Source: a phage
Strand: one strand, 5' to 3'
Sequence record: PZ534515.1
DNA length: 64,000 bases
In this document: positions 1 to 64,000 of the stretch, in pieces
Numbering within the stretch: the stretch's first letter is position 1
How the letters are laid out: each line of letters begins with the position of its first letter
Notes under the pieces: generated by a model
The model's input: only the letters and a program-made list of their open reading frames with translations
The model's database searches: none
What the model was told of the DNA's origin: nothing
Program-made: the position numbers and the translations under genes

Positions 1-2
1 GT

Positions 3-941
3 TTAGGTGAGATTACAACTATTGCAGCACCATCTTCAGTAGGTAAGTCAGCTTACACTCGTGAGATGATTTATTCCGCTTGGAAAGAAACTGATTATAA
101 TATCGGTGTAATCCCTGTAGAAGATACCTATGAAGAGTTGATGGAGATGCTATGTGCAATCCACCTGAGCAAACAGATTTCTGAGATTCCTTATGATGAA
201 CGGGATTGGGATGAATTAAAAGGAGCACACGCAGAACTGTCTAAAGGTCGTCGTATCCATATCGTTGACCATCAAGGGGCAATTGACCAAGATAACCTGC
301 TAGAGTTTGTTGACTACCTTGTTAACAGCTTAGACTGTAAGATTATTATTCTTGACCCTATTACATTGGCTCTGTCACGTTCTGATACGGATGAAGAGGA
401 AGTCTTGTCTGAGCTATTGCGTCGTTGCAAACGCTACCAGTATGCACAGGTAAACGTATGTCACGTTCGTAAGAGTGCAGGTGGTCAGAAAGCCAACTCT
501 GAAGGTGGAGACATCTCTGAAGAGGATATCAAAGGTTCTGGTGCGTATTTCCAGATTTCTATGAATAACATCCTGTTAATGCGTAACAAGGTTGACCCAG
601 ACCCTGTTAAGAAAAACTTGACAAAAATCAAGTTAACTAAGTGTCGTCGTCATGGTAAGTCAACAGGTATTGCTGGTCATACTTGGTACAATCCAGATAC
701 AGGACGTCTTATCAAAGCTTCTGGATGTGGTGTTGATATTGATGGTGCAGCAGAAAATATTCGCCAGCAGTTTGGTATTGGTGAAGCTGAAGACCATTAT
801 GATGACTCTTTACCTCATTATGAGGATGAAGTGTTTGACCGTGAGACTGGTGAAGTCTATACTGAAGAACAGCGTCAAAGTTCAACGATTCCACCTGTAT
901 TAAGTGAGGATGCAGATGACTGCCCGTTCGAAACTGAGTGA
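3..941 (+). CDS. DnaB-like replicative helicase, C-terminal part (5' end lies outside the window)
   Basis: Reading frame is open from the window edge. Walker A-like AAPSSVGKS is at the start of the visible part, followed by a Walker B-like hydrophobic stretch KIIILDPITLA. Sits at the head of a replication gene block. Confidence 0.55.
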   Translation, partial: LGEITTIAAPSSVGKSAYTREMIYSAWKETDYNIGVIPVEDTYEELMEMLCAIHLSKQISEIPYDERDWDELKGAHAELSKGRRIHIVDHQGAIDQDNLLEFVDYLVNSLDCKIIILDPITLALSRSDTDEEEVLSELLRRCKRYQYAQVNVCHVRKSAGGQKANSEGGDISEEDIKGSGAYFQISMNNILLMRNKVDPDPVKKNLTKIKLTKCRRHGKSTGIAGHTWYNPDTGRLIKASGCGVDIDGAAENIRQQFGIGEAEDHYDDSLPHYEDEVFDRETGEVYTEEQRQSSTIPPVLSEDADDCPFETE

Positions 942-1193
942 TAGTTATAAAAGAGAGGGGTTCATACCCTTCTTTGAAGAAAAAAGTTTAAATAAATTTC
1001 AGGAAGAGTGTTTGACAAAGGTTGATAGGTTCTATAGAATGCTCTACATGAAATGTGATGGAGGTGTTGAGGTAGAAGAAAAGTTCCATCACAGCATTAT
1101 CACAGTCACTATTACTATACCTCAACATAATATTGGTTGGCTGTTTGTAATAAAAGAAAATGTGTTTGAATATCAAGTATATCGGAGAATATC

Positions 1194-1343
1194 ATGAAAC
1201 ACTCTAAAGCATTTGAAAAAGTTTTTGGGGATTCCTTAAAAGCCACTGCTGGCAAACCAGCAAAATACTATGAAGAGAAACGTGTAAGAACTGGAAAAAC
1301 TGCACGTAAAGCAGCTTCTAAAGATAAGCACAACTTCCAGTAA
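1194..1343 (+). CDS. small basic hypothetical protein (49 aa)
   Basis: ATG is preceded by GGAG at about 7 nt. Lys-rich product. Too short for the supplied ORF track. Confidence 0.3.
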   Translation: MKHSKAFEKVFGDSLKATAGKPAKYYEEKRVRTGKTARKAASKDKHNFQ

Positions 1344-1350
1344 TTAATAT

Positions 1351-1379
1351 TTGACAATAGAGTATCAACAAACTAGAAT
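1351..1379 (+). promoter_or_regulatory. sigma70-like promoter (TTGACA-17 bp-TAGAAT)
   Basis: Hexamers with 17 bp spacing read directly; located upstream of the SSB-like gene. Confidence 0.5.
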
Positions 1380-1415
1380 TGGTACTCTTCATAAATTGAG
1401 ATAGAGGTTTAAATA

Positions 1416-2273
1416 ATGTCTAAAGTTGTTAAAATGAAAGCTCCGGTAGAGAAGTACAACGGTACTGAACGTCAAACTCTGCGTTACCTGCTGAAAGATG
1501 TTTGGTTTTATTACCTGAACACTTCACCACGTCCGGGAAAAGGTAAATCCATTGATAAGAAATTCCCAGGCAAAGACTGCAACTACAGTGTTTCAATTCT
1601 GGCAGAAGATGGTAACAAACTGTTTAAAGAGTTCACTAAGTCTAAGAAAAACCCAGAAGGTTGGGATAAAGTTACTACTGAAGCAGTTGATGCAGATGAC
1701 TTCGAAGAGAAGTTTGGTTGCAAACCACCATTTGAAGCAGACACTTACTACATCCTGAAAGTAAGTCGTGCAGCAGCTTATAAGGATGGTGCTGTGTGGA
1801 CAGCTAAACAGTCATTCCCTGTAATGCTGATTGAAGAAGTAAACGGTAAGCGTGTAGCTGTTAAACAGCCGATGAAGAAAATCAAAGCTCAAGCATCTGA
1901 TAAACATGAAGATGACAAGAACTATGATGTAATTCATCCAGATATTGCAGTCGGTAACGGTTCTTTCGGTAGTGTGATTCTTTCTACTCACTTCTACACT
2001 TTTGAGAACAATGTTCTGACAAAACCTATTCAGGAACAGTTTATCATTGATACCCTTGTACCTTACACTGGTGGTAACGGTGCTAACGGTGAACCTGAAC
2101 TGGATGAAGACGAACTGGCTATGCTTGGTCTTGATGGTGTTGAAGATAACGGTGAAATCACTGAAGAAGACGCAACAGACCACAAACCTTCTAATGCTTC
2201 TGATGATGGCGACGATGAAGACTTGCCAGACCCAGATGATGAAGAAGATGAAGACTTCGATACAGAAGACTAA
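1416..2273 (+). CDS. ssDNA-binding protein-like (acidic C-terminal tail)
   Basis: Highly acidic C-terminus (DDEEDEDFDTED), typical of phage SSB tails. Position is between helicase and exonuclease. Assigned by composition and context only. Confidence 0.45.
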   Translation: MSKVVKMKAPVEKYNGTERQTLRYLLKDVWFYYLNTSPRPGKGKSIDKKFPGKDCNYSVSILAEDGNKLFKEFTKSKKNPEGWDKVTTEAVDADDFEEKFGCKPPFEADTYYILKVSRAAAYKDGAVWTAKQSFPVMLIEEVNGKRVAVKQPMKKIKAQASDKHEDDKNYDVIHPDIAVGNGSFGSVILSTHFYTFENNVLTKPIQEQFIIDTLVPYTGGNGANGEPELDEDELAMLGLDGVEDNGEITEEDATDHKPSNASDDGDDEDLPDPDDEEDEDFDTED

Positions 2274-2292
2274 TCTCTAAAAGTTACTTTAA

Positions 2293-2319
2293 AGCCCTGT
2301 ACTTAGTATGGGGCTTTTT
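2293..2319 (+). terminator. rho-independent terminator
   Basis: Hairpin agccc-loop-gggct followed by TTTTT. Confidence 0.55.
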
Positions 2320-2335
2320 CATATGGAGAGTCACA

Positions 2336-3376
2336 ATGGAGAAGTATACACTAACAAAACTTCCCGATTCAGTTACACATGTCTTTATTGACTCTGACAG
2401 TATTGCCTATAAAGGTGCTTGTGTAGTTGAGAAAGCAAAATATAAATATGTCAATAAACTCACAGCAGAAGAGTCTGAACCATTTGATAATGCAAAAGAT
2501 GCTGCAAGATGGTTAGCAGACCAGAGAATCCTTGTAGAAGAGCTTGGCCTAACATTTGATGAAGATGAATGGGAAAGACAGACTTGGAAAGAAGCTAAGA
2601 GTGAAAAAGAAGCTATCATGGCTACTCAGCAGGTTCTTCAGGAATGGCTTAAGGTTGTTGGTAAAGAAAGAACTTGGGTAGGTTATTTAACAGAGAAGGG
2701 TGTACATAAACATAAAGATATTAAAGGTCTTGAGCACCAATATCAAGGTAACCGTAAAGATGCTGTCACACCAACACACTTAGTCGCTTGTCGTGAATAT
2801 CTTTTATCCAGACCAGAGTTCAAACTCTTAAAGGGTGGATTCGAAGCTGATTCAATCGTAATTGCTAAAGCTGAGAAGATGGGTAAAAAGGCTGCTCTTA
2901 TGAGTATTGACAAAGACCTTCGACAAGCTGAAGGGACTTATTGTATTGATATGACTTATGAAAAGTCACCACTAATTTTTATTGCTGACAATAATGTTGG
3001 TGATATCTGGGATTGCCCTATCAAATCAAAACCAAAAGCTGCAAAAACAGTTGGTGTAGGTTTTAAATTCTTGTGTTATCAGGCTGTTGCTGGAGATAAT
3101 GCAGACAACTACTTCGGCCTTAAAGGTGCTGGCAAAGTAGCTGTGATGAATGCTTTGGATGGTAAAGATACCTACAAAGAGTGTCTTGATGCTATCTATG
3201 AACTCTATGCTAAAAAAGAGTCTTACACCTATGTATCATGGGATGGACAGACTGTTACCAAAACGCCATTAGAGTTAATGGAACAGCATTTCTTCCTAGC
3301 TTATCAAGAGAGAAATCCAAAAGATAATTTCTCTTTTAAGAAATATAATTGGGAGCCATGTATGAATGAAGATTAA
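2336..3376 (+). CDS. FEN-family 5'-3' exonuclease / RNase H
   Basis: N-terminal VFIDSDSIAYKGA resembles the PIN/FEN metal-binding motif. GDNADNYFGLKGAGKVAVMNAL matches the H3TH motif of Pol I-type 5' nucleases. Confidence 0.65.
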   Translation: MEKYTLTKLPDSVTHVFIDSDSIAYKGACVVEKAKYKYVNKLTAEESEPFDNAKDAARWLADQRILVEELGLTFDEDEWERQTWKEAKSEKEAIMATQQVLQEWLKVVGKERTWVGYLTEKGVHKHKDIKGLEHQYQGNRKDAVTPTHLVACREYLLSRPEFKLLKGGFEADSIVIAKAEKMGKKAALMSIDKDLRQAEGTYCIDMTYEKSPLIFIADNNVGDIWDCPIKSKPKAAKTVGVGFKFLCYQAVAGDNADNYFGLKGAGKVAVMNALDGKDTYKECLDAIYELYAKKESYTYVSWDGQTVTKTPLELMEQHFFLAYQERNPKDNFSFKKYNWEPCMNED

Positions 3377-3863
3377 AGGATTTGGCAATTGTCCCACCTA
3401 TGGACATTGGGTATCTTTATGTGGGGAAGTTGACCCCACTAAACATTTTGGTTTTGTCTATTTAGTACACTGTAAGAAAACCGGACAATATTATATCGGA
3501 AAGAAACAGCTTAATAGCGTGACCAAAAGAAAAGTTGCTGGCAAGACTCGGAAGAAGGTAGTCACTAAGGAGAGTGATTGGATGACTTATGAGACTTCTT
3601 CTGAGTATATTAAAAAAGATATCGAGAGCTTTGGAAAGGAATTTTTTGACTTTTACATTATCCAAACCTACTACACGAAAGGTGGCCTAGTTTATGGTGA
3701 AGCAAACCTCCAACATAAATTCGATGTAATGACAAAAAGGATTGACTCTAAGCTCAGACTCTTCTACAATGCCAATATTGCAGCAATTAAGTTTATTACT
3801 AAAGAAACTTATGAAGATGCTGAAAAAAGAATCCATAAGGTAATGAAAGCAAACTGTGCTTGA
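3366..3863 (+). CDS. GIY-YIG domain nuclease
   Basis: FVYLVHCKKTGQYYIGKK fits the GIY-(10-11 aa)-YIG signature. Confidence 0.5.
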   Translation: MKIKGFGNCPTYGHWVSLCGEVDPTKHFGFVYLVHCKKTGQYYIGKKQLNSVTKRKVAGKTRKKVVTKESDWMTYETSSEYIKKDIESFGKEFFDFYIIQTYYTKGGLVYGEANLQHKFDVMTKRIDSKLRLFYNANIAAIKFITKETYEDAEKRIHKVMKANCA

Positions 3864-3884
3864 TAACTGTTGAGAGAGAATAAA

Positions 3885-4133
3885 ATGTTTAACAAAAGTA
3901 AAGCTGTGAGTCATGTAGCAAAAGTTGACAGCAAGATTGAAGAACTTGAGCGCATTCTTGCAAATGCCAGAGAGTCAATAATTAAAGAAGTTGAAGCTGT
4001 TGAATCTCAAATGCAGCACCTAATGCTTAAACGTCAAGAGCTACGTGAGCATCTAGAATATATTGAAACGCGAGAGCTAAAGGTTAACAAATATTTTAAG
4101 GAGTCCGAATGTTTAACTCAAGAGAATCAGTAA
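3885..4133 (+). CDS. hypothetical protein (coiled-coil)
   Basis: ATG preceded by GAGAGAG. The track start at 3870 is a TTG. Confidence 0.45.
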   Translation: MFNKSKAVSHVAKVDSKIEELERILANARESIIKEVEAVESQMQHLMLKRQELREHLEYIETRELKVNKYFKESECLTQENQ

Positions 4134-4864
4134 AAAACTGGAACCTTCGTTGTGGGAACACTCAAAAGCAACCTTACAGTGACGAGTATTGGGAATCTTT
4201 AAAGTCTCAATCTCTATGTATGCTTGAAGAAGCAAAAGAGCTTGTGAAAGCAATTGAAGAGAAAGACCCCATTGAGACACTCGATGCTCAGGCAGATTTG
4301 CAATATGTTCTTGACGGTTTGATTTACCTGTCACAACATGACCATAACGGTGCTATGAAAGCTGTTTGCCATAATAATGACCTGAAGTACACAGATGACT
4401 ATGAAGAAGCTTTAAAACGTCTTGCAGATATTGAGAAGCGTACTGGTCAAGAGTGTATTATTCGAATGTCAGTGGTTGATGGTAAAGAGTGGTATGCGAT
4501 TGTCCGTGCAGCCGATGGGAAGATTATGAAGCAATCAAATCTCCCTAAAGTACAGCTTGGTGAATACATTGTAGAGCTTGAAAGCCAAGAACTTTTTGTG
4601 GTAGTATCTGAGACATGCGTTATCTGCAAAGGTATTGTAGGTAGCTTAAAGGATTTGGGTGTAGATGGTTTTGTAGAAGTTAATCCAATTACCTCTAAAG
4701 CAGATAAAGATTTCTGTAAAGAGAATGGACTATGGATTGCAGATATTGTCTACTATGATGGTGAGCAGTTCCATGTAACCTCATACCCGAAACTGAATTA
4801 TGATGCTAATAACCTGAAGTGCTGGTTAAAAGGGGTTGGTTATAATGGATTCACAGAACATTAA
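4109..4864 (+). CDS. hypothetical protein with MazG-like all-alpha NTP pyrophosphohydrolase motif
   Basis: LEEAKELVKAIEEKDPIETLDAQADLQYVLDGLIYL resembles the MazG/HisE E-x-x-E ... D-x-L pattern. AAGGAG sits 5 nt upstream of the ATG. Confidence 0.4.
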   Translation: MFNSRESVKNWNLRCGNTQKQPYSDEYWESLKSQSLCMLEEAKELVKAIEEKDPIETLDAQADLQYVLDGLIYLSQHDHNGAMKAVCHNNDLKYTDDYEEALKRLADIEKRTGQECIIRMSVVDGKEWYAIVRAADGKIMKQSNLPKVQLGEYIVELESQELFVVVSETCVICKGIVGSLKDLGVDGFVEVNPITSKADKDFCKENGLWIADIVYYDGEQFHVTSYPKLNYDANNLKCWLKGVGYNGFTEH

Positions 4865-5168
4865 TAAAGAGGTTGTGGCTCAGAAGAGCCACTTCTCAAA
4901 CTACAATATTTCTATGACGGTGTTTATGAATGACCCGTTACTTGAGAAGTATGGTGAGACTCCAGATACACTTCTGGATAATGAACAAGTTTTAAAAGCA
5001 GTCCTGTACAAATATGGGATTGATATTGAGAAAGAATATTCCTTTGAAATCTGCCTACACAGAAATACTTTTGGTAAAGTTGTAATGGCTCCACTCTTCA
5101 TGGGTGTAGAAAGAACTGACTATGGTTGGTTATATCTAAAAAGAAACTTGGAGAAATACCGTGTCTAA
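4845..5168 (+). CDS. hypothetical protein
   Basis: In-frame ATG in the track ORF (track start is TTG). Confidence 0.4.
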   Translation: MDSQNINKEVVAQKSHFSNYNISMTVFMNDPLLEKYGETPDTLLDNEQVLKAVLYKYGIDIEKEYSFEICLHRNTFGKVVMAPLFMGVERTDYGWLYLKRNLEKYRV

Positions 5169-5499
5169 AGCAAAAAAGTTATCTTATGATGACATTATCT
5201 CAGGTGCTAAGTTAGGTGTTGACAGTATCGGACAAGATGTTAAGCACGGAGACACAGTTATGTACTGTGATGACCGAAGAGGTAGAAGTGCAATCTTGTT
5301 TGGAAGAGTTGTTTGCAAAATGCGAGGCAATTACGTTGTTGCAGACATGGATGTGAATGTCACACAAAAACTTGAAACAATTATGGATAATAATACATCA
5401 TCATGGTTCTCCCTGAATTGTATGCACACATCTTCAGTCACAAAGGTAAGTGATAAGTTTTACGATATGTGGCAGAATGAGCAAATTTTCAAGATTTAA
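5161..5499 (+). CDS. hypothetical protein
   Basis: GTG start with GGAG 7 nt upstream; followed by a terminator. Confidence 0.4.
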   Translation: MSKAKKLSYDDIISGAKLGVDSIGQDVKHGDTVMYCDDRRGRSAILFGRVVCKMRGNYVVADMDVNVTQKLETIMDNNTSSWFSLNCMHTSSVTKVSDKFYDMWQNEQIFKI

Positions 5500-5504
5500 A
5501 CTAG

Positions 5505-5528
5505 GGAGCCTCTTCGGAGGCTCTTTTC
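5505..5528 (+). terminator. rho-independent terminator
   Basis: gagcctc-ttcg-gaggctc hairpin followed by TTTTC. Confidence 0.55.
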
Positions 5529-5545
5529 ATCTGTAGGATTTAAAA

Positions 5546-7780
5546 ATGATTAAGACAATTAAAAAATCAAACGGTACAGTAGTAAACTTTGACCCAGAAA
5601 GACTGAATAAGTGGGCATCATGGGCAGATAAGCGTGGAATTATCTGGTCAGAAGTCACTATGGAAGCCATGAAACGTGTCTACGAGGGTTGCACTACAAA
5701 AGAGATGCACCAAGCCATGATTGATGTTTGTGTTGATAAACAAACTCAAGAGTACTCAGACATGGCTGGACGGCTACTTCTGGGGATTATCTACAAAGAA
5801 GCCTTTGGAGGCTTTACTAAGGTTCCTACGCTGGTTACCTTCGTTAAAAATATGGAGAGAGCAGGACTTTGGGAGAAGATGGACTATTCTCAGGAAGAGC
5901 TTGAATATCTGCAAGGGTACATTGTGCACTCAAAAGATATCTCTTACGGTTATGCAGTTTTGAAACAGTTCAGAGACAAGTATGGTATCCGTGATATTAA
6001 AACGGGAAGACTTTTTGAGTCACCACAATTTATGTTTATGGGTATGGCTATGAAAGCCTTTGAGAAGCAACCAAAGCACCGTAGACTGCAAGATGTTATC
6101 AAGCTGTACACTTACCTATCTGACCTGAAGATTAATGCTCCTACGCCTTATCTGAATGGTTTAAGAGCTACTAAATCAGGTTATGCGTCATGCTGTTTGA
6201 TTAAGGCAAATGATACCGCTGAGTCTCTAGGTATTGCTGCAAAGGTTGCCTATGACATGACCACAAAGCAAGCTGGTATTGGTATGCTGATGGAGACTCG
6301 CACTATTGGTGATGGTATCCGTCAAAACACTATTGAGCACATGGGTAAACTGCCTTATTACAAGCTTGTACGCTCATCTGTAGAGGCAAACAAACAGAAG
6401 AGTCGTGGTGGTTCAGCTAACAACTTCTACACTGCTCTAGACCCGCAGATTGAAGATTTACTGCGTTTGAAGCATCCTACAACGGTTCCTTCTAAACGTA
6501 TTAACGAGATGGACTACTCATTTGGTACAAATGATTACTTCTGGCAGTGTGTTCAATATGATACAGACTGGTTGCTATTCTCTTACAAGGATGCACCAAA
6601 GCTCTATGACATGTTCTACACAGCATCTGCTGATGAGTTTGCTATGGCAGTTGGTCATGCAGTGCATTCAGGTGTCAAACACAGACGTGTGAAGGCTCGT
6701 GAAATTGCTAAACTGTTTATCCAGCAGCGTTATGCAACAGGCCGTGTGTATCCATTCTTCACAAATAATGCAAACACACATACACCATTTAAAGAGCCTT
6801 TGAAGATGTCAAATCTTTGTATGGAAATTGTGTTGCCAGTGTACGGCTTTGAGAAAGAGACAGACCTTTACAGAGATGACGCTGTGAAAGAGGATGGTGA
6901 GGTAGCTCTTTGCTTCCTAGCTAGTTTGGTTGCAGGGAGAATTTCAGAAGATGAATACGCTGACGTTGCTTATTATGCTCTTGCAATGGTTGACTCCGTT
7001 ATTGACCTTATGGATTATCCGTATCCGTCGATGCGTAACCATGTTCAGAAGCGTCGTTCTGTTGGGATTGGCCTTACAAATGTGGCTCATTACCTTGCGA
7101 AAAACTACGTGAACTATTCTTCAAGAGCAGGTAAGACAAAGCTCCATGAGCTTGCTGAAATGCACTCTTACTACTTACATGAAGCCTCTTTAAGACTTGC
7201 TAAAGAACGTGGTGTGCCTGAGTATATGCAGTTCACTAAGTATCCTGAAGGTTGGGTTCCTCCGAAGACAGCTAACAGGAAGATTGATGAGAAGCATGAT
7301 GCAAAACTTCGTTATGATTGGGATGACTTAGCACAACGTATTAAAGAAAATGGTGGAATCCGTAACTCTGTATTAGAAGCTTACATGCCTAATGAGAGTT
7401 CTTCACTGGCAACTAATACGACAAATGGCTTGTACCCAATTCGTGACTTTATTTTAACTAAAAAGTCTGCAACTGGTAACGTGCTGTTTATTGTTCCAGA
7501 TTACGAAGAGTTGAAGTATGTCTATGAAATTGCTTGGGATATTGACACCTTTGACCTGATTGATTGTTATGCAATTGTTCAAAAGTTCACTGGTCAAGCT
7601 ATCTCTTCAGATTTCTATGTTGACTATGCAAAGTCTAAGAAGGTATCATTGGCTCAAGCTTTGAAGTACATGATTTATGCCAACTCAGTAGGTATGAAAA
7701 CCATGTACTACCTTAACAGTCGCATTGGTGTAGGTAAATCTGCACTGCAAGATGCTTATTGCGAGGGTTGTGGTGTTTAG
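5546..7780 (+). CDS. nrdA: ribonucleoside-diphosphate reductase large subunit (class Ia)
   Basis: 744 aa. N-terminal ATP-cone-like region, the NLCMEIVLP active-site motif and the C-terminal CEGCGV tail. Confidence 0.9.
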   Translation: MIKTIKKSNGTVVNFDPERLNKWASWADKRGIIWSEVTMEAMKRVYEGCTTKEMHQAMIDVCVDKQTQEYSDMAGRLLLGIIYKEAFGGFTKVPTLVTFVKNMERAGLWEKMDYSQEELEYLQGYIVHSKDISYGYAVLKQFRDKYGIRDIKTGRLFESPQFMFMGMAMKAFEKQPKHRRLQDVIKLYTYLSDLKINAPTPYLNGLRATKSGYASCCLIKANDTAESLGIAAKVAYDMTTKQAGIGMLMETRTIGDGIRQNTIEHMGKLPYYKLVRSSVEANKQKSRGGSANNFYTALDPQIEDLLRLKHPTTVPSKRINEMDYSFGTNDYFWQCVQYDTDWLLFSYKDAPKLYDMFYTASADEFAMAVGHAVHSGVKHRRVKAREIAKLFIQQRYATGRVYPFFTNNANTHTPFKEPLKMSNLCMEIVLPVYGFEKETDLYRDDAVKEDGEVALCFLASLVAGRISEDEYADVAYYALAMVDSVIDLMDYPYPSMRNHVQKRRSVGIGLTNVAHYLAKNYVNYSSRAGKTKLHELAEMHSYYLHEASLRLAKERGVPEYMQFTKYPEGWVPPKTANRKIDEKHDAKLRYDWDDLAQRIKENGGIRNSVLEAYMPNESSSLATNTTNGLYPIRDFILTKKSATGNVLFIVPDYEELKYVYEIAWDIDTFDLIDCYAIVQKFTGQAISSDFYVDYAKSKKVSLAQALKYMIYANSVGMKTMYYLNSRIGVGKSALQDAYCEGCGV

Positions 7781-7835
7781 TTTTAATAACTACGAGGGTC
7801 GTAAAAGACCCTCTAAAATTAACTTTGGAGAAACT

Positions 7836-8093
7836 ATGAAAGATTTAATAGCAAATCATGAGTGGCCCATATATTTGCTCCATAAACCTCGGAAAACGCT
7901 GTACTATGTGAGTAGCACAGATATGATGATAAAACAAAATGATGACTCATGGGTCGCTGGTGTCTCTTACATCTCTACAGCAGATGGTAAAATCTATGCA
8001 AGACCTTATGACATGTTTAACAAAGAAAATTGGGAAGTTTTAGACAGAAAACAAGCCTTAGAGATGATAAAGAAAGGAGAAATCACACTATGA
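7836..8093 (+). CDS. hypothetical protein
   Basis: In-frame ATG with GGAG upstream; lies between nrdA and nrdB. Confidence 0.4.
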   Translation: MKDLIANHEWPIYLLHKPRKTLYYVSSTDMMIKQNDDSWVAGVSYISTADGKIYARPYDMFNKENWEVLDRKQALEMIKKGEITL

Positions 8094-9163
8094 TTAACCA
8101 ACACCCAATCTTTTTAGGTGGTGAGAGAAAAACATTTGACTCACTTAATAAGCACTACCCAAAAATCTTTGAGCTATATAAACAACAAAAAGCACAAGAC
8201 TGGTCAGAAGATGAGTTCCCTTTTGAACAATCACGTCTTGATTTTGAGAGTGTACCAGCATCAATGTCAGGTGTAATGCTTGAGATTCTTAAGTGGCAAT
8301 GGGAAGCAGATACCCAAGTTGCTAAGAGTTTAGCATTCGCCTTTGCACCATTTATCTCTGATGACATTTATGCAACTGCAATTATGAAGCAGTCTGAGAT
8401 TGAAAACCTACATGCTCTTACTTACTCAGAGATTGTAAGGCAATGTATTAAAAATCCTGAAACAATCTTAGATGAGATTAACCAGAACATTGCTGTACAA
8501 GACCGATTAAAAACTGTGAATCGTGTTCTTGAAGAATTACTAGATGAAGGCATAAACTATCGTCTGAGTTATGTCCGTGACTCGCTTCTGGACAAAGACC
8601 CTTTACACTTCCATAAAGTGATTCTAAAAGGTCTATTTGCAGTGACTGCACTTGAAGGTATTTCTTTTATGGCATCCTTTGCATGTACTTTTGCACTTGA
8701 TGCTCAAGATAAATTTCAAGGTATTGCTCAAGCTGTCCAGAAAATTATGCTTGACGAAATCCTTCACACTAAAATTGATATTGAAGTTTTAAAAGAAACT
8801 TTAAGAGATGATGAGTGGCAAAAAGCTTTCCAACAAATTCTTCCAGAGATTAAAGTAATCTTAGATGAAGTAGTTGAAAGCGAAGAGAAATGGTCGTATT
8901 ATATCTTCTCCGAAGGACGCGCTGTAGTTGGATTAAATACAAAGCTTCTTCATGAGTGGGTTTACTATAATGCTGCCCCACTGTATGATATGTTTGGCAT
9001 TCCCAGAGATTTTGTAGCTCCTAAAGAACCACCTTTGAAGTATATGATTAAGAAGATGGAAATTGATAAAGAGCAGAATGCTAATCAGGAGCAACAGAAC
9101 GGTGCGTACTTATTGAATACTGTTGTAGATGATTTGAATAGTGGATTTTTAGAGGTTCCTTAA
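8090..9163 (+). CDS. nrdB: ribonucleoside-diphosphate reductase small subunit
   Basis: Immediately downstream of nrdA. ATG preceded by AAAGGAG. Product of about 357 aa, typical NrdB size. Confidence 0.85.
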   Translation: MINQHPIFLGGERKTFDSLNKHYPKIFELYKQQKAQDWSEDEFPFEQSRLDFESVPASMSGVMLEILKWQWEADTQVAKSLAFAFAPFISDDIYATAIMKQSEIENLHALTYSEIVRQCIKNPETILDEINQNIAVQDRLKTVNRVLEELLDEGINYRLSYVRDSLLDKDPLHFHKVILKGLFAVTALEGISFMASFACTFALDAQDKFQGIAQAVQKIMLDEILHTKIDIEVLKETLRDDEWQKAFQQILPEIKVILDEVVESEEKWSYYIFSEGRAVVGLNTKLLHEWVYYNAAPLYDMFGIPRDFVAPKEPPLKYMIKKMEIDKEQNANQEQQNGAYLLNTVVDDLNSGFLEVP

Positions 9164-9405
9164 TGACTTATGTAATTTACTCCAAAACTGGATGCCCTCA
9201 GTGTGAGACTGCAAAGAATTTTGCGAAAGCTCGTGGTATTGACCATGTTGTGAGAATGTTAGGGCAGGATTATGAACTGTCAGACCTGATGGATATTGCA
9301 CAGATGCCAGTTCGTCAGATGCCATTCATCATGAAGACTGACGGTCAAAACCTAAAACCTGTTGGAACGCTACAGAATTTTATGGCAGAGGTGAATAATG
9401 CTTAA
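9163..9405 (+). CDS. glutaredoxin-like protein (NrdH/Grx)
   Basis: 80 aa with a CPQC active-site motif, directly after nrdB. Confidence 0.75.
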   Translation: MTYVIYSKTGCPQCETAKNFAKARGIDHVVRMLGQDYELSDLMDIAQMPVRQMPFIMKTDGQNLKPVGTLQNFMAEVNNA

Positions 9406-9604
9406 ACGCCTTTGGGAAGGTTTGGTTGTTGATTCACCAGCTATTGTGATTGGTATGCTTGTTGTTAACCTATTTACTGATTTTGAACAAGGTTCGTTGT
9501 TCGGAGCCATGTTACTATGGGTTATCTTTGAAATATTAGAGATACAGTTAGGCATCACTGAAAAACTAAGAGAACTCTTTTCGAAGTTTTCTAAAAAGAT
9601 TTAA
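9398..9604 (+). CDS. small hydrophobic protein
   Basis: ATG with GAGGTGA upstream; hydrophobic core VVDSPAIVIGMLVVNLF. Confidence 0.4.
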   Translation: MLKRLWEGLVVDSPAIVIGMLVVNLFTDFEQGSLFGAMLLWVIFEILEIQLGITEKLRELFSKFSKKI

Positions 9605-9609
9605 AATGA

Positions 9610-9636
9610 AAGGGTCTCTTCGGAGACCTTTTTAGC
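9610..9636 (+). terminator. rho-independent terminator
   Basis: gggtctc-ttcg-gagacc hairpin followed by TTTTT. Confidence 0.6.
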
Positions 9637-9652
9637 ATGTAAAGGGGCAATA

Positions 9653-11797
9653 ATGAACAAAGTACAAATTATTAAAAAGAATGGCTCACTTGAAGAACCG
9701 GATATCAAAAAAGTTTTAGCAGCAGTCACAAAGTCGGCTAACAGGGTTGGGTATAAAGAACTTCCACCAGATGTTACCCAAGCTCTTGAGTCAGCATTTA
9801 TGAGGATTCTGGTAAAGTCCACTAAGCAGAATAATTTGCTCATCTCAGTAAACGATATTCACAGTATTGTTGAGGGTGCTTTGGCAGAAGTAAATCACGA
9901 GATTTATGAGTCTTACTCAACATATAGAAATTACCGTAAAGAGGTTGCTCAAAATTGGGATGAGCTTTACCAGAAGACTAAAGACACGCTCTTCTTAGGT
10001 GACCGTGAAAATGCTAACTTTGACAGCAGTTTAATTTCTACAAAAGGTTCAATTATTCGTGGTTACCTGACTAAAGAAATCTTTAAACAGTACCATCTAA
10101 CACCAGAGGAACTTGAAGCCATTGAAAAAGGGTTTATCTATATCCATGATTTAAGAGACCTGATTTTTGGTGGTATCAACTGTTGCCTGTTCGACATTGG
10201 TAAAGTACTGAAAGGTGGCTTTGAAATGTCTGGCATCGAATACTGTGAACCAAAGTCTGTGCTGTCAGCCTTACAGGTTATCGGTGATGTAGTTCTTTCA
10301 GCAACTGCACAGCAATTTGGTGGTTTTACTTTAGCAGAGATTGATAAGGTGCTTGTACCATATGCTAAGAAGTCTCTACGCTATCATGCTGAGAAAGCAG
10401 CATCTTACGGTATTCCTAAAGAACATTACCATAACTATGTCATGGAGCAGCTACAGATTGAATTAACTCAAGGCTTCCAGTCACTAGAGATGAAGCTAAA
10501 TACTGTACCTTGTAGCCGTGGTGATTTCGCATTCACAACTTTAACATTTGGTTTACTTGACTCAGATATGTCTAATGAAGACAACCGACTACAATACATG
10601 ATTGCAAACACTATTCTTGATGTTCGCATGAATGGACAAGGTAAGAGCAAGAAGCCTGTTGTATTCCCTAAACTGGTTTATATTCATGACCAGAAGAGAC
10701 ACGATGAGAATATCTGTCAAGGTCAACTGTACAGTAAAGCTATTGAGTGTTGCTCTAAAGCAATGTATCCAGATTTCTTAAGCGTCTCTGGTCATGGTGC
10801 TGTAGCAGAAGCTTTTGAGCGTTCTGGCAAGGTAATTTCACCGATGGGTTGCAGAGCCTTCTTATCTCCATATCTTAATGAGGATGGGGAAGAGTTCTAT
10901 GTTGGTCGTGCTAACATTGGTGCTGTATCTTTGAACTTACCAATGATTTACCAGTATTCTAAAGAGAATGGTTTAGATTTCTGGAAAGAGCTTGATAAGT
11001 ACCTAGAGATGATTCGCAGCTTCCACAAGAAACGCTACGAAATGATTGCTAACATGCCAGCAAGTTCTAACCCTCTGGCATTCACACAAGGTGGTCTGTA
11101 CAAAGGGACTAAGAAACCTACTGACAAGGTTGGTTGGGATATCGTGAAGTCCTTCACAGCTTCTTTTGGGGTTACTGCTCTGGATGAGTTGTCTGTTCTT
11201 GCTGAGGGTAAACGACTTCATGAAGTTGGAAGCTATAGCTTTGCATACGATGTTCTGGCATACATTAACATGAAAACTGAAGAGTTTAAGAATGAAGATG
11301 GTTTCTTGTATGCGGTATATGGCACTCCAGCAGAATCACTTTGTGGAACTCAGCTAAAACAGTTCAGAGATATGTTTGGCGTTATCAAAGGTGTTTCTGA
11401 CAAGGAATACTTTACAAACAGTTTCCATATGAATGTTGCAGCAGACATCTCACCATTTGAGAAGCAGGACTTAGAAGAGCCATTCTTCCATATCTGTAGA
11501 GGTGGTAGAATCCAGTATGTAAGGGTGGCTAACCCAGAAAACTTACCAGCACTTAAAAGTTGTATTACAAGAGGTATGTTGAAAGGTTTTTATCAAGGAC
11601 TTAACTTTGACTTAGCAATCTGTGAGCATTGTGGTAACAGACCAAAGGCTGATGTTGAAGAATGTGAGGTTTGCCATTCACATGATATCTCTGTGATTAA
11701 CAGGGTGTGTGGGTATCTTGGATGGACTAAGATTAAAGGCGAATCCCGAATGAACGATGCAAAAATCGCTGAGATTCGTGATAGAATTTCTATGTAA
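9653..11797 (+). CDS. nrdD: anaerobic ribonucleoside-triphosphate reductase (class III)
   Basis: 714 aa. C-terminal glycyl-radical motif NRVCGYLGW and a preceding C-x-x-C pair. Confidence 0.9.
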   Translation: MNKVQIIKKNGSLEEPDIKKVLAAVTKSANRVGYKELPPDVTQALESAFMRILVKSTKQNNLLISVNDIHSIVEGALAEVNHEIYESYSTYRNYRKEVAQNWDELYQKTKDTLFLGDRENANFDSSLISTKGSIIRGYLTKEIFKQYHLTPEELEAIEKGFIYIHDLRDLIFGGINCCLFDIGKVLKGGFEMSGIEYCEPKSVLSALQVIGDVVLSATAQQFGGFTLAEIDKVLVPYAKKSLRYHAEKAASYGIPKEHYHNYVMEQLQIELTQGFQSLEMKLNTVPCSRGDFAFTTLTFGLLDSDMSNEDNRLQYMIANTILDVRMNGQGKSKKPVVFPKLVYIHDQKRHDENICQGQLYSKAIECCSKAMYPDFLSVSGHGAVAEAFERSGKVISPMGCRAFLSPYLNEDGEEFYVGRANIGAVSLNLPMIYQYSKENGLDFWKELDKYLEMIRSFHKKRYEMIANMPASSNPLAFTQGGLYKGTKKPTDKVGWDIVKSFTASFGVTALDELSVLAEGKRLHEVGSYSFAYDVLAYINMKTEEFKNEDGFLYAVYGTPAESLCGTQLKQFRDMFGVIKGVSDKEYFTNSFHMNVAADISPFEKQDLEEPFFHICRGGRIQYVRVANPENLPALKSCITRGMLKGFYQGLNFDLAICEHCGNRPKADVEECEVCHSHDISVINRVCGYLGWTKIKGESRMNDAKIAEIRDRISM

Positions 11798-11807
11798 AAC
11801 TTGACAA

Positions 11808-11850
11808 GGTGATGTGGGTCTTGATAGGCTTACATCACCTTTTTTATTGG
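11808..11850 (+). terminator. rho-independent terminator
   Basis: ggtgatgt ... acatcacc hairpin followed by TTTTTTATT. Confidence 0.55.
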
Positions 11851-11951
11851 ATGTTAGACATGGCAGAGAGTATTATTGGGTTGTTCATAGGTTCTGTCTT
11901 ACTAGGGTTCTTTTTAGGACTTTCTTATTGTGAATTAAGAGGCAAGTTAAA

Positions 11952-12152
11952 ATGCTTAAAATATCAAAAGCACTGACACCCATATTCCACATACTAGTCT
12001 TCTTCTTTGGGGTTAGTGTCATGGTATGGGGTTTTTCAGACCCACAATGGAGTTTCTCATATCACGGTCAGATGGATTTATGGTCATGCTTCAAACCGTT
12101 TTTGGGGTTAGCTATAGCATTCAGTGCATTACCAACTAAGGTGAAATTATGA
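11952..12152 (+). CDS. small membrane protein
   Basis: AAGAGG upstream; two hydrophobic segments. Confidence 0.4.
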   Translation: MLKISKALTPIFHILVFFFGVSVMVWGFSDPQWSFSYHGQMDLWSCFKPFLGLAIAFSALPTKVKL

Positions 12153-12544
12153 TTAAGTTGAATCAAAAACAGTTAGAGTGGATTAAAGATTACGCCTCAG
12201 AGTGTGGCTCTTGCGAAAAGAATCACGTAAGATACTCAACATTCCACACGGTCTTCACATTGTACATAGGCGACAACGTTCTAAGTGATTCCGTAGAAGA
12301 TGGTGTAGCATTGCCTAATGAGTTACTTGATAAACTAGCTGTAGTCACTGGAACTTGGTCTGAAGAAGATGGTCATGAATTATCTGACAATGTTGTCTTC
12401 TACACCATTGAAAACATTATGAACCCAGAGTATATTGCACTCATGACTTGTGCACAAGACTGCGTGCTCTTACAAGACTTCATTAAAGAGCACTGTGAAG
12501 AGTTTATTACTAAACAGGTTCCTTGTCAGGTAGTGTTTGAATGA
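12149..12544 (+). CDS. hypothetical protein
   Basis: ATG overlaps the preceding stop; Cys-rich N-terminus. Confidence 0.45.
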   Translation: MIKLNQKQLEWIKDYASECGSCEKNHVRYSTFHTVFTLYIGDNVLSDSVEDGVALPNELLDKLAVVTGTWSEEDGHELSDNVVFYTIENIMNPEYIALMTCAQDCVLLQDFIKEHCEEFITKQVPCQVVFE

Positions 12545-12593
12545 GTAAAACAATTCGAAGAAAAGGTTTGAATAATATTGGTGAGGTAACTAG

Positions 12594-13079
12594 ATGAATT
12601 ACATGGAGATTCGACCATTTGACACAGCTAATGGTGAAGGGGTTCGTGTAAGCCTCTTCGTAGCTGGTTGTAAGCATCACTGTGAAGGCTGCTTTAACAG
12701 GGAGTCTTGGAAGTTTAATGCTGGTAAAGAGTTTACTTATGCAAACCTCTACGGCATCATTAAGTTAATGGATGATAAGGCCATCAGTGGGTTGTCAATA
12801 CTTGGTGGAGAGCCTCTTGATGATAGGAACATTCAAGAGGTCACCAACATATGTAAACGTATTAAAACTGTTTATCCAGAAAAGTCTATATGGCTTTGGA
12901 CAGGTTTTCAGTTACACGAAAAAATTCATCTAGATGTGATGAAATATGTTGACGTGGTGATTGATGGTAAGTATGATTCTTCTAAACCAACAGTTAAACC
13001 ATATCGTGGTTCTGATAACCAAAACCTCTGGAGAAAAGAGTATGGGTGGCAAGGCGATTGTCAATGGCGAGCAGAGTAA
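12594..13079 (+). CDS. nrdG: anaerobic RNR activating protein (radical SAM)
   Basis: CKHHCEGC cluster near the N-terminus; about 160 aa; paired with nrdD. Confidence 0.8.
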   Translation: MNYMEIRPFDTANGEGVRVSLFVAGCKHHCEGCFNRESWKFNAGKEFTYANLYGIIKLMDDKAISGLSILGGEPLDDRNIQEVTNICKRIKTVYPEKSIWLWTGFQLHEKIHLDVMKYVDVVIDGKYDSSKPTVKPYRGSDNQNLWRKEYGWQGDCQWRAE

Positions 13080-13116
13080 ATCTCGTCGTAAAATTGGCTA
13101 CGGGAAAGGTGAGATA

Positions 13117-13407
13117 ATGATTATCTCTTTTAATAGTGCTTTATTAGGCACTTATAAGGTCAAGACCGAACTCCTTGATGAGTGGAAAAAGTATACAAAC
13201 TCACTGTTTGGTAATGTTGGAATGGAAGCCTTAGCAGAGATTGAGAAGGTGGGAACATTCGAAGTTATTGGTAAAGGCCACTTTACAATGTTCTACAAAA
13301 CAAATTTAACGTTGGTGACAGTATTGTTGGTGTCACTGAAGAAGAACTTAAAACATTTTGTGAAAAGATTGAGAGAGATACGAAATGGGAATCTGGAACA
13401 GTTTTAA
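13117..13407 (+). CDS. hypothetical protein
   Basis: In-frame ATG after the nrdG stop with AAAGGTGAG upstream. The track ORF start at 12961 overlaps nrdG. Confidence 0.35.
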   Translation: MIISFNSALLGTYKVKTELLDEWKKYTNSLFGNVGMEALAEIEKVGTFEVIGKGHFTMFYKTNLTLVTVLLVSLKKNLKHFVKRLREIRNGNLEQF

Positions 13408-13642
13408 ATCAAAAGTAAAAGCAGCACTGGCATCACTAGGTATGCTCACTGGTGTTGACGTTACTCATCTCATGCAGAACTTCAAGATGGATGAGAAACT
13501 AGCTAATGAGATTATGAAAAGTATCTATGTAGGTCGTGGTAAAGGTGGTAAAAAACAAGCACATCGACCAACTGGTGCAGCAGCTATTAAACGTGCAGCT
13601 AAGAAAGCTCGTAACCGTAAACGTAACAAGAAGGCTAAATAA
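13385..13642 (+). CDS. hypothetical protein with basic C-terminus
   Basis: ATG start; C-terminal KKARNRKRNKKAK. Confidence 0.4.
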   Translation: MGIWNSFKSKVKAALASLGMLTGVDVTHLMQNFKMDEKLANEIMKSIYVGRGKGGKKQAHRPTGAAAIKRAAKKARNRKRNKKAK

Positions 13643-13644
13643 TC

Positions 13645-13965
13645 ATGAGCAAAGTTTATAACACTCGTAAATTACAGATTTTCGTACTGTGCCAATTTAT
13701 GGCTAAAGAGTATAACTACTACTACTGCGGTACAGGGTTCATTAGCGATGATGACGGCTCATATCTACCATTCAAAGAGGCTGTAAAACTCTTCAATGAA
13801 GAGGAAAGCTCTAAGAAAGATATTGAAAAGGTTAAGCTAACCTACAGCAAGAAAGATAAGAAGATTATCTGCCTAGATAACTTTGTAAAAGTTACTGGAG
13901 AAGCAAAAGAGTTTATGGATGAGAGTGAAATCTCGTTCACAAGTATCTTGAAAGTAGCTCAGTAA
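13645..13965 (+). CDS. hypothetical protein
   Basis: ATG start; followed by a hairpin and T-run. Confidence 0.45.
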   Translation: MSKVYNTRKLQIFVLCQFMAKEYNYYYCGTGFISDDDGSYLPFKEAVKLFNEEESSKKDIEKVKLTYSKKDKKIICLDNFVKVTGEAKEFMDESEISFTSILKVAQ

Positions 13966-14016
13966 ACAGATACTATAAGGGGACTGTAAAGGTTCCCTTT
14001 TTATTTTGGAGATAAA

Positions 14017-14532
14017 ATGTATCTGTCAAATCTAAAACGTTCGGCTGCAATGTCAGTTCTAAGACTAAGCTTTGAAGAACGTCAAGAGTTCATTGACTCC
14101 CACCAATACGACCCTTCTAACTCAAATCACATGGTTCTCTGGAATCGTGATAGTACTCGTGAAAGAGCACTATTCCGCTATTATCCACATTACACCATAG
14201 ACAACCTGTATGAATGTTTTGTTGTTAAGAACACCATTGCAGTGCTCAATAAGCTTTGTAGATACACAGGCAACCAGTCCTTCACATTAGGTCACCACAA
14301 ACCTGTTACAAAAGGTGGCGAGCATCATTGTGCAAACTGGTTTATCCAAACTAAATCTGATAATCAGAAGCAGGGAGATAGCCTTCTAAGCATCCCTAAG
14401 ATGACCTATGAAGAGCAAGAGAAATATATCAAAAATAATATGCCAGATGTGCTTGACAACAACTATACAGATTTGGCAATATCTCTCCTGTTGAAGTTTG
14501 AGACAGTTTATAGGGCAACTTACAATGGCTAA
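14017..14532 (+). CDS. HNH endonuclease (homing-endonuclease-like)
   Basis: LGHHKPVTKGGEHHCANWFIQTKSDNQKQ fits the HNH motif (HH ... N ... N). Confidence 0.5.
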   Translation: MYLSNLKRSAAMSVLRLSFEERQEFIDSHQYDPSNSNHMVLWNRDSTRERALFRYYPHYTIDNLYECFVVKNTIAVLNKLCRYTGNQSFTLGHHKPVTKGGEHHCANWFIQTKSDNQKQGDSLLSIPKMTYEEQEKYIKNNMPDVLDNNYTDLAISLLLKFETVYRATYNG

Positions 14533-14803
14533 AGAGAAGTGGGAGATTTTACCACTAGTCAGTGAGGGTGGCAATGGTTGTGAAATGTACATGATACGAG
14601 GTCATGTTCCAGAACCAATTGCACTTGAGATGGTAAACAATTTTACAGATGGCTCTTACAAAGACTTAGGAGAACCAACTGTCAAGCAACAATGGGTTAA
14701 ACCTGTACCAGACAGCACAGGCAACTGTAGTGTACTTTATCACGTTGTAGACCCTGCAAAATGCAAATCTGCAATGGCAGTAACAAACGTAACTTTTGAT
14801 TAA
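14525..14803 (+). CDS. hypothetical protein
   Basis: In-frame ATG; the track start is an alternative codon. Confidence 0.35.
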   Translation: MAKEKWEILPLVSEGGNGCEMYMIRGHVPEPIALEMVNNFTDGSYKDLGEPTVKQQWVKPVPDSTGNCSVLYHVVDPAKCKSAMAVTNVTFD

Positions 14804-14816
14804 GAGAGAGAGAGCT

Positions 14817-15698
14817 ATGAAAACTATTATTGAAGCCGTTGTCACCGCACAAGAGAAATTCTTCCACACAGAAAAATTTAATATCATCCAATTCCCATCT
14901 GGAGAAATTGGTGGAAACTTCTCTGAAGACTTTGTTAAGTTTACTGAGCGTAATGCTGGTAAGATTGACAATGTTATATTGACTGTACAGGGATATGATA
15001 AAGATACACTGTTTGCATTAGCTTTGGCTAAGGATGCCGTTGACAGTCTTGTTCCATACAAATCAGCGATGAAAACCGTTGTTTTCGGGTTCTTACCGAA
15101 TGCTCGATATGACCGCCATATATTCAAAGGTGATTCAGCAGCACTGAAAGCCTTTGCCAACCTCGTTAATGCAATGGGTTTTGATGCAGTATGTGCTCTT
15201 GACCCTCACAGTAATGTTGCAGAAAACTTATTTAAGTGTTTTCAGAGCATGAAGCAAAAAGATGTAGCAGCACACTTTGCAAGTGACCCACGCATTGATT
15301 TCTTGGTAGCCCCAGATGCAGGTGCAGCTAAGAAGACTGAAGAGACTGCTAAAGAGGTGGATAAACCATATATCACAATGTCTAAAGTACGCAACCTTAA
15401 GACTGGTGAAATTACTGGTATGCGAATCCTTGATGCTGTTGATTTGACCGATAAAACTGTCATGATTCTTGATGATATTTGTGATGGAGGCCGAACCTTC
15501 ATAGAAGCAGCTAAACATCTTCGTGAAGCAGGTGCAAAACGTGTGGAACTCTATGTAACTCATGGTATTTTCTCTAAAGGTGTTGAAAACTTACTTGACA
15601 ATGGTATTGACCATATCTACACTACAAACTCTTTAGGGGAAGCTAAAGACCGTGGATTAACACATTATGCCCAAGTTACTGTAGTAACCATTGATTGA
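14817..15698 (+). CDS. ribose-phosphate pyrophosphokinase family protein (PRPP synthetase-like; candidate ADP-ribose pyrophosphokinase)
   Basis: PRPP-binding-type motif VMILDDICDGGRTF. ATG preceded by GAGAGAGAG. About 293 aa. Confidence 0.75.
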   Translation: MKTIIEAVVTAQEKFFHTEKFNIIQFPSGEIGGNFSEDFVKFTERNAGKIDNVILTVQGYDKDTLFALALAKDAVDSLVPYKSAMKTVVFGFLPNARYDRHIFKGDSAALKAFANLVNAMGFDAVCALDPHSNVAENLFKCFQSMKQKDVAAHFASDPRIDFLVAPDAGAAKKTEETAKEVDKPYITMSKVRNLKTGEITGMRILDAVDLTDKTVMILDDICDGGRTFIEAAKHLREAGAKRVELYVTHGIFSKGVENLLDNGIDHIYTTNSLGEAKDRGLTHYAQVTVVTID

Positions 15699-15705
15699 AA
15701 CTTTA

Positions 15706-15728
15706 TAGGGGCTTCAAAGCCCCATTTT
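15706..15728 (+). terminator. stem-loop / weak terminator
   Basis: ggggcttcaaagcccc hairpin followed by ATTTTG. Confidence 0.45.
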
Positions 15729-15743
15729 GAGAGAGATTAAAAG

Positions 15744-17525
15744 ATGACTAAATCACTTTATGCAGTACCAGCAGGTTTAAATGCAGATGCTTACAAATCT
15801 GGTCATGTTTACCAGTACCCTAGTGCAACAGATTACTTGATGTTTAACCTGACACCACGTAGTGATAAATGGTTTAACAGCCCTTTAGCAATTGATGGTG
15901 TAGTAGCTTTTGGTATTCAACGTTTTGTTAAAGATTACTTGATAGACCACTGGAATACCACCTTCTTTGAACGTGACAAAAAAGAAGCAATTGATGAAAT
16001 CTTAGAAGTCATGAACGGTGTTCTGGGTAAAGATGCTATTGGTCGAGAACATTGGGAAGCACTTCACGACTTAGGTTATCTACCAGTTGAAGTATACGCT
16101 GTAGAAGAAGGCACAGTTGTCCCTATGCGTGTTCCAATGATTGTATTCCAGAACACTGTTTCAGGTTTCCATTGGGTAGCAGGATATCTGGAAGATGCTT
16201 TCTCTGCTGAGATTTGGAAGGCTTGTACCATTGCGACTATTGCATTGCACTACAAACGTATCTGTAAGAAGTGGTCTGACCTTACTTGTGACAATGACTT
16301 GCATTTACCTTATCAGTGCCATGACTTTGCTATGCGTGGTATGTCCGGCTTTACCGATGACGCATTTAACGCTGTAGGTCACTTAACCAGCTTTAAAGGG
16401 ACTGATAGCTTCCCTGCTGTATATACAGCTAAACGCATCTATGGACAGTCCTACCCAATCTCTGAGATTGGTGGTTCTGTACCAGCCACTGAACACTCTG
16501 TCATGTGTGCAAACATTGCTTGGGAAGGTGGTAATGAATTGATTGAAGAGGAAAGACGCTTTAGAGGTGAGTTGCAAACCTTCCGTCGTTTCTTAACAGA
16601 AACTTACCCAACTGGTATTGTAAGTATTGTTTCAGATACTTATAATTTCTGGAGAACTGTATCAGTGATACTACCAGAACTCCGTAAAGAGATTATGGAA
16701 CGTGATGGCAAACTGGTAATTCGTCCTGACTCTGGCGACCCTGTACATATTGTCACAGGTTATAAAGCAATCCACTTAGAGTGTGCTAAAAAGGCTTATT
16801 ACGAACACCTAAGCAAGCTGGAAGCCAGCGACACAATGTTGAATGCTGTTCTGAACATGAAGCTTGAAAACATCAACTACGGCATTGCTGGGTGGCTACT
16901 GTCAGAAGGTTACGAAATGGTTGTTGACAGAGAAGACTTTGAAGTTGCCGATACAGTGATGTTGAAAAATGCTTATATGGTTGGTTCTGCAAACGTTGTA
17001 ACACGTCCTGTAGCAGAGATTGATGGAGCTATCAAGACACTGTATAACATCTTTGGGGGAACTATCAACTCTAAAGGTTTTAAAGTACTGGATGAGCACA
17101 TCGGACTTATTTATGGTGACTCTATCACGTTGGAACGTGCAAACGAAATCTTGAAGCGTTTGTATGAAATGGGTTTTGCAAGCTCTAACGTGGTGTTTGG
17201 TGTAGGTTCTTACACTTACCAGTACATGACTCGTGACACTTTTGCATTTGCTGTCAAAGCAACTCTTGCAAGCATTGGTGGTAAAGAGATTATGCTTGCA
17301 AAAGACCCTAAAACAGATAGTGGTGTTAAGAAGTCTGCTTTTGGTGGTGTAGCACCTATGTGGGATGGTGATAAGCTGAAAGCTGTAGATGGCTATGGAT
17401 TCCAGAGCTTTGCAGATGTGCTTGAACATCCAGCTTGTGCTTTACGTTTAGTCTTTAGTGACTCTGAGCAGTTCGGTTACACATCTCTTGGTGATATTCG
17501 AAATAATATTGACAAGCAACTTTAA
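15744..17525 (+). CDS. nicotinamide phosphoribosyltransferase family protein (NAMPT-like; candidate Namat)
   Basis: 593 aa. Family assignment is by recalled family resemblance and adjacency to the Prs-like gene; an HMM search is needed. Confidence 0.65.
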   Translation: MTKSLYAVPAGLNADAYKSGHVYQYPSATDYLMFNLTPRSDKWFNSPLAIDGVVAFGIQRFVKDYLIDHWNTTFFERDKKEAIDEILEVMNGVLGKDAIGREHWEALHDLGYLPVEVYAVEEGTVVPMRVPMIVFQNTVSGFHWVAGYLEDAFSAEIWKACTIATIALHYKRICKKWSDLTCDNDLHLPYQCHDFAMRGMSGFTDDAFNAVGHLTSFKGTDSFPAVYTAKRIYGQSYPISEIGGSVPATEHSVMCANIAWEGGNELIEEERRFRGELQTFRRFLTETYPTGIVSIVSDTYNFWRTVSVILPELRKEIMERDGKLVIRPDSGDPVHIVTGYKAIHLECAKKAYYEHLSKLEASDTMLNAVLNMKLENINYGIAGWLLSEGYEMVVDREDFEVADTVMLKNAYMVGSANVVTRPVAEIDGAIKTLYNIFGGTINSKGFKVLDEHIGLIYGDSITLERANEILKRLYEMGFASSNVVFGVGSYTYQYMTRDTFAFAVKATLASIGGKEIMLAKDPKTDSGVKKSAFGGVAPMWDGDKLKAVDGYGFQSFADVLEHPACALRLVFSDSEQFGYTSLGDIRNNIDKQL

Positions 17526-17539
17526 AAGTATATGATAAG

Positions 17540-17565
17540 AGGCTCCTATGGGAGCCTTTTTAATT
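17540..17565 (+). terminator. rho-independent terminator
   Basis: ggctcc-tatg-ggagcc hairpin followed by TTTTTAATTT. Confidence 0.6.
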
Positions 17566-17578
17566 TCTGGAGAATGCT

Positions 17579-17923
17579 ATGGACAACCTTTCCATATGGT
17601 TTAACAAGAAACCTGTACAACCGAAATACTTACAAGTTGCCTATACAGACATCCTTGAAGTTCTCGGTAAAGAAAAGTTTGAAAAGTTTTGTGAAGGCAT
17701 CTACAATCATCACTGCCAATTTGCTACAAAAGAAGGTATGTTTGTCATAGAACAGTTCTTTGGCAGAGACCCAGATGACTACGAAGAGATTAGCTTTGTA
17801 ATGAAATACATGATAGAGTATATTGAAAATCGTGGATTCGAAGTTAATCCTGAATTTTATGAGCACGAGGGTGTACCTTTAGCAAAAGGTTTTGATGGAA
17901 TACTTGTTAGCTGGACTTGGTGA
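17579..17923 (+). CDS. hypothetical protein
   Basis: ATG with GGAG upstream. Confidence 0.45.
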   Translation: MDNLSIWFNKKPVQPKYLQVAYTDILEVLGKEKFEKFCEGIYNHHCQFATKEGMFVIEQFFGRDPDDYEEISFVMKYMIEYIENRGFEVNPEFYEHEGVPLAKGFDGILVSWTW

Positions 17924-17928
17924 AAATT

Positions 17929-18264
17929 ATGAAAATCAAAGAAATGAACATCAATATTGTCTTAGAAGAACGCTGGGAGAACATCAAGAAGCCTGAAAAG
18001 GGTCATAAGTTCCTCAACAAAATCTTAGTAGCAGCTAAAGAAGAACTGACTGGCAAGGTTGCAGCAGCAATTACAATAAAGGTCTGTGTAAAAGGTCTTC
18101 CAGACAATCACCAATTTGCACTTGACGAGTTTAAAGAAAGCTTCTACAATCCAAACAAACAGATGCTTGAAAGTAACTTTGCAGTATCTACAAGTATCGT
18201 CCATGATAGAAGCTTCATCCTTTACAAGAATATGAGAGGTGAGTCATGCAAGCATATTGGATAG
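17929..18264 (+). CDS. hypothetical protein
   Basis: In-frame ATG; the track start at 17917 is a TTG. Confidence 0.45.
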   Translation: MKIKEMNINIVLEERWENIKKPEKGHKFLNKILVAAKEELTGKVAAAITIKVCVKGLPDNHQFALDEFKESFYNPNKQMLESNFAVSTSIVHDRSFILYKNMRGESCKHIG

Positions 18265-18422
18265 AAATTTTACTGTCACTTGGTAGTGTAGCAGTGTTCG
18301 TTTACCTTCTTTGCAAGTACTATGCAGAGCACAAAAAATGTGACTTCTGTAATGGGGAAGGTTATACAAGAACAGGCTGTTGCCCTATATGTGGTGGTTC
18401 TGGTAAAATGTTTAATAAGTAA
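18246..18422 (+). CDS. small membrane protein with C-x-x-C ... C-x-x-C zinc-ribbon motif (58 aa)
   Basis: Hydrophobic N-terminal helix followed by CDFCNGEG ... CCPICGGSG. Below the track size cut-off. Confidence 0.3.
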   Translation: MQAYWIEILLSLGSVAVFVYLLCKYYAEHKKCDFCNGEGYTRTGCCPICGGSGKMFNK

Positions 18423-18450
18423 TTTAACAGCAAACTAAGAGGAAAGTATT

Positions 18451-20817
18451 ATGCGCATGGTAAATGACCACGCAGAAGTGATTAAGAGTTCAACTTCTTT
18501 AGAGACGTCTCAAGCACAGATTACAATGACACCCGAAATGTTCAGCCTTTTAAGTTCTGGTGTATACACCTTTAAAGAAAGGGCAGTTATTCGTGAACTG
18601 TCATGTAACGCAGTAGATGCTCAGAAAGAGGCTGGAAAAGAGAACATTCCGTTCCATGTGCATTTACCTACTCGTTTTGAGCCTTACTTTGAAGTTCGTG
18701 ATTTTGGAACTGGATTGACTCATGATAAAGTTATGAGTTTGTATCTAAACTATGGGGCTTCTACGAAGAATGACTCTAATGACTACATTGGTGCAATGGG
18801 TATCGGCTCAAAATCCCCATTTGCAATTGCTCAGTCATTCACAGTGTCCAGTTATGTTGATGGTGTTGTTAATAAGTACTCTGTTTATCTTGAGAATGGT
18901 ATTCCTCAAGTAACTAAGCTGACCACCAACCCAACAAAAGAACCTAATGGTTTAGCTGTACGTGTAGCAGTTGCTGACCATCGTATCTCAAAGTTCTTTG
19001 AAGAGGCTGGTCACGTATACTCATACTTTGCTGTAAAACCGGAAAGTAATATCGAGTATGACGATGTATTATCAGATATGAATGTCATTGCCCGTGAAGA
19101 AGGTGTTTATGATGCCATGATTCATAAGCAAAGCTGGCGTTCTAGTGGTAACAGGACAGAGTTTAATGTGGTGATGGGTAACATTGCCTACCCTGTTAAC
19201 ATGGAAGCATTACTTGGTGATGATTTCTTTAAAGTCTTGCCAGAATTTTTCCGTAGGAGCGTAGACCTTGTAAACATCTACATGCCTATTGGCTCAGTTG
19301 CTATTGCAGCTTCTCGTGAAGCATTGCAGATGAATGACACGACAAAAAATGTTATCATTGAGGCTACTAAAAAGATAACTGAAGCAATTACAAAGGATGT
19401 TATCAAGAAAGTTAACAGCCAACCTACACTCATGGATGCTGCACAGGCTTATGCTGAGTTACGTTTGAACTCACGAGAGATGTTTAATGCTGTGTGTCCA
19501 AAGCTAGAGTGGGGAGGTGTTAAGCTTGATTCTCTGGAAGAAGAATTACTAAATATTCGTCGTGGAATTATCTATGCAGAAGACGGCTCAGTCATCTATG
19601 AACGTGACGGTAAAGGTAATATTAAGGTTGATAGGAACGGAAACAACATCCCTAAAGTAGATTATCTTTATGACCCAGTTGCTTATGTTAAGTTCAACTC
19701 TTTAGAGAGTAAGATTCGTGCGACATCACTTTCCTACACTCAAGAGGCAAGTATGTTCAATATTTTTGGCGCAATGCGTAAAAGCCAAATTGAACAGTTT
19801 TTGTTTGTTATAAATGACCGTCGCAATAAAAACGGTACTGAGAAGACTGTAGGACGCAATCAAATCTTGCGTGGTGCATGTCGAGACTATGCCAGTGAGT
19901 CAAGTCTGTTTCACAGATACAATGGTATCGTCTTTGTATTCTCTACTGAGAAAGAGTTAGACGACCTAATCAATCTACACAAACTTGATAAAAGCTTGTT
20001 AAAGATTGTAAAGATGTCTGATAAGGAACATCATTATCAGCGTAAAGAAGCTGTAAGAGGTGTTGTAAAACTCTGGAAAGCTGTTCCAGCAGAAGGTGTA
20101 GCTTCCTATAAAGAGGTGTCAGAAGACTTAGACACAATTGAAGAGCCTCAACTTTATATCAAGGCAGTAGGTGATACTGTTGATGGTGAATGTTTTTGCT
20201 CGTCTCCAGAAGATGTAGCTAAGTCAGTTGCCAATGTCATTGAAAAGACAGTCTATGTTTTCCGAAAAGCAAATTGGAAAAAGATACCAGAAGACTGGAT
20301 TGAAGTAGATGAGAAGCTCTTGAACGACAGCTTAACTGATGTTCACTGGATTAATCATAACAGGTATATGACACGTATCTATATGAATGGTGTCCTAGAC
20401 CTTACAAGCAGTTGGATTATTGCCAGAAACTTTACGTTCAATAACAGGAAGATTTCTCGCGGTTATTGCTATTCACGAGATACAAACAAAACTATCTTCT
20501 TAGAAGGTAATGAAGATGCTGTTGAGGCAATGTTTGGTAAAATCCAATACGTTGCTGCACCGTTTGCATACACTTACACTATTAGTCGGTTGCAAACTTT
20601 GAAAGAGTGCCTTGACAATGATACAAAGCTGTACAAGAAAATTAAGAAAGCTGGTGACCGTATGGTCATTAAGGTGACAAACTATCTTTCAAAAAGAAAA
20701 CAAGAAAACTTCTTGCTTTCTCATTTAGATTGGAATAAAGTGTCACCCATCGAAGTGAGTAAGTTCTTAGGCTTTGATGTGAAGTGTGTTCCAGAAGGGA
20801 CTACAATTTACGATTAA
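18451..20817 (+). CDS. rIIA: rIIA-like protein (GHKL-type ATPase fold)
   Basis: N-terminal GHKL boxes: IRELSCNAVDA (N box), RDFGTGL (G1), GAMGIGSKSPF (G2), in the same order as I recall for T4 rIIA. 788 aa. Confidence 0.7.
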   Translation: MRMVNDHAEVIKSSTSLETSQAQITMTPEMFSLLSSGVYTFKERAVIRELSCNAVDAQKEAGKENIPFHVHLPTRFEPYFEVRDFGTGLTHDKVMSLYLNYGASTKNDSNDYIGAMGIGSKSPFAIAQSFTVSSYVDGVVNKYSVYLENGIPQVTKLTTNPTKEPNGLAVRVAVADHRISKFFEEAGHVYSYFAVKPESNIEYDDVLSDMNVIAREEGVYDAMIHKQSWRSSGNRTEFNVVMGNIAYPVNMEALLGDDFFKVLPEFFRRSVDLVNIYMPIGSVAIAASREALQMNDTTKNVIIEATKKITEAITKDVIKKVNSQPTLMDAAQAYAELRLNSREMFNAVCPKLEWGGVKLDSLEEELLNIRRGIIYAEDGSVIYERDGKGNIKVDRNGNNIPKVDYLYDPVAYVKFNSLESKIRATSLSYTQEASMFNIFGAMRKSQIEQFLFVINDRRNKNGTEKTVGRNQILRGACRDYASESSLFHRYNGIVFVFSTEKELDDLINLHKLDKSLLKIVKMSDKEHHYQRKEAVRGVVKLWKAVPAEGVASYKEVSEDLDTIEEPQLYIKAVGDTVDGECFCSSPEDVAKSVANVIEKTVYVFRKANWKKIPEDWIEVDEKLLNDSLTDVHWINHNRYMTRIYMNGVLDLTSSWIIARNFTFNNRKISRGYCYSRDTNKTIFLEGNEDAVEAMFGKIQYVAAPFAYTYTISRLQTLKECLDNDTKLYKKIKKAGDRMVIKVTNYLSKRKQENFLLSHLDWNKVSPIEVSKFLGFDVKCVPEGTTIYD

Positions 20818-20822
20818 AGTGT

Positions 20823-20852
20823 TTGACAAGGGGCTTCAAAGCCCCTTAGAAT
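20823..20852 (+). promoter_or_regulatory. putative promoter with hairpin in spacer (TTGACA ... TAGAAT)
   Basis: TTGACA, an 18-bp spacer containing the ggggcttcaaagcccc hairpin, then TAGAAT. Confidence 0.35.
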
Positions 20853-20896
20853 AGCCTCACAAAATGATTTATTAACTAACAAGAGAGAGTAATAAG

Positions 20897-22006
20897 ATGA
20901 CTACTAAAACTAAAGCACAGATTGACGCAGAAATTTACAAACTGGTTAAAGAAGGTAAGCTGACTAAAACAGCTATTGCACAGAAGTTCAATACTTCAAC
21001 CCGTTCAGTTGGTCGTGCTGTAGAGCGTCATGAAGCAACCTTAAAAGGCAAGAAAAAGGTAGCTTCGACACCAGCTAAGAAGACTTTGAAGCAAGTTGCT
21101 AAGACCTTTAAAAAGAAAGCTGACAAACCAGTTGAAAAGGTCGTTAAAGAGTCTGTACAGAAAGCTCCAGTAAATAAACTGCATGAAGCTATGCAGAAAG
21201 ATGACAAGATTGAATACATGATTACTGGTGACTCTGTAATTATGACTTATGGTTCAGAATCTGAAATTGTTGAGTCTACTCATCCGAACTATCAAGAGAT
21301 TGTAGTTCATGTTGTGAAAGGTGAGTTCAAGAAAGCCTTTGAACTGATGAATATTCGTAAGTCTATCGAAAACTTCACTCAGGGTGCTATCACAATCAAA
21401 GGTGACAAGTTATTCTACGGTGCTGTTGAGATGCGTTCTACTCTGGTTGACCGTATTCTTCACATGATGAAGACTGGGGATAAAGGTTTTGAACGACTTG
21501 TAATGTTCTTCGAAAAACTGATGGAAAATCCATCTAAAGATTCTGTAGAACAACTTTGGGGATTTGTATCTCACCTTGATGTTGAAATTGATGAAGAGGG
21601 TTACATCATTGGTTGGAAGAAAGTCTCTACTCGTGAAGGCAAGCTGGTTGACTCACACACCTACAAAGTGCCTAATGATTTGGGTAACATTGTAGAAATG
21701 CCACGTTGGATGGTTGATAATAACCGTAACGTAACTTGCTCTCAAGGTCTTCATGTTGGTGCTTGGGATTATGTTCGTTGCTTCTCAGGAGATACAATCC
21801 TGAAGGTTCGTGTCCATCCACGAGATGTTGTATCTGTTCCGACTGATTACAACGATATGAAGATGCGTTCATCCCGTTATGAAGTTGCAGCAATCGTTGA
21901 TAATCAACGTAAAGTTCTGAAAGCATGGGATGGTAAGACTGAAGCTTTGCATGTCATCGTTGGTACTGCTGGGGAACTCATCTCTCAACGTAAACGTGAA
22001 ATCTAA
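20897..22006 (+). CDS. rIIB: rIIB-like protein
   Basis: Position immediately downstream of the rIIA-like gene and size (369 aa). No motif-level support. Confidence 0.4.
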   Translation: MTTKTKAQIDAEIYKLVKEGKLTKTAIAQKFNTSTRSVGRAVERHEATLKGKKKVASTPAKKTLKQVAKTFKKKADKPVEKVVKESVQKAPVNKLHEAMQKDDKIEYMITGDSVIMTYGSESEIVESTHPNYQEIVVHVVKGEFKKAFELMNIRKSIENFTQGAITIKGDKLFYGAVEMRSTLVDRILHMMKTGDKGFERLVMFFEKLMENPSKDSVEQLWGFVSHLDVEIDEEGYIIGWKKVSTREGKLVDSHTYKVPNDLGNIVEMPRWMVDNNRNVTCSQGLHVGAWDYVRCFSGDTILKVRVHPRDVVSVPTDYNDMKMRSSRYEVAAIVDNQRKVLKAWDGKTEALHVIVGTAGELISQRKREI

Positions 22007-22021
22007 TAAGTAATTTCTTAA

Positions 22022-22047
22022 AAGGCTGCTTCGGCGGCCTTTTTTAT
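22022..22047 (+). terminator. rho-independent terminator
   Basis: GC-rich hairpin (ggctgc-ttcg-gcggcc) followed by TTTTTTATTT. Confidence 0.6.
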
Positions 22048-22106
22048 TTGTATTTTGTGCAGAGTGCTGTATAATTGTGGTCACGATAAACTAAACAGGA
22101 GAACCA

Positions 22107-22655
22107 ATGAAGAAGTTGATTCTAGGTTTGTGCTTAATGTTTACAGCACACTTATCTTATGCAGTTGACTGCCCAGAGCTATCAATTAGCCAAAAAGTAA
22201 ACATGTTAAAAGCTTACCAGTATGGTGAGAATAATATGGGTAAAGGTTGGGGTATCACTCTAGCTGCTATAGCCTTACAAGAGTCAGAGTTAGGTCTGAA
22301 TGTAGAGAATAAAAAGACACATGATTATGGTATCTTCCAGAATCACTTGAAGACTGTTGTAAAGCGTAACAAAATCAGTCCTAATGTGGCTAAAAAGAAA
22401 CTCTTAAAAGATTTTGACTATGCTGCAAAGGAAACACACAAAGAGCTTGAGTTTTGGACGAAGGTACATGGTCAACCAAAGTCAAAGAAGACTTTACAAA
22501 AAGTTTTAGCATCATATAATGCTGGGTATTCGTACAAAATTCCTAAAGCTAAGAAATACTCTCAAGATGTCTATAACAATATGAAAGTCATCGCTCAATG
22601 TGAATTTGCAACAAACATTTCTAAGGTAAATCATGAAAAAATTAAGAAAGTCTGA
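22107..22655 (+). CDS. secreted lytic transglycosylase (SLT domain)
   Basis: N-terminal signal peptide MKKLILGLCLMFTAHLSYA. SLT-type motifs: E-S (QESELG), GIFQ, ASYNAG. Confidence 0.6.
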   Translation: MKKLILGLCLMFTAHLSYAVDCPELSISQKVNMLKAYQYGENNMGKGWGITLAAIALQESELGLNVENKKTHDYGIFQNHLKTVVKRNKISPNVAKKKLLKDFDYAAKETHKELEFWTKVHGQPKSKKTLQKVLASYNAGYSYKIPKAKKYSQDVYNNMKVIAQCEFATNISKVNHEKIKKV

Positions 22656-23328
22656 TGAAGTACTGTGTCATGCTTACGACTTGCATCCTCATGAGTTAGG
22701 TCTTGATTCCTGTATATGGACTCCAGAACAGTGCAGGGATTTTGAAGACACTGCAAGAGAAGTTGTATGTTCACTTGAAGAGTTCCACACGTCAGAACCA
22801 GTTGTGAACGTTGTGGACAAAGAGACTGGACAATCTCTAGGTGTAAGACGTGACAGTTTAGTCATAGTCAATAAAGACCTTGTAGAAAAAGGTAACCTCA
22901 TCTTAGCAGATATTGATGGTGTTCTTACAAATTTTAATCACGAAGATTGCTCAACGGAATTGACTGATGGGTCATTCTCACAGTACACTAATCTTCTTGA
23001 CTCTGTAAGAGCAAAACCAACGTATGTTTTTAGTATTATTGATGCAATTGCTAATCATGCTGCCATTGGACTCTTGACAGCGAGAGGTGAATCTCAGAGA
23101 ATACCTACTGAGATGTTTTTAAGGCATAACATAGAGCACGATTACATGCTTTTTATGCGTGGTTTTGGAACTAACTCTATAAATGCAGAAAGTTTGAAAG
23201 TTAGGATGATTCAGTCTTGCATTCTTCCTTACTTTGATATAGTATGTTTTATAGAAGATACAGAGAATAATGTTCAGAAGGTAAACAGAATCCTTCCGCA
23301 CATTAAAACTATGTTAGTAAAACATTGA
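22633..23328 (+). CDS. HAD-superfamily hydrolase-like protein
   Basis: ILADIDGVLTN fits HAD motif I (DxDG); GLLTARGE is a candidate motif II. Confidence 0.4.
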   Translation: MKKLRKSDEVLCHAYDLHPHELGLDSCIWTPEQCRDFEDTAREVVCSLEEFHTSEPVVNVVDKETGQSLGVRRDSLVIVNKDLVEKGNLILADIDGVLTNFNHEDCSTELTDGSFSQYTNLLDSVRAKPTYVFSIIDAIANHAAIGLLTARGESQRIPTEMFLRHNIEHDYMLFMRGFGTNSINAESLKVRMIQSCILPYFDIVCFIEDTENNVQKVNRILPHIKTMLVKH

Positions 23329-23338
23329 GAGAAAACTT

Positions 23339-23803
23339 ATGAACAATATCATTACGGTAGCACTGGACGTTACGGCAAACAAATCTGAAGTAGTTCGTAA
23401 CATTATCAAAAGCAACTTTGAGGGTAAAATCTTCCGTGCTGTCAATGTAAAAGCAGATGGTAACATCCGAGAATACCGTGCTCTTCTGAATGTTAAGAAA
23501 CACGTCAAAGGTGCTGGTTCAACGACTGCACACAAAGAAAACCTGATAACTATCTATGATATGGGTATGGCTTCAGAGTTAGGTGCTGAAGGTATCGTTA
23601 AAGAAGGTGCTCCGTATCGCTCTTTCAATCTGGAAACTGCTCTTATGCTTTCCTTTACAAGTGGTTCTAAAACAACTACTTATCTCTTTACTGATGCTGC
23701 AACGGTATCTGCTATCAAGGATAGCACCGTCAAAGCTGGGGTAGCTGCTGCTGCAAAAGCTTCTTCGATGGCTGCAAATGTCCTTGCTAAAGTCCTCGGT
23801 TAA
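23339..23803 (+). CDS. hypothetical protein
   Basis: ATG with purine-rich upstream region; Ala-rich C-terminus. Confidence 0.5.
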   Translation: MNNIITVALDVTANKSEVVRNIIKSNFEGKIFRAVNVKADGNIREYRALLNVKKHVKGAGSTTAHKENLITIYDMGMASELGAEGIVKEGAPYRSFNLETALMLSFTSGSKTTTYLFTDAATVSAIKDSTVKAGVAAAAKASSMAANVLAKVLG

Positions 23804-23814
23804 GGTTAAGATAC

Positions 23815-23840
23815 AGGCTCCTTCGGGAGCCTTTTTCATT
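23815..23840 (+). terminator. rho-independent terminator
   Basis: ggctcc-ttcg-ggagcc hairpin followed by TTTTTC. Confidence 0.6.
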
Positions 23841-23855
23841 TCAGGAGATTGTTAA

Positions 23856-24203
23856 ATGACATTTAAAGAGTTCTGTCAAGCTACTTTTATAATTGTTTTC
23901 TTAGTTGGGGCAGGTGTCTGGGGAGGATACTCTTACAGAGACTATCAAGTTGCTGAAGCTGAGCTAAACAATGAGAAACTAATAAGTGTTGCTAAAGATG
24001 CTTATCAGGAAGGTTTAGCCACACTCAGCACCAATTACAAAAATGATTTGAAAGATGTGCTTGCTAAGAATAAGCATACAAAAGAGGTACTAACATATGA
24101 AAAAACTAAGCCAGAGTTTTATAATGTTTGTGTTACTGATAATTATGTCAGGGTGTTCAACGAACAAAGTGAACAGTACATTCAAAAACTCCCAAGTAAG
24201 TGA
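23856..24203 (+). CDS. i-spanin-like protein (N-terminal TM, periplasmic coiled coil)
   Basis: AGGAG upstream. N-terminal TM helix FIIVFLVGAGVWGGY. The 3' end overlaps the next lipoprotein ORF in another frame. Confidence 0.4.
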   Translation: MTFKEFCQATFIIVFLVGAGVWGGYSYRDYQVAEAELNNEKLISVAKDAYQEGLATLSTNYKNDLKDVLAKNKHTKEVLTYEKTKPEFYNVCVTDNYVRVFNEQSEQYIQKLPSK

Positions 24204-24366
24204 GAGTGACAAGTACACTCAAGAAGAGTCAAGATTCACTGTCAAAGGTAATACTGGTAGTGATGTGGCAGCAGCCCTTGAGTTTTATCGTGATGGTTTT
24301 TACCAGTGCACAATCAAAGCTAATAACCTTATTGATATGATTTTATTAGGAAACAAACAGCAATGA
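24097..24366 (+). CDS. o-spanin-like outer-membrane lipoprotein
   Basis: Signal peptide with lipobox (LLIIMSGC). Start is embedded in the 3' end of the preceding gene in a different frame, the classic spanin arrangement. Confidence 0.4.
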   Translation: MKKLSQSFIMFVLLIIMSGCSTNKVNSTFKNSQVSESDKYTQEESRFTVKGNTGSDVAAALEFYRDGFYQCTIKANNLIDMILLGNKQQ

Positions 24367-24632
24367 CAGAGAATGAAGATACGTTCTATGTAGAAGGGTA
24401 CTTACTGCTACCACGACCAAAAGAAACTTATATGCGGGTTGATTTCTCACCAACCATTATGGATAATGTGATGTGTCATATCTTTATGCAAGGTGTCACA
24501 GCACAACTTAAGCATGTTGGTAAAGAGTGCAAAATAAAGGTTGACACTCATCCAGAAATCAAAGAGAATCACTACACATGGTTCTTACCAGACTCTAAAG
24601 AAATCTTAGCAGTTCTTAAAACGAGGAAGTAA
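24363..24632 (+). CDS. hypothetical protein
   Basis: ATG overlapping the preceding stop. Confidence 0.45.
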   Translation: MTENEDTFYVEGYLLLPRPKETYMRVDFSPTIMDNVMCHIFMQGVTAQLKHVGKECKIKVDTHPEIKENHYTWFLPDSKEILAVLKTRK

Positions 24633-24634
24633 CT

Positions 24635-24961
24635 ATGCAGATTAATGGAAGAGACTTTGTAGCCGTTTACTACGAGAAAGATAAAGAAGTTGGAGTAGCA
24701 CAAGTATCTTATGGTAATGGTAAGTGGCTATATGGAACAATCGCAGTAGTCGGAACAAGAAGTGATACAAAAACTTTTAAAGATTGTGTTGACCTTCTTG
24801 AAGAATCCATCCACAATCATTGGTGTCTGATATGGATGACTGACAACGAAGTGATAGAACGCTTCAAAAAGATTGGTATCAACATTGATAGCATTGAGCA
24901 TGTTGATTTATACGAGCTAACTGAGAAGGTAAACTATGAGAGTAATACTAGCCAGAGATAA
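24635..24961 (+). CDS. hypothetical protein
   Basis: ATG 3 nt after the preceding stop. Confidence 0.45.
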   Translation: MQINGRDFVAVYYEKDKEVGVAQVSYGNGKWLYGTIAVVGTRSDTKTFKDCVDLLEESIHNHWCLIWMTDNEVIERFKKIGINIDSIEHVDLYELTEKVNYESNTSQR

Positions 24962-25163
24962 AAAGACACGGAAACTTATCAGGTCAGCAGTGTTCATTGG
25001 ACGAAATGAGGTCATACCATTTACAGCAAATGATGTGATAGCTTACCGGAAGAACTTAGTATTCACTGACTGTTTACGTGGCTTCATCTCTGAACCATTG
25101 GAAGACTTTAAAAGTCGCTGTGGTAAAGGTATCATCATTCAAGAGGCAATTATTCATGGCTGA
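24936..25163 (+). CDS. hypothetical protein
   Basis: ATG with GAGAAGG upstream. Confidence 0.4.
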   Translation: MRVILARDKKTRKLIRSAVFIGRNEVIPFTANDVIAYRKNLVFTDCLRGFISEPLEDFKSRCGKGIIIQEAIIHG

Positions 25164-25356
25164 CTTCTGCAAAGACTGTGCTATCGAAATGTTCGGACGT
25201 GATACAGGTGACTTAAAAGGTCTTATCACTGAAGATGACTTTAAAGCTGGCTATGCAATGCCAGTAATCTGTGAAGGTTGTGGATGTATCTGGGTAGACC
25301 ACGAAGGACAACGTGTAAAACCTTCAGAAGATAAAGAATCTTGGGAGAGATGCTAA
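25156..25356 (+). CDS. small Cys-rich protein (C-x-x-C ... C-x-x-C)
   Basis: In-frame ATG with AAGAGG upstream; CKDC ... CEGCGC. Confidence 0.35.
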   Translation: MADFCKDCAIEMFGRDTGDLKGLITEDDFKAGYAMPVICEGCGCIWVDHEGQRVKPSEDKESWERC

Positions 25357-26142
25357 ATGGGTATTGTAAAAATCATCAATGGGGATATCTTCTCCGCATT
25401 TGATAAAGGTAAGTTTGATATCATTGGTCACGGTTGCAACTGTATGAACTTAATGGGTGCGGGTATCGCTGACAAGATTTCTAAACTTTACCCAAAAGCA
25501 TATGAGACCGATACAGAAGTTTATCTGTATACAGGTGGTATAGGCCACAAACCCTGTGAAAATTTACTAGGCAACTTCTCTGTAGCACGTTTAAAACAAG
25601 GCCGTATAGCTAACCTTTACACTCAGCTTCACACTGGTAAAGATGCCAGATACAGTGCTTTAGAGTCATCTCTGAAACAGCTTAACAGATACTGTGAAGT
25701 TAATCAGTTGAAGAAAGTTGGTTTACCTATGATTGGTGCAGGTATCGGTGGACTTGACCCTCAAGCCGTCACCGTTATCATTAATCAGGTGATGAAGAGT
25801 GTAGATGTCTATCTATATGTCTACGAAGGAGAGATGTACCACAAGTTACGCTCAGGTTGGAAGAACTACTGTGAACCAGAATACTTTGCAGGTGTAGTAG
25901 TGTTCACAGATAACACAGTTACCCTCTTCAGACGAAGAAAAGGTAAGGTACATCAAAGTAACCCTCCGGTTGAAAAGATGTCTCTAAGTAACGCTCTAGT
26001 TACCCACCTGTCGAAGAGCAATCACAGAATTGCAGTAACATTTGGCAGTGATGCAGATACATATATCTATGCAAGAAATGATGAGGATGTTGAGGAAATT
26101 TTCTCTTCACCGGAAGTTACCTTCTTAGACGCAAAGAACTAA
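25357..26142 (+). CDS. macrodomain protein (ADP-ribose binding/processing) with C-terminal extension
   Basis: IINGDIFS ... FDIIGHGCNCMNLMGAGIA matches the macrodomain N-terminal signature; later GLPMIGAGIGGLDP. About 100 aa of C-terminal extension has unknown fold. Confidence 0.65.
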   Translation: MGIVKIINGDIFSAFDKGKFDIIGHGCNCMNLMGAGIADKISKLYPKAYETDTEVYLYTGGIGHKPCENLLGNFSVARLKQGRIANLYTQLHTGKDARYSALESSLKQLNRYCEVNQLKKVGLPMIGAGIGGLDPQAVTVIINQVMKSVDVYLYVYEGEMYHKLRSGWKNYCEPEYFAGVVVFTDNTVTLFRRRKGKVHQSNPPVEKMSLSNALVTHLSKSNHRIAVTFGSDADTYIYARNDEDVEEIFSSPEVTFLDAKN

Positions 26143-26207
26143 GAAACTCTGTAGAATATTCACAATAGACTAAGCCTTTCTTATCTGGTAAATTTTCAGG
26201 TAAGGAG

Positions 26208-26408
26208 GGCTTTTTCATTTTAGAATTGTGCAGGTAGAGTTCTGTAGAGAAATCTGTAGAGAGAATTTTGAACTCCAAAGAGAAAATTTATTTTCAAACT
26301 GTGCAGGTAATCTCCAAAGAGCTTTTTCATTTTCAAAACGTGCAGAACCCACTCAGGTCGGGCAAGAAAAATCATTTTAGAATTGTGCAGGTAGGTGGGT
26401 GCAGGTGG
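26208..26408 (+). repeat. four direct repeats, consensus ttt-CATTTT-N2-AA-N2-GTGCAGGTA
   Basis: Copies at about 26208-26237, 26283-26311, 26320-26348 and 26367-26408 (the last with a duplicated GTGCAGGTgg tail), in a non-coding interval after the macrodomain gene. Confidence 0.6.
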
Positions 26409-26569
26409 GAATGTCGCCATTTCTCACAAGGCTACCACATCTGGAAATAAAAGTCAACAGAAAAATTTGTAGCGGATTGAAAAATAATTATTGATTGTAG
26501 TTCTGTTTTGTGGTAGTCGCGCGCACCCGTTTCATTACAATTCTTGCAAAAATATTTTTAAAATTCCTA

Positions 26570-26598
26570 TTGACTCTTTGAGTATGGTTATCTAATAT
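26570..26598 (+). promoter_or_regulatory. sigma70-like promoter (TTGACT-17 bp-TAATAT)
   Basis: Hexamers with 17 bp spacer, upstream of the first gene of the small-gene array. Confidence 0.5.
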
Positions 26599-26647
26599 TT
26601 GCATCAGACGGGCAAGCAAGCCCACTTCCTAAACTGGAGAATCCAAA

Positions 26648-26854
26648 ATGATGTACAGTCGCGAATTGATGGTTACAACCAACGTTAACACAAAGGCAAA
26701 ACGTTTTTATATGCAAGTGTGCGGCGCATGGCGTAGAATATCAGAAGCTGATTATTGCAACTATGTAGAAACGGCAATTAACTCTAATTGCTACCTAACA
26801 AAGAATACAAAGCGACATATAAAACAGACAGCGGTTTACTATTACGATATATAA
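26648..26854 (+). CDS. hypothetical small protein (array gene 1)
   Basis: ATG with GGAG upstream; followed by a type A module. Confidence 0.45.
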   Translation: MMYSRELMVTTNVNTKAKRFYMQVCGAWRRISEADYCNYVETAINSNCYLTKNTKRHIKQTAVYYYDI

Positions 26855-26942
26855 AAAGTACTTTACAAGGGGCTTAAAAGTTGATATCTTAAGCCCCAGA
26901 TAAAGAGCTTTACTAACTTACCTTAAACTAGGAGATTCTAAA

Positions 26943-27323
26943 ATGGCTTATCGTGCACCGAAATTCATCAATAAAGACAACTTCCGCAACGCACTGGAGA
27001 AGTCACTTGATGAAAAATTTAACGGTAAATTGATTATTGTTCACGCATTCAATTTTAAGTATGATATTAATGGGAATAAAATCAACCATTACACGGCAAC
27101 CATGATAGATGGTACACTATCAAGTGAAAAAGCCGTACTGAATGCACTTGCTGGACGCGGTAAAAACCTGATAAAATGTGATAAGCGACGTTATCAGGGT
27201 GGCGCATATGGTTATGATGATGCTGTTTACCATCTTGAAAACATGGGCTATTCAGTGGAAAAAGCTGGAGTGTCTCAAATAATCGGCAGTGACGGCTATG
27301 TGACAATTTTCAAAATTAACTAA
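26943..27323 (+). CDS. hypothetical protein (array gene 2)
   Basis: Conserved leader taaactaggagattctaaaATG. Confidence 0.5.
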   Translation: MAYRAPKFINKDNFRNALEKSLDEKFNGKLIIVHAFNFKYDINGNKINHYTATMIDGTLSSEKAVLNALAGRGKNLIKCDKRRYQGGAYGYDDAVYHLENMGYSVEKAGVSQIIGSDGYVTIFKIN

Positions 27324-27411
27324 TAAAGTACTTTACAGGGGGCTTATAGTTCGATAAAGTAAGCCCCAGATAAAGAGCTTTACCACTAAATCCTAAATTG
27401 GAGATTCAAAA

Positions 27412-27702
27412 ATGGCTATTATTAAAAACGTTGTAATTCCTGCAAAAACTCGTGATGACGCTCGCATCATGGCGAAAAAGTTAGGCGGGAAAGTGGTTGA
27501 CAACGGAAAACAAACTGCTGTAAGGTGGAACGTGAAGGCGGATAAACAAATGAATTTAAAAAATTCACCAATAAACTTTTTTACATGTGTAAACACTATC
27601 GGGAAAACGAATGTATACACTAAAAAGGCATATATCAGACGCATCGCCATGACGTCACCTATTCGCACAATGAGAAGTCATGCAAAGCTGAAAATTAAGT
27701 AA
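27412..27702 (+). CDS. hypothetical basic protein (array gene 3)
   Basis: Conserved leader; Lys/Arg-rich product. Confidence 0.5.
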   Translation: MAIIKNVVIPAKTRDDARIMAKKLGGKVVDNGKQTAVRWNVKADKQMNLKNSPINFFTCVNTIGKTNVYTKKAYIRRIAMTSPIRTMRSHAKLKIK

Positions 27703-27792
27703 TAGAGTACTTTACAGGGGGCTTAAAAGCTGATATCTTAAGCCCCAGATAAAGAGCTTTACCACTCAATCCTTAAACTAGGAGATTCAAAA

Positions 27793-28305
27793 ATGAAAAC
27801 TGTAGACGCTACCTTTGAAGTTGTAAAAGAAAAATTTTCCATCATTTACGAAGCTGTCAATTGCTACGAAGCAAGCCATAATCTTGATAATTGGAAGTTT
27901 ACAGATGACCATCAAGGCGGTGTGACTATTAAAAACCCCAACTGTCAGCGTAATGGATTTAAATATGCAATTCCTTTACATTACAGCCTTAAACAGCTTT
28001 CAATTGACTATGCAAAACAAGGCCGGGAAAATCCATCGAAAGAGGCTTACATCAGCTTACAGAAAGAACTAGAAAGAGATTTAGAGGCTTCAGAATATAA
28101 CATCGCCGCGAAAGTTGTAGATGCAAACGGTAGCACGGTTTTAGAGAGTTTTTATATTGGTTATGCTTTCGATTGGTGCTACAGTGACGGCGATGATTTA
28201 GATGACAGACTAAAAGAGGAAGTGAACAACGCAGACGCAGAATCTGAAGTATTAGAACGCTTGGAAGCATTAAAAGATTCAGTGATGAATATCTTTAAGA
28301 ACTAA
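27793..28305 (+). CDS. hypothetical acidic protein (array gene 4)
   Basis: Conserved leader. Acidic residues clearly outnumber basic ones by eye. Confidence 0.5.
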   Translation: MKTVDATFEVVKEKFSIIYEAVNCYEASHNLDNWKFTDDHQGGVTIKNPNCQRNGFKYAIPLHYSLKQLSIDYAKQGRENPSKEAYISLQKELERDLEASEYNIAAKVVDANGSTVLESFYIGYAFDWCYSDGDDLDDRLKEEVNNADAESEVLERLEALKDSVMNIFKN

Positions 28306-28397
28306 ATAGATTTCTTTACACGGGGCTAACAAGCTGGTAGGATAGCCCCAGATAAAGAGATTTATCAAATAAAGCCCTTAAACTAGGAGATTCAAAA

Positions 28398-28694
28398 ATG
28401 AAATTATCAAATCAAGTGCGTGAAAATCTAAGCAAATTACTCAATAAAATTGATTTTATCGAGACATCAAGAAATAGTCATGATGTTATGGAATGGTTAC
28501 ACGGCAAAATAAAAGGCCGTCGCGTAGTAATTTGCTTATGGAATAGTTGCAGGGAGTATAAAAAGCCTGTATTGCAAATTAATGTTTATGATGATACTTT
28601 TAAAAGTCCTGTTAAATCTGAAAGTGATTTATTAGAAGCTTATGAGATAACTGTAAATGGTAAAGTATCACGCAGAGAGGTAACACCATGCTAA
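28398..28694 (+). CDS. hypothetical protein (array gene 5)
   Basis: Conserved leader. Confidence 0.5.
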   Translation: MKLSNQVRENLSKLLNKIDFIETSRNSHDVMEWLHGKIKGRRVVICLWNSCREYKKPVLQINVYDDTFKSPVKSESDLLEAYEITVNGKVSRREVTPC

Positions 28695-29020
28695 TGATGG
28701 GCATCACTGCAATCATCGCCATTATAGCACTTTATAAGGCTTACAGCGCCTACAATCTGGCAAGTAAGGCAATCACGCAACAGGTCAATAATAGCCTTGT
28801 AATGAGCTTTCTGGAGCGTTTAAGTGATGAGCAAATAAAGCGGCTAGAAATGAGCTTCAGATTCAAAGCGAAAACCTATCAGATAAGTGATATCTTCAAA
28901 GATGATTTTCAGTTAGTCGATGATTATAATTCACTGATAAATGCTTTAAATATCAGTGACTTAAAAGACTACTACGCTGTAATTGTTCAAGAATTGAGCA
29001 AACGAAAAAATTTCTCTTGA
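28688..29020 (+). CDS. hypothetical membrane protein (array gene 6)
   Basis: ATG overlapping the upstream stop; N-terminal TM helix MLMMGITAIIAIIALY. Confidence 0.45.
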   Translation: MLMMGITAIIAIIALYKAYSAYNLASKAITQQVNNSLVMSFLERLSDEQIKRLEMSFRFKAKTYQISDIFKDDFQLVDDYNSLINALNISDLKDYYAVIVQELSKRKNFS

Positions 29021-29107
29021 TTTTGGTTTTTAAAACAAGTAAATTACTAATCAACGGGAGGGATGACCTCCCCACTAAGTAAAGTCCTTAAACTAGGAGA
29101 TTAGAAA

Positions 29108-29380
29108 ATGTATACTACTAACAACGGTCGTACTCTAAATGTAACTTTGCGCCACTATGTGAACGGTGTAATGCACTTCGAGGATTTACAAGCCGAACAA
29201 CATATCTTAGATTGGCAACTTGCAGGACTCCAAAAAACTGCTACAGGATACGGGAAAAAGATTCCAACCAGTTGGAAAGTATACTACGAAGGCCGTTTGC
29301 GCAGAATTTATCAAGATGTGCATAGCAATAGCGCAACAAGTTACATCATGGTAAAAGGCAAAAAGCTGCATTTAGTATAA
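29108..29380 (+). CDS. hypothetical protein (array gene 7)
   Basis: Type B leader. Confidence 0.5.
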   Translation: MYTTNNGRTLNVTLRHYVNGVMHFEDLQAEQHILDWQLAGLQKTATGYGKKIPTSWKVYYEGRLRRIYQDVHSNSATSYIMVKGKKLHLV

Positions 29381-29466
29381 AGTACTTTACAAGGGGCTTA
29401 TAGTTCGATAAAGTAAGCCCCAGATAAAGAGCTTTACCACTAAATCCTAAATTGGAGAACTTAAAA

Positions 29467-29871
29467 ATGGCTATTAATAATCGCGAGTTATCAATCTTAA
29501 AAGCACGTTTGACCGTTAACCGGATTAATGTTATTACGTCATCAGCACCGGACGAAACATTGCACAACATTATTGGGAAGATTCAAAGCGTTATCTTAGA
29601 CGTTGAAAACGTAAAAAACTCATTGGCTGACGTTGCAGCAGGTATCACGCTAGACGGTGCACAATATGAAATGACCGACATGTTAGGCAAATCTAAGGTA
29701 ATGAATAAAGAGCTTGATTTGAAAATGTTTCGATTTGCTGTTAAAGTGTGGCTATCTGTCGAGTATGACGCTAATTTTGCAATCGCTGACTTTTTCGCAA
29801 CATGGTTGCAACGTAACTTAACAAATCACGATTTTCGTAATATCTGTGATGCAATTTACGCAGAACTATAA
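29467..29871 (+). CDS. hypothetical protein (array gene 8)
   Basis: Type A leader places the ATG at 29467; the track start at 29452 is probably too far upstream. Confidence 0.45.
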   Translation: MAINNRELSILKARLTVNRINVITSSAPDETLHNIIGKIQSVILDVENVKNSLADVAAGITLDGAQYEMTDMLGKSKVMNKELDLKMFRFAVKVWLSVEYDANFAIADFFATWLQRNLTNHDFRNICDAIYAEL

Positions 29872-29880
29872 AAATTTTTG

Positions 29881-29909
29881 TTGACACTGGTTTTCAGATA
29901 GATTAAATT
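29881..29909 (+). promoter_or_regulatory. putative sigma70-like promoter (TTGACA-17 bp-TAAATT)
   Basis: Hexamers read from sequence inside the array. Confidence 0.35.
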
Positions 29910-29972
29910 ACACATCAACGGGGCTGGAATGACCTTCCCCACTAAATAAAGTCCTAAACTGGAGATTCAAAA

Positions 29973-30176
29973 ATGGCTATTATTAACGGTTTAACCATTG
30001 AAACTACACACATCAAAGATATTAAAGTTGGTGATGTAGTCCTTTCCCACGGCGTAGAGAAAACTGTTACTGCAAAGGATATCAAAGAGGATTCTTTCAT
30101 GGGTAGGACTCTCTTCGGTGATTCTTATTGCTTAGGTTATCTTGCAGTTTTAAAAGTTGTCAAAAATAACCGATAA
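29973..30176 (+). CDS. hypothetical protein (array gene 9)
   Basis: Type B leader. Confidence 0.5.
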   Translation: MAIINGLTIETTHIKDIKVGDVVLSHGVEKTVTAKDIKEDSFMGRTLFGDSYCLGYLAVLKVVKNNR

Positions 30177-30268
30177 AGTACTTTACAAGGGGCTTAAAAG
30201 TTGATATCTTAAGCCCCAGATAAAGAGCTTTACCACTAAATCAAGTCCTTAAACTAGGAGATTCAAAA

Positions 30269-30811
30269 ATGAAATGCTTTCACGGTACTACTCAAGAAAA
30301 TTTTATCAACCTGATTAATAACGGTGATAAGCCATCAGGTGCATGGAATTGTTCGGATATGGATGGGAATTTTTACGTTTATCCAGAAAATAAAATCTAT
30401 GGCGACGATGAGGAAGAGATAATCTCTGAAGGTATCCAGCAAGCTCTGGGCAATGCCGCTATCACCGCAGCTTTCCAGATGAAAACCCAAAATATTGTTA
30501 TCTTAGAACTTGATATTCCAGAAGATGAGTTAAACGATGATTATTCTTGTGATAATATGTCTGGCGTGGCAAGTTTTACAGAATATTTCGATTTAAACTG
30601 GATTAAAAAGGTTTACACCACTGAATTTAATGCTATGTTTTCACCATTTTGTCTGCCTTCACTGGATAACCCGAATTTAAGCTATATTGACGAGTCTCTG
30701 GAACTTCTCGCTAAAAGCGTTCAACAGTCCGACAGTATTCAAGTTTTTTGTGACATCATGGACACACTGACGGGAAACATCATAGAAAGAGATTTAAAGA
30801 GCTTTTTCTGA
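30269..30811 (+). CDS. hypothetical acidic protein (array gene 10)
   Basis: Type A leader; acidic patches. Confidence 0.5.
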   Translation: MKCFHGTTQENFINLINNGDKPSGAWNCSDMDGNFYVYPENKIYGDDEEEIISEGIQQALGNAAITAAFQMKTQNIVILELDIPEDELNDDYSCDNMSGVASFTEYFDLNWIKKVYTTEFNAMFSPFCLPSLDNPNLSYIDESLELLAKSVQQSDSIQVFCDIMDTLTGNIIERDLKSFF

Positions 30812-30844
30812 AAACCTATACAATCACCTTATAAACACTATTCA

Positions 30845-30866
30845 GCCCCTGTAAGGGGCTTTTAAG
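30845..30866 (+). terminator. rho-independent terminator
   Basis: agcccc-tgta-aggggct hairpin followed by TTT. Confidence 0.5.
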
Positions 30867-30877
30867 AGGCTTAAATC

Positions 30878-31111
30878 ATGCTTACAACTGTTTATCTCAT
30901 CCTTTCTATTTGTAACGGTCATTCATGTGATTTTAAAGGGCTTGAGGAGTTTACAGGAAGTAAAGAAAATGCCGTTCAGGTCTGTCAGATAGCAAGACAA
31001 GACTACCCCGCCAGTGATGACATTCAGTGTTATTTTAAGACAGAAGACAGCGACGGCGTTTATTTTGACAGCGTTGATGGTCAATATGAAATTATCATTG
31101 AAAAAGACTAG
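30878..31111 (+). CDS. hypothetical protein (array gene 11)
   Basis: AAGAGG upstream; the only array gene with its own non-modular leader. Confidence 0.45.
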   Translation: MLTTVYLILSICNGHSCDFKGLEEFTGSKENAVQVCQIARQDYPASDDIQCYFKTEDSDGVYFDSVDGQYEIIIEKD

Positions 31112-31199
31112 ACAAGCCTGATAAAAGTCTGTAAATTGTCAATCAACGGGAGGGATGACCTCCCAACTAAACAAAGTCCTTAAACTAGGAGATTCAAAA

Positions 31200-31541
31200 A
31201 TGGCTTATGTAACCGTAATTACCAATAAAGAAGATTCATCTTGGTCAACTCAAGTAAGTGACAAGATGTCACCTATGCAGTGCCTAAAATACTTTGAGCA
31301 ATGGAACAAAGGTGAGGAAACAAGCCCCTTTCAAGTAATGCAGGTTATTCATACAGACAACGAAGGGAATAAAACTGTTTTGAATAGTGAGTACTATGCA
31401 ACCAGATTCGAAACGAGAAGTAAAGCAATGAGGCTCTTACGTGAATCCGGTTACTCTCATATTGCCGCGCTAATCTGGGATGACCTCCTAAAAAGTCAGC
31501 GTATCAGCTATGTAAAACCTGAAAAAATATTTATCAGCTAA
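31200..31541 (+). CDS. hypothetical protein (array gene 12)
   Basis: Type B leader places the ATG at 31200. The track start at 31155 translates the conserved leader. Confidence 0.5.
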   Translation: MAYVTVITNKEDSSWSTQVSDKMSPMQCLKYFEQWNKGEETSPFQVMQVIHTDNEGNKTVLNSEYYATRFETRSKAMRLLRESGYSHIAALIWDDLLKSQRISYVKPEKIFIS

Positions 31542-31760
31542 TCAATAACTTACAAAAAACTTTTAAAAAAGTGTTGACAATGCCCCTTGACATTGGTAAC
31601 TTTGTTCGAGGGGGTTTATCTAAAAGGATTCACTTAAAAGATTCTTTATAGATAAACTTAAAAAATTGCTTGCAATCAGCTATCAAAACAAGTAAATTAC
31701 TAATCAACGGGAGGGATAACCTCCCCACTAAGTAAAGTCCTTAAACTAGGAGATTCAAAA

Positions 31761-32291
31761 ATGAACAAATTTCAAGCTATCAACTACATTCGCTCAATCC
31801 ATGTAATGTCAAAGCCTGTTAAAGACACCTATGAATTTCGTTGCAATGGTGTACACTTTGCAACCATCACTAAATCAGAAAACGGGACTTATTACATTCA
31901 TCGTCGTAATGTTGCAACCGTTGTAGTCTCTCACTTTATGCAAGCCGTTGCGGAACTCCTCCCGATGTTTTTAGGGCTTTACTTGGATGAGTGTAAGAAT
32001 ATCCGTAACCACGTTAAAAGCCTTTTAAACGGTTATAAAATGGCTTATGAACGTTCTATTCATAATTTGAACAAGTTCTATAAAGCCCCTGAAAACACCG
32101 TATCAATGGCATACGCTGTAAAGGGTGAGGCGGTGAGTCTCTTCGAAGTGGAAGAAATCGAGCTTTATGACCATCGCCCCAATGGTTACGCTAAAACTCT
32201 CGGTGAAGGTTTAACGTTTAACATCAAGAACTTAGAAAAAACTTTAAGAGATATTGAAAAAGATATTGACGAGACAATCAAAAATCTGTAA
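31761..32291 (+). CDS. hypothetical protein (array gene 13)
   Basis: Type B leader; preceded by a 220-bp spacer containing two TTGACA boxes. Confidence 0.5.
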   Translation: MNKFQAINYIRSIHVMSKPVKDTYEFRCNGVHFATITKSENGTYYIHRRNVATVVVSHFMQAVAELLPMFLGLYLDECKNIRNHVKSLLNGYKMAYERSIHNLNKFYKAPENTVSMAYAVKGEAVSLFEVEEIELYDHRPNGYAKTLGEGLTFNIKNLEKTLRDIEKDIDETIKNL

Positions 32292-32356
32292 ATTATCAAT
32301 CAACGGGAGGGATAACCTCCCCACTAAGTAAAGTCCTTAAACTAGGAGTTATCAAG

Positions 32357-32620
32357 ATGGAAAACGTAGAATTAACCACACTTTTACAAATTGCAACCGA
32401 TAAAGAAAACGTAGCATTAATTCACCGCATCGAAAGTGATTTGTTCAATGGTGAAATCATCAAAGAGTCTTACGAAGTTGTCGGATTCAAAGATGGTAAA
32501 ACGTTTGGATTCTTTGACCTCGACAAAGGCAACGCTGTTACAAATTACGATGTTTTATCTTGTGAGATTCTTACAAAATACAACGAAAAAAGGCTTGCAA
32601 CATACACCAACATGCAGTAA
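32357..32620 (+). CDS. hypothetical protein (array gene 14)
   Basis: Variant type B leader (aggagttatcaagATG). Confidence 0.45.
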   Translation: MENVELTTLLQIATDKENVALIHRIESDLFNGEIIKESYEVVGFKDGKTFGFFDLDKGNAVTNYDVLSCEILTKYNEKRLATYTNMQ

Positions 32621-32686
32621 ATTACTAATCAACGGGAGGTAATGACCTCCCCACTAAACAAAGTCCTTAAACTAGGAGATTCAAAA

Positions 32687-32935
32687 ATGGCAACTATCCG
32701 CGCAACTGTTAACGAATTTGGCTTCTACTCTCTGGATGTTAAATTTGACCTTGTAGGCACTGACAACGCCTTTGAAATGGTGAAAGGTCTTATCAGTCAG
32801 ACCATCAAAGACTATAATCCTTCTGATGAGTTCTGGAAAGAAACAAAACAGGAAGTTCTTAAAGATGGTTACACTTTTCACTATTGGGGAGAAAAAATCG
32901 TCTCCCTGTACTACAACAAACAAGATTATAACTAA
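32687..32935 (+). CDS. hypothetical protein (array gene 15)
   Basis: Type B leader places the ATG at 32687. The track start at 32642 translates the leader. Confidence 0.5.
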   Translation: MATIRATVNEFGFYSLDVKFDLVGTDNAFEMVKGLISQTIKDYNPSDEFWKETKQEVLKDGYTFHYWGEKIVSLYYNKQDYN

Positions 32936-32945
32936 TCGACGCAGC

Positions 32946-33000
32946 GGGGCTAAATAGCCCCAGATACCTTTACAGCCCCTTTCCAATAGGGGCTTTTTTA
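32946..33000 (+). terminator. tandem hairpins / rho-independent terminator closing the array
   Basis: ggggctaaatagcccc, then agcccctttccaataggggct followed by TTTTTT. Confidence 0.6.
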
Positions 33001-34530
33001 CGTCTTATGAAATGCCTATACAATCCTTTCCCTTTCCTTTCCAGAATCTTACTAGACCTTAAAAAGCAATAACTCTATAGCTTACTCTATAGCCTTTTAT
33101 CAAATCAACTTAAATATAAGCCCATAACCCGAAAGGGAAGGGCAACCATTTAAACGCTCTATAAAGCCCTATAACAGCCTTATCAACCCAACTTAAGGGA
33201 TTGCATTACCTCACCCTTAAAAGCCCTTTATAAAGCTTTCTAGAGCCTTAAAAGAATCTTATAAGGTTGTAAGCTTTATCATCTCGTTAGTATCTTATGA
33301 ACTACTAGAAAGGGCTTGTTAGTGTTTTAAAAGTATGTTATAGGGGCTATAAAGTTGCTTAAAAGTAGCTTAAAAGTTACGTAAATGCTAGCCCCCTTAA
33401 CATTTTCTTAACAATTTCTTAACAAACCCTACATAGTTATGCTTTTAAGGCACTTGTTAGCAACTTGTTAGCCCCTTGTTAAATCTCTGTTAAAACCATG
33501 TAAAAGCCTTGTAAGAGTCTTTGACATAGCCTTTAAAGCCCCTGTAAAGCCCTATAAAGAGCTTTCTACATAGTTGGGGTGTAATTACTAGGAAGAGACT
33601 TAAAAGAGCTTACAAGGAGCTATAGAGAGCTTTTAAGAGGGCTATTTAGAGAATCACTAAGAAAGAGAGGGAACGATAAGAAAAGAGATAGTGACCATGT
33701 TAATAGCTTGTTAAAAAGATTAAACACTTGTTAGGAACTTGTTAATTATCTTAACAAAATAACTCTTTAAAATTAACTTGTTAGCTCTTGTTAGTCATCT
33801 GTTAAGCATCTGTAAAGACTATTCAGCACTTGTTAGAAAACTGTTAAGCCCTTGTTAGTTCTGTTAAGAAACTGTTAAGACCTCTGAAGAGATGTTAAGA
33901 AGATGTAGCAACTGTTAAGAGATTGTTAATGATATTTTAAAATTCTGCAAAGGGGATGTTACAGGGATGTTAAGGGCTACCAAGCAGATATACATCTTCT
34001 ACAGATATTTTTGAGTTCCTTCAAAGACCCTAAAAAATGACTTGATAGTCCTATTTTATAAAAATTTTAAAATTCTGAATAATTACCTAGACAGTCTTTT
34101 AAAAATACAGGCATAAACAGGCTTATAAGATACCTTGTTAGTACCGTGTTAGACCTTGTGAGATAAGGTCTGTAAAGATATTCCTGTTAAGTTTGTTAAA
34201 ACAGTCTATATAGAGGCTTAGTAATACCTAGTGAACACCTATAGAGGGTAACATAGCTGACATAGAGATTAAGAGGTGTATAGGGGCTTCTAAGAGTGTG
34301 TAGATGTATGGTTAAGGTGATTGTATAGGTTGTTAAGAAGGCTTGTTAGAAGAGTGTTTAGAAGGGCTATACAGAGGGGCTATTAAGACCACTAGATAGT
34401 TACTAAGATACTATATAGTACTATATAACTATATATAGAGAGTAAGCTTAAGGAGGTTGTTAAGAAGGATAGATATTTTATTCACATATGATGGTGACCC
34501 AGAGGTTGGGACAACCGATAAAATTTTATA
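33000..34530. repeat. ORF-free zone with dense short degenerate repeats (YTGTTAR family and cttaaaag/tataaag family)
   Basis: No ORF of 60 aa or more on either strand across about 1.5 kb. More than 30 copies of cttgttag / ctgttaag / atgttaag; between 33700 and 33960 they recur about every 11 bp. Bounded by convergent terminators. Confidence 0.65.
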
Positions 34531-34565
34531 AAAATTAAAAAGCCCCCAATTAAGGAGGCTCTTAA
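34530..34565 (-). terminator. rho-independent terminator (minus strand)
   Basis: Reverse complement reads gagcctcc-ttaatt-gggggct hairpin followed by TTTTTAATTTTT, downstream of the last minus-strand gene. Confidence 0.5.
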
Positions 34566-34571
34566 GATATT

Positions 34572-35120
34572 TTAAATCAATGTTTCCAGAACTGTCTTCA
34601 GTGATGACTTGGTTGTCTGATAAAAATGAGTAAATCCGTTGTTGTTATCAAATATCTGCATCATGATATCATCTCCCTTGATTGGGTACACTCGGATATC
34701 ATAATGGAACCCATTAAAGACAGCAGAACCATTACAGAATGCACTAAAGTCATCCACTGAGATGTACTCTTCATGACCTGTGATTTTTATACAGATACCT
34801 TTACTCGGTCTCTTAGGGTTGATATCTTCCATCACAGACATACTCTGTCCACCAAGAGATACCATAGTGACCACTTTACGGTTCTTCTGTCTAAAGTACA
34901 TTTTAACTTTCTGTAAAGTGTCTTCATAGAACGGATAAGACTTCTCTACAAAGATTCCTTCTAATGGCTCTTTACCGTTTACAATACCTCTGGTATGACG
35001 TACTGAGAAGATAAGTTGCTCTAGTATGTCAAGGCTTTCTTCGGAGAGTGCTTCCCGAATATCATTCCAGTCAAGGACTAGGTAGTTGCCTTCAACTTCT
35101 TTTAAGTTATCTTTTTTCAT
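34572..35120 (-). CDS. hypothetical protein
   Basis: In-frame ATG (MKKDNLK...); the track start at 35165 is a TTG. Confidence 0.45.
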   Translation of the reverse strand: MKKDNLKEVEGNYLVLDWNDIREALSEESLDILEQLIFSVRHTRGIVNGKEPLEGIFVEKSYPFYEDTLQKVKMYFRQKNRKVVTMVSLGGQSMSVMEDINPKRPSKGICIKITGHEEYISVDDFSAFCNGSAVFNGFHYDIRVYPIKGDDIMMQIFDNNNGFTHFYQTTKSSLKTVLETLI

Positions 35121-35133
35121 ATCTATCACACCA

Positions 35134-35598
35134 TTATCGTAAAACTTGGTAATCTGGAACAGCAAACTTGTTGTCTTTGTTTTTAATGAGGTCTTCTTTT
35201 GTTACAAAGAATGTAAGACCACATAAGTGTGTATAGTGGCTACCATACTCAAATACTTTAAGTAAGTATTCGCCATCATCATAAACATGCTCTACTACAC
35301 CTTTTGCAACAATCTTTCCTGTCTTGAAGTCTTTAAGAGGGTATACGTTACCAACTTTAGGAACTGTTTTCATCTCAGGTTCTTTTAGTTTCTCACCAAC
35401 TTCTACATCACCTAGTAAGTGAGAACTCTCAAAAGCTACATATTGCATATAAGCTTCTGAGCATTCCCAGATAAAGCAATGTACAAGAGCCTTAGCAGCA
35501 TGTCTTGAACAATTCAACTTATCACAAATCTCTTTGTACATTTCATCTTTAGTTGAGTTGTCAAGCATTGCTTTTTGAACAACTTCTTTAATTTTCAT
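35134..35598 (-). CDS. hypothetical protein
   Basis: ATG start; Cys-rich N-terminal half. Confidence 0.45.
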   Translation of the reverse strand: MKIKEVVQKAMLDNSTKDEMYKEICDKLNCSRHAAKALVHCFIWECSEAYMQYVAFESSHLLGDVEVGEKLKEPEMKTVPKVGNVYPLKDFKTGKIVAKGVVEHVYDDGEYLLKVFEYGSHYTHLCGLTFFVTKEDLIKNKDNKFAVPDYQVLR

Positions 35599-35651
35599 TT
35601 CGCTACCTTCTAAGTTTCTACAAAGGGGCTATCAAGTAACCCCTCAAGTTA

Positions 35652-35876
35652 TTACTCAGACTTTTCAGTCTTCTTATCAGATTTCTTACTAGTCTTCTTC
35701 TCAGCTTTCTGTTCAGGTTCCTTCTCAGAAGTTGCCTTGATAACCATATCAAGAAGCTCTGATAGGTCACTCTTCAGCAAAGTAACAGGCTGCTCATTGT
35801 AGAAGTTTTTGTCAAGATAAACTTTGAACTCTTCAATAGAAGGAAATCCAAAAATTGGTACAGGTGTCTTAATCAT
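35652..35876 (-). CDS. hypothetical protein with Lys/Glu-rich tail
   Basis: ATG start; C-terminal EKEPEQKAEKKTSKKSDKKTEKSE. Confidence 0.4.
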   Translation of the reverse strand: MIKTPVPIFGFPSIEEFKVYLDKNFYNEQPVTLLKSDLSELLDMVIKATSEKEPEQKAEKKTSKKSDKKTEKSE

Positions 35877-35952
35877 TACTTAGTTTCTCCATAGGCATCT
35901 TTTAAGATTGCCTTGTTAATCATTTCAGCGATTGCAAAACGAACACATACAG

Positions 35953-36456
35953 CTATAATTGTAGGTTGCATTCTTTACTTACCTCTTCAAGTTTAACCTC
36001 AGAGTCCTTAAGTCGTTTCTTATGAACTCTGAATCTCATTAGTGAGATGATGATACCAACTAAAGGAACAGCATACAAGTACCAAACATCATATACCTTT
36101 GCAGTAATCTGTGTAATGGTTAAGTCTTGAGCTATGGAACTGATTGCTGATACTGCCAGTAATGTTGCTAAGAAAAATGCCAGTACCATGACAATACTTA
36201 AACAACCTCTGGCATGGTGTTCATGCTTAATGCACTTATTCTTTTCGTCAACAACCCTGTTGTAGTCATTTGTAAAGTCTCTGTAGAAAGCTTTCAAATA
36301 TTCTTTATTGTAGCCTTCAAAGCAACCTGTACCATACCAATAATCACCACCAAAATGTGCTATGATACCGGTATCTCCATTTGGTTTGGTTACTCTCAAA
36401 GAAGTATGATGACGAGTATCCTGATAATCTATCTTGTATCTTTCTTCGTAAATCAT
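35953..36456 (-). CDS. hypothetical membrane protein
   Basis: In-frame ATG with GAGAGG upstream (track start at 36486 is a GTG). Central TM segment LSIVMVLAFFLATLLAVSAI. Confidence 0.45.
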   Translation of the reverse strand: MIYEERYKIDYQDTRHHTSLRVTKPNGDTGIIAHFGGDYWYGTGCFEGYNKEYLKAFYRDFTNDYNRVVDEKNKCIKHEHHARGCLSIVMVLAFFLATLLAVSAISSIAQDLTITQITAKVYDVWYLYAVPLVGIIISLMRFRVHKKRLKDSEVKLEEVSKECNLQL

Positions 36457-36671
36457 TTTCCAACCTCTCTCAATCGTTTGTTCCACTCAAGGTCAACAAG
36501 TCTTTGCAGGACTTTCCCTCTAGGTGTTACACCTTTTAAATCTGCATCGTAGCAACGGTAAAAGTCACCTTCAGCATGTTTACCATAACATTTTCTGATA
36601 TTCTGACTTCTACGATATTGCTCTAACAGGGACAGTTTGTAGTAATCTTCAACTGTAGTTAGTTTTTTCAT
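36453..36671 (-). CDS. hypothetical protein
   Basis: ATG overlapping the neighbouring stop. Confidence 0.4.
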   Translation of the reverse strand: MKKLTTVEDYYKLSLLEQYRRSQNIRKCYGKHAEGDFYRCYDADLKGVTPRGKVLQRLVDLEWNKRLREVGK

Positions 36672-37213
36672 TCTTTCACCATAGCATTTCTGAACTGACG
36701 TTGAGTTTCTCTTGTAATTTCGTCTGGAGTAAACCCTGCTTTCAGCATATCTCTGAAAAGAACTTCTAAGTGATTCTTTTCAATAATGTAAATTGCATTC
36801 TGCACAGATGCCTTAAGTTCCTTCAGGTCACTGCTAATTTCTTCGCACTTGTTGACAATCTCTGTATCAACTTTCTTAAAGACTGGCATGGTATATCTAC
36901 GACCACCATTGGCAGCATCCATGAAAAATTTAAAAGATTCCTCAGAGTCCTTTAAAGCAATCCCTATAAAGTTCTTGTAAGCACCTGTGAAAGCTAAAGA
37001 CTCAATCTCAGCAGTTGAGTATACAGTTCCTGCACACAGTCTTGCGGAGGTACTAAATGTGTGGTTTGGTGTTATGTCAAAGTCTAAGTTCTTCAGTGGT
37101 CGAAAATAAACTGTGCCAGTATGCGAGATATGTGTTACAACAGCCTCCACACTCTTTGAAGGGTTCTGTTTAACATACAAAATAATTTTATCGTGTTCTT
37201 TCACTTTAGGCAT
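36668..37213 (-). CDS. hypothetical protein
   Basis: ATG start confirmed by reading the reverse complement. Confidence 0.45.
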   Translation of the reverse strand: MPKVKEHDKIILYVKQNPSKSVEAVVTHISHTGTVYFRPLKNLDFDITPNHTFSTSARLCAGTVYSTAEIESLAFTGAYKNFIGIALKDSEESFKFFMDAANGGRRYTMPVFKKVDTEIVNKCEEISSDLKELKASVQNAIYIIEKNHLEVLFRDMLKAGFTPDEITRETQRQFRNAMVKE

Positions 37214-37285
37214 ATCTATTCTCCAGAAACTAAAAAGGGAACTACCTCTCGATAGCTCCCATCATAGTTAATATTGTATACTTGG

Positions 37286-37867
37286 TCAAGAGTATTTTTT
37301 AGGCAGTAATGCGCTGCGCTTGTTGCTCTCTTCACTCAATAGTGCGATAAATTCATCACCTTTCCCTTTCCACGGGCTGAATGAAGGGATATGCTCACGA
37401 ATGGCTTCAATCACTGTCTTCAGTGCTGTATTTTTCATCCACCAGTCAGAATCTGCTGATGCTACAACATAGTACCCGCCATCATCGGTCAGAATTGGCT
37501 CTGAGATACACGGTGAAATCAGAGTGGTGATAATTGAACCGTTGTTCATATAGTATGTGCGCTTCATAACCTTTTCAAGAAGCTTGTGAAGGTCACCAAA
37601 CAGTGTTACAAGTTCTTTATGGTCAATGTCTTTTTCGAGATTAGCTCGATACTTCAAAAGTGCAGCATCAACTTCTCTGTCATTAAACTTGAAGTACTGG
37701 ACTTCATCAACAAGGCAGACACTAATGTTATTAACATTCATAGTCAACTTGCAAACTTTTGCAGGGGAATTGATACTTGGTTGAAAAAGTGCAACACACC
37801 CTTCAATGTTTCCAAAATGTTGGACTAATGTTACTTGTGGGATAATATCCTGTTGCTCTTCGGACAT
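37286..37867 (-). CDS. hypothetical protein
   Basis: ATG start. Confidence 0.45.
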   Translation of the reverse strand: MSEEQQDIIPQVTLVQHFGNIEGCVALFQPSINSPAKVCKLTMNVNNISVCLVDEVQYFKFNDREVDAALLKYRANLEKDIDHKELVTLFGDLHKLLEKVMKRTYYMNNGSIITTLISPCISEPILTDDGGYYVVASADSDWWMKNTALKTVIEAIREHIPSFSPWKGKGDEFIALLSEESNKRSALLPKKYS

Positions 37868-38211
37868 TACAGTTTCCTCATTAAATACTTTTTAAGTTGT
37901 GTGTTAGGTTTCTCAAAAACTTCTATAGAAGATATCTTGACAGATTCACCACGCATACCTGTATGCTTGAATATGTAGTACTCTAACATCCCTATATACT
38001 TTGCTGGTAAGTCATGTTTGACATACACCGTTACAGAATCTTCAAATTCAACAACCTTTGTACCATCTTTGTAGTTGAACTCTTTAGGATGGTTATAGTT
38101 GTCAATGTCATACATTAAAAAGAGTCTTTTCCGTTGCATGTCAAGCTTATTGGTTAAAGACTCTTTGATATCTGAGAAGTTTTTATAGACCGTTACGTGG
38201 AGCTTACTCAT
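37867..38211 (-). CDS. hypothetical protein
   Basis: Start overlaps the upstream stop. Confidence 0.45.
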   Translation of the reverse strand: MSKLHVTVYKNFSDIKESLTNKLDMQRKRLFLMYDIDNYNHPKEFNYKDGTKVVEFEDSVTVYVKHDLPAKYIGMLEYYIFKHTGMRGESVKISSIEVFEKPNTQLKKYLMRKL

Positions 38212-38497
38212 CGTTAAACTCTCTGACGAAGAAATAGTTGACTTTATTGTTACCTACCATAAGGTCAAAGCAGGTGTTCTCAAAAGGTTTGTTGTAGGCA
38301 TCATATGAAGTGTACGTATCAGCTACTTGTTTAGTATTGAGCTTTTTACTTGATGGGTTTAAGAGGCCACCATACAGTTTCTTGATAGCCTCTTCTACAA
38401 CAGACCAGATAATTTCGTCAGTAATTTCTTCGTACAGGTCAAGTTCACGCTCTAGTGAGAAGTCACAAATAGGGAAAATAACCTGTACTTTACTCAT
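38204..38497 (-). CDS. hypothetical protein
   Basis: Start overlaps the upstream stop. Confidence 0.45.
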   Translation of the reverse strand: MSKVQVIFPICDFSLERELDLYEEITDEIIWSVVEEAIKKLYGGLLNPSSKKLNTKQVADTYTSYDAYNKPFENTCFDLMVGNNKVNYFFVREFNDE

Positions 38498-38916
38498 TAA
38501 CGAATAACCTGTGTGACTTGAATTGCTTCAGTTACTGATAAGTCCCCAACAGTCTCTTCTTTGATGAAGGTGAAGGTTAGCTCAATAGGTTCTTGCTCTT
38601 CTTCTTCTTCTTCTTCTTCTTCTTGCTCAACTGGAACACCGTTAAGCTCATCAAAGATTGATTGAGTCGTCCAGTCTTCACCACCATCTGGGTAGTGGAT
38701 TGCGTAAAGAGGGAACTCCCTGTCAAACCAACCAAATACAGGGCAGCCATCTTCATCATCTCGCACTCGATGAAGGGTGCTTCCAGACCCTGTAAAACAA
38801 AGGAATAAATCTCCGTTGCACTTGAATATTACTGCGTCGGCAAAACCAATGTCCTCTCGACCATCATGGCCAAACGTGTCCACCTTTACTTGAATACTTC
38901 TAACATCTTTATTCAT
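38497..38916 (-). CDS. hypothetical protein with poly-Glu tract
   Basis: Contains EQEEEEEEEEEQE encoded by a CTT/GAA trinucleotide run. Confidence 0.45.
   Translation of the reverse strand: MNKDVRSIQVKVDTFGHDGREDIGFADAVIFKCNGDLFLCFTGSGSTLHRVRDDEDGCPVFGWFDREFPLYAIHYPDGGEDWTTQSIFDELNGVPVEQEEEEEEEEEQEPIELTFTFIKEETVGDLSVTEAIQVTQVIR
38598..38624 (-). repeat. (CTT)9 trinucleotide repeat (GAA on the coding strand) encoding poly-Glu
   Basis: cttcttcttcttcttcttcttcttctt read directly. Confidence 0.8.
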
Positions 38917-39307
38917 AAAAACCTCTCTCTGCTTGTTCGATTTTTGCTCTTAAAGTTTCGCAATGCTGCAAATGGTAGTTAGCTTCTTGTTCATGTGTTG
39001 CTAACTGCCTTTCCAGAACAGTTTTATAGTAACCTGCAAGTTGCTCTTTTGTCAATGGGTGCTCTGAAATAATATCAAGTCCACTTTCACCAAGAGGATT
39101 GAATTGTCCATGTTCATTGACATTGTAAGTCTCAAACTTGAACAGGCCATTGTTCACAGACTCAATAGGTGACAGTTCAACAAGCTCTACAGTAAACCGT
39201 GTATACACCTTGTCGCCTCTTGAAACCACATTGTTTCCGACAATGCGTACAAGCGAACCATTACGTGTGTACTTAAAAGTTCCAAAGTCACTAGCCCAAA
39301 GCTTCAT
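38909..39307 (-). CDS. hypothetical protein
   Basis: ATG start; followed on the minus strand by a hairpin. Confidence 0.45.
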   Translation of the reverse strand: MKLWASDFGTFKYTRNGSLVRIVGNNVVSRGDKVYTRFTVELVELSPIESVNNGLFKFETYNVNEHGQFNPLGESGLDIISEHPLTKEQLAGYYKTVLERQLATHEQEANYHLQHCETLRAKIEQAERGFYE

Positions 39308-39357
39308 AGTTTTCTCCTTAGAAAATAAAAAGGCTCCCGAAGGAGCCTATGAAGATA

Positions 39358-39822
39358 TTACTTTGGATATACACTGTCAAGGTAAATGTCAGCTTCCATT
39401 CTACGTCTGTTTTTCAGACCGTTTGAAGTGACCTTCTGACCTTTGACTGTAACCTTGTTCCACCACTGCATAGCTTCTGCACAACCTACCTTGTTACCAG
39501 CATTGTGGCGCTTGATAAATGTAGAATCCTGCATAGCTGTGATACCGATGTTGTATGTTTCACTTACAAGTGCATCGAACTCATTCTGAGAAGTTGGAAC
39601 CTTGATAGCTTTATTCACTGCTGCAACAAACTTCTCAACATCCGCGAGAAGATACTGTTCAGCTTGTTCAGCAGTGATTTTCATACCCATCTTAACAGGT
39701 TTTCCGTCAATACGGATTGTACCATACCCAATTGTTGGGATTCCGGCAGAGTCTTCGTAAGCCTCTAACTTCAGACCTTCAAAGAACTTAATGGCTTCTA
39801 AACCTTTTCTTGAGAGTTGCAT
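39358..39822 (-). CDS. GH24 lysozyme (T4-lysozyme / lambda R type), likely endolysin
   Basis: LEAIKFFEGLKLEAYEDSAGIPTIGYGT matches the catalytic E ... D ... T(I)GYG signature of phage GH24 lysozymes. 154 aa. Confidence 0.8.
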   Translation of the reverse strand: MQLSRKGLEAIKFFEGLKLEAYEDSAGIPTIGYGTIRIDGKPVKMGMKITAEQAEQYLLADVEKFVAAVNKAIKVPTSQNEFDALVSETYNIGITAMQDSTFIKRHNAGNKVGCAEAMQWWNKVTVKGQKVTSNGLKNRRRMEADIYLDSVYPK

Positions 39823-40955
39823 TATGCCTCCCCTGCTGGGTTAACTGTAACTGTTGCCGCATTAGACGTTACAGAGCCACCTGCACCAGTAACTACACAG
39901 GTGTAGCTTCCTGCATCAGCAGTGGTTGCACCTTCTTTGGTGTAAGTTGCAGCAGTTGCGTCTAGGATGTTTTCCTCACCCTTCTTCCACTGATAACCTG
40001 TTGCACCTGTTGCCACAACATTCAGTGTTAAGGTCTCACCTTCAGTGATTTCTTGATTGGCTGGCTGTTGAGTGATAACTGGCAAAGCATTTACCGTGAT
40101 TGTTGCAGGACTAGAAGTAACGGAACCACCAGCACCTGTCACAACGCAAGTATATGAACCTGCATCTGCTGGAAGTGCACCAGATTTGCTATAGGTAGCA
40201 TTTGTAGCTGAAGGGATGTCAGAGCCATCTTTCTTCCACTGATAACCTGTTGCACCTGTTGCAGTAACTGATAAGTTGATGTTTCCACCTTCATTAATGG
40301 TCTGGCTAGAAGGTTGCTGAGTAATCACTGGCAAGGCGTTCACAGTTACTGTTGCTGCATCTGAGGTGACACTTGTCCCACCCTCTCCAGATACAACACA
40401 AGTGTATGAACCAGCGTCAGCAGGTACTACAGATTGTTTTGTATAAGTTGCAGAAGTGGCACTAGAGATATTCTCACCATCCTTCTTCCATTGATAACCA
40501 GTGGCATTAGTTGCAAGAATACTTAGGTTAAGTGTGCCACCCTCATTAACTGTTTGGTTTGTCGGTTGCTGAGTAATTACTGGTGGCTTAATAGCATCCT
40601 TCAGCTTAGCATTCAGCATTGAGAACGGCTTAACTCTTGCCAACCATTCACAATACACTGTGTCAACATCTTTACCATTGATGATTGCATACTGTAAATC
40701 CATGAAGAAATCAGCAGTTCTCATCTGTGCACCAACACTGTAAAGAAGTTCATCACTAAAAGGAACTTTGTAGTCTGGTTTGTAGTCAAACTTCTCAACC
40801 TCTGCAATATCAGCTTCAGGCCAATATGAGCTATAGGTGAGTGGTAAAATAGCTTCTTGATATGTTCTAAAATCATATCTCTTACCAGCCTTTACATTTG
40901 CAACGAAACCTTTTACAAATTCTTTGAAGTCTGGGTAAGTCTTTGCTTTAATCAT
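39822..40955 (-). CDS. protein with N-terminal domain plus three tandem Ig-like repeats
   Basis: Three repeats of about 85 aa (PVITQQP.NQ..NEGG.NLS..AT.ATGYQWKKDG ... ADAGSYTCVV.G.GGSVTS..AT.TVNA). The N-terminal 125 aa are paralogous to the adjacent 123-aa ORF. Confidence 0.55.
   Translation of the reverse strand: MIKAKTYPDFKEFVKGFVANVKAGKRYDFRTYQEAILPLTYSSYWPEADIAEVEKFDYKPDYKVPFSDELLYSVGAQMRTADFFMDLQYAIINGKDVDTVYCEWLARVKPFSMLNAKLKDAIKPPVITQQPTNQTVNEGGTLNLSILATNATGYQWKKDGENISSATSATYTKQSVVPADAGSYTCVVSGEGGTSVTSDAATVTVNALPVITQQPSSQTINEGGNINLSVTATGATGYQWKKDGSDIPSATNATYSKSGALPADAGSYTCVVTGAGGSVTSSPATITVNALPVITQQPANQEITEGETLTLNVVATGATGYQWKKGEENILDATAATYTKEGATTADAGSYTCVVTGAGGSVTSNAATVTVNPAGEA
39850..40610 (-). 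repeat. three tandem repeats of about 255 bp (encode the Ig-like repeats)
   Basis: Near-identical stretches such as ttcttccactgataacctgttgcacctgttgc recur three times at about 255 bp spacing. Confidence 0.6.
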
Positions 40956-41323
40956 TTCTTTTTAGCCTCTAAACGTGCGTTTAATCTAAAATAGCCTTTA
41001 TGTTGTGGAGATACATCACCAACAACAATACCTTCAACCTTATAACCCTTACCAATTACATACTGGATATCCATAAGAAATGTACCAAGCCCAACAATGT
41101 GGAACATTGGGTACAATAACTTATCTGAATCTGGGAGATTAATATCTGGGATGTAGGTAGGTTGTTTACTAGTGGGTGTGATATCTTCTTCAGGCCATTT
41201 GCTAAGTCTCCATGTTAAAGGTGATGCAATAACATCTTTAAGATTATATCTATCACCTTTCTCCACGGAATTGATATAGGATTGTAGGAAGCAATAAAAG
41301 TCTTTTGCACTCTTAGCCTTCAT
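40952..41323 (-). CDS. hypothetical protein, paralog of the N-terminal domain of the Ig-repeat protein
   Basis: Alignment by eye with 39822-40955: shared DF..F, RY, WPE.DI, Y.PD, SD.LLY, F.MD.QY.I, LNA.L. Confidence 0.5.
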   Translation of the reverse strand: MKAKSAKDFYCFLQSYINSVEKGDRYNLKDVIASPLTWRLSKWPEEDITPTSKQPTYIPDINLPDSDKLLYPMFHIVGLGTFLMDIQYVIGKGYKVEGIVVGDVSPQHKGYFRLNARLEAKKK

Positions 41324-41370
41324 TAAATATCCTTATAAATAGATAAAGGGGCATTAGCCCCTGTTTATAC

Positions 41371-41961
41371 TTAAGCTTTGGTCTTAAGTAGGTTCTTAAG
41401 TTTTTTGAGATTCATGTTCTCGTCAAACTTAAAACCAAATCCATTGACATAATCAATGAACTCGGATTTCTTACTAAGTGATAGCGCGTAACTCATATCA
41501 AAGTTATTACTTGTTTCTGCGTCTGGACTAGAGTTCACATCAAATGAGATTTCTGTAGGCTCCTGCTTACTACTTCTCATATTATCAATCAATAGGCATG
41601 TATAGTTTGCCGGATAGAAGTTTGCACTACCGTCAACATACCCGTACTTATTATTGTGAATAAGGTTGGAAAATACCTTAAGAAATGTTTCTGAGTCGTG
41701 GCATACAAGTTTAAATTGACTGCACTCTCCAAGAGCCACTAAAGAATAAGGGCTTTCACTATCAATGTCGTAGTTTGGATTTGATGTTGTAACCGTCACA
41801 CGCATCAAGTTATTAGCAATAGTCTTCTGCTTGAAAGAATTTGGGACATAGTGAAGACCTCTATCACACTGATTAACTAGCTCTTTCAATAGGTCATTTG
41901 CATACGGTGAATTAATTGATACAGAGCCATCACTATTGTAATTAAAACTTACTGTTAACAT
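41371..41961 (-). CDS. hypothetical protein
   Basis: ATG start. Confidence 0.45.
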   Translation of the reverse strand: MLTVSFNYNSDGSVSINSPYANDLLKELVNQCDRGLHYVPNSFKQKTIANNLMRVTVTTSNPNYDIDSESPYSLVALGECSQFKLVCHDSETFLKVFSNLIHNNKYGYVDGSANFYPANYTCLLIDNMRSSKQEPTEISFDVNSSPDAETSNNFDMSYALSLSKKSEFIDYVNGFGFKFDENMNLKKLKNLLKTKA

Positions 41962-42188
41962 TTTTCAGTTCTCCTGCGATTTATGATTTTGCTGCAATAG
42001 AGAAACGAAGTAAACTCACTGGAAGAAACCATCAAGTGCTGTTCACTAGATTGAGCCATTGCCCTGAAATACATTCCAGTCAAAGCATCGTAGTGACTAT
42101 TCTTTCCAATTGAGGTTATATAGCCATGACTCTTTGCAGTTTGATATAAATCTATAATATCTGCGATTTCTAATTGGGAACTACACAT
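41955..42188 (-). CDS. hypothetical protein
   Basis: Start overlaps the upstream stop. Confidence 0.4.
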   Translation of the reverse strand: MCSSQLEIADIIDLYQTAKSHGYITSIGKNSHYDALTGMYFRAMAQSSEQHLMVSSSEFTSFLYCSKIINRRRTEKC

Positions 42189-42352
42189 AGATAATCCTCT
42201 TGTCTTCTGTAATTTTGAAAGAACAGGTACAGACCAATTTCAGAGGATGAATAGTAGAGTAACTCTACCCTTTTTGATTCCTTACAGTGATTGGTATTTT
42301 TACCTTTCTTCGGGTTGTTTGATTTTCTCATTAAGTCTCCTTTGTAGAACAA
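42170..42352 (-). CDS. hypothetical small basic protein
   Basis: First gene of the minus-strand block after the divergent region; exactly 60 aa. Confidence 0.3.
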   Translation of the reverse strand: MFYKGDLMRKSNNPKKGKNTNHCKESKRVELLYYSSSEIGLYLFFQNYRRQEDYLCVVPN

Positions 42353-42512
42353 GGCAGACCTACAGCTTTAAGTAAGATGGTACAGTAATCCATACAACAA
42401 GTCAAGAACTATTGCAAGTTAAAAAAGTTGTTGACAAAGGACTTGACAAGGTGTAGTATTATAAATACTTAGAAGATAACTTAAAAGGTTCCTCTAAAAA
42501 GGCTATTTAAAC

Positions 42513-42533
42513 AGATATCTTTCTGGATATCTA
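42513..42533 (+). promoter_or_regulatory. palindrome agatatc-N6-gatatct in divergent control region (operator candidate)
   Basis: 7-bp perfect inverted repeat between the minus-strand and plus-strand gene blocks. Confidence 0.35.
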
Positions 42534-42580
42534 TCTTTTATCTTAAAAGCCTTTTAAGAGGTCTTATAAGAGGCATACCA

Positions 42581-42952
42581 ATGAAAAACAGAACAAACAA
42601 AGGCCAGTTTAAAAAAGGCCAGTCTGGAAACCCATCTGGAAGACCAAAAGGCTCTCGTAACAAAAGCTCACTCGTAAAAGCTCAACTGACCATTGATAAT
42701 TCTGCTGAGTTCGCTGCAAAGCTGTTTGAGGCGATTGTTACAAGGGACGCTGCTAAGCTTGCAGAGTTCGGGTTAAACACAGATGACGTAACCATCAAGA
42801 GCATGATTGAGGTCGGTAAAACTATCTTTACTCACTCAGCAGGTGAGATGAAAGCACTTGCAGCAGACACTAAGAAGACTCCTGATAATGGTGGTCAACA
42901 ACAGACAGATAACAAACCAACGTTCTCTGCTGTAGCGACTCTCAAAAAATAA
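42581..42952 (+). CDS. hypothetical protein with basic N-terminal GQSGNPSGRPKGS motif
   Basis: ATG start. The motif may correspond to a phage DUF family; I cannot name it reliably. Confidence 0.45.
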   Translation: MKNRTNKGQFKKGQSGNPSGRPKGSRNKSSLVKAQLTIDNSAEFAAKLFEAIVTRDAAKLAEFGLNTDDVTIKSMIEVGKTIFTHSAGEMKALAADTKKTPDNGGQQQTDNKPTFSAVATLKK

Positions 42953-42964
42953 TTTTAAAAGGTG

Positions 42965-42996
42965 TTGACAGACTCTACAAAGTTGCTCTAAAGTCT
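42965..42996 (+). promoter_or_regulatory. putative promoter overlapped by a 9-bp perfect inverted repeat (TGACAGACT-N17-AGTCTGTCA)
   Basis: TTGACA at 42965; palindrome arms at 42966-42974 and 42992-43000. Upstream of the vWA-domain gene. Confidence 0.4.
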
Positions 42997-43033
42997 GTCA
43001 CATCAAACAACAAATGAGAGAAGCGAGTAAAAT

Positions 43034-44449
43034 ATGAGCGAGTTATTTAAACATGCGCACCTTCATGCAGGTCGAACTGAAAATGGTGCTGTAAACCATA
43101 CTTCATCAATGTCTGCTCTGGTAGACTTCTACAAAGCCGCTGGCTCAAGCCGTAGCAATGTAGAAATCTTACCAGACCTGTTCTACAAAGCTTTGCGTGA
43201 GGATGTTGATGTTGCAGTTCGTATTTTACTGCATATGCGAGATGTGCGAGAAGGTATGGGTGAGCGTAAAGCTTTCCGAACTGTTTTACTTCAAGCAATT
43301 GAAGATAAAGTTTTAGAACCTACACAGGTTCTCCGCATTATGGATAAGATTGCAGAACTTGGTCGTTTTGATGACTTCAAAATCTTTGTAGGTACTCGTT
43401 TTGAGACAGACGCCTTCAAACATTTAGAAGCAGCATTACTAGACCCTGCAACAGCAGGTTTAGCAGCTAAGTGGTTACCACGAGTAAAACCACGCCACAA
43501 ACAGTTTGTAAAACGTTTCTGTAAGTTTGCAAACTTAAGCGAGAAAGAGTACCGCACACTGTTATCTGCACTGTCTGATACGGTTGAGCAAAAAATCTCT
43601 GCTAATGAGTTTGGTAAGATTGACTACAGCAAGATTCCTTCACTCGCTGCTGCACGTTACCAAAAGCTCTTTAACCGTAAAGATGGGGAACGTTACAAAG
43701 CTTACATCGAGTCACTATCAAAGGGTGAGGCTAAGATTAACGCTGGTGCTGTTTACCCATATGATGTGATTAAATCTATCAAGCATGGTAATGCAGATGT
43801 TGCTAATGAGCAGTGGAAAGCACTACCAAACTGGATGGCAGAAGGTGAGAACATCTTGTGTATGACTGATGTTTCAAGCTCAATGTCTTGGGTGAATCTT
43901 GGTTCAATCACTGCCCTTGATATTGGTGTATCACTTGCCTTGTATGTAGCAGAACGCAATACAGGCTGCTTTAAGAATGAGTTAATGGTTTATTCAACAA
44001 ACCCTCACTTCATTGAACTGAGTGGCGATTTACAAAACCGTCATCGTCAGGTGATGCGTCATGTTGAATATGGTTCAACTAACTTACAAGCAGCTTTTGA
44101 CCGTATTCTTGAAATAGGTAAGAGAAACAACTTGACTCAGAAAGATATGCCAAGTAAGCTTATCATCTTCTCCGATATGGAGTTCAATCAGGTTGATGGA
44201 GCTAACGGTCGTACAAACTTTGAAGCAATTCAGAGTAAGTGCAAAAAAGCTGGATACGAAATGCCACAACTGGTATTCTGGTACTTAGCAAACCGTAATG
44301 GTACTTGCGAAGTATCTGTTAAGGATAATGGTGTAGCAATGGTATCAGGGTTCTCTCCAGCCACTTTAAAAGCTCTGCTTGGTGGTGAGAAGTTTGACCC
44401 AATCAGCGTAATGCTCAAAGCAGTAATGATTGACCGTTACATCTGGTAA
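43034..44449 (+). CDS. vWA-domain protein (MIDAS motif), possibly TROVE/Ro60-like
   Basis: ILCMTDVSSSMS fits the vWA MIDAS D-x-S-x-S motif. Alpha-helical N-terminal half. Located immediately upstream of the tRNA bank. Confidence 0.45.
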   Translation: MSELFKHAHLHAGRTENGAVNHTSSMSALVDFYKAAGSSRSNVEILPDLFYKALREDVDVAVRILLHMRDVREGMGERKAFRTVLLQAIEDKVLEPTQVLRIMDKIAELGRFDDFKIFVGTRFETDAFKHLEAALLDPATAGLAAKWLPRVKPRHKQFVKRFCKFANLSEKEYRTLLSALSDTVEQKISANEFGKIDYSKIPSLAAARYQKLFNRKDGERYKAYIESLSKGEAKINAGAVYPYDVIKSIKHGNADVANEQWKALPNWMAEGENILCMTDVSSSMSWVNLGSITALDIGVSLALYVAERNTGCFKNELMVYSTNPHFIELSGDLQNRHRQVMRHVEYGSTNLQAAFDRILEIGKRNNLTQKDMPSKLIIFSDMEFNQVDGANGRTNFEAIQSKCKKAGYEMPQLVFWYLANRNGTCEVSVKDNGVAMVSGFSPATLKALLGGEKFDPISVMLKAVMIDRYIW

Positions 44450-44467
44450 AAAGTTTCAAAAAGGGTA

Positions 44468-44496
44468 TTGACAATGTGTTTGATACCCTTTAATAT
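44468..44496 (+). promoter_or_regulatory. sigma70-like promoter (TTGACA-17 bp-TAATAT) flanked by an inverted repeat
   Basis: Hexamers read from sequence; aagggtat / ataccctt inverted repeat brackets the -35 and spacer. Upstream of the first tRNA. Confidence 0.55.
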
Positions 44497-44559
44497 GTTC
44501 TACATAGAAACGAAATGAGAGCTTTTCTAAGATACTGAAAAAATATTTTAAAAAAGTTC

Positions 44560-44589
44560 TTGACAACCACTAAAAAATAATGTTAAAGT
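44560..44589 (+). promoter_or_regulatory. second putative promoter upstream of the tRNA bank (TTGACA-17 bp-TAAAGT)
   Basis: Weaker -10; accact / agtggt inverted repeat. Confidence 0.35.
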
Positions 44590-44615
44590 GGTTACATAGA
44601 GTTTGAAAAATTTAT

Positions 44616-44692
44616 CTCTGTTTAGCTCAGCTTGGTAGAGCGTTCCGTTTGGGGCGGTAAGGCCGGAGGTTCAAGTCCTCCAACAGAGACCA
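44616..44692 (+). tRNA. tRNA-Pro (anticodon TGG), CCA encoded
   Basis: Hand-folded: acceptor ctctgtt/aacagag, D-arm gctcagcttggtagagc, anticodon loop ttTGGgg, T-arm ggagg-ttcaagt-cctcc. Confidence 0.7.
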
Positions 44693-44699
44693 AATTAAT

Positions 44700-44777
44700 G
44701 TTCCAGTAGACAAAATGGTAAAGTCACCACTCTTTCAAAGTGGATATTTGAGGGTTCAAATCCCTTCTGGAACGCCA
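44700..44777 (+). tRNA. tRNA-Glu (anticodon TTC), CCA encoded
   Basis: Acceptor gttccag/ctggaac, anticodon stem ccact/agtgg with loop ctTTCaa, T-loop ttcaaat. Confidence 0.7.
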
Positions 44778-44868
44778 GTTTTGACAGAAGACCAATTACA
44801 GCAAACTTAATCTTATTCATCTGAAGATAAATCGGACAAAGAAGAGATTTGGTCTGGTCATTAAGAAT

Positions 44869-44945
44869 TGCGGGTATAGAGAAAGGGCGTCTCACATGTC
44901 TCATTAGCATGGTATCGGCAGGTTCGACTCCTGCACCCGCCTCCA
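44869..44945 (+). tRNA. tRNA with anticodon CAT (Met/fMet or Ile-lysidine); 1:72 position unpaired
   Basis: T-arm gcagg-ttcgact-cctgc; acceptor tgcgggt/acccgcc with first-pair mismatch; anticodon loop ctCATta. Atypical features, so lower confidence. Confidence 0.45.
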
Positions 44946-45022
44946 ATTTTGCAGAAGACCGTATTCAGCAACAAACTACTTTTTGCGGATAAAAGAAAAA
45001 ACACGGTCTGGCAATGTATTAA

Positions 45023-45099
45023 GGTTAGGAAGCACATAAGGTATGTGCGGTCGCCTGTTAAGCGAATGGCACAGGGTTCGAATCCCTGACTAACCGCCA
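45023..45099 (+). tRNA. tRNA-Asn (anticodon GTT), CCA encoded
   Basis: D-arm gcac-ataaggtat-gtgc, anticodon loop ctGTTaa, T-arm caggg-ttcgaat-ccctg. Confidence 0.65.
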
Positions 45100-45170
45100 A
45101 ATTTAGGGGAGAAGCGATTGCTCACCGATTTGTAAGGTGCAAGTCCTTAGCCTGAATAGAATAATAAAAT

Positions 45171-45258
45171 GTGTCGTTATCCCGTAGATGGTAGCGGTGG
45201 GGACTGTAAATCCCTTGTCATTGAGACTCGGTAGGTTCGACTCCTACACGGCACACCA
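45171..45258 (+). tRNA. tRNA-Tyr (anticodon GTA), long variable arm, CCA encoded
   Basis: About 85 nt. Acceptor gtgtcgt/acggcac (one GU), anticodon loop ctGTAaa, T-arm gtagg-ttcgact-cctac. Confidence 0.65.
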
Positions 45259-45264
45259 AATAAA

Positions 45265-45342
45265 GGTTATGTAGTTTAATCTGGTTAAAATACTCCCCTG
45301 TCACGGGAGATGATGAGGGTTCAAATCCCTTCGTAACCGCCA
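45265..45342 (+). tRNA. tRNA-Asp (anticodon GTC), CCA encoded
   Basis: Acceptor ggttatg/cgtaacc, anticodon stem ctccc/gggag with loop ctGTCac, T-loop ttcaaat. Confidence 0.7.
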
Positions 45343-45799
45343 AATTATAATAAGTATTTCAAGATGATGTTTTGAGAGGGCTATTTATCCCCTCCCTTAA
45401 AGAGTTCTTACGAGTATTCTTTAAAGGAGCAGAAGACCAAATACAGCAAGTTACTTAAAATTTCAAGCCAATTTAATTTTGAAAAATTTAAAACTTGGTC
45501 TGGCTCAACAAATTTACAGAAGACCGTTTACAGCAAAACTTAAACAATCTATTTCTCCGGTAAAGAAAAGGCGAAGGTTCGATTCCTTCACTCGGCAGAT
45601 GTCGAGTTGGTGTAATGGTAGCACTTAAGATGATAAACAACGGTCTGGTAATTATCTTTGCAGTAGCTTATGTGGCTAATTATGTCGTCCCATGAGTGCC
45701 GATGAATTTCCTTAGCATGATTCTAGATTAGCTTAATAGGAAATGACTCTACAGACCCTTTAGCAAGGTCTGCGTAGGTTACTGCAAAGGTAATTTAAT

Positions 45800-45875
45800 G
45801 GAAGTGTAGCAGAATGGTGATGCGGCAGACTTTTAATCTGACAGGCGATGGGTTCGAATCCCTCCACTTCTACCA
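45800..45875 (+). tRNA. tRNA-Lys (anticodon TTT), CCA encoded
   Basis: Acceptor ggaagtg/cacttct, D-arm gca-gaatggtga-tgc, anticodon loop ctTTTaa. Weak T-stem (ggg/ccc) shared with the paralogous tRNA-Lys(CTT). Confidence 0.6.
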
Positions 45876-45879
45876 ATAT

Positions 45880-45956
45880 GGTTCAGTCGCAGATAAGGTA
45901 ATGCAGGGGTCTCATAAGCCCTATGAATGTGGGTTCGATTCCCATCTGAACCTCCA
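45880..45956 (+). tRNA. tRNA with anticodon CAT (Met-type), CCA encoded
   Basis: Acceptor ggttcag/ctgaacc, anticodon stem ggggt/gccct with loop ctCATaa, T-arm gtggg-ttcgatt-cccat. Confidence 0.65.
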
Positions 45957-45957
45957 A

Positions 45958-46033
45958 GCTGGTATAGTTAAGAAGGTTATAACACTCCCCTGATAAGGGA
46001 ATATCGGTGGTTCGATTCCACCTACCAGTACCA
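45958..46033 (+). tRNA. tRNA-Ile (anticodon GAT), CCA encoded
   Basis: D-arm gtta-agaaggtta-taac, anticodon loop ctGATaa, T-arm ggtgg-ttcgatt-ccacc. Confidence 0.65.
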
Positions 46034-46048
46034 ATTTCAATAAAGTTG

Positions 46049-46077
46049 TTGACATTAACATGTGACCACTTTATAGT
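46049..46077 (+). promoter_or_regulatory. internal sigma70-like promoter in the tRNA bank (TTGACA-17 bp-TATAGT)
   Basis: Hexamers and spacing read directly. Confidence 0.5.
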
Positions 46078-46278
46078 AACCTTAGTTTTCGTTGCGTAGC
46101 GTCTATTTTGCAAATTTAAAATAAATGCAAACGACAATGTTTTTCTGGCAGTAGCTTGATAGGCTAAACACCAGTGAGGTCTTCCAATCCCTCATCAAAG
46201 AATTTGGCGTACTCGCCCACGGTATGATTAATAAGGTGGGCATCTTTAAGGGCTTTCTAAGAGAGTCTTTAAAGATTA

Positions 46279-46355
46279 ATGCACCCTTAGTTCAATTGGA
46301 TAGAGCAACGGTCTTCTAAATCGTTAGTTACAGGTTCGAATCCTGTAGGGTGTGC
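46279..46355 (+). tRNA. tRNA-Arg (anticodon TCT), CCA encoded
   Basis: D-arm gttc-aattggata-gagc, anticodon stem acggt/atcgt with loop ctTCTaa, T-arm acagg-ttcgaat-cctgt. Confidence 0.7.
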
Positions 46356-46499
46356 CAAATAGTTAGCAGATTGCTTAGACGACCTTATCGGGTCTCCGTG
46401 TAAGGAGGTGGTCTGTATCTCATGTTTTCCAGAACATGTAAATAATCTGAGAAGGGGCTTTACAGTGTTGCGAAAATACGGTAAGCTTCGAATTATAGT

Positions 46500-46582
46500 G
46501 TGGGACGATGTTAAGACTCTAAGGCATGAGCAACGGCCTCCAAAACCGTTTCAAAGGGGTTCAACTCCTCCGTCCCATGCCA
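46500..46582 (+). tRNA. tRNA-like gene, probable tRNA-Trp (anticodon CCA) with an enlarged D region
   Basis: Acceptor gtgggac/gtcccat, anticodon arm aacgg(c)-ctCCAaa-(a)ccgtt, T-loop ttcaact. About 7 extra nt between acceptor and anticodon arm; needs a tRNA scanner. Confidence 0.4.
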
Positions 46583-46595
46583 AAGTCTTATTAGG

Positions 46596-46683
46596 GGTAG
46601 GTAGCGGCTAATGGCAGCCAAACAGTCTTGAAAACTGTTGCCACTGTAGAGATACGGTGAGGGTTCGACTCCTTTACTTACCG
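46596..46683 (+). tRNA. tRNA-Ser (anticodon TGA), long variable arm, CCA not encoded
   Basis: 88 nt. Acceptor ggtaggt/acttacc, anticodon loop ctTGAaa, T-arm gaggg-ttcgact-ccttt. Confidence 0.6.
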
Positions 46684-46837
46684 CCTAATAAGATTTAAAG
46701 CCAAGCTTCATTCGGATGTTGCTTTGGTATCCCTCGTGTATTGTCGTACACACTGATAAAGCACCTAGTAGGTGTCACGGAGAAGAGATAATATCAAGCT
46801 CTCCAAAGGTTCTAGTCACCGGATTAAACAAGACTAT

Positions 46838-46862
46838 GCAAAGACCAATTTAGGTCTTTTTA
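46838..46862 (+). terminator. rho-independent terminator inside the tRNA bank
   Basis: aagacc-aattt-aggtctt hairpin followed by TTTT. Confidence 0.5.
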
Positions 46863-46940
46863 GAGGGCTTCTAAGGTTATTACAGCTTGTTGTGGAACCT
46901 TGTTGCTTAGGTTCTTAGAAGTTCTCTAAAAAGATTTAAT

Positions 46941-47017
46941 GCACCTATAGCCCAACTGGTAGAGGCAGCAGACTTAGAATCTGCTCAGTGTGAGTTCGAA
47001 TCTCTCTAGGTGTACCA
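46941..47017 (+). tRNA. tRNA with anticodon TAG (Leu), short variable arm, CCA encoded
   Basis: Acceptor gcaccta/taggtgt, anticodon stem gcaga/tctgc with loop ctTAGaa, T-loop ttcgaat. Variable loop is only about 5 nt. Confidence 0.55.
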
Positions 47018-47024
47018 AATTAAT

Positions 47025-47100
47025 GCAGGTGTAGCAAAATGGTTATGCGGCTGACTCTTAATCAGTAAGACGATGGGTTCAATTCCCTCCACCTGTACCA
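47025..47100 (+). tRNA. tRNA-Lys (anticodon CTT), CCA encoded
   Basis: Close paralog of tRNA-Lys(TTT): acceptor gcaggtg/cacctgt, anticodon loop ctCTTaa. Confidence 0.6.
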
Positions 47101-47106
47101 AACATT

Positions 47107-47182
47107 GGGGTCATAGTTTATATGGTTAAAATTCGAGTTTTGCAAACTTGGGAACTGAGTTCAATTCTCAGTGACTCCACCA
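47107..47182 (+). tRNA. tRNA-Ala (anticodon TGC), CCA encoded
   Basis: Acceptor ggggtca/tgactcc, anticodon loop ttTGCaa, T-arm ctgag-ttcaatt-ctcag. Confidence 0.65.
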
Positions 47183-47188
47183 ATTAGT

Positions 47189-47263
47189 GCATCCATAGTT
47201 TAAACGGGAAAATTACAGTCTTCCAAACTGAGGTTGAGGGTTCGATTCCCTCTGGATGCTCCA
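47189..47263 (+). tRNA. tRNA-Gly (anticodon TCC), CCA encoded
   Basis: Perfect acceptor gcatcca/tggatgc, anticodon loop ctTCCaa, T-arm gaggg-ttcgatt-ccctc. Confidence 0.7.
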
Positions 47264-47269
47264 AACAAT

Positions 47270-47346
47270 GCTGCTTTCGTATAATTGGCTATTACACATC
47301 CCTTGTAAGGATGGAGATGCGGGTTCAAGTCCTGTGAGCAGCACCA
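47270..47346 (+). tRNA. tRNA-Thr (anticodon TGT), CCA encoded
   Basis: Acceptor gctgctt/gagcagc, anticodon stem catcc/ggatg with loop ctTGTaa, T-loop ttcaagt. Confidence 0.7.
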
Positions 47347-47441
47347 ATTCAGAGGTCAAGTGAAAGACCGCTGGTGTCAACTGAAGACCGTAACAAATTC
47401 CACGGAGTTGAGTTAGCGGCACAACTTCAGACCTCTTTCAT

Positions 47442-47516
47442 ACTCGCTTAGTTTATATGGTAAAACATCACCCTTACAAGATGAAGAAAAAGGTTCAAGT
47501 CCTTTAGTGAGTACCA
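47442..47516 (+). tRNA. tRNA-Val (anticodon TAC), CCA encoded
   Basis: Acceptor actcgct/agtgagt, anticodon loop ctTACaa, T-arm aaagg-ttcaagt-ccttt. Confidence 0.6.
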
Positions 47517-47517
47517 T

Positions 47518-47595
47518 GTTCCAGTATCCCAATTGGCAGAGGATGCAAGCTCAAACCTTGTACTAGTGACGGTTCGAATCCGTCTTGGAACACCA
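47518..47595 (+). tRNA. tRNA with anticodon CAA (Leu), short variable arm, CCA encoded
   Basis: Acceptor gttccag/ttggaac, anticodon stem gcaag/cttgt with loop ctCAAac, T-arm gacgg-ttcgaat-ccgtc. Confidence 0.55.
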
Positions 47596-47600
47596 ATTTT

Positions 47601-47676
47601 GCAGGATTAGTTCAAATGGATAGAGCAACAGTCTACGAAGCTGTTAATAGGGGTTCGAATCCCTTATCCTGCACCA
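47601..47676 (+). tRNA. tRNA-Arg (anticodon ACG), CCA encoded
   Basis: Perfect acceptor gcaggat/atcctgc, D-arm gttc-aaatggata-gagc, anticodon loop ctACGaa. Confidence 0.7.
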
Positions 47677-47695
47677 ATTTAAAGAGGCTATTTAG

Positions 47696-48253
47696 ATGAG
47701 ATATTTGAAGTATGCTTCATGGATTTTCCTAGCTTTGTTAGACCCATTGGCAGCAACCTTAGCAGTTATCTTAGCACCTTTTGTAGTTCCATTCTATAGT
47801 GAGAAGAAAGGACATCTACCTTTTGGATTCAGATGGATGGAGACATATGACAACCCCATTGATGGTGATGAAGGTCACATTAAACGATGGGCTAAGATTA
47901 GAAAGATTGGTAAGCTTGGTGTCTATTTGCAGAGAGTTGGATGGCTCTGGAGAAACAAAGCTTATAACTTCTCTTACCATGTGTTAGGAAGAGATATAAA
48001 AGATGTTACTAAGTGGAAAGGTAATATCAACGTAAGCTCTGACCCTGAAGATAATCAGACAGGTTATCTCCTAATGTGGAACAGTAATGCTTGGGGATTA
48101 TTCGCTTTTATCCCATCAATTAAAGTCTTTGGTAAACAATTCTACTGGAGAATTTATGTTGGGTGGAAACTAAAAAGTGTTGTCCCAGAAGAAAGAGCAT
48201 TCTCAAGGGAAAGAGTTATGTTGGCATTCTTTATTCATCCACTGAGAAAGTAA
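47696..48253 (+). CDS. hypothetical membrane protein embedded in the tRNA bank
   Basis: ATG with AAGAGG 8 nt upstream. N-terminal TM helix (WIFLALLDPLAATLAVILAPFVV), Trp-rich. Flanked by tRNAs on both sides. Confidence 0.5.
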   Translation: MRYLKYASWIFLALLDPLAATLAVILAPFVVPFYSEKKGHLPFGFRWMETYDNPIDGDEGHIKRWAKIRKIGKLGVYLQRVGWLWRNKAYNFSYHVLGRDIKDVTKWKGNINVSSDPEDNQTGYLLMWNSNAWGLFAFIPSIKVFGKQFYWRIYVGWKLKSVVPEERAFSRERVMLAFFIHPLRK

Positions 48254-48261
48254 AGATTTAA

Positions 48262-48337
48262 AGGGGATTAGTTTACAAGGTTAAAACCTCGGTCTTTGAA
48301 ATCGAAGAAGTTGGTTCAATTCCAACATCCCCCGCCA
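48262..48337 (+). tRNA. tRNA-Gln (anticodon TTG), CCA encoded
   Basis: Anticodon stem tcggt/atcga with loop ctTTGaa, T-arm gttgg-ttcaatt-ccaac. Confidence 0.6.
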
Positions 48338-48339
48338 AT

Positions 48340-48418
48340 GCTCCATTACTCCAATTGGCAGAGAGGCCAGACTTAAAATCTGTGTTATGTATCGGTTCGA
48401 ATCCGATATGGAGTACCA
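48340..48418 (+). tRNA. tRNA with anticodon TAA (Leu), variable region about 8 nt, CCA encoded
   Basis: Acceptor gctccat/atggagt, anticodon loop ctTAAaa, perfect T-arm atcgg-ttcgaat-ccgat. Confidence 0.55.
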
Positions 48419-48423
48419 AATTT

Positions 48424-48499
48424 AGCGGTATAGCATAACTGTCAATGCAGCAGTCTCTGAAGCTGTCCTATTAAGGTTCAAATCCTTATGCCGCTGCCA
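48424..48499 (+). tRNA. tRNA-Gln (anticodon CTG), CCA encoded
   Basis: Acceptor agcggta/tgccgct, anticodon loop ctCTGaa, T-arm taagg-ttcaaat-cctta. Confidence 0.65.
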
Positions 48500-48522
48500 C
48501 TTCTAAGGATTCTTACGAGAGT

Positions 48523-48598
48523 CTTTAAATGTGGCCTTATCATAAATGGTAATGACCCATGCTGTGAACATGGTCTATACGGGTTCAAATCCCGTAGG
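48523..48598 (+). tRNA. tRNA-His (anticodon GTG), CCA encoded
   Basis: Anticodon stem ccatg/catgg with loop ctGTGaa, T-arm acggg-ttcaaat-cccgt. Confidence 0.65.
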
Positions 48599-48603
48599 TC
48601 ACC

Positions 48604-48679
48604 CCAATTTATAGTCCAAGTAGCTTATATGGTTAAAGCGCGTGTCTGAAAAACATGAGAAGAGGGTTCAAATCCCACT
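48604..48679 (+). tRNA. tRNA-Phe (anticodon GAA), CCA encoded
   Basis: Acceptor agtccaa/ctggact, anticodon loop ctGAAaa, T-loop ttcaaat. Confidence 0.6.
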
Positions 48680-48695
48680 GGACTACCAATTTCAA

Positions 48696-49439
48696 AGGTG
48701 CTTAATGAAAGAGATGACAGAACAAGGTAAGGAGATTTTTAATCTCTTAAAAACCGGTAGAGGGTTTTCTAATCCCCTTATTACTGGTGCAGCAGTTCTA
48801 GGTGGAACCGTAGCTGCCTCTACATCACTTGTAAGCTCTATTAGCTCTGTAACAGACCCTGCAATGAAGGATAAGCTCATTGCTGCTGGACTTACAACAG
48901 TTCTGCTTAATAGCTTTACAACGAGTCTGACAAGCACTACATCAACTACTAAGACATTGACAGATTATGGTCAAAAATCTATTGATGAGTTTTCCTCACG
49001 TATGCAGGTAGCAAAAGGCTACTCCAATGTTATGGGTGCAGCAGGAGAGCAAGTTGGTTGTACACCATTTAGTGGTATTATGGGTGTTGCTACAGAGTAT
49101 GGTCAAAAAGCTATGGATACAATTAACAGCACACTAGATGGCGTTAATGATGTATTAAGTGACTTACAGGATGCTATTGATAAAGGGCTTGATACTATTT
49201 CTGATTTAGCTAACCAAGCTGTTAGTAAGATTAATGAAGGTATCTCGAAGATTACAGCTTATGCAGATGAAGTTGTGCAGATGATTGAAGAAGAAGCTGC
49301 CCTTATTGCAGAGTACCTTAAAACGAATATCAATGGGTTCTTAGCAGGTATCTTACCAGACTGGTTTGACGATGCTTGTAAAACTGGTGTGATTGACACT
49401 ATTGCAACACCAGAAATGAAGAACGCATTACAGAAATAA
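48696..49439 (+). CDS. hypothetical protein (Ser/Thr/Ala-rich, helical) between tRNA genes
   Basis: In-frame ATG just after tRNA-Phe with AAAGG upstream; the track start at 48642 would overlap the tRNA. Confidence 0.5.
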   Translation, partial: RCLMKEMTEQGKEIFNLLKTGRGFSNPLITGAAVLGGTVAASTSLVSSISSVTDPAMKDKLIAAGLTTVLLNSFTTSLTSTTSTTKTLTDYGQKSIDEFSSRMQVAKGYSNVMGAAGEQVGCTPFSGIMGVATEYGQKAMDTINSTLDGVNDVLSDLQDAIDKGLDTISDLANQAVSKINEGISKITAYADEVVQMIEEEAALIAEYLKTNINGFLAGILPDWFDDACKTGVIDTIATPEMKNALQK

Positions 49440-49440
49440 T

Positions 49441-49533
49441 GGAAGATTAACCCTAAAAGGTAAGGGAGCAGTTTGCTAAACTGCCAGTAGCTGAGAAATC
49501 GGTGTACCAGTTCAAGTCTGGTATCTTCCTCCA
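49441..49533 (+). tRNA. tRNA-Ser (anticodon GCT), long variable arm, CCA encoded
   Basis: Acceptor ggaagat/atcttcc, anticodon stem gcagt/actgc with loop ttGCTaa, T-arm accag-ttcaagt-ctggt. About 90 nt. Confidence 0.65.
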
Positions 49534-49537
49534 ATTT

Positions 49538-49613
49538 GAATCCGTGACAGAAATGGATATGTGCCTGTCTGCAAAACAGGTTTATAAGGGTTCGAGTCCC
49601 TTCGGATTCTCCA
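49538..49613 (+). tRNA. tRNA-Cys (anticodon GCA), CCA encoded
   Basis: Perfect acceptor gaatccg/cggattc, anticodon stem cctgt/acagg with loop ctGCAaa, T-loop ttcgagt. Confidence 0.7.
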
Positions 49614-49654
49614 AGTTATTTTACTCTCTCTCAATTAAAATAATAATAATGCCC

Positions 49655-49712
49655 TGCTATAAGTATTCTTCTTTTCGCTACCGAAGAGTATTTTTAGACA
49701 GGGCTTTTTTTA
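49655..49712 (+). terminator. rho-independent terminator closing the tRNA bank
   Basis: gccctg ... cagggc stem followed by TTTTTTT. Confidence 0.55.
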
Positions 49713-49836
49713 CAGAGTTATACTTTATAAGAAGCCTTATACAGTATGTCTCTGACGTACATTGTGGTTTCTCCTTGACGGTCTCTGTACCGTCTTTTTT
49801 AAGGGGAAACATGGTTAATTATTTGGAGAAAACATA

Positions 49837-50037
49837 ATGAGCGAGACCGTTTATAAAGAACTTTATGAAGCTAATAAGAAGCTAGAATTTATGCAGAATA
49901 CTATCATGGCAATTGCAGACAGATTGTCTGTAGCAACAGGTATTGATATCAAAGAAGCATCTATGGATGCACTTCTTGATGCTGTTGATGCAAAGTTCGA
50001 AGTTAAGAAAGAAGAGACTGCTACAGACTCTGAATAA
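49837..50037 (+). CDS. hypothetical small protein upstream of terminase (possible small terminase subunit or partner)
   Basis: 66 aa, acidic, predicted helical. Function inferred from position only. Confidence 0.3.
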   Translation: MSETVYKELYEANKKLEFMQNTIMAIADRLSVATGIDIKEASMDALLDAVDAKFEVKKEETATDSE

Positions 50038-50058
50038 TTCTATTTGCGGAGGTGCTTA

Positions 50059-51660
50059 ATGGACTTAAATGCTGTTAAGCAGAAGCGAGTGGAAGATGTT
50101 AGGAAAGTCCTAGCTGGAGAGTTGGGGCTTTCTGATGAAGTAAAAGAAATTATCAAATCATTCGGTAAAGACCCCTCTAAATTCCTTCCAACTCAAATTC
50201 TGACTTTATTAAGATACACACCAGACCAAGTTAGACTTATCTTCAAATTGATGACTGATAAGAACTATGTAGCCCCTCAGCCGGGTTCTCAAGAGGTCTT
50301 TTTAAATACTAATGCTGATTTGGTTCTCTATGGTGGTGCTGCTGGTGCTGGTAAAACCGCTGCATTGTTAATGGACTCTTTAAGATTTATTGAAGACCCT
50401 AACTATAACGCTGTATATTTCCGTCGAAATACAACACAGTTACAAGGTGGTTTATGGCCTGCTGCAAAGAAACTATTTGGTAAGTTTGGTGGGGTTCCTC
50501 ACGAGCAGAAGATGACTATCACGTTCCCTTCTGGGGCAACTATCAAGTTCACCTACCTAGAACTTGAAAAGCACGCTGAAGGTCATCAGGGTATTGAATA
50601 CTCGGCTATTTACTTTGACGAAGGTACACACTTCTCTGCTTCACAGATTTCATACCTACAGACTCGTCTACGTTCTGGGGCTGAAGGCGATTCATACATG
50701 AAGATTTCCATGAACCCAGACAGAGACCATTTTATTTATGATTGGGTAGAACCATTCTTAGATGAAGAAGGATATCCAGACCCTGAGAAGTGTGGTCGTA
50801 TTCGTTGGTATGTTATGAATGATGGTGTGATGGTCTCTGATTGGGAGAGAGACAAGATTCTTGAGATGTTCCCTCTTGAGATTCCTCAGACATACACCTT
50901 CATCTCTGGTACGATTGATGATAACCCAATTCTTGACTTCTTAGAACCTAAATACCGTGGTAAGTTGGAAAACAACACACCTGTAAACGTTGCAAGACTT
51001 CGTTTCGGTAACTGGAAGGCTCGTGCAGAAGGTTCAAACTATTGGCAAAGACAATGGTGTGAGATTGTTGATTCACTCCCAGAAGATGTGTTTGATGTCA
51101 GAGCATGGGACTTAGCAGCGACTTTACCATCTGAAATTAACCCTAACCCAGACTGGACAGCGGGTGTTAAGATGGGTAAATCTAAAAAAGACGGTTGCTA
51201 TTATATCATTGATGTAGTAAGATTTAGAGATAGACCCTCTGGAGTCGAAACACAAATTAATTTGACTGCTGAAAGTGACGGTAAGCGAACTGGTATTTTT
51301 ATCCCTCAAGACCCAGGCGCTGCTGGTAAATCCTATGCAACATCCCTCATCAGGAAACTTGCCGAGAAAGGTTATCGCGCAAGAGCTAAACCAACAAATA
51401 AAGATAAAGTTACCCGCTTTGCGGGATTTTCTGCTGCTTCTGAAGCTGGACTTGTAAAAGTCTTGAGAGGCAGTTGGAACGAAGCTTACTTTCAAGAACT
51501 TGAAGGTTTTTGTGGTGACGGTAAAACTAAAGATGACCAAGTGGATGCTACCAGTGATGCTTTCAACAGTCTTAACGAAGTTAAATTATTCAAGCCACCA
51601 TCAATGGGTGCTCACACAGACTTAGTGAGAGGAAACCCATATGAGGGGCTTAGACGTTGA
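50059..51660 (+). CDS. terminase large subunit
   Basis: Walker A VLYGGAAGAGKTAAL, Walker B-like IYFDEGTHF, and a C-terminal nuclease region with conserved acidic residues. GGAGG upstream of the ATG. Confidence 0.75.
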   Translation: MDLNAVKQKRVEDVRKVLAGELGLSDEVKEIIKSFGKDPSKFLPTQILTLLRYTPDQVRLIFKLMTDKNYVAPQPGSQEVFLNTNADLVLYGGAAGAGKTAALLMDSLRFIEDPNYNAVYFRRNTTQLQGGLWPAAKKLFGKFGGVPHEQKMTITFPSGATIKFTYLELEKHAEGHQGIEYSAIYFDEGTHFSASQISYLQTRLRSGAEGDSYMKISMNPDRDHFIYDWVEPFLDEEGYPDPEKCGRIRWYVMNDGVMVSDWERDKILEMFPLEIPQTYTFISGTIDDNPILDFLEPKYRGKLENNTPVNVARLRFGNWKARAEGSNYWQRQWCEIVDSLPEDVFDVRAWDLAATLPSEINPNPDWTAGVKMGKSKKDGCYYIIDVVRFRDRPSGVETQINLTAESDGKRTGIFIPQDPGAAGKSYATSLIRKLAEKGYRARAKPTNKDKVTRFAGFSAASEAGLVKVLRGSWNEAYFQELEGFCGDGKTKDDQVDATSDAFNSLNEVKLFKPPSMGAHTDLVRGNPYEGLRR

Positions 51661-51676
51661 TAGCTAGGTGAGAAGA

Positions 51677-53143
51677 ATGGCAGAAATTACAGAAACACAA
51701 GAAAGCTTACCACCATTTAGAATGGGTGAAGTAGGTTCTTTGGGTCTGAAGGTTAAGAATGGTAGAATCTATGAAGAACCTCGTCAGGCACTAAGGTTCC
51801 CTGAAAGTATTAAAACTTTCCAATTAATGATGCGTGACCCTGCTGTAGCAGCATCTGTGAATATTATTAAGATGTTTGTCAGAAAAGTCAACTGGAGATT
51901 CGTACCTCCAAAGGGAAAAGAGCAAGACCCTAAAATGCTTGAAAGAGCAGACTTCTTTAATTCTTTAATGGATGACATGGAGCATGATTGGGCAGATTTT
52001 ATTAACTCTGTAATGTCATTCTGCACTTATGGGTTCTGTGTTAACGAAAAGGTTTATAAGAAACGTCAGGGTAAGAAAGGAAAGTATCAGTCAAAATTTG
52101 ATGATGGTCTAATTGGGTGGGCTAAATTACCAATCAGAAACCAGTCAACACTTGATAAGTGGTATTTTGACGAAGACTTTAGAAAAGTTACTGGTGTCAG
52201 ACAAAATCTAAGAAATGTTTCACATATTGCTGGAGCAATTAATCTTGGAGAAAGACCACTAACAAGAAAACTCCCACGAGCTAAATTCATGCTGTTTAAG
52301 TATGATGATGAGTATGGTAACCCAGAAGGTCGTTCACCATTACTTAATGCTTATGTACCGTGGAAGTATAAAGTACAGATTGAAGAGTATGAAGCTGTTG
52401 GTGTTTCAAGAGACTTAGTAGGTATGCCAAAGATTGGTTTACCACCAGATTATCTGGATGAAAATGCAGAGCCTGAAAAGAAAGCTTTCGTACAATACTG
52501 CAAAACTGTTGTTAATGATATGATTGCTAACGACAGAGCAGGTTTAATCTGGCCTAGATATATCGACCCAGATACTAAAGAGGATATTTTTGAGTTCTCA
52601 TTAGTTTCTAGACAGGGTGCTAAAGCATATGATACAGGTTCTATTATTGACAGATATTCTAAGCAGATTATGATGGCATTTATGTCAGATGTTCTTGCTA
52701 TGGGTCAGTCAAAATACGGTTCATTCTCTCTTGCAGATTCTAAGACAAGTCTATTAGCAATGTCGGTAGATATTCTGCTGAAGCAAATTAAGAACGTAAT
52801 TAACCGCGACTTAGTTGCACAGACTTATGCCCTTAATATGTGGGATGATGAAGAACATGTACAAATCACATATGATGATATCGAAACTCCAGACCTTGAA
52901 GCAATTGGTTCTTATATCCAGAAGACTGTTGCAGTAGGTGCTTTGGAAGTTGACAAAGAGCTATCTAACAAGCTTAGAGAGCATATTGGTCTTCCTCCTG
53001 CTGATGAGTCTCAGCCAGTATCTGAAAAGCTTTCTCCGAATAGCCAAAGCCGTTCAGGAGATGGTTATAAGACCGCTGGAGAAGGTACTGCAAAGACACC
53101 TTCAGCAAAAGACCCAAGCACAGCAAATAAGGCAAATAAATAA
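51677..53143 (+). CDS. portal protein
   Basis: About 489 aa, immediately downstream of the large terminase. Assigned by size and position. Confidence 0.5.
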   Translation: MAEITETQESLPPFRMGEVGSLGLKVKNGRIYEEPRQALRFPESIKTFQLMMRDPAVAASVNIIKMFVRKVNWRFVPPKGKEQDPKMLERADFFNSLMDDMEHDWADFINSVMSFCTYGFCVNEKVYKKRQGKKGKYQSKFDDGLIGWAKLPIRNQSTLDKWYFDEDFRKVTGVRQNLRNVSHIAGAINLGERPLTRKLPRAKFMLFKYDDEYGNPEGRSPLLNAYVPWKYKVQIEEYEAVGVSRDLVGMPKIGLPPDYLDENAEPEKKAFVQYCKTVVNDMIANDRAGLIWPRYIDPDTKEDIFEFSLVSRQGAKAYDTGSIIDRYSKQIMMAFMSDVLAMGQSKYGSFSLADSKTSLLAMSVDILLKQIKNVINRDLVAQTYALNMWDDEEHVQITYDDIETPDLEAIGSYIQKTVAVGALEVDKELSNKLREHIGLPPADESQPVSEKLSPNSQSRSGDGYKTAGEGTAKTPSAKDPSTANKANK

Positions 53144-53643
53144 TGGCTGAAGTTATCTCTATTTCAAATGCTACACGAGTGCATTCGTATAGAGGTGTCC
53201 TTATCATTACTGATAAGCTATCTGTAGAGGCTGGCTCAAGGGTCAGCCTTTCAGGTTATGTTAGTGATGGTGGAATCTCTGACGTTTTCACTATTTGTAG
53301 GTTACTTGATGCACCAATGAGTGGAAAACCGTTTATTTCAGGAAATTGTAGTGAAATTGTTAAAATTCCATTTGACAGTTCATGCCTTTTGGGTGTAAAG
53401 TTATATAACTGCGAGAATAAACGTATCAATGTTAATAGCATTGAAGCCGCTTTCATTACCCTCGACACTGCATTTCAATCTCCAATGACGGTTAATAAAG
53501 AAACAAACAGACTTGAATACATTTTTTCACAAAATGATTACAAAGTACTTGTCAAAGGTAAAGTATATGATATGATTGTAAATGTGGTAGATGAATCTGG
53601 TAACCATTCAACAGTCCTTAAACAAAAAGTAAGGTTTAATTAA
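53143..53643 (+). CDS. hypothetical protein (head module)
   Basis: Start overlaps the portal stop. Confidence 0.45.
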   Translation: MAEVISISNATRVHSYRGVLIITDKLSVEAGSRVSLSGYVSDGGISDVFTICRLLDAPMSGKPFISGNCSEIVKIPFDSSCLLGVKLYNCENKRINVNSIEAAFITLDTAFQSPMTVNKETNRLEYIFSQNDYKVLVKGKVYDMIVNVVDESGNHSTVLKQKVRFN

Positions 53644-53975
53644 TGGGAACATTAACTATTGATGGTAAGAATAAAATCCTCGCCACGCTAACCCCAACGA
53701 CTATTATTTTACACAATGTAGACCCAACGGCAGACCCTACAGCAAATAAGGTTACTCAGCCAGTGGCTATTTATTTTTCTGAACCGGATAATGGCTTAAT
53801 TGCCTCAGAAGACACAGTTAATATTACTGTCCCAGCTTCTGCAACGGTCTCACACTATAGCTTGTGGGATGCTAACGATAAATGCGTGGCAACTGGTGCT
53901 CTTAGCAAACCTCAATTCTTTGCTGAAGAAGGTATCTATGTTATCTCTTCAGTCTCTGTAGATTTAAACAAATAG
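53643..53975 (+). CDS. hypothetical protein (head module)
   Basis: Start overlaps the preceding stop. Confidence 0.45.
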   Translation: MGTLTIDGKNKILATLTPTTIILHNVDPTADPTANKVTQPVAIYFSEPDNGLIASEDTVNITVPASATVSHYSLWDANDKCVATGALSKPQFFAEEGIYVISSVSVDLNK

Positions 53976-53986
53976 GGTGAGTAAAA

Positions 53987-55333
53987 ATGAGTTCGAATAT
54001 CTTCAGACTTGCTGATAGATTATTCAACCAACCTTTACTAGCCACTGAATCATTAGCTCACTCAGCAGCAACTTATGTGAATAACAGATTGCTGGGTGAT
54101 GTCCAAGCAGCAGTAAACTTTGATAAACCCAAAGGTGAAGCAAGAAGTCTTTTAAAAGTAAAAGATGACATTGCTATTATTCCTATTATGGGTGGTTTAA
54201 CTCATCGTATGACATTCATTGATGCAATGTGTACAGGTGGTTTAAGCTCTTATGAAGGTTTACGTAGAGGCTTTGACGAAGCTTTAGCAGACGAGTCAAT
54301 TAAGACTATTGTTCTGCATATTGATTCTGGTGGTGGTGAAGCTTCAGGTTGCTTTGAATTAGCACGTCACATTATGGCTTCAAGAGGCCAAAAGAAAATT
54401 ATTGCTTATGTAGATGAGTTCGCTTGTTCCGCTGCATATGCTCTTGCATCTTCTGCTGAAGAGATTATTGCATCACCAGATGCAGATGTTGGTTCTATTG
54501 GTGTAATCATGGTTCATCAGGAATTAACTAAGGCATTTGAAAAGAATGGCGTAACAATTAACGTCATTAAAGCTGGTGAGTTTAAAGGTATGGGTTCACC
54601 ATTCCAAGCACTTTCAGAAGAAAGCAAAGAAAGACTTCAAAAGAGAATTAATGATACCTACGCAACCTTTACAGGTTTTGTAGCTGAATCGCGTAATCTC
54701 TCTGAAGAAGCTGTAAAGAATACTGAGGCGAATGTTTATTCTGCTCAGGAAGCTCTTGAACTTGGTTTAATTAACTCAATCATGTCTCAAGATGATTTCT
54801 TAAATTACTTACAAGGTTCTGAAGAGGCTCCTGTAAGTTTAAACGTTAACAATTCAGGTGAAGAAATGACTGAACAAGAAAAGCAAGAACTAGAAGCTTT
54901 GCGTCTTCAGGTTGCTCAAATGAAAGCTAAAGAACAGGAAGCTGCTTTGTCAGATTTGACTAATAAGATTTCTGCTTCTGCTGAAGCTTTTGGATTTGAT
55001 GCAAAAGAAGCTGCAACGACTATTTTAGGTGCTGGTCTTGATAACCCTCTGAGTGTTCTGTTTATGAATGCTATGGAAGGTGCTAACCAGAAACTTAATG
55101 AAACTATCGCATCCCATGCTTCTACAATGGAAGAAAAAGAATCAGAAATTACCAAGCTGAAAGAAACTGCTGGTGCTGTTCTTGAACATTCCAACGCTAT
55201 GGAAGAAATGGGTAATGACGGCGAAGCTGATTTGGTTGAAGAAGAAAAAGAACCAGCTAAGAATGCTTCCGAAGACACCGCTGAACAACGCAAACTGGCT
55301 CTCCAGAATGCTCTAAAATCTCTTATCAAATAA
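53987..55333 (+). CDS. prohead protease (S49/SppA-type) fused to a coiled-coil scaffold-like C-terminal domain
   Basis: S49-like core (IVLHIDSGGGEASG ... GSIGVIMV); the C-terminal 170 aa are Ala/Glu/Lys-rich coiled coil. Confidence 0.55.
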   Translation: MSSNIFRLADRLFNQPLLATESLAHSAATYVNNRLLGDVQAAVNFDKPKGEARSLLKVKDDIAIIPIMGGLTHRMTFIDAMCTGGLSSYEGLRRGFDEALADESIKTIVLHIDSGGGEASGCFELARHIMASRGQKKIIAYVDEFACSAAYALASSAEEIIASPDADVGSIGVIMVHQELTKAFEKNGVTINVIKAGEFKGMGSPFQALSEESKERLQKRINDTYATFTGFVAESRNLSEEAVKNTEANVYSAQEALELGLINSIMSQDDFLNYLQGSEEAPVSLNVNNSGEEMTEQEKQELEALRLQVAQMKAKEQEAALSDLTNKISASAEAFGFDAKEAATTILGAGLDNPLSVLFMNAMEGANQKLNETIASHASTMEEKESEITKLKETAGAVLEHSNAMEEMGNDGEADLVEEEKEPAKNASEDTAEQRKLALQNALKSLIK

Positions 55334-55344
55334 GGAACACAATA

Positions 55345-55722
55345 ATGGCATATCAAGGTTTTACTAAGTTAGGTAAAAGAGAACCTCTGAATGATATCAT
55401 TCTTTGGGAACAGGTTACCCCAACAGGCCACTCTCGTAAAGAGTACACTCCGGTTGCTTCAACAGAATACCGTGTAGGCGAAGTTCTGAAAGCAGATGGT
55501 ACTAAGGTACAAGCTGGGGAAGAAACTCAGGCTGATTCTGTATGTATCGTTAACTTTTATGCAGACCTGCAACTGTCTTACCACGGTCAGTTGAAAGTTG
55601 TTGGTATTTACCGTGATGCAGAATTAAAAGACATGCTAACTCTTGAGTCAAGCGTTGATGCTGATGCAGTCAAGAAAGCTCTGGCTGCTAAAGGTATTGA
55701 TTTCGTACCAACTGGCCTGTAA
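55345..55722 (+). CDS. hypothetical head protein (possible decoration protein)
   Basis: 125 aa between the protease and the major capsid gene. Position only. Confidence 0.35.
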   Translation: MAYQGFTKLGKREPLNDIILWEQVTPTGHSRKEYTPVASTEYRVGEVLKADGTKVQAGEETQADSVCIVNFYADLQLSYHGQLKVVGIYRDAELKDMLTLESSVDADAVKKALAAKGIDFVPTGL

Positions 55723-55755
55723 TAACAATAATAAGACATTCTGGAGAATTTTACA

Positions 55756-56862
55756 ATGTTGACTAATTCTGAAAAAAGCAGATTTTTCCTTGCTGACCTG
55801 ACTGGTGAAGTCCAGTCTATCCCAAACACTTATGGGTATATTTCCAACTTAGGTCTGTTCCGTTCAGCACCAATCACCCAAACTACTTTCCTTATGGACT
55901 TGACTGATTGGGATGTTAGCTTGCTTGATGCGGTAGACCGTGATAGCCGCAAAGCAGAGACTAGCGCACCTGAGCGTGTTCGTCAAATCAGCTTCCCAAT
56001 GATGTACTTCAAAGAAGTTGAAAGCATCACTCCTGATGAAATTCAGGGTGTACGTCAGCCAGGCACTGCAAACGAACTGACCACTGAAGCTGTAGTACGT
56101 GCTAAGAAGCTGATGAAGATTCGTACCAAGTTCGATATTACTCGTGAGTTCCTGTTTATGCAAGCTCTGAAGGGTAAAGTTGTTGATGCTCGTGGTACTC
56201 TGTACGCTGACCTGTACAAGCAGTTCGATGTTGAGAAGAAGACTATTTACTTCGACCTTGACAACCCTAATGCTGATATCGACGCTTCTATTGAAGAACT
56301 GCGTATGCACATGGAAGACGAAGCTAAGACTGGCACTGTAATCAACGGTGAAGAAATTCACGTAGTTGTTGACCGTGTATTCTTCAGCAAGCTGGTTAAG
56401 CATCCTAAGATTCGTGACGCTTATCTTGCACAGCAGACTCCGCTGGCTTGGCAACAGATTACTGGTTCTCTGAGAACTGGTGGTACTGACGGCGTTCAGG
56501 CTCACATGAACACTTTCTACTACGGTGGTGTTAAGTTTGTCCAGTACAACGGTAAGTTCAAAGACAAGCGTGGTAAGGTTCACACTCTGGTGAGCATTGA
56601 TAGTGTAGCAGACACTGTTGGTGTTGGTCATGCTTTCCCTAACGTTTCTATGCTGGGTGAAGCAAACAACATCTTCGAAGTTGCATACGGTCCATGTCCT
56701 AAGATGGGTTATGCAAATACACTTGGTCAGGAACTGTACGTATTCGAATACGAAAAAGACCGTGACGAAGGTATTGACTTCGAAGCTCACTCTTACATGC
56801 TGCCATACTGTACTCGTCCTCAGTTGCTGGTAGATGTTCGCGCTGACGCTCAAGGTGGCTGA
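55756..56862 (+). CDS. major capsid protein
   Basis: 368 aa downstream of protease/scaffold. Strong highly-expressed-gene codon bias (CTG, CGT, GGT, GTT). Position and size. Confidence 0.55.
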   Translation: MLTNSEKSRFFLADLTGEVQSIPNTYGYISNLGLFRSAPITQTTFLMDLTDWDVSLLDAVDRDSRKAETSAPERVRQISFPMMYFKEVESITPDEIQGVRQPGTANELTTEAVVRAKKLMKIRTKFDITREFLFMQALKGKVVDARGTLYADLYKQFDVEKKTIYFDLDNPNADIDASIEELRMHMEDEAKTGTVINGEEIHVVVDRVFFSKLVKHPKIRDAYLAQQTPLAWQQITGSLRTGGTDGVQAHMNTFYYGGVKFVQYNGKFKDKRGKVHTLVSIDSVADTVGVGHAFPNVSMLGEANNIFEVAYGPCPKMGYANTLGQELYVFEYEKDRDEGIDFEAHSYMLPYCTRPQLLVDVRADAQGG

Positions 56863-56882
56863 TAAACTTAGGAGGGTTATGA

Positions 56883-57332
56883 ATGTGTTATACAGGCGAC
56901 CCAGCCAATAACCCTCTTGATAGAGTAAGAATCCTCTGCACAGACACCAATAATGATGAGATTCTTATTGAGCAGTCTGTGCTAGAGTGGTTCTATCTAG
57001 AATCTGGAAAGGATGAAAAGAAAGCAGCCATCAAAGCTCTTAAATATTTACTCTTTCAAGTAGCCAAGATGGGAGATGAGAAAGTTGGTGGTGTTTACTT
57101 ACGTAACTCTTCCAGATTCAAATCTCTGAAAGCTGTTTATGACGACCTTGTTAAAAGCTCTGTTTCAGGACTACCCTATGCAGGTGGTATTAACCAGTGT
57201 GATATTGACATGCGTCGTCAGAATCCTTGCTCTGTCAAGAAATACACAGAATATGGTGATGCTGCCAGATACGAAGGCAGAGATTACTGCAACCGTGTTA
57301 ATGGCGTATTTATTATCGAGCGAGATGAATAA
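56883..57332 (+). CDS. hypothetical protein (head completion / connector region)
   Basis: Position between the capsid and tail genes. Confidence 0.4.
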   Translation: MCYTGDPANNPLDRVRILCTDTNNDEILIEQSVLEWFYLESGKDEKKAAIKALKYLLFQVAKMGDEKVGGVYLRNSSRFKSLKAVYDDLVKSSVSGLPYAGGINQCDIDMRRQNPCSVKKYTEYGDAARYEGRDYCNRVNGVFIIERDE

Positions 57333-57814
57333 TGGTTAAAAGGGTTATTCACCCCGCTAGAGCAAAATTAGTCGGGGCTATGAAGAACTTGCAAACGGCT
57401 AATGCTCAAGTTGGGTATTTTCAAGAACAAGGTCAACATAGCTCTGGTTTTTCTTATCCTGCTTTAATGTATTTACAAGAAGTCATTGGAGTTCCTTCAG
57501 CTTCTGGTAAAGTATATCGTAGGTTGTTTGAAATCACTATGATGCTAAACAGACAGACCTTGTTAGAGCAGACTAAGAAGAATCTATATAAGCAACTTAG
57601 CAGTCTCAACACAGACCCTTCAGATACCTTAGAAGTATTTGCAAAGAATGCTCAAAAGGCAATTAAAAGAGGCTTTGGTAATTCTGCTATCCTCCCTCCT
57701 AACGCACCTTCCACAGTCAAGAAAAAAGGTTTTAACGCACCTCTTGTTGAGACAGGTGACTTAAGGGATAACCTTGCTTATAAAATTTCTACTAAGAAGG
57801 GTATTAAAAAATGA
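57332..57814 (+). CDS. hypothetical protein (head-tail joining region)
   Basis: Overlapping start/stop chain typical of a structural operon. Confidence 0.4.
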   Translation: MVKRVIHPARAKLVGAMKNLQTANAQVGYFQEQGQHSSGFSYPALMYLQEVIGVPSASGKVYRRLFEITMMLNRQTLLEQTKKNLYKQLSSLNTDPSDTLEVFAKNAQKAIKRGFGNSAILPPNAPSTVKKKGFNAPLVETGDLRDNLAYKISTKKGIKK

Positions 57815-58212
57815 GACTCTTAAACAGACACAGCTTTGTAGTAAAGCGTAAAGTCTCTGAAGACGGTTATTATAATGATGATGGTGATTGGGTAGCTTCA
57901 CAAGATATTGTTGAGGTTAACTGCAAAGGTAATATTCAGCCATACATCAAAGGTTCTGTAAAGAACGGTACACAGATTGCTTTACCGGAAGGTATTAGAC
58001 TCACCGATACAAGAATCCTGTATACTACATATAAACTTAGAACTTCAGATGATGTAGAGTGGAATGAGTCTGACATTGTTATGATTGATGGTCATGAGTA
58101 TGAAGTATTTATGACTATGGATTGGTCACAACAATTAGCCCATACGTCCCATTATGAATATATCATTATTAGAAGGGATAAAATGAATGCAGTTAGAAAC
58201 AGCAGAACTTGA
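57811..58212 (+). CDS. hypothetical protein (head-tail joining region)
   Basis: Overlapping start/stop. Confidence 0.4.
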   Translation: MRLLNRHSFVVKRKVSEDGYYNDDGDWVASQDIVEVNCKGNIQPYIKGSVKNGTQIALPEGIRLTDTRILYTTYKLRTSDDVEWNESDIVMIDGHEYEVFMTMDWSQQLAHTSHYEYIIIRRDKMNAVRNSRT

Positions 58213-58786
58213 AAAAGGTCTAGTTAGAACCTTAGTGGATGTTATTGGTCACAGACTAGCTCGTGATAAAAATAATAGGCCAAACGTAATTAGAGCTTAC
58301 CCTTCTGATAACTCAAATGACAAAGGTTTAAAACCTGACCAACCATTTATCACCGTATACTGTCAAGATGCTGCAACACCTTATGGTTGGGTTCTTGATA
58401 AGTTTGTTGAGGATGATGTAGTTTGTTACAGAATTGCTTTTCAGATTCCTGTATTAATTACGGTAAATGGTAAAGGTGCTCATAGTATTATGCTTGAGCT
58501 TAAACAACGATTAGAGATGAGTTCAGTAAGAGATTTAATCCTTGAAGAAACAGGAGCTACAGTACTAGACACTGGAGCAATCCCAAATGATTATACTTAT
58601 CTCAATACAGATTTCGAAAATTCTGCACCTCTTGTTGTAACTCTTGTAAAAAACTCAGTCCTGAAAGATGAACGTGGAAGTATTATTGAGCGTGTCATTG
58701 TTGATGGTGAGTTAGTTTATGAAGAAGGACAAGAGCCACCAGAATATACTATCCATCTAGATGTAGACTCCAAAGGGGTAAAATAA
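58187..58786 (+). CDS. hypothetical protein (tail completion region)
   Basis: ATG start. Confidence 0.4.
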   Translation: MQLETAELEKGLVRTLVDVIGHRLARDKNNRPNVIRAYPSDNSNDKGLKPDQPFITVYCQDAATPYGWVLDKFVEDDVVCYRIAFQIPVLITVNGKGAHSIMLELKQRLEMSSVRDLILEETGATVLDTGAIPNDYTYLNTDFENSAPLVVTLVKNSVLKDERGSIIERVIVDGELVYEEGQEPPEYTIHLDVDSKGVK

Positions 58787-60139
58787 ATGTGGAATCCAAT
58801 TGTTAATGTAGATATTACATTGAACACCGCAGGAACTACAAGAGAAGGTTTTGGTTTGCCACTATTCTTAGCTTCAACAGATAATTTTGAAGAAAGAGTT
58901 CGTGGTTACACTTCCTTAACTGAAGTTGCTGAAGATTTCGATGAGAATACTGCTGCATATAAGGCTGCTAAACAACTTTGGAGTCAGACTCCTAAAGTAA
59001 CTCAGCTTTATATTGGTAGACGTGCTATGCAGTACACTGTATCAATTCCTAATGCCGTTACTGAAAGTACAGACTACTCAATTACTGTAGCTGCTGGCGG
59101 TGGAATTTCTCAACCATATCAGTATACAGCACAAGCTGAAGACACTGCTGAAAACGTGTTGCAACAGTTTAAAACACAGATTGAAGCTGACCCAACAATC
59201 AAAGATAAGGTTTCTGTGAACGTAACTGGTAGCAATGGTTCTGCCACAATGATTATTACCAAAGCTGGTGATAATGACTTTGTGAAAGTAACAACTACAG
59301 CACAGACTGTATATGTTGCAAGTACAACTGCTGATACAGCATCAACTGCTCTTGCAGCCATCGAAACTTACTCTACCGACTGGTATTTCATTGCAGCAGA
59401 AGATAGAACTCAACAGTTTGTCTTAGCAATGGCTTCCGAGATTCAGGCTCGTAAGAAAGTCTTCTTCACGGCTAACTCTGATGTAGCAGCACTACAAGGC
59501 ACAGAATTGGCTAGTGCAAATGACGTCCCAGCACAGCTTGCTAAGAATATGTACACTCGTACAGTTTGTTTGTGGCATCACACAGCAGCAGAAGATTATC
59601 CAGAGATGGCATACATTGCTTATGGTGCTCCATATGATGCAGGTTCAATTGCTTGGGGTAATGCGCAGTTAACTGGTGTAGCTGCTTCTCTACAGCCATC
59701 TAATCAGAGACCTCTGACAAGTATTCAGAAGTCTGCTTTAGATGTACGTCACTGTAACTTTATTGACCTTGATGGTGGTGTTCCAGTGGTTCGTAGAGGG
59801 ATTACTTCTGGTGGGGAATGGATTGACATCATCCGTGGTGTTGACTGGTTAGAATCAGACCTGAAAACTTCTCTGAGAGACTTGCTAATTAATCAGAAGG
59901 GTGGTAAGATTACTTATGATGATACTGGTATTACCCGTATTCGTCAAGTCATTGAAACCTCTCTACAAAGAGCAGTTAACAGAAACTTCCTGTCATCTTA
60001 CACAGTAAATGTTCCTAAAGCCTCTCAAGTTGCTTTGGCAGACAAGAAAGCTCGTATCCTGAAAGACGTTACCTTCGCAGGTATCTTAGCAGGTGCTATC
60101 TTGGATGTTGACTTGAAAGGTACAGTGGCTTACGAATAA
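58787..60139 (+). CDS. tail sheath-like protein
   Basis: 450 aa followed by a 148-aa ORF, two small ORFs and a tape measure gene, matching the contractile-tail order sheath-tube-chaperones-TMP. No motif support. Confidence 0.4.
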   Translation: MWNPIVNVDITLNTAGTTREGFGLPLFLASTDNFEERVRGYTSLTEVAEDFDENTAAYKAAKQLWSQTPKVTQLYIGRRAMQYTVSIPNAVTESTDYSITVAAGGGISQPYQYTAQAEDTAENVLQQFKTQIEADPTIKDKVSVNVTGSNGSATMIITKAGDNDFVKVTTTAQTVYVASTTADTASTALAAIETYSTDWYFIAAEDRTQQFVLAMASEIQARKKVFFTANSDVAALQGTELASANDVPAQLAKNMYTRTVCLWHHTAAEDYPEMAYIAYGAPYDAGSIAWGNAQLTGVAASLQPSNQRPLTSIQKSALDVRHCNFIDLDGGVPVVRRGITSGGEWIDIIRGVDWLESDLKTSLRDLLINQKGGKITYDDTGITRIRQVIETSLQRAVNRNFLSSYTVNVPKASQVALADKKARILKDVTFAGILAGAILDVDLKGTVAYE

Positions 60140-60154
60140 TAGAGGTAAATTGGA

Positions 60155-60601
60155 ATGGCTATGTATCAGCAATATTCCCCTAAAGACGTTGTATGTAGCT
60201 GGAACGGCATTGCTATTGAAGGCTTTGCCCCAGACTCATTCTTACGTCTACAGAGAACATCACCACTTATTACACCAGTTGTAGGTGCAGGTGGTCAGGT
60301 TGCTCTGACAAGAAATGCAGACAAGACAGGTACTATTGAGATTGAGCTAATGCAGACTTCTCTCTCTAACCAGATGCTTTCTGCAATTCAAGCTAAACAA
60401 GACAATATGGAACTTGAAGAAGATATCTCTTCTAACTTCGTAATCTACGACCCATCAGGCTCTGTTCTGGCAACTGGTATTAATGCTTGGTTGCAGGAAT
60501 TGCCACAGATTGAACTTGGTCGTGACCAGAACTCTAAAACTTGGATTTTTGGTTGTGAGAAGCTAGACTACACTTCTACAATTCCAGCGTCAAGTGTTTA
60601 A
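60155..60601 (+). CDS. tail tube-like protein
   Basis: 148 aa directly after the sheath-like gene; followed by a terminator-like hairpin. Confidence 0.4.
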   Translation: MAMYQQYSPKDVVCSWNGIAIEGFAPDSFLRLQRTSPLITPVVGAGGQVALTRNADKTGTIEIELMQTSLSNQMLSAIQAKQDNMELEEDISSNFVIYDPSGSVLATGINAWLQELPQIELGRDQNSKTWIFGCEKLDYTSTIPASSV

Positions 60602-60613
60602 TAAATCCTATAA

Positions 60614-60650
60614 GGGGGAGACTTTAAAAGGTCTTCCCCTTTTTTGTTTC
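60614..60650 (+). terminator. hairpin / terminator after the tube-like gene
   Basis: gggggagac ... gtcttcccc hairpin followed by TTTTTGTTTCTTTT. Confidence 0.5.
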
Positions 60651-60674
60651 TTTTAAAAGTATTAAGGAATCACA

Positions 60675-61073
60675 ATGAAAACAGAATCTAGAGTAATTAA
60701 TGGTAAGAAAGTAAATATCATTCTGCTTGGGGCAAGAGACGGTATTAAGATGTCTATGAAGTTGGGTAAAATTGTTGTTCCAACATTTGCACAGATGCTG
60801 TCAAGTCTTACGGATAAAGATAAGAAAGAAGCTCCAATGGTTCCATTTAAAGAACTTGTTGAAGCTTGTTTTGACAGAATTGAAGAAATTAACCTAGAAG
60901 AAATGGCTACCCTGCTATTTCAAGGGGCAACTGTTGATGACTTCCCACTCAATATTGATACGTACTTCCAAGCAAACTACGGTGAATTTATTGATTACTT
61001 AGCATTTGCGCTGGAGGCAAACTTCGGAAGTTTTTTCGAAGCAAGCATTTTCAAAAGCCTAACTTCTCAGTAA
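60675..61073 (+). CDS. tail assembly chaperone-like protein
   Basis: Position immediately upstream of the tape measure gene. Confidence 0.35.
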   Translation: MKTESRVINGKKVNIILLGARDGIKMSMKLGKIVVPTFAQMLSSLTDKDKKEAPMVPFKELVEACFDRIEEINLEEMATLLFQGATVDDFPLNIDTYFQANYGEFIDYLAFALEANFGSFFEASIFKSLTSQ

Positions 61074-61075
61074 AC

Positions 61076-61314
61076 ATGGGTAACACTCTACAGACACCAC
61101 TGACTGATGCTGCTGTAGAGGCAACCTATGAAGAAGCAGACGAGATGAAATTTGTGCTTGCTATTTATGGTATGGAAGGGTGTAAAGAAACACTTGACCA
61201 ACTCTTTGCTATGACATTCTCTGATTTATTATCATTGAGACAATTTCTTGAAATTCAGAGGTCGTATAAAGAGGAAATTGCTTACAACGAACTTAGAAGA
61301 GCAGGAAAAATGTA

Positions 61315-61315
<1 letters not shown>
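61076..61315 (+). CDS. hypothetical protein (second small ORF before tape measure)
   Basis: Position. No overlap with the preceding ORF, so no frameshift evidence. Confidence 0.35.

Positions 61316-64000
<2,685 letters not shown>

Follow-up and report, generated by a model that had tools for sequence, protein, structure and literature searches.

A conserved array of TGTTA repeats in the predicted direct terminal repeat of a Felix O1-like phage resembles binding sites of the host regulator ArcA

Short direct terminal repeats (DTRs) have been described in several phages of the Felix O1 type. In UAB_Phi87, a DTR of 608 bp with fixed, non-permuted ends was established by the Bal31 sensitivity of two SpeI fragments and by run-off sequencing, and the large terminase of its group was reported to fall in the DTR-type clade (PMC4837284). 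The DTR of Pr103Blw is 581 bp (PhageTerm), and Felix O1 and FO1a are cited as having similar short DTRs. The published reports on Felix O1-like phages that we examined give the existence and the length of the repeat, and contain no internal array, boundary sequences or bound protein. Another described system that resembles the locus reported here is the binding site of the response regulator ArcA-P, in which a TGTTA core recurs as two to five direct repeats spaced 11 or 22 bp apart (PMC3798270, PMC4173790). No paper found in our literature search links ArcA to the terminal repeats of phages.

The window analysed here, a 64-kb stretch of phage DNA, is from a Felixounavirus, a Felix O1-like myovirus. 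Between the stop of a plus-strand gene at 32935 and that of a minus-strand gene at 34572, the window contains no ORF of at least 60 amino acids (32936-34571), as the first-pass annotation of this DNA had noted, and the sole ORF of at least 30 amino acids between the two stops is 35 amino acids long (33620-33727). The features of this zone are:

32947-32963, plus strand: hairpin GGGGCTAAATAGCCCC, without a T-run, upstream of the intrinsic terminator
32974-32994 (stem) plus T-run, plus strand: intrinsic terminator at the end of rightward transcription, within 32947-33000
33001-33390, no strand: left non-coding spacer, unique, predicted to lie just inside the right end of virion DNA
33391-33981, no strand: predicted DTR of 591 bp, one copy at each virion-DNA end and one per concatemer unit
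33396-33426, minus strand: left-end boxes, three consensus TGTTAA in reverse orientation at 11-bp spacing, starting 7 nt from the left terminus
33455, 33466, 33477 and 33488, plus strand: run of four TGTTA 11 bp apart, in an array spanning 33455-33520
33521-33697, no strand: central DTR segment without TGTTA cores (repeat families D1 and D13)
33698-33972, plus strand: main array, with TGTTA cores of which 17 are forward and one, at 33752, is reverse
33982-33994, no strand: conserved block AAGCAGATATACA, adjoining the DTR at its right boundary; conservation in the zone is highest here
33982-34537, no strand: right non-coding spacer, unique, predicted to lie just inside the left end of virion DNA
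34538-34563, minus strand: intrinsic terminator at the end of leftward transcription, with a 10-bp stem (5 G-C pairs) and a T-run

Both gene arms transcribe outward and terminate before the predicted chromosome ends. The region in which rightward transcription ends (32947-33000) is conserved in 10 phages from 3 genera; it had been described as tandem terminators, and of its two hairpins the second has a T-run and the first has none. The minus-strand terminator was correctly placed. A scan for sigma-70 promoters gave 14 sites against 9.9 expected, none of them above 9/12 inside the zone. Known structured RNAs were not found in the zone: Rfam models run over 32500-35000 at E values up to 1 returned just two sub-threshold chance matches (mir-708 and Phe leader), and sliding RNAalifold on both strands of the 10-phage alignment gave no convincing conserved structure.

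Judged by relatives 89-95% identical to the studied phage, through which its termini were placed, this zone is the concatemer junction, carrying the physical ends of the linear chromosome, and 33391-33981 is the 591-bp DTR. The deposited records of ZX4221 (591/591) and E9 (580/580 identical) have exact terminal duplications that map to 33391-33981; the terminal duplications of GE_vB_7A (~582 bp, 99.5% over 583 aligned columns) and MET-P1-301 (544 bp) fall just inside the same limits. E9, ZX4221 and GE_vB_7A thus carry the same segment at both ends. Records from about a dozen entries in GenBank, deposited by independent laboratories, share the start base 33391; these include ECP2307, I14.1, SPJ41, CRP22, NBSal004 and Mooglevirus HP1, the last with an annotated 570-bp repeat_region that starts there, and the record of EcSzw_1 starts at 33980 in reverse orientation. 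In the UAB_Phi87 record, 614 bp separate the homologous boundaries, which fits the experimental 608 bp. The large terminase of the studied phage (50044-51660; phrog_979, E 1e-233) belongs to the same group as that of UAB_Phi87, and our DTR appears to be the same element as in UAB_Phi87 and Pr103Blw, at homologous coordinates and with a length inside the 580-608 bp published for Felix O1-like phages. The exact terminal duplications of relatives and the UAB_Phi87 experiment therefore bear out the earlier suggestion of a packaging site, since the zone would hold the DTR and both cleavage boundaries. Two points had been missed: the zone is the genome terminus, and within it the repeats occupy only a 591-bp sub-segment.

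Several other records were set aside. The 'DTR' that the authors of KMM2 describe is a 64-bp assembly overlap and is uninformative on the ends, and the breaks of Z31, BPS17W1, dune and ekra inside the zone fall at non-homologous points, as assembly breakpoints do. Of some 260 deposited relatives, the majority have been opened at another point and carry no terminal repeat. The exact ends and the 591-bp repeat are required for correct genome records, and both are also needed to reboot or synthesise Felix O1-type phages for therapy and diagnostics.

The predicted left cut lies between an a and GCCCCCTTAACA, and the right cut between GGGCTACC and AAGCAGATATACA. The latter block is identical across 3 genera except for one base in Sf13, occurs at the homologous position in Erwinia phiEa104 as well, and is a candidate recognition or cleavage determinant for the terminase. 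The two cut sites look inversely symmetric (GCTAGCCCCCTTAACAT compared with the reverse complement GGTAGCCCTTAACAT); we keep this as an observation only, given the 2-4 nt offset of the cuts and the weak symmetry in phiEa104.

The zone is densely filled with short repeats. Exact YTGTTAR occurs 27 times in 33000-34570 (24 forward, 3 reverse), compared with 2.0 +/- 1.4 in dinucleotide shuffles (maximum 8 among 1000), which corresponds to a density of 17.2 per kb, compared with 1.06 per kb in the remainder of the window. With 36 copies of TGTTA and 33 of YTGTWAR in the same interval, the initial count of more than 30 degenerate copies was a fair one. The 11-bp spacing then reported is exact in 12 of the 29 successive TGTTA intervals, the remainder being mainly 9-10, 20 or 31-33 bp, and the lag-11 base autocorrelation is 0.46 in 33391-33981 compared with 0.28 in flanking coding DNA. 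Long-range phase coherence is borderline, with a Rayleigh power of 8.7 where the 99th percentile of the null is 9.0. The repeats therefore form short phased runs and not a single phased lattice. The second repeat family was also correctly recognised: the density of CTTAAAAG is 4.5 per kb inside the zone and 0.35 per kb elsewhere, and families D1, D4 and D13 span 33145-33650.

The layout differs from segment to segment. The left spacer is made of degenerate 10-11-bp units (CTTAAAAG, TATAAAGCCC, CTCTATAG) of families D1, D4 and D13, with a lag-11 autocorrelation of 0.41; a weak phased run (AAGTTG, AAGTAG, AAGTTA, ATGCTA; 33353-33390) extends as far as the left cut site. Within the DTR there are 21 forward and 4 reverse TGTTA cores, in runs of two to four. 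The run of four at 33455-33488 is extended by weaker TGTAA at 33499 and 33510, and the central segment that follows carries second-family units at 10-12-bp spacing, among them TTTAAAGCCCC, TGTAAAGCCC, TATAAAGAGC, CTTAAAAGAGC and CTTACAAGGAGC. In the main array the spacings are mainly 11 bp, also 20 and 31-33, and the array closes with cores at 33957 and 33968, 9 nt short of the right terminus. The right spacer contains a conserved AT-rich block (34050-34085), three ACCKTGTKAG repeats (34132-34162; family D8) and a TA-rich palindromic block at 34410-34440.

Comparison across genera shows that the cores are the conserved element of the DTR. Core columns of the alignment show 94.4% identity across genera compared with 72.8% for spacer columns, and the constraint per position covers TGTTA and the next base only; the 5-6-bp core is thus under purifying selection and the spacers are not. 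No variation is seen across 3 genera in the cores at 33466, 33477 and 33488, and the core at 33455 is TATTA in the other two genera and deleted in L27. The flanking spacers lack this pattern: the left spacer has a cross-genus identity of 75% and shows no footprint specific to a motif, and the right spacer, the most conserved part of the zone within the genus (95%), has TGTTA copies that are not preferentially conserved across genera (72.5% compared with 74.4%). In Erwinia phiEa104, where merely 116 nt still align, an ORF-free zone of 1.43 kb contains 18 TGTTAA, and the left flank carries a different repeat family, CTTCTAAR. In each of the six lineages tested, phiEa104 included, the first boxes begin at positions 7 and 18 of the DTR. 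The core, the 11-bp spacing proposed for checking in relatives, and the terminal box at offset 7 are therefore retained in four genera, and high-scoring TGTTA arrays are restricted to the DTR. This nearly complete confinement of the cores to the DTR and their conservation across genera are new here.

The DTR repeats may literally be an array of regulator sites, as was first proposed in general terms: they fit the architecture of ArcA-P sites, binding itself being predicted from sequence. In E. coli ArcA-P sites (Park et al. 2013; Park and Kiley 2014), as in the DTR, the core is TGTTA, the orientation is direct and the spacing is 11 bp with occasional 22; the DTR runs of two to four elements are also alike, and their scores equal or exceed those of ChIP-bound sites. 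Scores were obtained with a position weight matrix (PWM) built from 115 ChIP-bound E. coli ArcA boxes, with at least 9-10 bits as the ChIP-bound level and 15 bits as the threshold for genome scans. At 9.1, 12 and 15 bits the DTR contains 18, 13 and 8 matches, compared with 1.02, 0.25 and 0.04 in shuffles, and the eight matches of at least 15 bits in 591 bp stand against three in the other 62 kb (13.5 vs 0.05 per kb). The two best DTR boxes, TTGTTAAGAAAATGTTAA (22.7 bits) and TTGTTAAGAAATTGTTAA (22.5 bits), both left-end boxes, outscore every E. coli training site (maximum 21.5 bits). Randomising the core positions while keeping the cores leaves 1.5 matches compared with 13 observed, and in six lineages matches of at least 12 bits are limited to the DTR. 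The DTR thus has the direct TGTTA elements (at least two), the 11-bp spacing and the PWM score of an ArcA site. In addition, all 14 occurrences of TGTTA-N6-TGTTA in the 64 kb fall inside the zone, the two-element patterns of PhoP, PhoB, CpxR, OmpR and TorR gave zero matches and the PmrA-type pattern gave one.

Other properties of the array depart from ArcA sites. The base after the core is G in 7 of 25 DTR cores (28%) compared with 3-4% of ArcA boxes, and many DTR spacers are G+C-rich where ArcA spacers are A/T-rich, so that many elements are sub-optimal for ArcA outside the core; the terminal boxes agree very well with what ArcA prefers there, namely a base other than G next to the core and an A/T-rich spacer. 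Chromosomal ArcA-P sites comprise two to five elements over a promoter, whereas the DTR has about 25 in 591 bp and no recognisable promoter. Felix O1-type phages also grow well aerobically, when ArcA-P is low, which counts against ArcA. In a scan of IMG/VR, four TGTTA cores at 11-bp spacing were found at more than 120 loci, of which 13 are from Ounavirinae, and more than 100 unrelated uncultured viral contigs carry such arrays. Most of the non-Ounavirinae loci are perfect 11-bp tandem repeats, in contigs of 21-66% G+C; two with variable spacers, L115 and L135, have no cultured relative. Iterons of this kind can therefore arise without ArcA, and the ArcA reading is weakened to that extent; a match by chance to the core of some OmpR-family regulator of the host is very improbable. 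Genetic data on the host give ambiguous support: disruption of arcB makes Salmonella resistant to Felix O1 in an RB-TnSeq screen, a phenotype common to a T5-like phage which the authors credit to RpoS, and arcA is unmentioned in that paper. On this evidence ArcA could well bind the DTR cores, and we put the assignment forward tentatively.

The alternative that survives best is that a protein of the phage binds the TGTTAR repeats, the ArcA match being coincidental and the array serving as a pac-type signal for the initiation and termination of packaging. Arrays of short repeats in phase, such as SPP1 pacL/pacR and the R sites of lambda cosB, are typical targets of small terminases, and no small terminase has been identified for the Felix O1-like group, so that one is missing; the G after the core, the G+C-rich spacers and the TGTTA tandem arrays of unrelated viral contigs would also be accommodated. 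The binder might be an unrecognised small terminase, the 66-amino-acid protein just upstream of the large terminase, a Cro/C1-type regulator or a novel fold. We consider a phage binder less likely than ArcA but a serious competitor. Phage-encoded specificities usually drift with their proteins, yet the core is unchanged in four genera, Erwinia phages included, where the neighbouring repeat family has changed, and a constraint of 5-6 bp per unit is short for an iteron-type binder. A search for a small terminase or an OmpR-type domain in the neighbours of the large terminase and in 104 phage ORFs gave, among the matches listed, DUFs, one HTH_3 regulator and one DUF5681 protein, from a Pfam scan that is blind to novel phage DNA-binding folds. 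No OmpR-type winged-helix domain is among these matches, and the HTH_3 protein, the lone recognised regulator, belongs to a class that normally binds inverted and not direct repeats.

A replication origin, which the first-pass annotation had offered as one possibility, would require initiator-bound iterons beside an AT-rich unwinding element, and we regard it as very unlikely. The zone does combine iteron-like direct repeats one helical turn apart with an absence of transcription, and the conserved AT-rich block lies about 70 bp from the array; such a block alone is not diagnostic, and the replication genes expected in cis of an iteron origin are lacking. There is no adjacent initiator, helicase loader or other replication gene, and the genes on both sides code for small proteins without an assigned function. 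On the map of Bas63, a Felixounavirus, about 37 kb separate the zone from the polymerase and primase/helicase. Also, no DnaA-type or IHF consensus was seen in the zone. The GC-skew analysis that had been suggested as a check gives a cumulative local maximum near 35 kb, but this turn coincides with the switch in gene orientation and lends the origin no specific support. The exact co-extension of array and terminal repeat in six lineages is explained by a packaging or end function and not by an origin. Finally, it is extremely improbable that no sequence-specific protein is involved, the repeats being a by-product of slippage or recombination or acting through intrinsic curvature only: the 10-12-bp periodicity throughout the 1.6 kb, even where the conserved core is absent, and the gain and loss of whole 11-bp units as indels between relatives would fit, but the sharp cross-genus footprint (94% compared with 73%) covers five or six bases only, and curvature predicts neither conserved TGTTA bases nor a fixed offset of the terminal box.

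The reading that we consider probable combines a DTR at the concatemer junction, selected cores, a head-to-tail binder for which ArcA-P is the best candidate, and a role in marking the ends. The cores would be sites for a protein that binds with one monomer per helical turn, in the manner of winged-helix regulators of the OmpR/PhoB type. The most speculative step is that a cooperative coat on the DTR marks both chromosome ends. Such a coat could position the terminase cuts, because both terminal boxes point outward, at distances of 7 nt (left) and 9 nt (right) from the cuts; the ends might also be shielded or synapsed by it once the DNA has been injected. In addition, about 25 sites per DTR in hundreds of genome copies could titrate ArcA-P. 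Still more tentatively than ArcA binding itself, then, the Ounavirinae DTR may be an ArcA-P super-site whose coat defines or protects the ends, and which in replicating DNA could also act as a decoy, drawing off ArcA-P and so de-repressing respiration and the TCA cycle in an anaerobic gut host. If so, the life cycle of a virulent phage would be tied directly to the oxygen-sensing circuit of its host; infection would be linked to gut oxygen, and transcription factors could be titrated by phage DNA. We know of no phage terminus that uses ArcA, and if ArcA is the binder, this would be the first virulent phage known to us whose chromosome ends carry a dense array of sites for a two-component regulator of the host. 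Whatever the binder, we know of essentially no mechanism by which DTR-packaging myoviruses recognise and duplicate their ends, and a conserved array so precisely placed, its terminal box lying in four genera 7 nt away from the left cut, provides a handle on end recognition.

The junction of T7 (SRR, 160-bp terminal repeat, SRL) is likewise non-coding, with a terminal repeat flanked and partly filled by short direct repeats at about one helical turn. In the T7 ends that we examined, ACCTAAAG occurs three times inside the repeat and a similar array precedes the right repeat, and about 12 CCTAAAG-type units, mostly 13 bp apart, lie at 175-340. The T7 heptamer (CCTAAAG, CTTAAAG, CATAAAG) resembles the second family here (CTTAAAAG, CTATAAAG, CTGTAAAG). 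To our knowledge the T7 arrays have no settled function. Unlike in T7, the main array lies inside and not beside the repeat, its motif is TGTTAR at 11 bp, the repeat is nearly four times longer and the phage is a myovirus; early promoters are absent from the ends, because both arms transcribe towards them. There is no sequence homology between the two junctions, and no gp18-like small terminase was recognised here among the large-terminase neighbours or in the ORF scan. By analogy of layout, the junction described here would work like that of T7 and is not a member of its type.

Host proteins are known at other DNA-processing sites, such as IHF at lambda cosB and ArcA at the psi Xer site of pSC101 and the tra promoters of F-like plasmids. 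The zone differs from lambda cosB in having no IHF consensus WATCAANNNNTTR (7 in the window, with 5.9 expected). For F-like plasmids, a paper on plasmid R1 documents that ArcA controls their transfer. If ArcA binds the DTR, the Felix O1-like phages would be another case, alongside lambda cosB with IHF and psi with ArcA, of a mobile element that recruits a host protein to its processing complex.

The ORF-free, repeat-rich zone at about 33000-34570 coincides with positions at which related genomes begin and end. Short terminal repeats were inferred for Felix O1 (PMC3185647), and a 608-bp direct terminal repeat was determined in the close relative UAB_Phi87 by Bal31 digestion and run-off sequencing (PMC4837284). 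For Pr103Blw PhageTerm gave a repeat of 581 bp, and for the E9 / I14.1 set it likewise gave direct terminal repeats. Comparison of both ends in records deposited with their repeats reveals exact duplications of 580 bp (E9) and 591 bp (ZX4221) that map to 33391-33981; those of GE_vB_7A (~582 bp; 33397-33979) and MET-P1-301 (544 bp; 33412-33967) lie just inside these limits. The records of ECP2307, I14.1, SPJ41, CRP22, NBSal004 and Mooglevirus HP1 (annotated with a 570-bp repeat_region) start exactly at 33391, and EcSzw_1, in the opposite orientation, starts at 33980. The distance between the homologous boundary sequences of the UAB_Phi87 record is 614 bp, which differs from the experimental value by a few bases only. 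The left boundary falls between ATGCTA and GCCCCCTTAACA, the right between ATGTTAAGGGCTACC and AAGCAGATATACA. Taken together, the end duplications, shared record starts and UAB_Phi87 boundaries indicate that the zone is the concatemer junction, with the following parts:

33001-33390, right-end spacer
33391-33981, direct terminal repeat (DTR), 591 bp
33982-34537, left-end spacer

Assignment of a terminal repeat is not new for this phage group; the existence and length of the Felix O1-type repeat are published, and no description of its internal anatomy was found in the accessible literature. Most of the ~260 relatives in GenBank are opened at arbitrary positions and do not include the terminal repeat, and several break inside the zone (Z31 at 33602, BPS17W1 near 34305). 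The 'DTR' on which the KMM2 genome was called complete is a 64-bp assembly overlap and was rejected. The first-pass annotation had proposed an origin, a packaging site or a regulator array; this interpretation is partly right, in that the packaging and terminus reading stands; an origin is very unlikely, since the GC-skew turn near 35 kb tracks the flip in gene orientation, no replication gene lies nearby, and an array co-extensive with the terminal repeat is explained by end function and not by an origin.

By megablast, 257 phage records match 32900-34650, 195 of them at 80% query coverage or more, and nearly all are Felixounavirus and related Ounavirinae; the closest match is Escherichia phage SME50 (94.9%). 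In annotated relatives the zone is flanked by a plus-strand and a minus-strand arm of small hypothetical genes. The lack of genes and the convergent terminators described in the first-pass annotation are both borne out: the sole ORF of at least 30 aa in 32936-34571 is one of 35 aa, and the terminators are as follows:

32974-32994, plus strand, intrinsic terminator, preceded by a second hairpin
34563-34538, minus strand, intrinsic terminator

Transcription of both arms thus runs towards the ends and terminates short of them. The genes for the large terminase (50044-51660) and the portal (51668-53143) lie 16 kb away. Within the zone, Rfam gave no structured RNA above threshold, RNAalifold nothing notable, the promoter search nothing better than 9 of 12, and the search for IHF consensus sites no match.

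The dense repeats reported earlier proved real, with 27 YTGTTAR copies, 24 of them forward and 3 reverse, where 1000 dinucleotide shuffles average 2.0 +/- 1.4; the density is 17.2 per kb compared with 1.06 per kb in the remainder of the window. So did the second family (CTTAAAAG, TATAAAGCCC), which is enriched 13-fold. The ~11-bp spacing is confirmed as well: a step of exactly 11 bp separates successive TGTTA copies in 12 of 29 cases, and lag-11 base autocorrelation reaches 0.46 versus 0.28 in coding DNA. Phase coherence over the whole zone is borderline, however, and the copies are therefore arranged in short phased runs rather than a single lattice.

Conservation of the repeats in relatives is evident when ten phages representing three genera are aligned. 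Cross-genus identity is 78-80% for the non-coding zone, which is no less conserved than the zone and flanking genes together (~73%). Inside the DTR, TGTTA columns are 94.4% identical between genera versus 72.8% for other columns; outside it, TGTTA copies carry no conservation excess. Per-position constraint is confined to T-G-T-T-A and the next base (A in 17, G in 7, of 25). Only 116 nt of Erwinia phage phiEa104 (Kolesnikvirus) can be aligned to the zone; that phage nevertheless retains the layout, 1.43 kb free of ORFs between convergent genes, with 18 TGTTAA, and its recognisable boundary sequences predict a repeat of 439 bp. In its outer flank (positions 1700-2060 of locus L022), 12 TTCTAA copies (CTTCTAAR) about 11 bp apart replace the CTTAAAAG/TATAAAG family; the second family has thus changed between the two phages and TGTTAAG has not. 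The conservation of the DTR cores is what the phylogenetic footprint of a sequence-specific protein would look like, one that reads ~5-6 bp per helical turn, head to tail.

This footprint has the architecture of published sites for phosphorylated ArcA, a redox-responsive regulator of the OmpR/PhoB family in Enterobacterales hosts, whose 10-bp element ATGTTAAAAA (core TGTTA) occurs as 2-5 direct repeats 11 bp, or also 22 bp, centre to centre (PMC3798270, PMC4173790). A weight matrix was built from 115/128 ChIP-bound boxes (Park et al., Table S3), where the weakest real site scores 9.1 bits and the genome-scan cut-off is 15 bits. At thresholds of 9.1, 12 and 15 bits the DTR contains 18, 13 and 8 hits, compared with shuffle expectations of 1.02, 0.25 and 0.04; in the other 62 kb of the window there are three of at least 15 bits. 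The two reverse-strand boxes at the very left end reach 22.7 bits (33397) and 22.5 bits (33408), more than the best E. coli training site (21.5). Spacing itself matters, since randomising the positions of intact cores leaves 1.5 hits of at least 12 bits versus 13 observed. All 14 window occurrences of TGTTA-N6-TGTTA are inside the zone, and PhoP, PhoB, CpxR, OmpR and TorR patterns had zero matches in the window search. In the six lineages tested, hits of at least 12 bits are restricted to the terminal repeat, with inside/outside counts of 13/4 in the window (4.9 kb outside), 15/1 in HP1 and 14/0 in phiEa104. The first two boxes begin at positions 7 and 18 of the repeat in all six, and the last forward core ends 9 nt from the right end; the terminal boxes therefore point outward at both ends. 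What is new is this conserved array of ArcA-type boxes anchored at the ends, and it merits experiment. Occupancy by ArcA itself is a serious possibility, to which we give slightly less than an even chance.

The match to ArcA may be a coincidence. G follows the core in 7/25 DTR cores and in 3-4% of ArcA boxes, and many DTR spacers are G+C-rich. Four TGTTA cores at 11-bp spacing occur in >120 IMG/VR loci, only 13 of them Ounavirinae; the others are mostly perfect 11-bp tandem repeats, and the G+C content of their contigs ranges over 21-66%. Iterons of 11 bp with this core thus also occur in phages of hosts that cannot all possess ArcA. Ten uncultured viral contigs of 33-38% G+C (L115, L088, L135, L072, L129, L032, L116, L125-L127) combine at least four such cores and variable spacers with several ArcA-matrix hits of at least 15 bits; no cultured phage relative was found for L115 and L135. 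In the literature searched, no paper mentions ArcA along with any of Felix O1, Felixounavirus and Bas63. Disruption of arcB, like that of himA, himD, crp and other genes, made Salmonella resistant to Felix O1 in an RB-TnSeq screen; a T5-like phage shows the same effect, which the authors attribute to RpoS.

A phage-encoded protein is the main rival candidate and somewhat less likely than ArcA to bind the array. Among the Pfam matches listed for 104 ORFs (the window plus the missing genome part taken from Bas63) there is no OmpR-type winged-helix domain and the only regulator is one HTH_3, although such a scan is blind to novel folds. Other explanations share the remaining probability. A conserved 66-aa ORF (49837-50037; phrog_4397; no Pfam match) ends 7 nt short of the large terminase gene and is a small-terminase candidate by position only, as none is recognised in the phage group.

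Several further motifs lie at or near the boundaries. The zone's most conserved block, AAGCAGATATACA (33982-33994; L022 2604-2616), lies directly outside the right DTR boundary. It is retained in four genera, the only change being one substitution in Sf13, and is a candidate signal for recognition or cleavage by the terminase. ATGTTATAGGGGCTA (33335-33349, left of the DTR) and TAGCCCCCTTAACAT (33389-33403, across the left cut) are the arms of an inverted repeat whose spacer is 39 nt; the ATGTTATAGGGGCTA arm recurs in direct orientation as ATGTTAAGGGCTA (33967-33979, at the right cut). A ~15-nt motif is therefore common to both cut sites; its two copies are inverted relative to each other, and the cuts are offset by 2-4 nt. 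In other genera the outer copy is not conserved. Outside the DTR, ~150 bp inside the left end, the 10-mers ACCTTGTTAG, ACCGTGTTAG and ACCTTGTGAG (34132-34162; 10-11 bp apart) are almost invariant in three genera and thus form a separate conserved triple site.

Elsewhere in the window, a ~70-bp cassette precedes at least six small plus-strand genes:

29032-29114, cassette copy
29904-29975, cassette copy
31142-31205, cassette copy
31704-31760, cassette copy
32288-32355, cassette copy
32616-32689, cassette copy

Its order (AATTACTAATCAAC, stem-loop GGGAGG..CCTCCC, ACTAAGTAAAGTCCTTAAACT, Shine-Dalgarno AGGAG, ATG) suggests a 5' UTR or regulatory hairpin common to one gene class. The intergenic direct repeats of 57 and 39 bp in Felix O1 (PMC3185647) differ from it in printed sequence. 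A 123-aa DUF5681 protein (42581-42949) is encoded directly upstream of a 471-aa protein (43034-44449; RNA-binding in PHROGs); the Ro60-like gp130 of Bas63, directly upstream of tRNA genes in the PhageMaP paper, may be the counterpart of the latter protein.

The element itself is of a known kind, the short terminal repeat of Felix O1-type phages. The T7 concatemer junction is similar in layout, although the systems are not homologous: the T7 ends carry ACCTAAAG three times within the 160-bp repeat and ~12 CCTAAAG-type units at 175-340, mostly 13 bp apart, with a comparable array before the right repeat. These SRL/SRR units (CCTAAAG, CTTAAAG, CATAAAG; L144 1-340 and L145 621-726, the two T7 ends) resemble the second family of the zone (CTTAAAAG, CTATAAAG, CTGTAAAG).

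Follow-up and report, generated by a model that had tools for sequence, protein, structure and literature searches.

The window, the whole 64,000-nt stretch of phage DNA that was analysed (PZ534515.1), comes from a Felix O1-like myophage of the genus Felixounavirus. It matches 250 phage records at no more than 96.9% identity, and almost all of them are Felixounavirus. A three-gene cassette lies on its minus strand in the order short paralog, long paralog, and endolysin, and is enclosed by two terminator-like hairpins. The features of the cassette, together with the distant capsid gene discussed below, are as follows.

41347..41362, minus strand: terminator-like hairpin AGGGGCTAATGCCCCT (6-bp stem, 5 GC pairs), then a T-rich tail
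40952..41323, minus strand: short paralog, 123 aa (ORF call, homology)
40966..40969, minus strand: GAGG Shine-Dalgarno of the long ORF, 10 nt upstream of its ATG
39822..40955, minus strand: long paralog, 377 aa (ORF call; matches to 9NCF_S and 9C2D_S)
40590..40955, minus strand: capsid-binding domain (CapBD), residues 1-122 of the long ORF, containing Arg79 and Arg107
40332..40583, minus strand: Ig-like unit 1, residues 125-208 (Pfam, protein-guided alignment)
40083..40331, minus strand: Ig-like unit 2, residues 209-291 (protein-guided alignment)
39825..40082, minus strand: Ig-like unit 3, the terminal unit, residues 292-377 (protein-guided alignment)
39358..39822, minus strand: GH24 endolysin, third cassette gene (Pfam PF00959 phage lysozyme, E 9e-41)
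39331..39348, minus strand: terminator-like hairpin AGGCTCCTTCGGGAGCCT, then TTTTATTTT, directly after the endolysin at the 3' edge of the cassette
55756..56862, plus strand: major capsid protein, the binding partner of CapBD (E 9e-248 to 9NCF_A)

The hairpin AGGGGCTAATGCCCCT forms the 5' border of the cassette and separates the short paralog from the 196-aa ORF upstream. The Felix O1 genome paper counts it among the rho-independent terminators (PMC3185647), and it is kept in mio, fBSPA4, and P54. A candidate for a shared late-promoter motif, TATTTATAAG, which lies downstream of this upstream terminator, is not enriched in the window (5 matches versus 9 expected), and a scan of the cassette for sigma-70-like promoters gave fewer hits than shuffled sequence. 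Pfam found no domain in the neighbouring ORFs of 196 and 132 aa.

The earlier note had described the two genes as a paralogous pair, and both ORFs were found at the coordinates it gives, on the minus strand. BLASTP aligns residues 1-119 of each with 43/121 identities (~35-36%) and an E value of 2e-17, so the N-terminal similarity holds under proper alignment, and 31 alignment columns are invariant across the short and long families. The stop codon of the short ORF overlaps the start codon of the long ORF in ATGA. The GAGG of the long ORF lies inside the final codons (Leu-Glu-Ala) of the short ORF, and this site, TTAGAGGCT, is conserved in all loci compared, including those in which the short gene has become a pseudogene. 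The overlap and the internal GAGG suggest that translation of the two genes is coupled. At the other end of the long ORF, its stop overlaps the endolysin start (TAATG).

Identity of the long gene and its Ig-like units

The long ORF matches PDB 9NCF chain S with an E value of 5.5e-270 and 9C2D chain S with an E value of 1.7e-173, and its residues 1-122 align to both chains without gaps. The former is the Hex-Dec protein of Bas63 (Escherichia phage JohannRWettstein; Sci Adv 2025, PMC12609058), and the latter is gp20 of the Shigella phage Sf14, a Mooglevirus and hence from another genus (PDB 9C2D/9C3A chain S; Commun Biol 2025, PMC11821841). Both are orthologs of the long ORF. Against Bas63, CapBD shows just 4 differences in 122 residues (~97% identity), the first two Ig units and the last one have their counterparts in the window, and the neighbours are the same, namely the endolysin g123, the Ig protein g124, and the short paralog g125. 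Bas63 differs in having four Ig units rather than three. Sf14 resembles the window in its three Ig units, in the R79/R107-D221 anchors, and in the short paralog Sf14_gp21 directly upstream, but its CapBD is ~89% identical and its Ig units are only 60-69% identical. The binding partner is conserved as well. The capsid protein of the window is ~99% identical to 9NCF_A, and its Asp221 is kept within KIRDAY.

In the T=9 capsids of Bas63 and Sf14, a Hex-Dec or gp20 monomer occupies the centre of each of the 60 pentamer-proximal hexamers (PMC12609058, PMC11821841), and the Bas63 study locates Hex-Dec at the centres of facet-edge hexamers (PMC12609058). For Sf14 gp20, salt bridges from Arg79 and Arg107 to Asp221 of the capsid protein are described, and the protein was detected by virion mass spectrometry (MS) (PMC11821841). 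Felix O1 gp36 (31.6 kDa) was found in CsCl-purified virions with 44% coverage (PMC3185647). These cryo-EM and MS results can be transferred to the long ORF, which has both Arg79 and Arg107, because the sequences are nearly identical. Hence, the long gene almost certainly encodes a Hoc-like hexamer decoration protein (Hex-Dec in Bas63, gp20 in Sf14, gp36 in Felix O1), and from the near-identity of both partners we infer that, in the virion, it occupies the central position of pentamer-proximal hexamers. CapBD, the N-terminal 120 aa, would plug as a monomer into the acidic centre of these 60 hexamers and would be anchored by salt bridges from Arg79 and Arg107 to Asp221 of the major capsid protein, with three flexible Ig-like domains projecting outward. 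In line with the role suggested for T4 Hoc, these domains may help the particle to adhere to surfaces of the host or the environment.

That the long copy stands beside the endolysin and away from the structural genes, as the earlier note had it, agrees with the GH24 lysozyme at 39358-39822 and with a distance of 14.8 kb between the decoration gene and the major capsid protein gene. The tension seen there, Ig domains encoded within a non-structural block, has a published answer, which is a capsid decoration gene at a distance of over 10 kb from the structural module (PMC12609058, PMC11821841, PMC3185647). Databases label the long ORF 'tail protein' (phrog_3995), a label that stems from Ig-domain similarity to major tail proteins and that the Bas63 authors show to be a mis-annotation; they also report that relatives carry one to four Ig domains (PMC12609058). 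Apart from this label, no evidence of substance speaks against the identity of the long ORF. The long copy, its off-module location, its mis-annotation, and its Ig copy number of 1-4 are therefore already known.

The claim of three tandem Ig-like repeats of about 85 aa was borne out by Pfam, which finds three Ig_3/Ig_2/I-set domains (E 1e-32 to 1e-24) in the long ORF. In a protein-guided alignment the units measure 83-86 aa or 249-258 bp and share 69-74% amino-acid and 65-67% nucleotide identity. As for the corresponding DNA repeats of about 255 bp, they stand as diverged repeats at the protein level, but not as repeats that DNA repeat finders recognise: neither Tandem Repeats Finder nor a seed-based repeat finder reported a repeat at a period of ~250 bp, because the units are too diverged in DNA. 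Far from being absent in close relatives, the Ig repeats occur in all of them in 1 to 4 copies. Among the 29 loci compared for copy number, the long protein has 210, 294, 377, or 461 aa. Variants with two Ig units consist of units 1 and 3 and lack the middle unit 2. Unit 1 is recognisable in 27 of the 28 related loci, and in one variant with a single Ig unit that unit is nearer to unit 3 of the window. The array grows and shrinks as internal units are gained or lost in register, which yields one to four copies among relatives.

The long ORF was further compared with two other Ig-bearing capsid proteins. Like T4 Hoc, it is a non-essential monomer at hexamer centres that combines a small capsid-binding domain with a string of Ig-like domains and has a proposed role in adhesion or environmental sensing. 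Unlike in Hoc, where the capsid-binding domain is C-terminal, that domain is N-terminal in the long ORF, and its topology differs (PMC12609058). Aside from 9NCF and 9C2D, no PDB chain matches CapBD by sequence or fold, nor was a match to the Hoc capsid-binding domain found, and the PHROG 'Hoc-like' matches cover only the Ig region, residues 121-370. T4 Hoc is not known to have an Ig-less paralog. The Ig units of the long ORF also match the T5 pb10 chains 5LXK (E 5e-12) and 8ZVI (E 2e-11). This similarity is restricted to the Ig domain: CapBD is unrelated to pb10, which has a single Ig domain, and the T5 capsid is T=13.

Homology, constraint, and virion status of the short gene

With the long copy already solved by cryo-EM, the short gene is the only uncharacterised part of the pair. 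It corresponds to Felix O1 ORF37, Sf14 gp21, Bas63 g125, and VpaE1 ORF40c. The short paralog has a pI of 9.1 and ends at residue 123, and Pfam finds no domain in it, Ig-like domains included. Its sequence matches 9NCF_S and 9C2D_S with an E value of 1e-11, and an AF2 model of low confidence (pLDDT 64) matches only the same two chains in Foldseek (prob 1.0, TM 0.63). The short ORF is a free-standing copy of the capsid-binding domain and carries no Ig domains. A profile search against 1.84 billion representatives returned a tiny family of 13 clusters and no functionally annotated distant relative.

The dN/dS of the short ORF is 0.12 (366 pairwise comparisons, dS up to ~1.3), compared with 0.04 for CapBD. 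By region, it is 0.04 for residues 1-16, 0.19 for residues 17-65, and 0.08 for residues 66-120. The C-terminal lobe (66-120) is therefore the most constrained long stretch, and only the short segment 1-16 is lower. The frame is intact at 122-124 aa in ~235 genomes; the gene is a pseudogene in the mio/fBSPA4/P54 clade, and pseudogene forms account for some 16-20 of 253 genomes. Judged by these substitutions and frames, the short gene evidently encodes a real protein under purifying selection. Mooglevirus and SUSP1-like phages share the cassette of short gene, long gene, and lysozyme, and so does one divergent 87-kb metagenomic phage, for which the identity is 46% between the short and 57% between the long proteins. 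The two genes have been paired since before the genera split, and the short gene is an old duplicate of the capsid-binding domain alone. In Felix O1, transcription of ORF36 and of ORF37 peaks late, at 60 min, along with that of the morphogenesis genes (PMC3185647).

The capsid anchors are not preserved in the short paralog. The equivalent of Arg79 is an invariant Gly. At the position of Arg107, Felix O1-like phages have Gln or His, and Arg occurs there solely in the divergent P0097. As the wider family does not conserve Arg79 and Arg107 either, this loss is suggestive but not decisive.

ORF37 is not on the Felix O1 virion MS list, on which proteins present in 12 copies, e.g. the putative portal, do appear (PMC3185647). 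The short paralog is predicted to yield six good tryptic peptides, e.g. DFYCFLQSYINSVEK and VEGIVVGDVSPQHK. Judging from the main text of the VpaE1 report, ORF40c is presumably absent from the list of 22 virion proteins as well. Neither cryo-EM paper describes density on the remaining 20 hexamers (PMC12609058, PMC11821841). The short paralog is mentioned neither in the Bas63 and Sf14 papers nor in the Sf14 supplement, where 'gp21' refers to SPP1, and the wV8 proteome paper covers the tail fibre only. Knock-outs of Bas63 g125 are viable: they score between +0.16 and +0.52 on S17-1 and, with much noise, between -1.3 and +1.1 on MG1655, compared with -2 to -4 for essential genes in the same data; the PhageMaP signal for g125, with a variance of up to 1.3, is too noisy to decide. 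By the knock-out data the short gene is not essential, and its product is probably not a stable stoichiometric virion component.

Possible roles of the short gene

With more doubt than belief, though not by much, we suggest that the short protein still recognises the centres of capsid hexamers with altered specificity or affinity. It would act transiently in head assembly or at low occupancy, not as a permanent decoration. In favour of this, the short protein is basic, and the hexamer centre is described as lined with Asp. The substituted anchor residues, the absence from the Felix O1 virion list, the lack of extra hexamer density, the viable g125 knock-outs, the pseudogenes of the mio/fBSPA4/P54 clade, and the low confidence of the AF2 model all speak against a capsid-binding role.

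The main alternative is a function unrelated to the capsid, which we consider unlikely but worth weighing seriously. The short paralog would have been neofunctionalised, keeping the small alpha/beta fold and acting in the infected cell on a non-capsid target, e.g. a host or phage protein. The loss of the Arg79 anchor and the absence from virion data are in keeping with such a change, and so are evolution about three times faster than that of CapBD and a noisy fitness effect that may depend on the host. On the other side, tight linkage and probable translational coupling to Hex-Dec have lasted since before the genera diverged, the gene is transcribed late with morphogenesis genes in Felix O1, and no alternative domain or motif was found in Pfam or PHROG.

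Less probable still, and in our view improbable, is a second hexamer decoration that caps the 20 hexamers on three-fold axes to which Hex-Dec cannot bind. The short paralog belongs to the same fold family as CapBD, and in the lobe that carries the capsid contacts of Hex-Dec it has different but strongly conserved residues. A basic protein co-expressed late with Hex-Dec would suit the acidic pore. Moreover, the Sf14 paper ascribes the selectivity of gp20 to a different geometry of Asp221 in the true three-fold hexamers, which leaves that site unfilled (PMC11821841), and a small cap with no protruding Ig fibre could be overlooked if smeared by three-fold averaging. However, the Bas63 paper reports no density on the other hexamers (PMC12609058), the six good tryptic peptides did not bring the protein into a Felix O1 virion proteome that reached 12-copy proteins, and the gene is lost in one natural clade and dispensable in Bas63. 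If such a cap exists, two paralogs would together fill every one of the 80 hexamers of the Felix O1-type T=9 capsid, and one of them would have gone unseen so far because it is small and blurred by symmetry averaging. In a related scenario, the short protein would be a transient plug of the procapsid, later replaced by Hex-Dec on 60 sites.

That the short ORF is a decaying, functionless duplicate is very improbable, and for this window it is contradicted by the selection analysis: the gene is dispensable in the laboratory and a pseudogene in some genomes, but its dN/dS is well below neutrality across the comparisons above, and its frame is intact in most genomes and even in a phage with only 46% identity. 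Least credible of all is a programmed -1 frameshift that fuses the short ORF to the long ORF at the A-rich junction (GCT AAA AAG AAA TGA) and so adds the Ig domain; the long ORF does lie in the -1 frame relative to the short ORF in the window, an AAAAAG run comes just before the stop, the -1 frame is free of stop codons in between, and some Ig-tagged phage structural proteins offer a precedent, but it is effectively ruled out, as both the slippery motif and the frame relation are unconserved (the run is replaced by GCTGAAAAG in locus L014 and by GCTAAGAAA or GCTAATAAA in Mooglevirus, and L024 and L025 show a +1 relation), the GAGG and ATG that serve the long ORF itself are conserved, the 9NCF chain starts at Met1 of the long ORF, and Felix O1 gp36 was identified at its own predicted mass in a list without a fusion product (PMC3185647).

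Taken as a whole, the explanation that fits best, and that we hold with considerable confidence, is that the long gene encodes a decoration protein and the short gene an old, non-essential duplicate of CapBD, with hexamer binding as the guess for its role. The label 'tail protein' on the long gene should then read capsid decoration protein, in line with the two cryo-EM studies of 2025. The short gene represents a capsid-binding module that is kept as a separate, selected, and co-expressed gene, yet has so far escaped detection on particles. Knowing its role could account for the decoration of just 60 of the 80 hexamers, or reveal a decoration step at the time of assembly, and would show whether a 120-aa module can be a minimal anchor for capsid display in therapeutic and diagnostic phages of the Felix O1 type.

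Organization of the decoration cassette

The short ORF, the long ORF, and a lysozyme gene are closely packed on the minus strand of the window, with terminator-like hairpins on both sides:

41362-41347 (-), terminator-like hairpin 5' of the short gene
40952-41323 (-), short ORF, 123 aa
39822-40955 (-), long ORF, 377 aa; its ATG overlaps the TGA of the short ORF as ATGA
40332-40583 (-), Ig unit 1 of the long ORF, residues 125-208
40083-40331 (-), Ig unit 2, residues 209-291
39825-40082 (-), Ig unit 3, residues 292-377
39358-39822 (-), GH24 phage lysozyme, 154 aa (Pfam PF00959, E 9e-41)
39348-39331 (-), terminator-like hairpin 3' of the lysozyme gene

Residues 1-119 of the two ORFs align with each other at 36% identity (BLASTP, E 2e-17), and 31 columns are invariant across both families in a multiple alignment of short and long proteins. 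By Pfam, the long ORF has three Ig_3/Ig_2/I-set domains and the short ORF none. The three Ig units are mutually 69-74% identical in protein and 65-67% in DNA, and are too diverged for the DNA repeats to be detected by two DNA repeat finders. The N-terminal paralogy, the three Ig-like repeats of the longer copy, and the location beside the lysozyme, all proposed in the earlier note, are thus upheld; the pair, its repeats, and its odd genomic position are real. At the junction of the paralogs (40956-40975, -), GCT AAA AAG AAA TGA looks like a -1 slippery site, with the long ORF in the -1 frame. A frameshift fusion of the two ORFs was rejected because neither motif nor frame relation is conserved among relatives, and for the same reason the junction is most likely an incidental result of the Lys-rich tail.

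For the 2.7-kb region, 250 phage records match, the best of them at 96.9% identity; nearly all are Felixounavirus with Escherichia, Salmonella, Shigella or Citrobacter as host. Gene order is identical in Felix O1 (ORF35 lysin, ORF36 'tail protein', ORF37 hypothetical), and the same in Sf14 (gp19, gp20, gp21) and vB_EcoM_ASO1B. The GAGG Shine-Dalgarno of the long gene sits within the final codons of the short gene in all loci compared, and the hairpin 5' of the short gene is also listed as a terminator in the Felix O1 genome paper (PMC3185647). Two public records deserve comment. The 147-kb 'Staphylococcus phage SA1' (GU169904.1) holds a Felix O1-type cassette with 85% identity in protein, pointing to chimerism or contamination in the assembly, and the Felix O1-like vB_EcoM_P54 (PV390658.1) bears a Tequatrovirus taxonomy line that looks wrong.

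Several neighboring genes are also of note. A 139-aa ORF of unknown function (38497-38916, -; phrog_4348) contains an unbroken run of about 11 glutamates (EQEEEEEEEEEEEQE). Divergently oriented from the cassette is a gene for a 471-aa DUF2828/vWFA-type protein (43034-44449, +; phrog_850 'RNA-binding protein', E 4e-182), directly followed by 24 tRNA genes (44616-48688, +). Directly upstream of the pair, a 196-aa ORF (41371-41961, -; phrog_4034) has no Pfam match, and its distant homolog in L037, a metagenomic phage locus, has a 'faint' precomputed match to PF26097 Phage_Inh_N. As the T4 inh gene adjoins hoc, a putative head-related role for this ORF is conceivable.

The long ORF and its Ig array

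A PDB sequence search matched the long ORF to chain S of 9NCF ('Immunoglobulin-like domain protein', Bas63 capsid; E 5.5e-270) and of 9C2D/9C3A ('putative tail protein', Shigella phage Sf14 capsid; E 1.7e-173). The Bas63 protein, named Hex-Dec, is an ordered monomer occupying the centers of only the facet-edge hexamers of a T=9 capsid; the gene, located over 10 kb away from the structural module, is mis-annotated 'tail protein' in most genomes and encodes one to four Ig domains across felixounaviruses (PMC12609058). Its Sf14 ortholog gp20 was found in virions by mass spectrometry, and its capsid-binding domain (CapBD) comprises the first 118 residues, of which Arg79 and Arg107 form salt bridges to Asp221 of three capsid-protein subunits; its preference for pentamer-proximal hexamers was attributed to a geometry of Asp221 that is shifted in the true three-fold hexamers (PMC11821841). 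Felix O1 gp36 (31.6 kDa) was detected in CsCl-purified virions, and its 'tail protein' gene was noted as distant from other morphogenesis genes (PMC3185647). The capsid gene of the window is likewise remote:

55756-56862, major capsid protein, 14.8 kb from the decoration gene

Judged by sequence, the long ORF belongs with high confidence to the Hex-Dec/gp20 family, because its CapBD differs from that of Bas63 at 4 of 122 positions, Arg79 and Arg107 are present, and the major capsid protein is ca. 99% identical to 9NCF_A with Asp221 kept. The mechanism demonstrated in the orthologs would carry over to the window protein, and the function ascribed to its Ig domains is inferred. Only the Ig region gives rise to the PHROG 'tail protein' label and to the 'Hoc-like' and 'major tail protein' matches. 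Earlier publications already cover the long protein, including where its gene lies, how it is mis-annotated, and that its Ig number varies.

The repeats described in the earlier note recur among relatives in varying number. Across 29 loci, the long protein has 210, 294, 377 or 461 aa, corresponding to 1, 2, 3 or 4 Ig units. One-Ig forms have a single unit, four-Ig forms carry an additional unit between units 2 and 3, and two-Ig forms have counterparts of window units 1 and 3, an assignment that is clear in Felixounavirus loci and weaker for divergent Mooglevirus-group loci. Internal units are thus gained or lost in register. Copy number varies even among very close relatives, since in the related locus L003 the short paralog is identical to that of the window and the CapBD 99% identical, but the Ig units number two against three. 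Such variation is consistent with both cryo-EM papers and is nothing new in principle.

Conservation and loss of the short paralog

The short ORF, sometimes auto-annotated 'tail protein' by similarity, matches the CapBD of 9NCF_S and 9C2D_S (E 1e-11). Its AlphaFold2 model, of low confidence (pLDDT 64, pTM 0.66), matches only these two chains in the PDB (probability 1.0, TM 0.63; next E 0.47). The word 'paralog' is absent from both cryo-EM papers (PMC12609058, PMC11821841), the Sf14 supplement leaves gp21 unmentioned (PMC11821841), and no paper searched describes the short gene.

By tblastn, the CapBD family occurs in 253 phage records, ca. 235 with both copies and 16-20 with the long one only. 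The family as a whole is very small (13 clusters in 1.84 billion representatives), and its other members fuse CapBD to Big_2 or Ig domains. The pair and the lysozyme are also found in Mooglevirus, SUSP1-like phages, and a divergent 87-kb metagenomic phage (L032). Comparison of L032 with the others gives 46% short-short, 57% long-long, and 31-35% short-long identity. The duplication thus predates these lineages. A distant Ounavirinae-like metagenomic phage has, at the same site beside the lysozyme, a lone Ig-less CapBD gene of 153 aa (L037) with a Lys/Ser-rich, probably disordered tail, which may represent the pre-duplication state or an alternative display module:

L037 5001-5462, lone CapBD-family gene
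L038 952-1413, lone CapBD-family gene

In pairwise Nei-Gojobori comparisons of 28 sequences, the short gene has a dN/dS of 0.12-0.13 and CapBD one of 0.04. A pseudogene in the window is thereby rejected; the short gene is functional and evolves at roughly three times the rate of its sister, with constraint distributed unevenly:

residues 1-16, dN/dS 0.04
residues 17-65, dN/dS 0.19
residues 66-120 (C-terminal lobe), dN/dS 0.08

The position of Arg79 is an invariant Gly in the short family and that of Arg107 is Gln or His, with Arg only in the divergent protein P0097. As these arginines are likewise not universal in the wider CapBD family, their loss is no more than suggestive.

Natural loss has occurred in a clade of Felix O1-like phages (mio, fBSPA4, and P54), where the short gene is a shared pseudogene with a destroyed start codon and an internal deletion of ca. 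225 bp. Its final ca. 90 bp are kept, including the GAGG that serves the decoration gene as ribosome-binding site. REP6 and REP11 probably also belong to this clade.

L029 3330-3500, short-gene pseudogene (phage mio)
L039 and L040 700-900, short-gene pseudogene

The Bas63 genes in the PhageMaP knock-out screen include those for the endolysin (g123), the Ig-like domain protein (g124), and, judged by synteny, the short paralog (g125, labeled 'tail protein*'). Scores of g125 were +0.16, +0.52, and +0.26 on S17-1 and, with high variance, -1.34, +1.08, and -0.75 on MG1655, where essential genes score -2 to -4. The g124 gene is dispensable, and was rated more important on S17-1 by the authors.

Possible roles of the short protein

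In Felix O1, RT-PCR classed ORF36 and ORF37 as late (60 min), alongside morphogenesis genes, while lysin ORF35 and ORF38 peaked at 25 min, and ORF37 was not among the virion proteins (PMC3185647). The VpaE1 study listed 22 virion proteins; the ORF37 homolog ORF40c presumably went undetected, because only gp54, gp58, and gp68 are not shared with Felix O1. According to these data, the short gene is a coupled CapBD paralog that is under selection, expressed late, and non-essential, and its product is no stoichiometric component of the virion.

We tentatively favor, at a little under even chances, that the short protein keeps an altered interaction with the centers of capsid-protein hexamers, either transient in assembly or of low occupancy. 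The gene was already linked to Hex-Dec before the genera diverged and has remained so, the longer stretch under strongest constraint corresponds to the capsid-contacting lobe of Hex-Dec, and the protein is basic (pI 9.1; CapBD 5.5) while the pore is acidic. A role independent of the capsid would account just as well for the lost Arg79 and the negative virion results, and we hold it somewhat less likely. That the short protein caps the 20 three-fold hexamers is improbable, since both cryo-EM studies explicitly state that the remaining hexamers have no density (PMC12609058, PMC11821841) and the virion proteomes are negative, even if a cap without protruding fiber, smeared by icosahedral averaging, could escape notice. 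The Ig-less paralog is unlikely to strongly surprise a specialist; it is a small new variant, in which the anchor of a decoration protein is retained as its own gene.

What the first reader, a model, noticed from the sequence alone, without database searches (positions are those of the whole stretch)
43034..44449. vWA/MIDAS-motif protein directly upstream of the tRNA bank: possible Ro60/TROVE-like RNA partner
The 471-aa protein has a helical N-terminal half and a C-terminal D-x-S-x-S motif (CMTDVSSSMS). That architecture recalls TROVE-family proteins such as Ro60/Rsr, which bind tRNA-like Y RNAs. Its gene is preceded by a promoter overlapped by a perfect 9-bp palindrome and followed within 170 bp by the first tRNA; several non-tRNA structured segments in the bank are Y-RNA-like candidates.
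Basis: partly seen in the sequence, partly recalled or inferred. Interest (0 to 1): 0.5.

Follow-up and report, generated by a model that had tools for sequence, protein, structure and literature searches.

The report
Ro60-like phage protein with partner RNAs
A Felix O1-type phage gene just upstream of the tRNA bank encodes a protein predicted to fold like the RNA-binding ring protein Ro60, and next to it lie four copies of an apparently undescribed small RNA element that accompanies this gene family across very different phages and closely resembles the enigmatic Class I RNAs of social amoebae.

Summary
ORF 43034-44449 (471 aa) has a helical N-half and a vWA C-half with a complete, invariant MIDAS motif. 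It follows a promoter-like site inside a perfect 9-bp inverted repeat, and the first of 26 tRNAs starts 166 nt after its stop.

No canonical Y RNA is present. The tRNA bank does hold four elements, E1-E4 (44782-45652). Each has a closing helix AG-N5/N5-CU, a single-stranded UACAGCAA motif and a variable insert. E4's insert is a permuted tRNA-like module, the design of bacterial YrlA Y RNAs.

The same element, with covarying helices, lies beside DUF2828 genes on the same strand:
- 59 of 86 distant loci.
- Listeria, Staphylococcus, Campylobacter and Mycobacterium phages.
- None of six true Ro60 loci.

Its features match Dictyostelium Class I RNAs, which were reported as unique to dictyostelids.

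Best reading: a second Ro60-like ribonucleoprotein family with its own Y-like RNAs. Binding and function remain untested.

The parts
42965..43000 (+). Sigma-70-like promoter (TTGACA-18-TAAAGT) embedded in a perfect 9-bp inverted repeat (TGACAGACT / AGTCTGTCA), 34 nt upstream of the ATG
43034..44449 (+). Gene for the 471-aa DUF2828+DUF7788 protein, predicted to have a Ro60-like fold
43034..43828 (+). N-terminal all-helical half (about aa 1-265), superposable on the Ro60 HEAT-repeat ring. Invariant T15, G18, R72, G74, G76, K146
   Evidence: No sequence-level TROVE signal
43841..44398 (+). C-terminal vWA domain (about aa 270-455; Pfam DUF7788, weak VWA_2). Aligns to the Ro60 vWA domain by hhalign
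43868..43882 (+). MIDAS D279-x-S281-x-S283. Completed by T349 (44078-44080) and D381 (44174-44176), all invariant
44460..44596 (+). Two promoter-like sites, each inside its own inverted repeat, between the stop codon and tRNA-Pro. Probable start points for tRNA-bank transcription
44616..49613 (+). tRNA bank, 26 tRNA genes
44782..44861 (+). Element E1. Outer 4-bp stem TGAC/GTCA, AGA bulge, helix AGACCAA/TTGGTCT, single-stranded UUACAGCAA, variable loop, G bulge. Occupies a tRNA-sized slot between tRNA-Glu and tRNA-Met
   Evidence: (47.7 bits)
44949..45015 (+). Element E2 (outer stem TTGC/GCAA, helix AGACCGT/ACGGTCT, AUUCAGCAA)
   Evidence: Rfam Dicty Class I 21.4 bits; 46 bits
45427..45507 (+). 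Element E3 (outer stem GAGC/GCTC, helix AGACCAA/TTGGTCT, AUACAGCAA)
   Evidence: (46 bits)
45514..45652 (+). Element E4. Same closing stem and UUACAGCAA motif, enclosing a permuted tRNA-like module: V hairpin, T arm GAAGG-TTCGATT-CCTTC, loop-closed acceptor stem ACTCGGC/GTCGAGT, D arm GTGT-AATGGTA-GCAC (module 45573-45624). This is the YrlA-type design
   Evidence: (20.1 bits, E 0.013, not in the training set)

Best explanation
The gene encodes a divergent Ro60-type protein: a ring of helical repeats capped by a vWA/MIDAS domain. It belongs to the large phage, giant-virus and eukaryote family DUF2828/DUF7788.

Like Ro60, it most likely works as a ribonucleoprotein with small non-coding RNAs encoded next to it. 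Those RNAs are the 'CAGCAA-stem' elements. They have a 7-bp closing helix that always begins A-U, G-C, then three nucleotides, the single-stranded CAGCAA motif, a variable insert, and a 3' end reading CU-G.

In Felix O1-type phages four copies (E1-E4) sit in tRNA-sized slots at the start of the tRNA bank. They are presumably cut out of the same precursor as the tRNAs. E4 carries a tRNA-mimic module like bacterial YrlA Y RNAs.

The conserved stem and motif would be the protein's docking site, in place of the GNCGAA helix of canonical Y RNAs. The variable insert (an A/U-rich loop or a tRNA mimic) would be the effector module that gates the ring or tethers it to tRNA-handling enzymes or exonucleases. 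The outcome would be surveillance, protection or turnover of tRNAs and other structured RNAs during infection. In many other phages a copy abuts the Shine-Dalgarno sequence or start codon of the gene, which suggests that the protein also represses its own translation.

Shown here: the predicted fold similarity, the reality, covariation and distribution of the RNA family, and its strand-specific genetic linkage to the gene. Inferred: physical binding, processing, autoregulation and the physiological role.
For: Protein:
- AF2 model pLDDT 85.9, pTM 0.86.
- Foldseek top 12 hits are all Ro60/TROVE structures, E 3e-8 to 6e-6.
- hhalign against real Ro60 sequences: 84% probability, E 7e-6 over aa 222-448.
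- Pfam vWA_Ro60 is weakly hit in 4 of 36 relatives.
- The MIDAS residues are invariant.

RNA in the window:
- Four copies of CAGAAGACC...GGTCTGG lie on the + strand within 44785-45648, and no shuffle reached the counts.
- The closing helices appear in both MFE and centroid folds.

Linkage to the gene:
- 66 of 90 DUF2828 loci have an element within 500 nt on the gene strand, against 9 of 90 on the other strand. There are 67 distinct helices.
- In the gene flanks CAGCAA occurs 141 times on + and 26 times on -. 72% of occurrences are helix-bracketed, against a mean of 34% for the other permutations of the hexamer.
- Helix covariation: 100% of cells paired, 6 of 7 pairs with changes on both sides, and G-C invariant at pair 2.
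- Covariance model R1 gives 87 hits at E<=0.1, all on the gene strand, in 59 of 86 DUF2828 loci and in none of 6 true Ro60 loci. In the 64-kb window only E1-E4 stand out.
- R1 finds untrained tandem copies flanking the gene in Listeria, Staphylococcus, Campylobacter and Mycobacterium phages whose proteins are 29-36% identical, with E 3e-8 to 1e-6.
- Reciprocal scan of IMG/VR by sequence pattern: of 60 matches with full helix complementarity, 24 have DUF2828 in the stored locus, all on the same strand. Of 50 non-complementary matches, none do.
- 33 of 59 element-bearing loci have no tRNA nearby, so the element follows the gene rather than tRNAs.

Y-RNA likeness:
- Permuted tRNA-like modules occur in E4, L010, L012, L049 and L090, with different arm sequences in each.
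- Rfam YrlA hits these long elements (L010 40.9 bits, E 1e-5; L012 31.4; L090 26.7). YrlAs beside true phage Ro60 genes score 27.8-36.6 bits.

Context:
- tRNAs lie within the flank in 32 of 86 loci, and 199 of 202 are on the same strand.
- RtcB, RNA ligase, PNKP, RlaP and PTH2 are neighbours in relatives.
Against: - There is no experimental evidence of expression, processing or binding.
- There is no Pfam TROVE hit, and the N-terminal half shows no profile-level similarity to Ro60 (E 0.72). Homology of the ring therefore rests on a predicted structure.
- Rfam YrlA and Y_RNA do not hit the window, even in a 156-nt search around E4, and the GNCGAA motif is absent.
- 27 of 86 homologous loci show no element at E<=0.1.
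- The seed set for the covariance model was chosen by requiring pairing. This is mitigated by the untrained hits and the reciprocal scan.
- Copies placed in the 5' or 3' UTR are equally compatible with a purely cis-regulatory role read by another factor.
- The synteny terS-like gene, DUF2828, tRNAs, terL could point to a late or packaging-related role.
Confidence: 0.6

Rival explanations
1. The protein has a Ro60-like fold, but the CAGCAA-stem elements are not its ligands. They would be cis-acting signals (processing sites, mRNA stabilisers, translational operators) read by a host factor or another phage protein. They would travel with the gene only because they belong to its transcription unit.
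For: - Many copies lie in the 5' UTR abutting the SD, or 9-28 nt after the stop codon.
- In L011 the 3' strand overlaps the ATG.
- In Dictyostelium the proven direct binder of Class I RNA is an RRM protein, Rnp1A (PMC7919456).
Against: - The linkage holds across unrelated genome contexts and virus families while neighbouring genes change.
- In Felix O1-type and KVP40-type phages the copies are detached from the gene and sit among tRNAs.
- The long forms are modular like Y RNAs, which a simple operator does not need.
Confidence: 0.2
2. It is a conventional vWA/MIDAS protein-protein adaptor, for example an assembly or chaperone cofactor or a packaging-associated protein, with no RNA role. Its place next to the tRNA bank would be coincidental.
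For: - Several GenBank records annotate it as a vWFA protein.
- It sits between a terS-like gene (DUF5681) and the terminase/portal block in Felix O1-like and Staphylococcus 6ec-like phages.
- The MIDAS site is intact.
Against: - The full-length fold match is to Ro60, not only to vWA domains.
- No MoxR-type AAA+ partner is adjacent.
- A conserved structured RNA is linked to it in a strand-specific way.
- tRNA and RNA-repair genes are frequent neighbours.
Confidence: 0.07
3. It is a true Ro60/Rsr orthologue that binds a canonical YrlA-type Y RNA through the GNCGAA helix, as in mycobacteriophage and Thermus phage Ro60 systems.
For: Fold match. E4 has YrlA-like tRNA mimicry. RefSeq gives it the same product name as true phage Ro60 genes.
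Against: - No TROVE Pfam hit, and tblastn with human Ro60 finds a separate set of phage genes.
- No YrlA or Y_RNA hit in the window, and no GNCGAA motif.
- True Ro60 loci have no CAGCAA elements.
Confidence: 0.03
4. E1-E4 are decayed tRNA genes or recombination scars of the tRNA bank, with no function of their own.
For: They occupy tRNA-sized slots with tRNA-like spacing. E4 contains T and D arms. A separate pseudo-tRNA exists at 46502-46580.
Against: - E1-E3 have no tRNA arms.
- The stem and motif are conserved with compensatory changes across phages of different bacterial phyla.
- The region is retained in more than 220 Felixounavirus genomes.
Confidence: 0.03

Closest known systems
Ro60/Rsr with Y RNAs (bacterial Rsr-YrlA/YrlB; Chen et al. 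2014, PMC4201824)
   Same: - Predicted ring of helical repeats plus a vWA/MIDAS domain.
- Small RNAs encoded on the same strand within a few kb of the gene.
- Modular RNA: a closing stem with a conserved motif plus an effector module that can be a tRNA mimic with T, closed-acceptor and D arms.
- Neighbourhood links to RtcB and RNA repair genes in relatives.
   Different: - A different Pfam family (DUF2828/DUF7788, not TROVE), and no sequence signal in the ring.
- The RNA motif is UACAGCAA beside an AG.../...CU helix instead of GNCGAA.
- Most RNAs are short (50-65 nt) with an unstructured A/U-rich insert.
- Often several tandem copies.
- Some copies lie in the gene's own UTRs.
Phage phiLo Ro60 with Yrl1/Yrl2 (PMC12135203; PDB 9KOP, 9L5Y)
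   Same: - A phage-encoded Ro60-fold protein of about 460 aa with adjacent Y-like RNAs.
- Offers a tested precedent for function: with host PNPase it forms complexes that slow RNA decay.
   Different: phiLo Ro60 is a recognised TROVE protein, and its RNAs carry the CGAA motif. None of this has been tested for the DUF2828 family.
Dictyostelium Class I RNAs (Rfam RF01414; Kjellin et al. 2021, PMC7919456)
   Same: - About 50-65 nt.
- A terminal 6-7-bp stem whose sequence varies by compensatory changes, with an invariant G-C pair.
- Conserved ends AAG...CUG(U).
- The single-stranded motif UUACAGCAA directly 3' of the 5' stem strand.
- An A-rich stretch before the 3' strand.
- Genes occur in clusters.
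- The Rfam model hits phage elements at 12.8-30.7 bits.
   Different: - All scores are below Rfam's gathering score of 41.5.
- The linker is one nucleotide shorter in phages.
- There is no DUSE promoter.
- The known direct binder in Dictyostelium is the RRM protein Rnp1A.
- Whether dictyostelids encode DUF2828 could not be checked here.
vWA/MIDAS cofactors of MoxR-type AAA+ chaperones
   Same: A vWA domain with an intact MIDAS site.
   Different: No AAA+ partner gene is adjacent, and the N-terminal half matches the Ro60 ring rather than any chaperone adaptor.

Membership tests
DUF2828 + DUF7788 (Pfam PF11443, PF25043) | Scores above the Pfam gathering thresholds for both domains | tested here: met
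   DUF7788 144 bits (GA 27.1) and DUF2828 104 bits (GA 29). All 36 relatives match both.
Ro60/TROVE | Closed ring of HEAT-like helical repeats capped by a C-terminal vWA domain | tested here: met
Ro60/TROVE | Sequence match to the TROVE domain profile (Pfam PF05731) | tested here: not met
   No TROVE hit for the protein or for any of 36 relatives at E<=10. No PDB hit by phmmer or hmmsearch.
Ro60/TROVE | Profile-profile homology to bona fide Ro60 sequences | tested here: inconclusive
   hhalign gives 84% probability, E 7e-6, but only for aa 222-448 against Ro60 300-535. The N-terminal halves alone give E 0.72.
Ro60/TROVE | vWA domain with a MIDAS motif | tested here: met
   D279, S281, S283, T349 and D381 are invariant. 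Pfam vWA_Ro60 is weakly hit in 4 relatives.
Ro60/TROVE | Binds Y RNAs or misfolded RNAs | not testable with these tools
   Only genetic linkage to a structured RNA family could be shown.
YrlA-type Y RNA (Rfam RF02553) | Encoded on the same strand within about 4 kb of the Ro60-type gene | tested here: met
   E1-E4 lie 333-1203 nt downstream of the stop codon on the + strand.
YrlA-type Y RNA (Rfam RF02553) | tRNA-like domain with T arm, loop-closed acceptor stem, D arm and optional V arm, enclosed by a 5'/3' stem | tested here: met
   Met for E4 only. The same descriptor re-finds the Rfam YrlA sites in true Ro60 loci. E1-E3 lack the module.
YrlA-type Y RNA (Rfam RF02553) | GNCGAAN0-1G motif near the 5' end | tested here: not met
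   The motif is UACAGCAA in all four elements.
YrlA-type Y RNA (Rfam RF02553) | Rfam gathering score (69 bits) | tested here: not met
   No hit on E4 at E<=10. Long elements of relatives score 26.7-40.9 bits. True phage YrlAs are also sub-threshold at 27.8-36.6 bits.
Dictyostelium Class I RNA (Rfam RF01414) | Short terminal stem joining the 5' and 3' ends, variable in sequence with compensatory changes, with a conserved G-C pair | tested here: met
   7 pairs, 100% paired, 6 with changes on both sides, G-C in 33 of 33.
Dictyostelium Class I RNA (Rfam RF01414) | 11-nt motif CCUUACAGCAA adjacent to the 5' stem strand | tested here: inconclusive
   The phage consensus is N-U-W-CAGCAA, and many copies read UUACAGCAA. 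Spacing to the conserved G is one nucleotide shorter.
Dictyostelium Class I RNA (Rfam RF01414) | Conserved termini AAG...CUGU and a length of about 42-65 nt | tested here: met
   Consensus (A)AAG...CUG(U), typical length 50-65 nt. The window copies read AAG...CUGG and are 60-75 nt, plus an extra outer stem.
Dictyostelium Class I RNA (Rfam RF01414) | Rfam gathering score (41.5 bits) and the DUSE promoter | tested here: not met
   The best phage score is 30.7 bits, and the window copies score 12.8-21.4. The eukaryotic promoter element does not apply to phages.

The most novel reading that the evidence does not exclude
The CAGCAA-stem RNAs of phages and the Class I RNAs of dictyostelid amoebae are the same kind of RNA. 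DUF2828 proteins occur in phages, giant viruses and eukaryotes, and they would be the conserved Ro60-like partner. This would define a second Ro60/Y-RNA-type ribonucleoprotein system shared between viruses and eukaryotes. It would also give Class I RNAs, so far reported as unique to Dictyostelia and of unknown mechanism, a protein partner and an evolutionary origin. The uncharacterised DdR-21 pull-down protein DDB_G0281243 is an obvious candidate to check.
Probability: 0.3. Interest if true: 0.9.

Novelty: new variant of a known kind. Interest (0 to 1): 0.8.

Why it matters
- Ro60-Y RNA particles are a classic but still poorly understood RNA surveillance system. The evidence here suggests a second, much more widespread phage version: at least 710 sequenced phages and thousands of metagenomic homologues. 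It has its own docking motif, simple to define and easy to mutate, and a 60-nt minimal RNA, so it looks experimentally tractable.
- It gives a candidate function to a large domain-of-unknown-function family and to unannotated, conserved 'spacers' in phage tRNA banks.
- It ties the family to tRNA supply and RNA repair, which are central to current work on phage counter-defence against tRNA-cleaving immunity.
- The near-identity of the RNA signature to Dictyostelium Class I RNAs makes a 20-year-old open question directly testable: what these abundant RNAs bind, and where they came from.

Tried and rejected
- Sequence searches of the PDB with the protein and with a family profile found nothing.
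- NCBIfam gave no family.
- hhalign restricted to the N-terminal halves gave no signal. Adding four far relatives to the profile did not extend the alignment.
- Rfam at E<=1 over 42000-50500, and at E<=10 on E4 alone, gave no Y_RNA or YrlA hit.
- RNAalifold on eight long elements recovered only the T arm, because MAFFT misaligned the inserts. I replaced it with an explicit arm descriptor.
- The AlphaFold-database fold search, meant to list eukaryotic homologues including Dictyostelium, was unavailable.
- Literature searches for DUF2828, DDB_G0281243 and the Avesson 2011 pull-down paper gave no domain information.
- The Burroughs and Aravind 2016 RNA-repair paper is not held.
- Two contigs labelled as giant-virus MAGs that carry elements (L135, L170) have no DUF2828 gene in the stored stretch. 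L135 looks phage-like, so they give no bridge to eukaryotic viruses.
- I considered a MotA-box or promoter reading of TTGCTG/CAGCAA and rejected it, because the motif is strand-specific and always helix-bracketed.
Full report
**What the window is.** The region is 97-99% identical to Felix O1-type myoviruses of E. coli and Salmonella (genus Felixounavirus; the best match is Escherichia phage JH2 at 98.7%). In public records the gene is variously called hypothetical, 'vWFA protein', 'DUF2828 family protein' or, in RefSeq, 'RNA-binding protein'. PHROG 850 carries the same name.

**Checking the observation.**
- The ORF at 43034-44449 (+) encodes 471 aa.
- The motif LCMTDVSSSMS contains D279-x-S281-x-S283. 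Together with T349 and D381 these residues are invariant in alignments reaching 30% identity, so the MIDAS site is complete and conserved.
- Upstream, TTGACA-18-TAAAGT (42965-42994) lies inside a perfect 9-bp inverted repeat (42966-42974 and 42992-43000). The consensus scan alone is not above background.
- The first of 26 same-strand tRNA genes starts 166 nt after the stop codon.

**What the protein is.**
- Pfam assigns DUF2828 (E 1e-29) to the N-terminal half and DUF7788 (E 5e-42) to the C-terminal half. VWA_2 scores below threshold and TROVE does not hit.
- Sequence searches of the PDB are empty.
- An AlphaFold2 model built on 36 homologues is confident (pLDDT 85.9, pTM 0.86). It shows an all-helical region from about residue 28 to 263, followed by an alpha/beta domain.
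- Foldseek against the PDB returns only Ro60 structures in its top 12, all over the full length: Xenopus and human Ro60, Deinococcus Rsr and Thermus phage phiLo Ro60.
- I rebuilt a small alignment of genuine Ro60 proteins, six from phages found by tblastn plus human Ro60 verified against the PDB. Profile-profile comparison gives 84% probability (E 7e-6) for residues 222-448 against Ro60 300-535, which covers the last ring helices plus the vWA domain. The N-terminal halves alone show nothing.
- So the protein works like and looks like Ro60, but by sequence it belongs to a separate family.
- The resemblance is not new at the annotation level. SEA-PHAGES annotators call the mycobacteriophage homologues 'Ro-like RNA binding protein'. 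I found only genome announcements and no study of the family.

**Looking for the RNA partner.**
- As a positive control, Rfam's YrlA model finds sub-threshold hits (27.8-36.6 bits, E 1e-4 to 5e-2) immediately upstream of true phage Ro60 genes, several of which sit among tRNAs.
- In the window it finds none.
- Reading the tRNA bank showed instead four copies of a repeat, all on the + strand: E1 44782-44861, E2 44949-45015, E3 45427-45507 and E4 45514-45652.
- Each copy has the same layout:
  - an outer 4-bp stem that differs between copies in a compensatory way (TGAC/GTCA, TTGC/GCAA, GAGC/GCTC, TTAC/GTAA);
  - an AGA bulge;
  - a conserved helix AGACCRN/NYGGTCT;
  - a single-stranded (U)UACAGCAA motif;
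  - a variable insert;
  - a single G bulge on the 3' side.
- The closing helices are present in both MFE and centroid folds.
- The elements occupy tRNA-sized slots, 3-8 nt from their neighbours.
- E4's insert folds into a V-like hairpin, a T arm (GAAGG-TTCGATT-CCTTC), an acceptor stem closed by a loop (ACTCGGC/GTCGAGT) and a D arm. This is a permuted tRNA mimic, the layout described for YrlA (PMC4201824).

**Is the element tied to the gene?** I collected 90 loci encoding homologues that are 38-63% identical, from T4-like, rV5-like, Felix-like and other contigs.
- A simple scanner finds the same design within 500 nt of the gene on the gene strand in 66 of 90 loci, against 9 of 90 on the other strand. 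It finds 67 different helix sequences.
- A control that does not presuppose pairing agrees. In the gene flanks CAGCAA occurs 141 times on the gene strand, against 26 on the other strand and a mean of 31 for the other permutations of the hexamer. 72% of occurrences are helix-bracketed, against a mean of 34% for those permutations.
- In an alignment of 33 elements the 7-bp helix is paired in 100% of cells. Six pairs show changes on both sides and the second pair is always G-C. The caveat is that these sequences were chosen for pairing.
- A covariance model built from that alignment gives 87 hits at E<=0.1. All are on the gene strand, in 59 of 86 loci, many of them untrained. It gives none in six true Ro60 loci. 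In the 64-kb window it singles out only E1-E3 and the untrained E4.
- It also finds tandem copies directly flanking the gene in Listeria phage LMTA-34, Staphylococcus phage 6ec, Campylobacter phage Los1 and Mycobacterium phage Whirlwind. Their proteins are 29-36% identical, and the hits have E 3e-8 to 1e-6.
- The reciprocal test scanned 2.9 million viral contigs for AAGG-N4-TTACAGCAA-N25-50-CCTG, a pattern with no pairing requirement.
  - Of 122 matches, 60 have the four free positions fully complementary, where chance predicts about 2%.
  - Of those 60, 24 have a DUF2828 gene in the stored stretch, always on the same strand and mostly within 660 nt.
  - None of the 50 non-complementary matches has one.
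- 33 of the 59 element-bearing loci have no tRNA nearby, so the element follows the gene and not tRNAs.

**Two forms of the RNA.**
- Short forms of 50-65 nt have an A/U-rich insert.
- Long forms of 100-180 nt often carry the permuted tRNA mimic, with different arm sequences in each lineage: E4, L010, L012, L049 and L090. There are 23 such modules on the gene strand against 2 on the other strand.
- Rfam's YrlA model hits these long forms (L010 40.9 bits, E 1e-5 over the full model; L012 31.4; L090 26.7). That is as good as its hits beside true phage Ro60 genes.
- The only other Rfam family that repeatedly hits the elements is Dictyostelium Class I RNA, at 12.8-30.7 bits.
- Class I RNAs are described as follows (PMC7919456):
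  - about 60 nt long;
  - a 6-bp terminal stem that varies by compensatory changes;
  - an invariant 5' G paired to C;
  - ends reading AAG...CUGU;
  - the motif CCUUACAGCAA next to the 5' stem strand.
- Real sequences from that paper's supplement line up with the phage elements apart from one extra nucleotide in the linker.
- That paper reports Class I RNAs as unique to Dictyostelia.
- DUF2828 is reported in mimivirus-like sequences, and the papers that mention it are mostly plant studies. From memory, Pfam describes it as a family of eukaryotes and viruses.
- I could not test whether dictyostelids encode DUF2828, or whether the uncharacterised DdR-21 pull-down protein DDB_G0281243 is one.

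**How it most likely works.**
- Shown: a predicted Ro60 fold, a real and widely conserved structured RNA family, and strand-specific linkage between the two.
- Inferred, by analogy with Ro60-Y RNA particles and with phiLo Ro60, which binds adjacent Y-like RNAs and host PNPase and slows RNA decay (PMC12135203):
  - The protein docks on the AG.../...CU helix plus the UACAGCAA motif.
  - The insert acts as the effector module.
  - In Felix O1-type phages the RNAs are made and processed with the tRNA bank, which has its own promoter-like sites at 44468 and 44560.
  - The tRNA-mimic copy E4 could bring the particle to tRNA-handling enzymes.
- A role in tRNA or structured-RNA surveillance or protection fits two observations. 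tRNA genes lie near 37% of homologues, 199 of 202 on the same strand. Neighbours in relatives include RtcB, RNA ligase, PNKP, RlaP and peptidyl-tRNA hydrolase.
- In many relatives a copy abuts the Shine-Dalgarno sequence or overlaps the start codon of the gene. This suggests translational autoregulation. No such copy exists upstream of the window's gene.

**Verdict.** The Ro-like identity of the protein is already implied by existing annotation. What appears new is its cognate RNA family, the breadth of that family, its YrlA-like long form inside the tRNA bank, and its resemblance to Class I RNAs. I rate this a new variant of a known kind, with high interest. The main risk is that RNA binding has not been demonstrated.

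Noticed in passing
window 42965-43000, 44460-44496, 44560-44596: Three promoter-like sites (TTGACA plus TAAAGT or TAATAT) each lie inside their own inverted repeat of 7-12 bp. The repeat sequences differ, so they are not one shared operator. From memory only, the design recalls the 'promoter-early stem-loop' cassettes of T4-type phages.
   Followed up: partly
window 45653-45799 and 46148-46167: A 147-nt spacer folds into a very stable structure closed by a long stem (-51.6 kcal/mol). It shares a 20-nt box, GCAGTAGCTTnnnnGGCTAA, with a second spacer. This is a second, unexplained type of non-tRNA RNA in the bank.
   Followed up: partly
window 46502-46580: A tRNA-like sequence paralogous to tRNA-Arg(TCT) (71% identical to 46303-46344; Rfam tRNA-Sec 23 bits) has an over-long anticodon loop. 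ARAGORN does not call it. It is either a pseudo-tRNA or an unusual tRNA.
   Followed up: no
window 42581-42952; L008, L009, L015, L220: The upstream gene (DUF5681, N-terminal GNPSGRPKG motif) sits directly before terminase large subunit genes in L015. In Staphylococcus phage 6ec an annotated small terminase occupies the same place. The order terS-like gene, DUF2828, tRNAs, terL therefore recurs in unrelated phages.
   Followed up: partly
L219 (Listeria phage LMTA-34), L015, L017, L013, L010/L012, L218: Neighbours of homologous genes include RtcB 'tRNA splicing ligase' and an HD phosphohydrolase, RNA ligase with PNKP and RlaP, peptidyl-tRNA hydrolase PTH2, NAPRTase with PRPP synthetase, and a Band-7 protein. 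Together these point to an RNA-repair and nucleotide-salvage neighbourhood.
   Followed up: partly
window 47696-48253 and 48642-49439: Two protein-coding ORFs are embedded in the tRNA bank. One belongs to phrog_2143 (unknown function). The other belongs to phrog_2114 and has weak tape-measure-like and 'GTP-binding domain' matches.
   Followed up: no
L010 9213-9288, L012 10940-11015; L058 4924-4978, L074 4928-4982: There are tmRNA-like Rfam hits (E 5e-9 and 5e-7) inside the tRNA banks of two relatives. There are also NsiR1-like hits at 37.7-38.6 bits, just under the gathering score of 39, immediately after the CAGCAA-stem elements in two marine contigs.
   Followed up: no
L135 about 3800-4044 (- strand): Three tandem CAGCAA-stem elements with different helices (AGGGACC, AGAGTC) lie on a 47% GC contig labelled as a giant-virus MAG. 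The contig's genes look phage-like (Big_2, ResIII, Nmad2), and no DUF2828 gene is present in the 11 kb held.
   Followed up: partly
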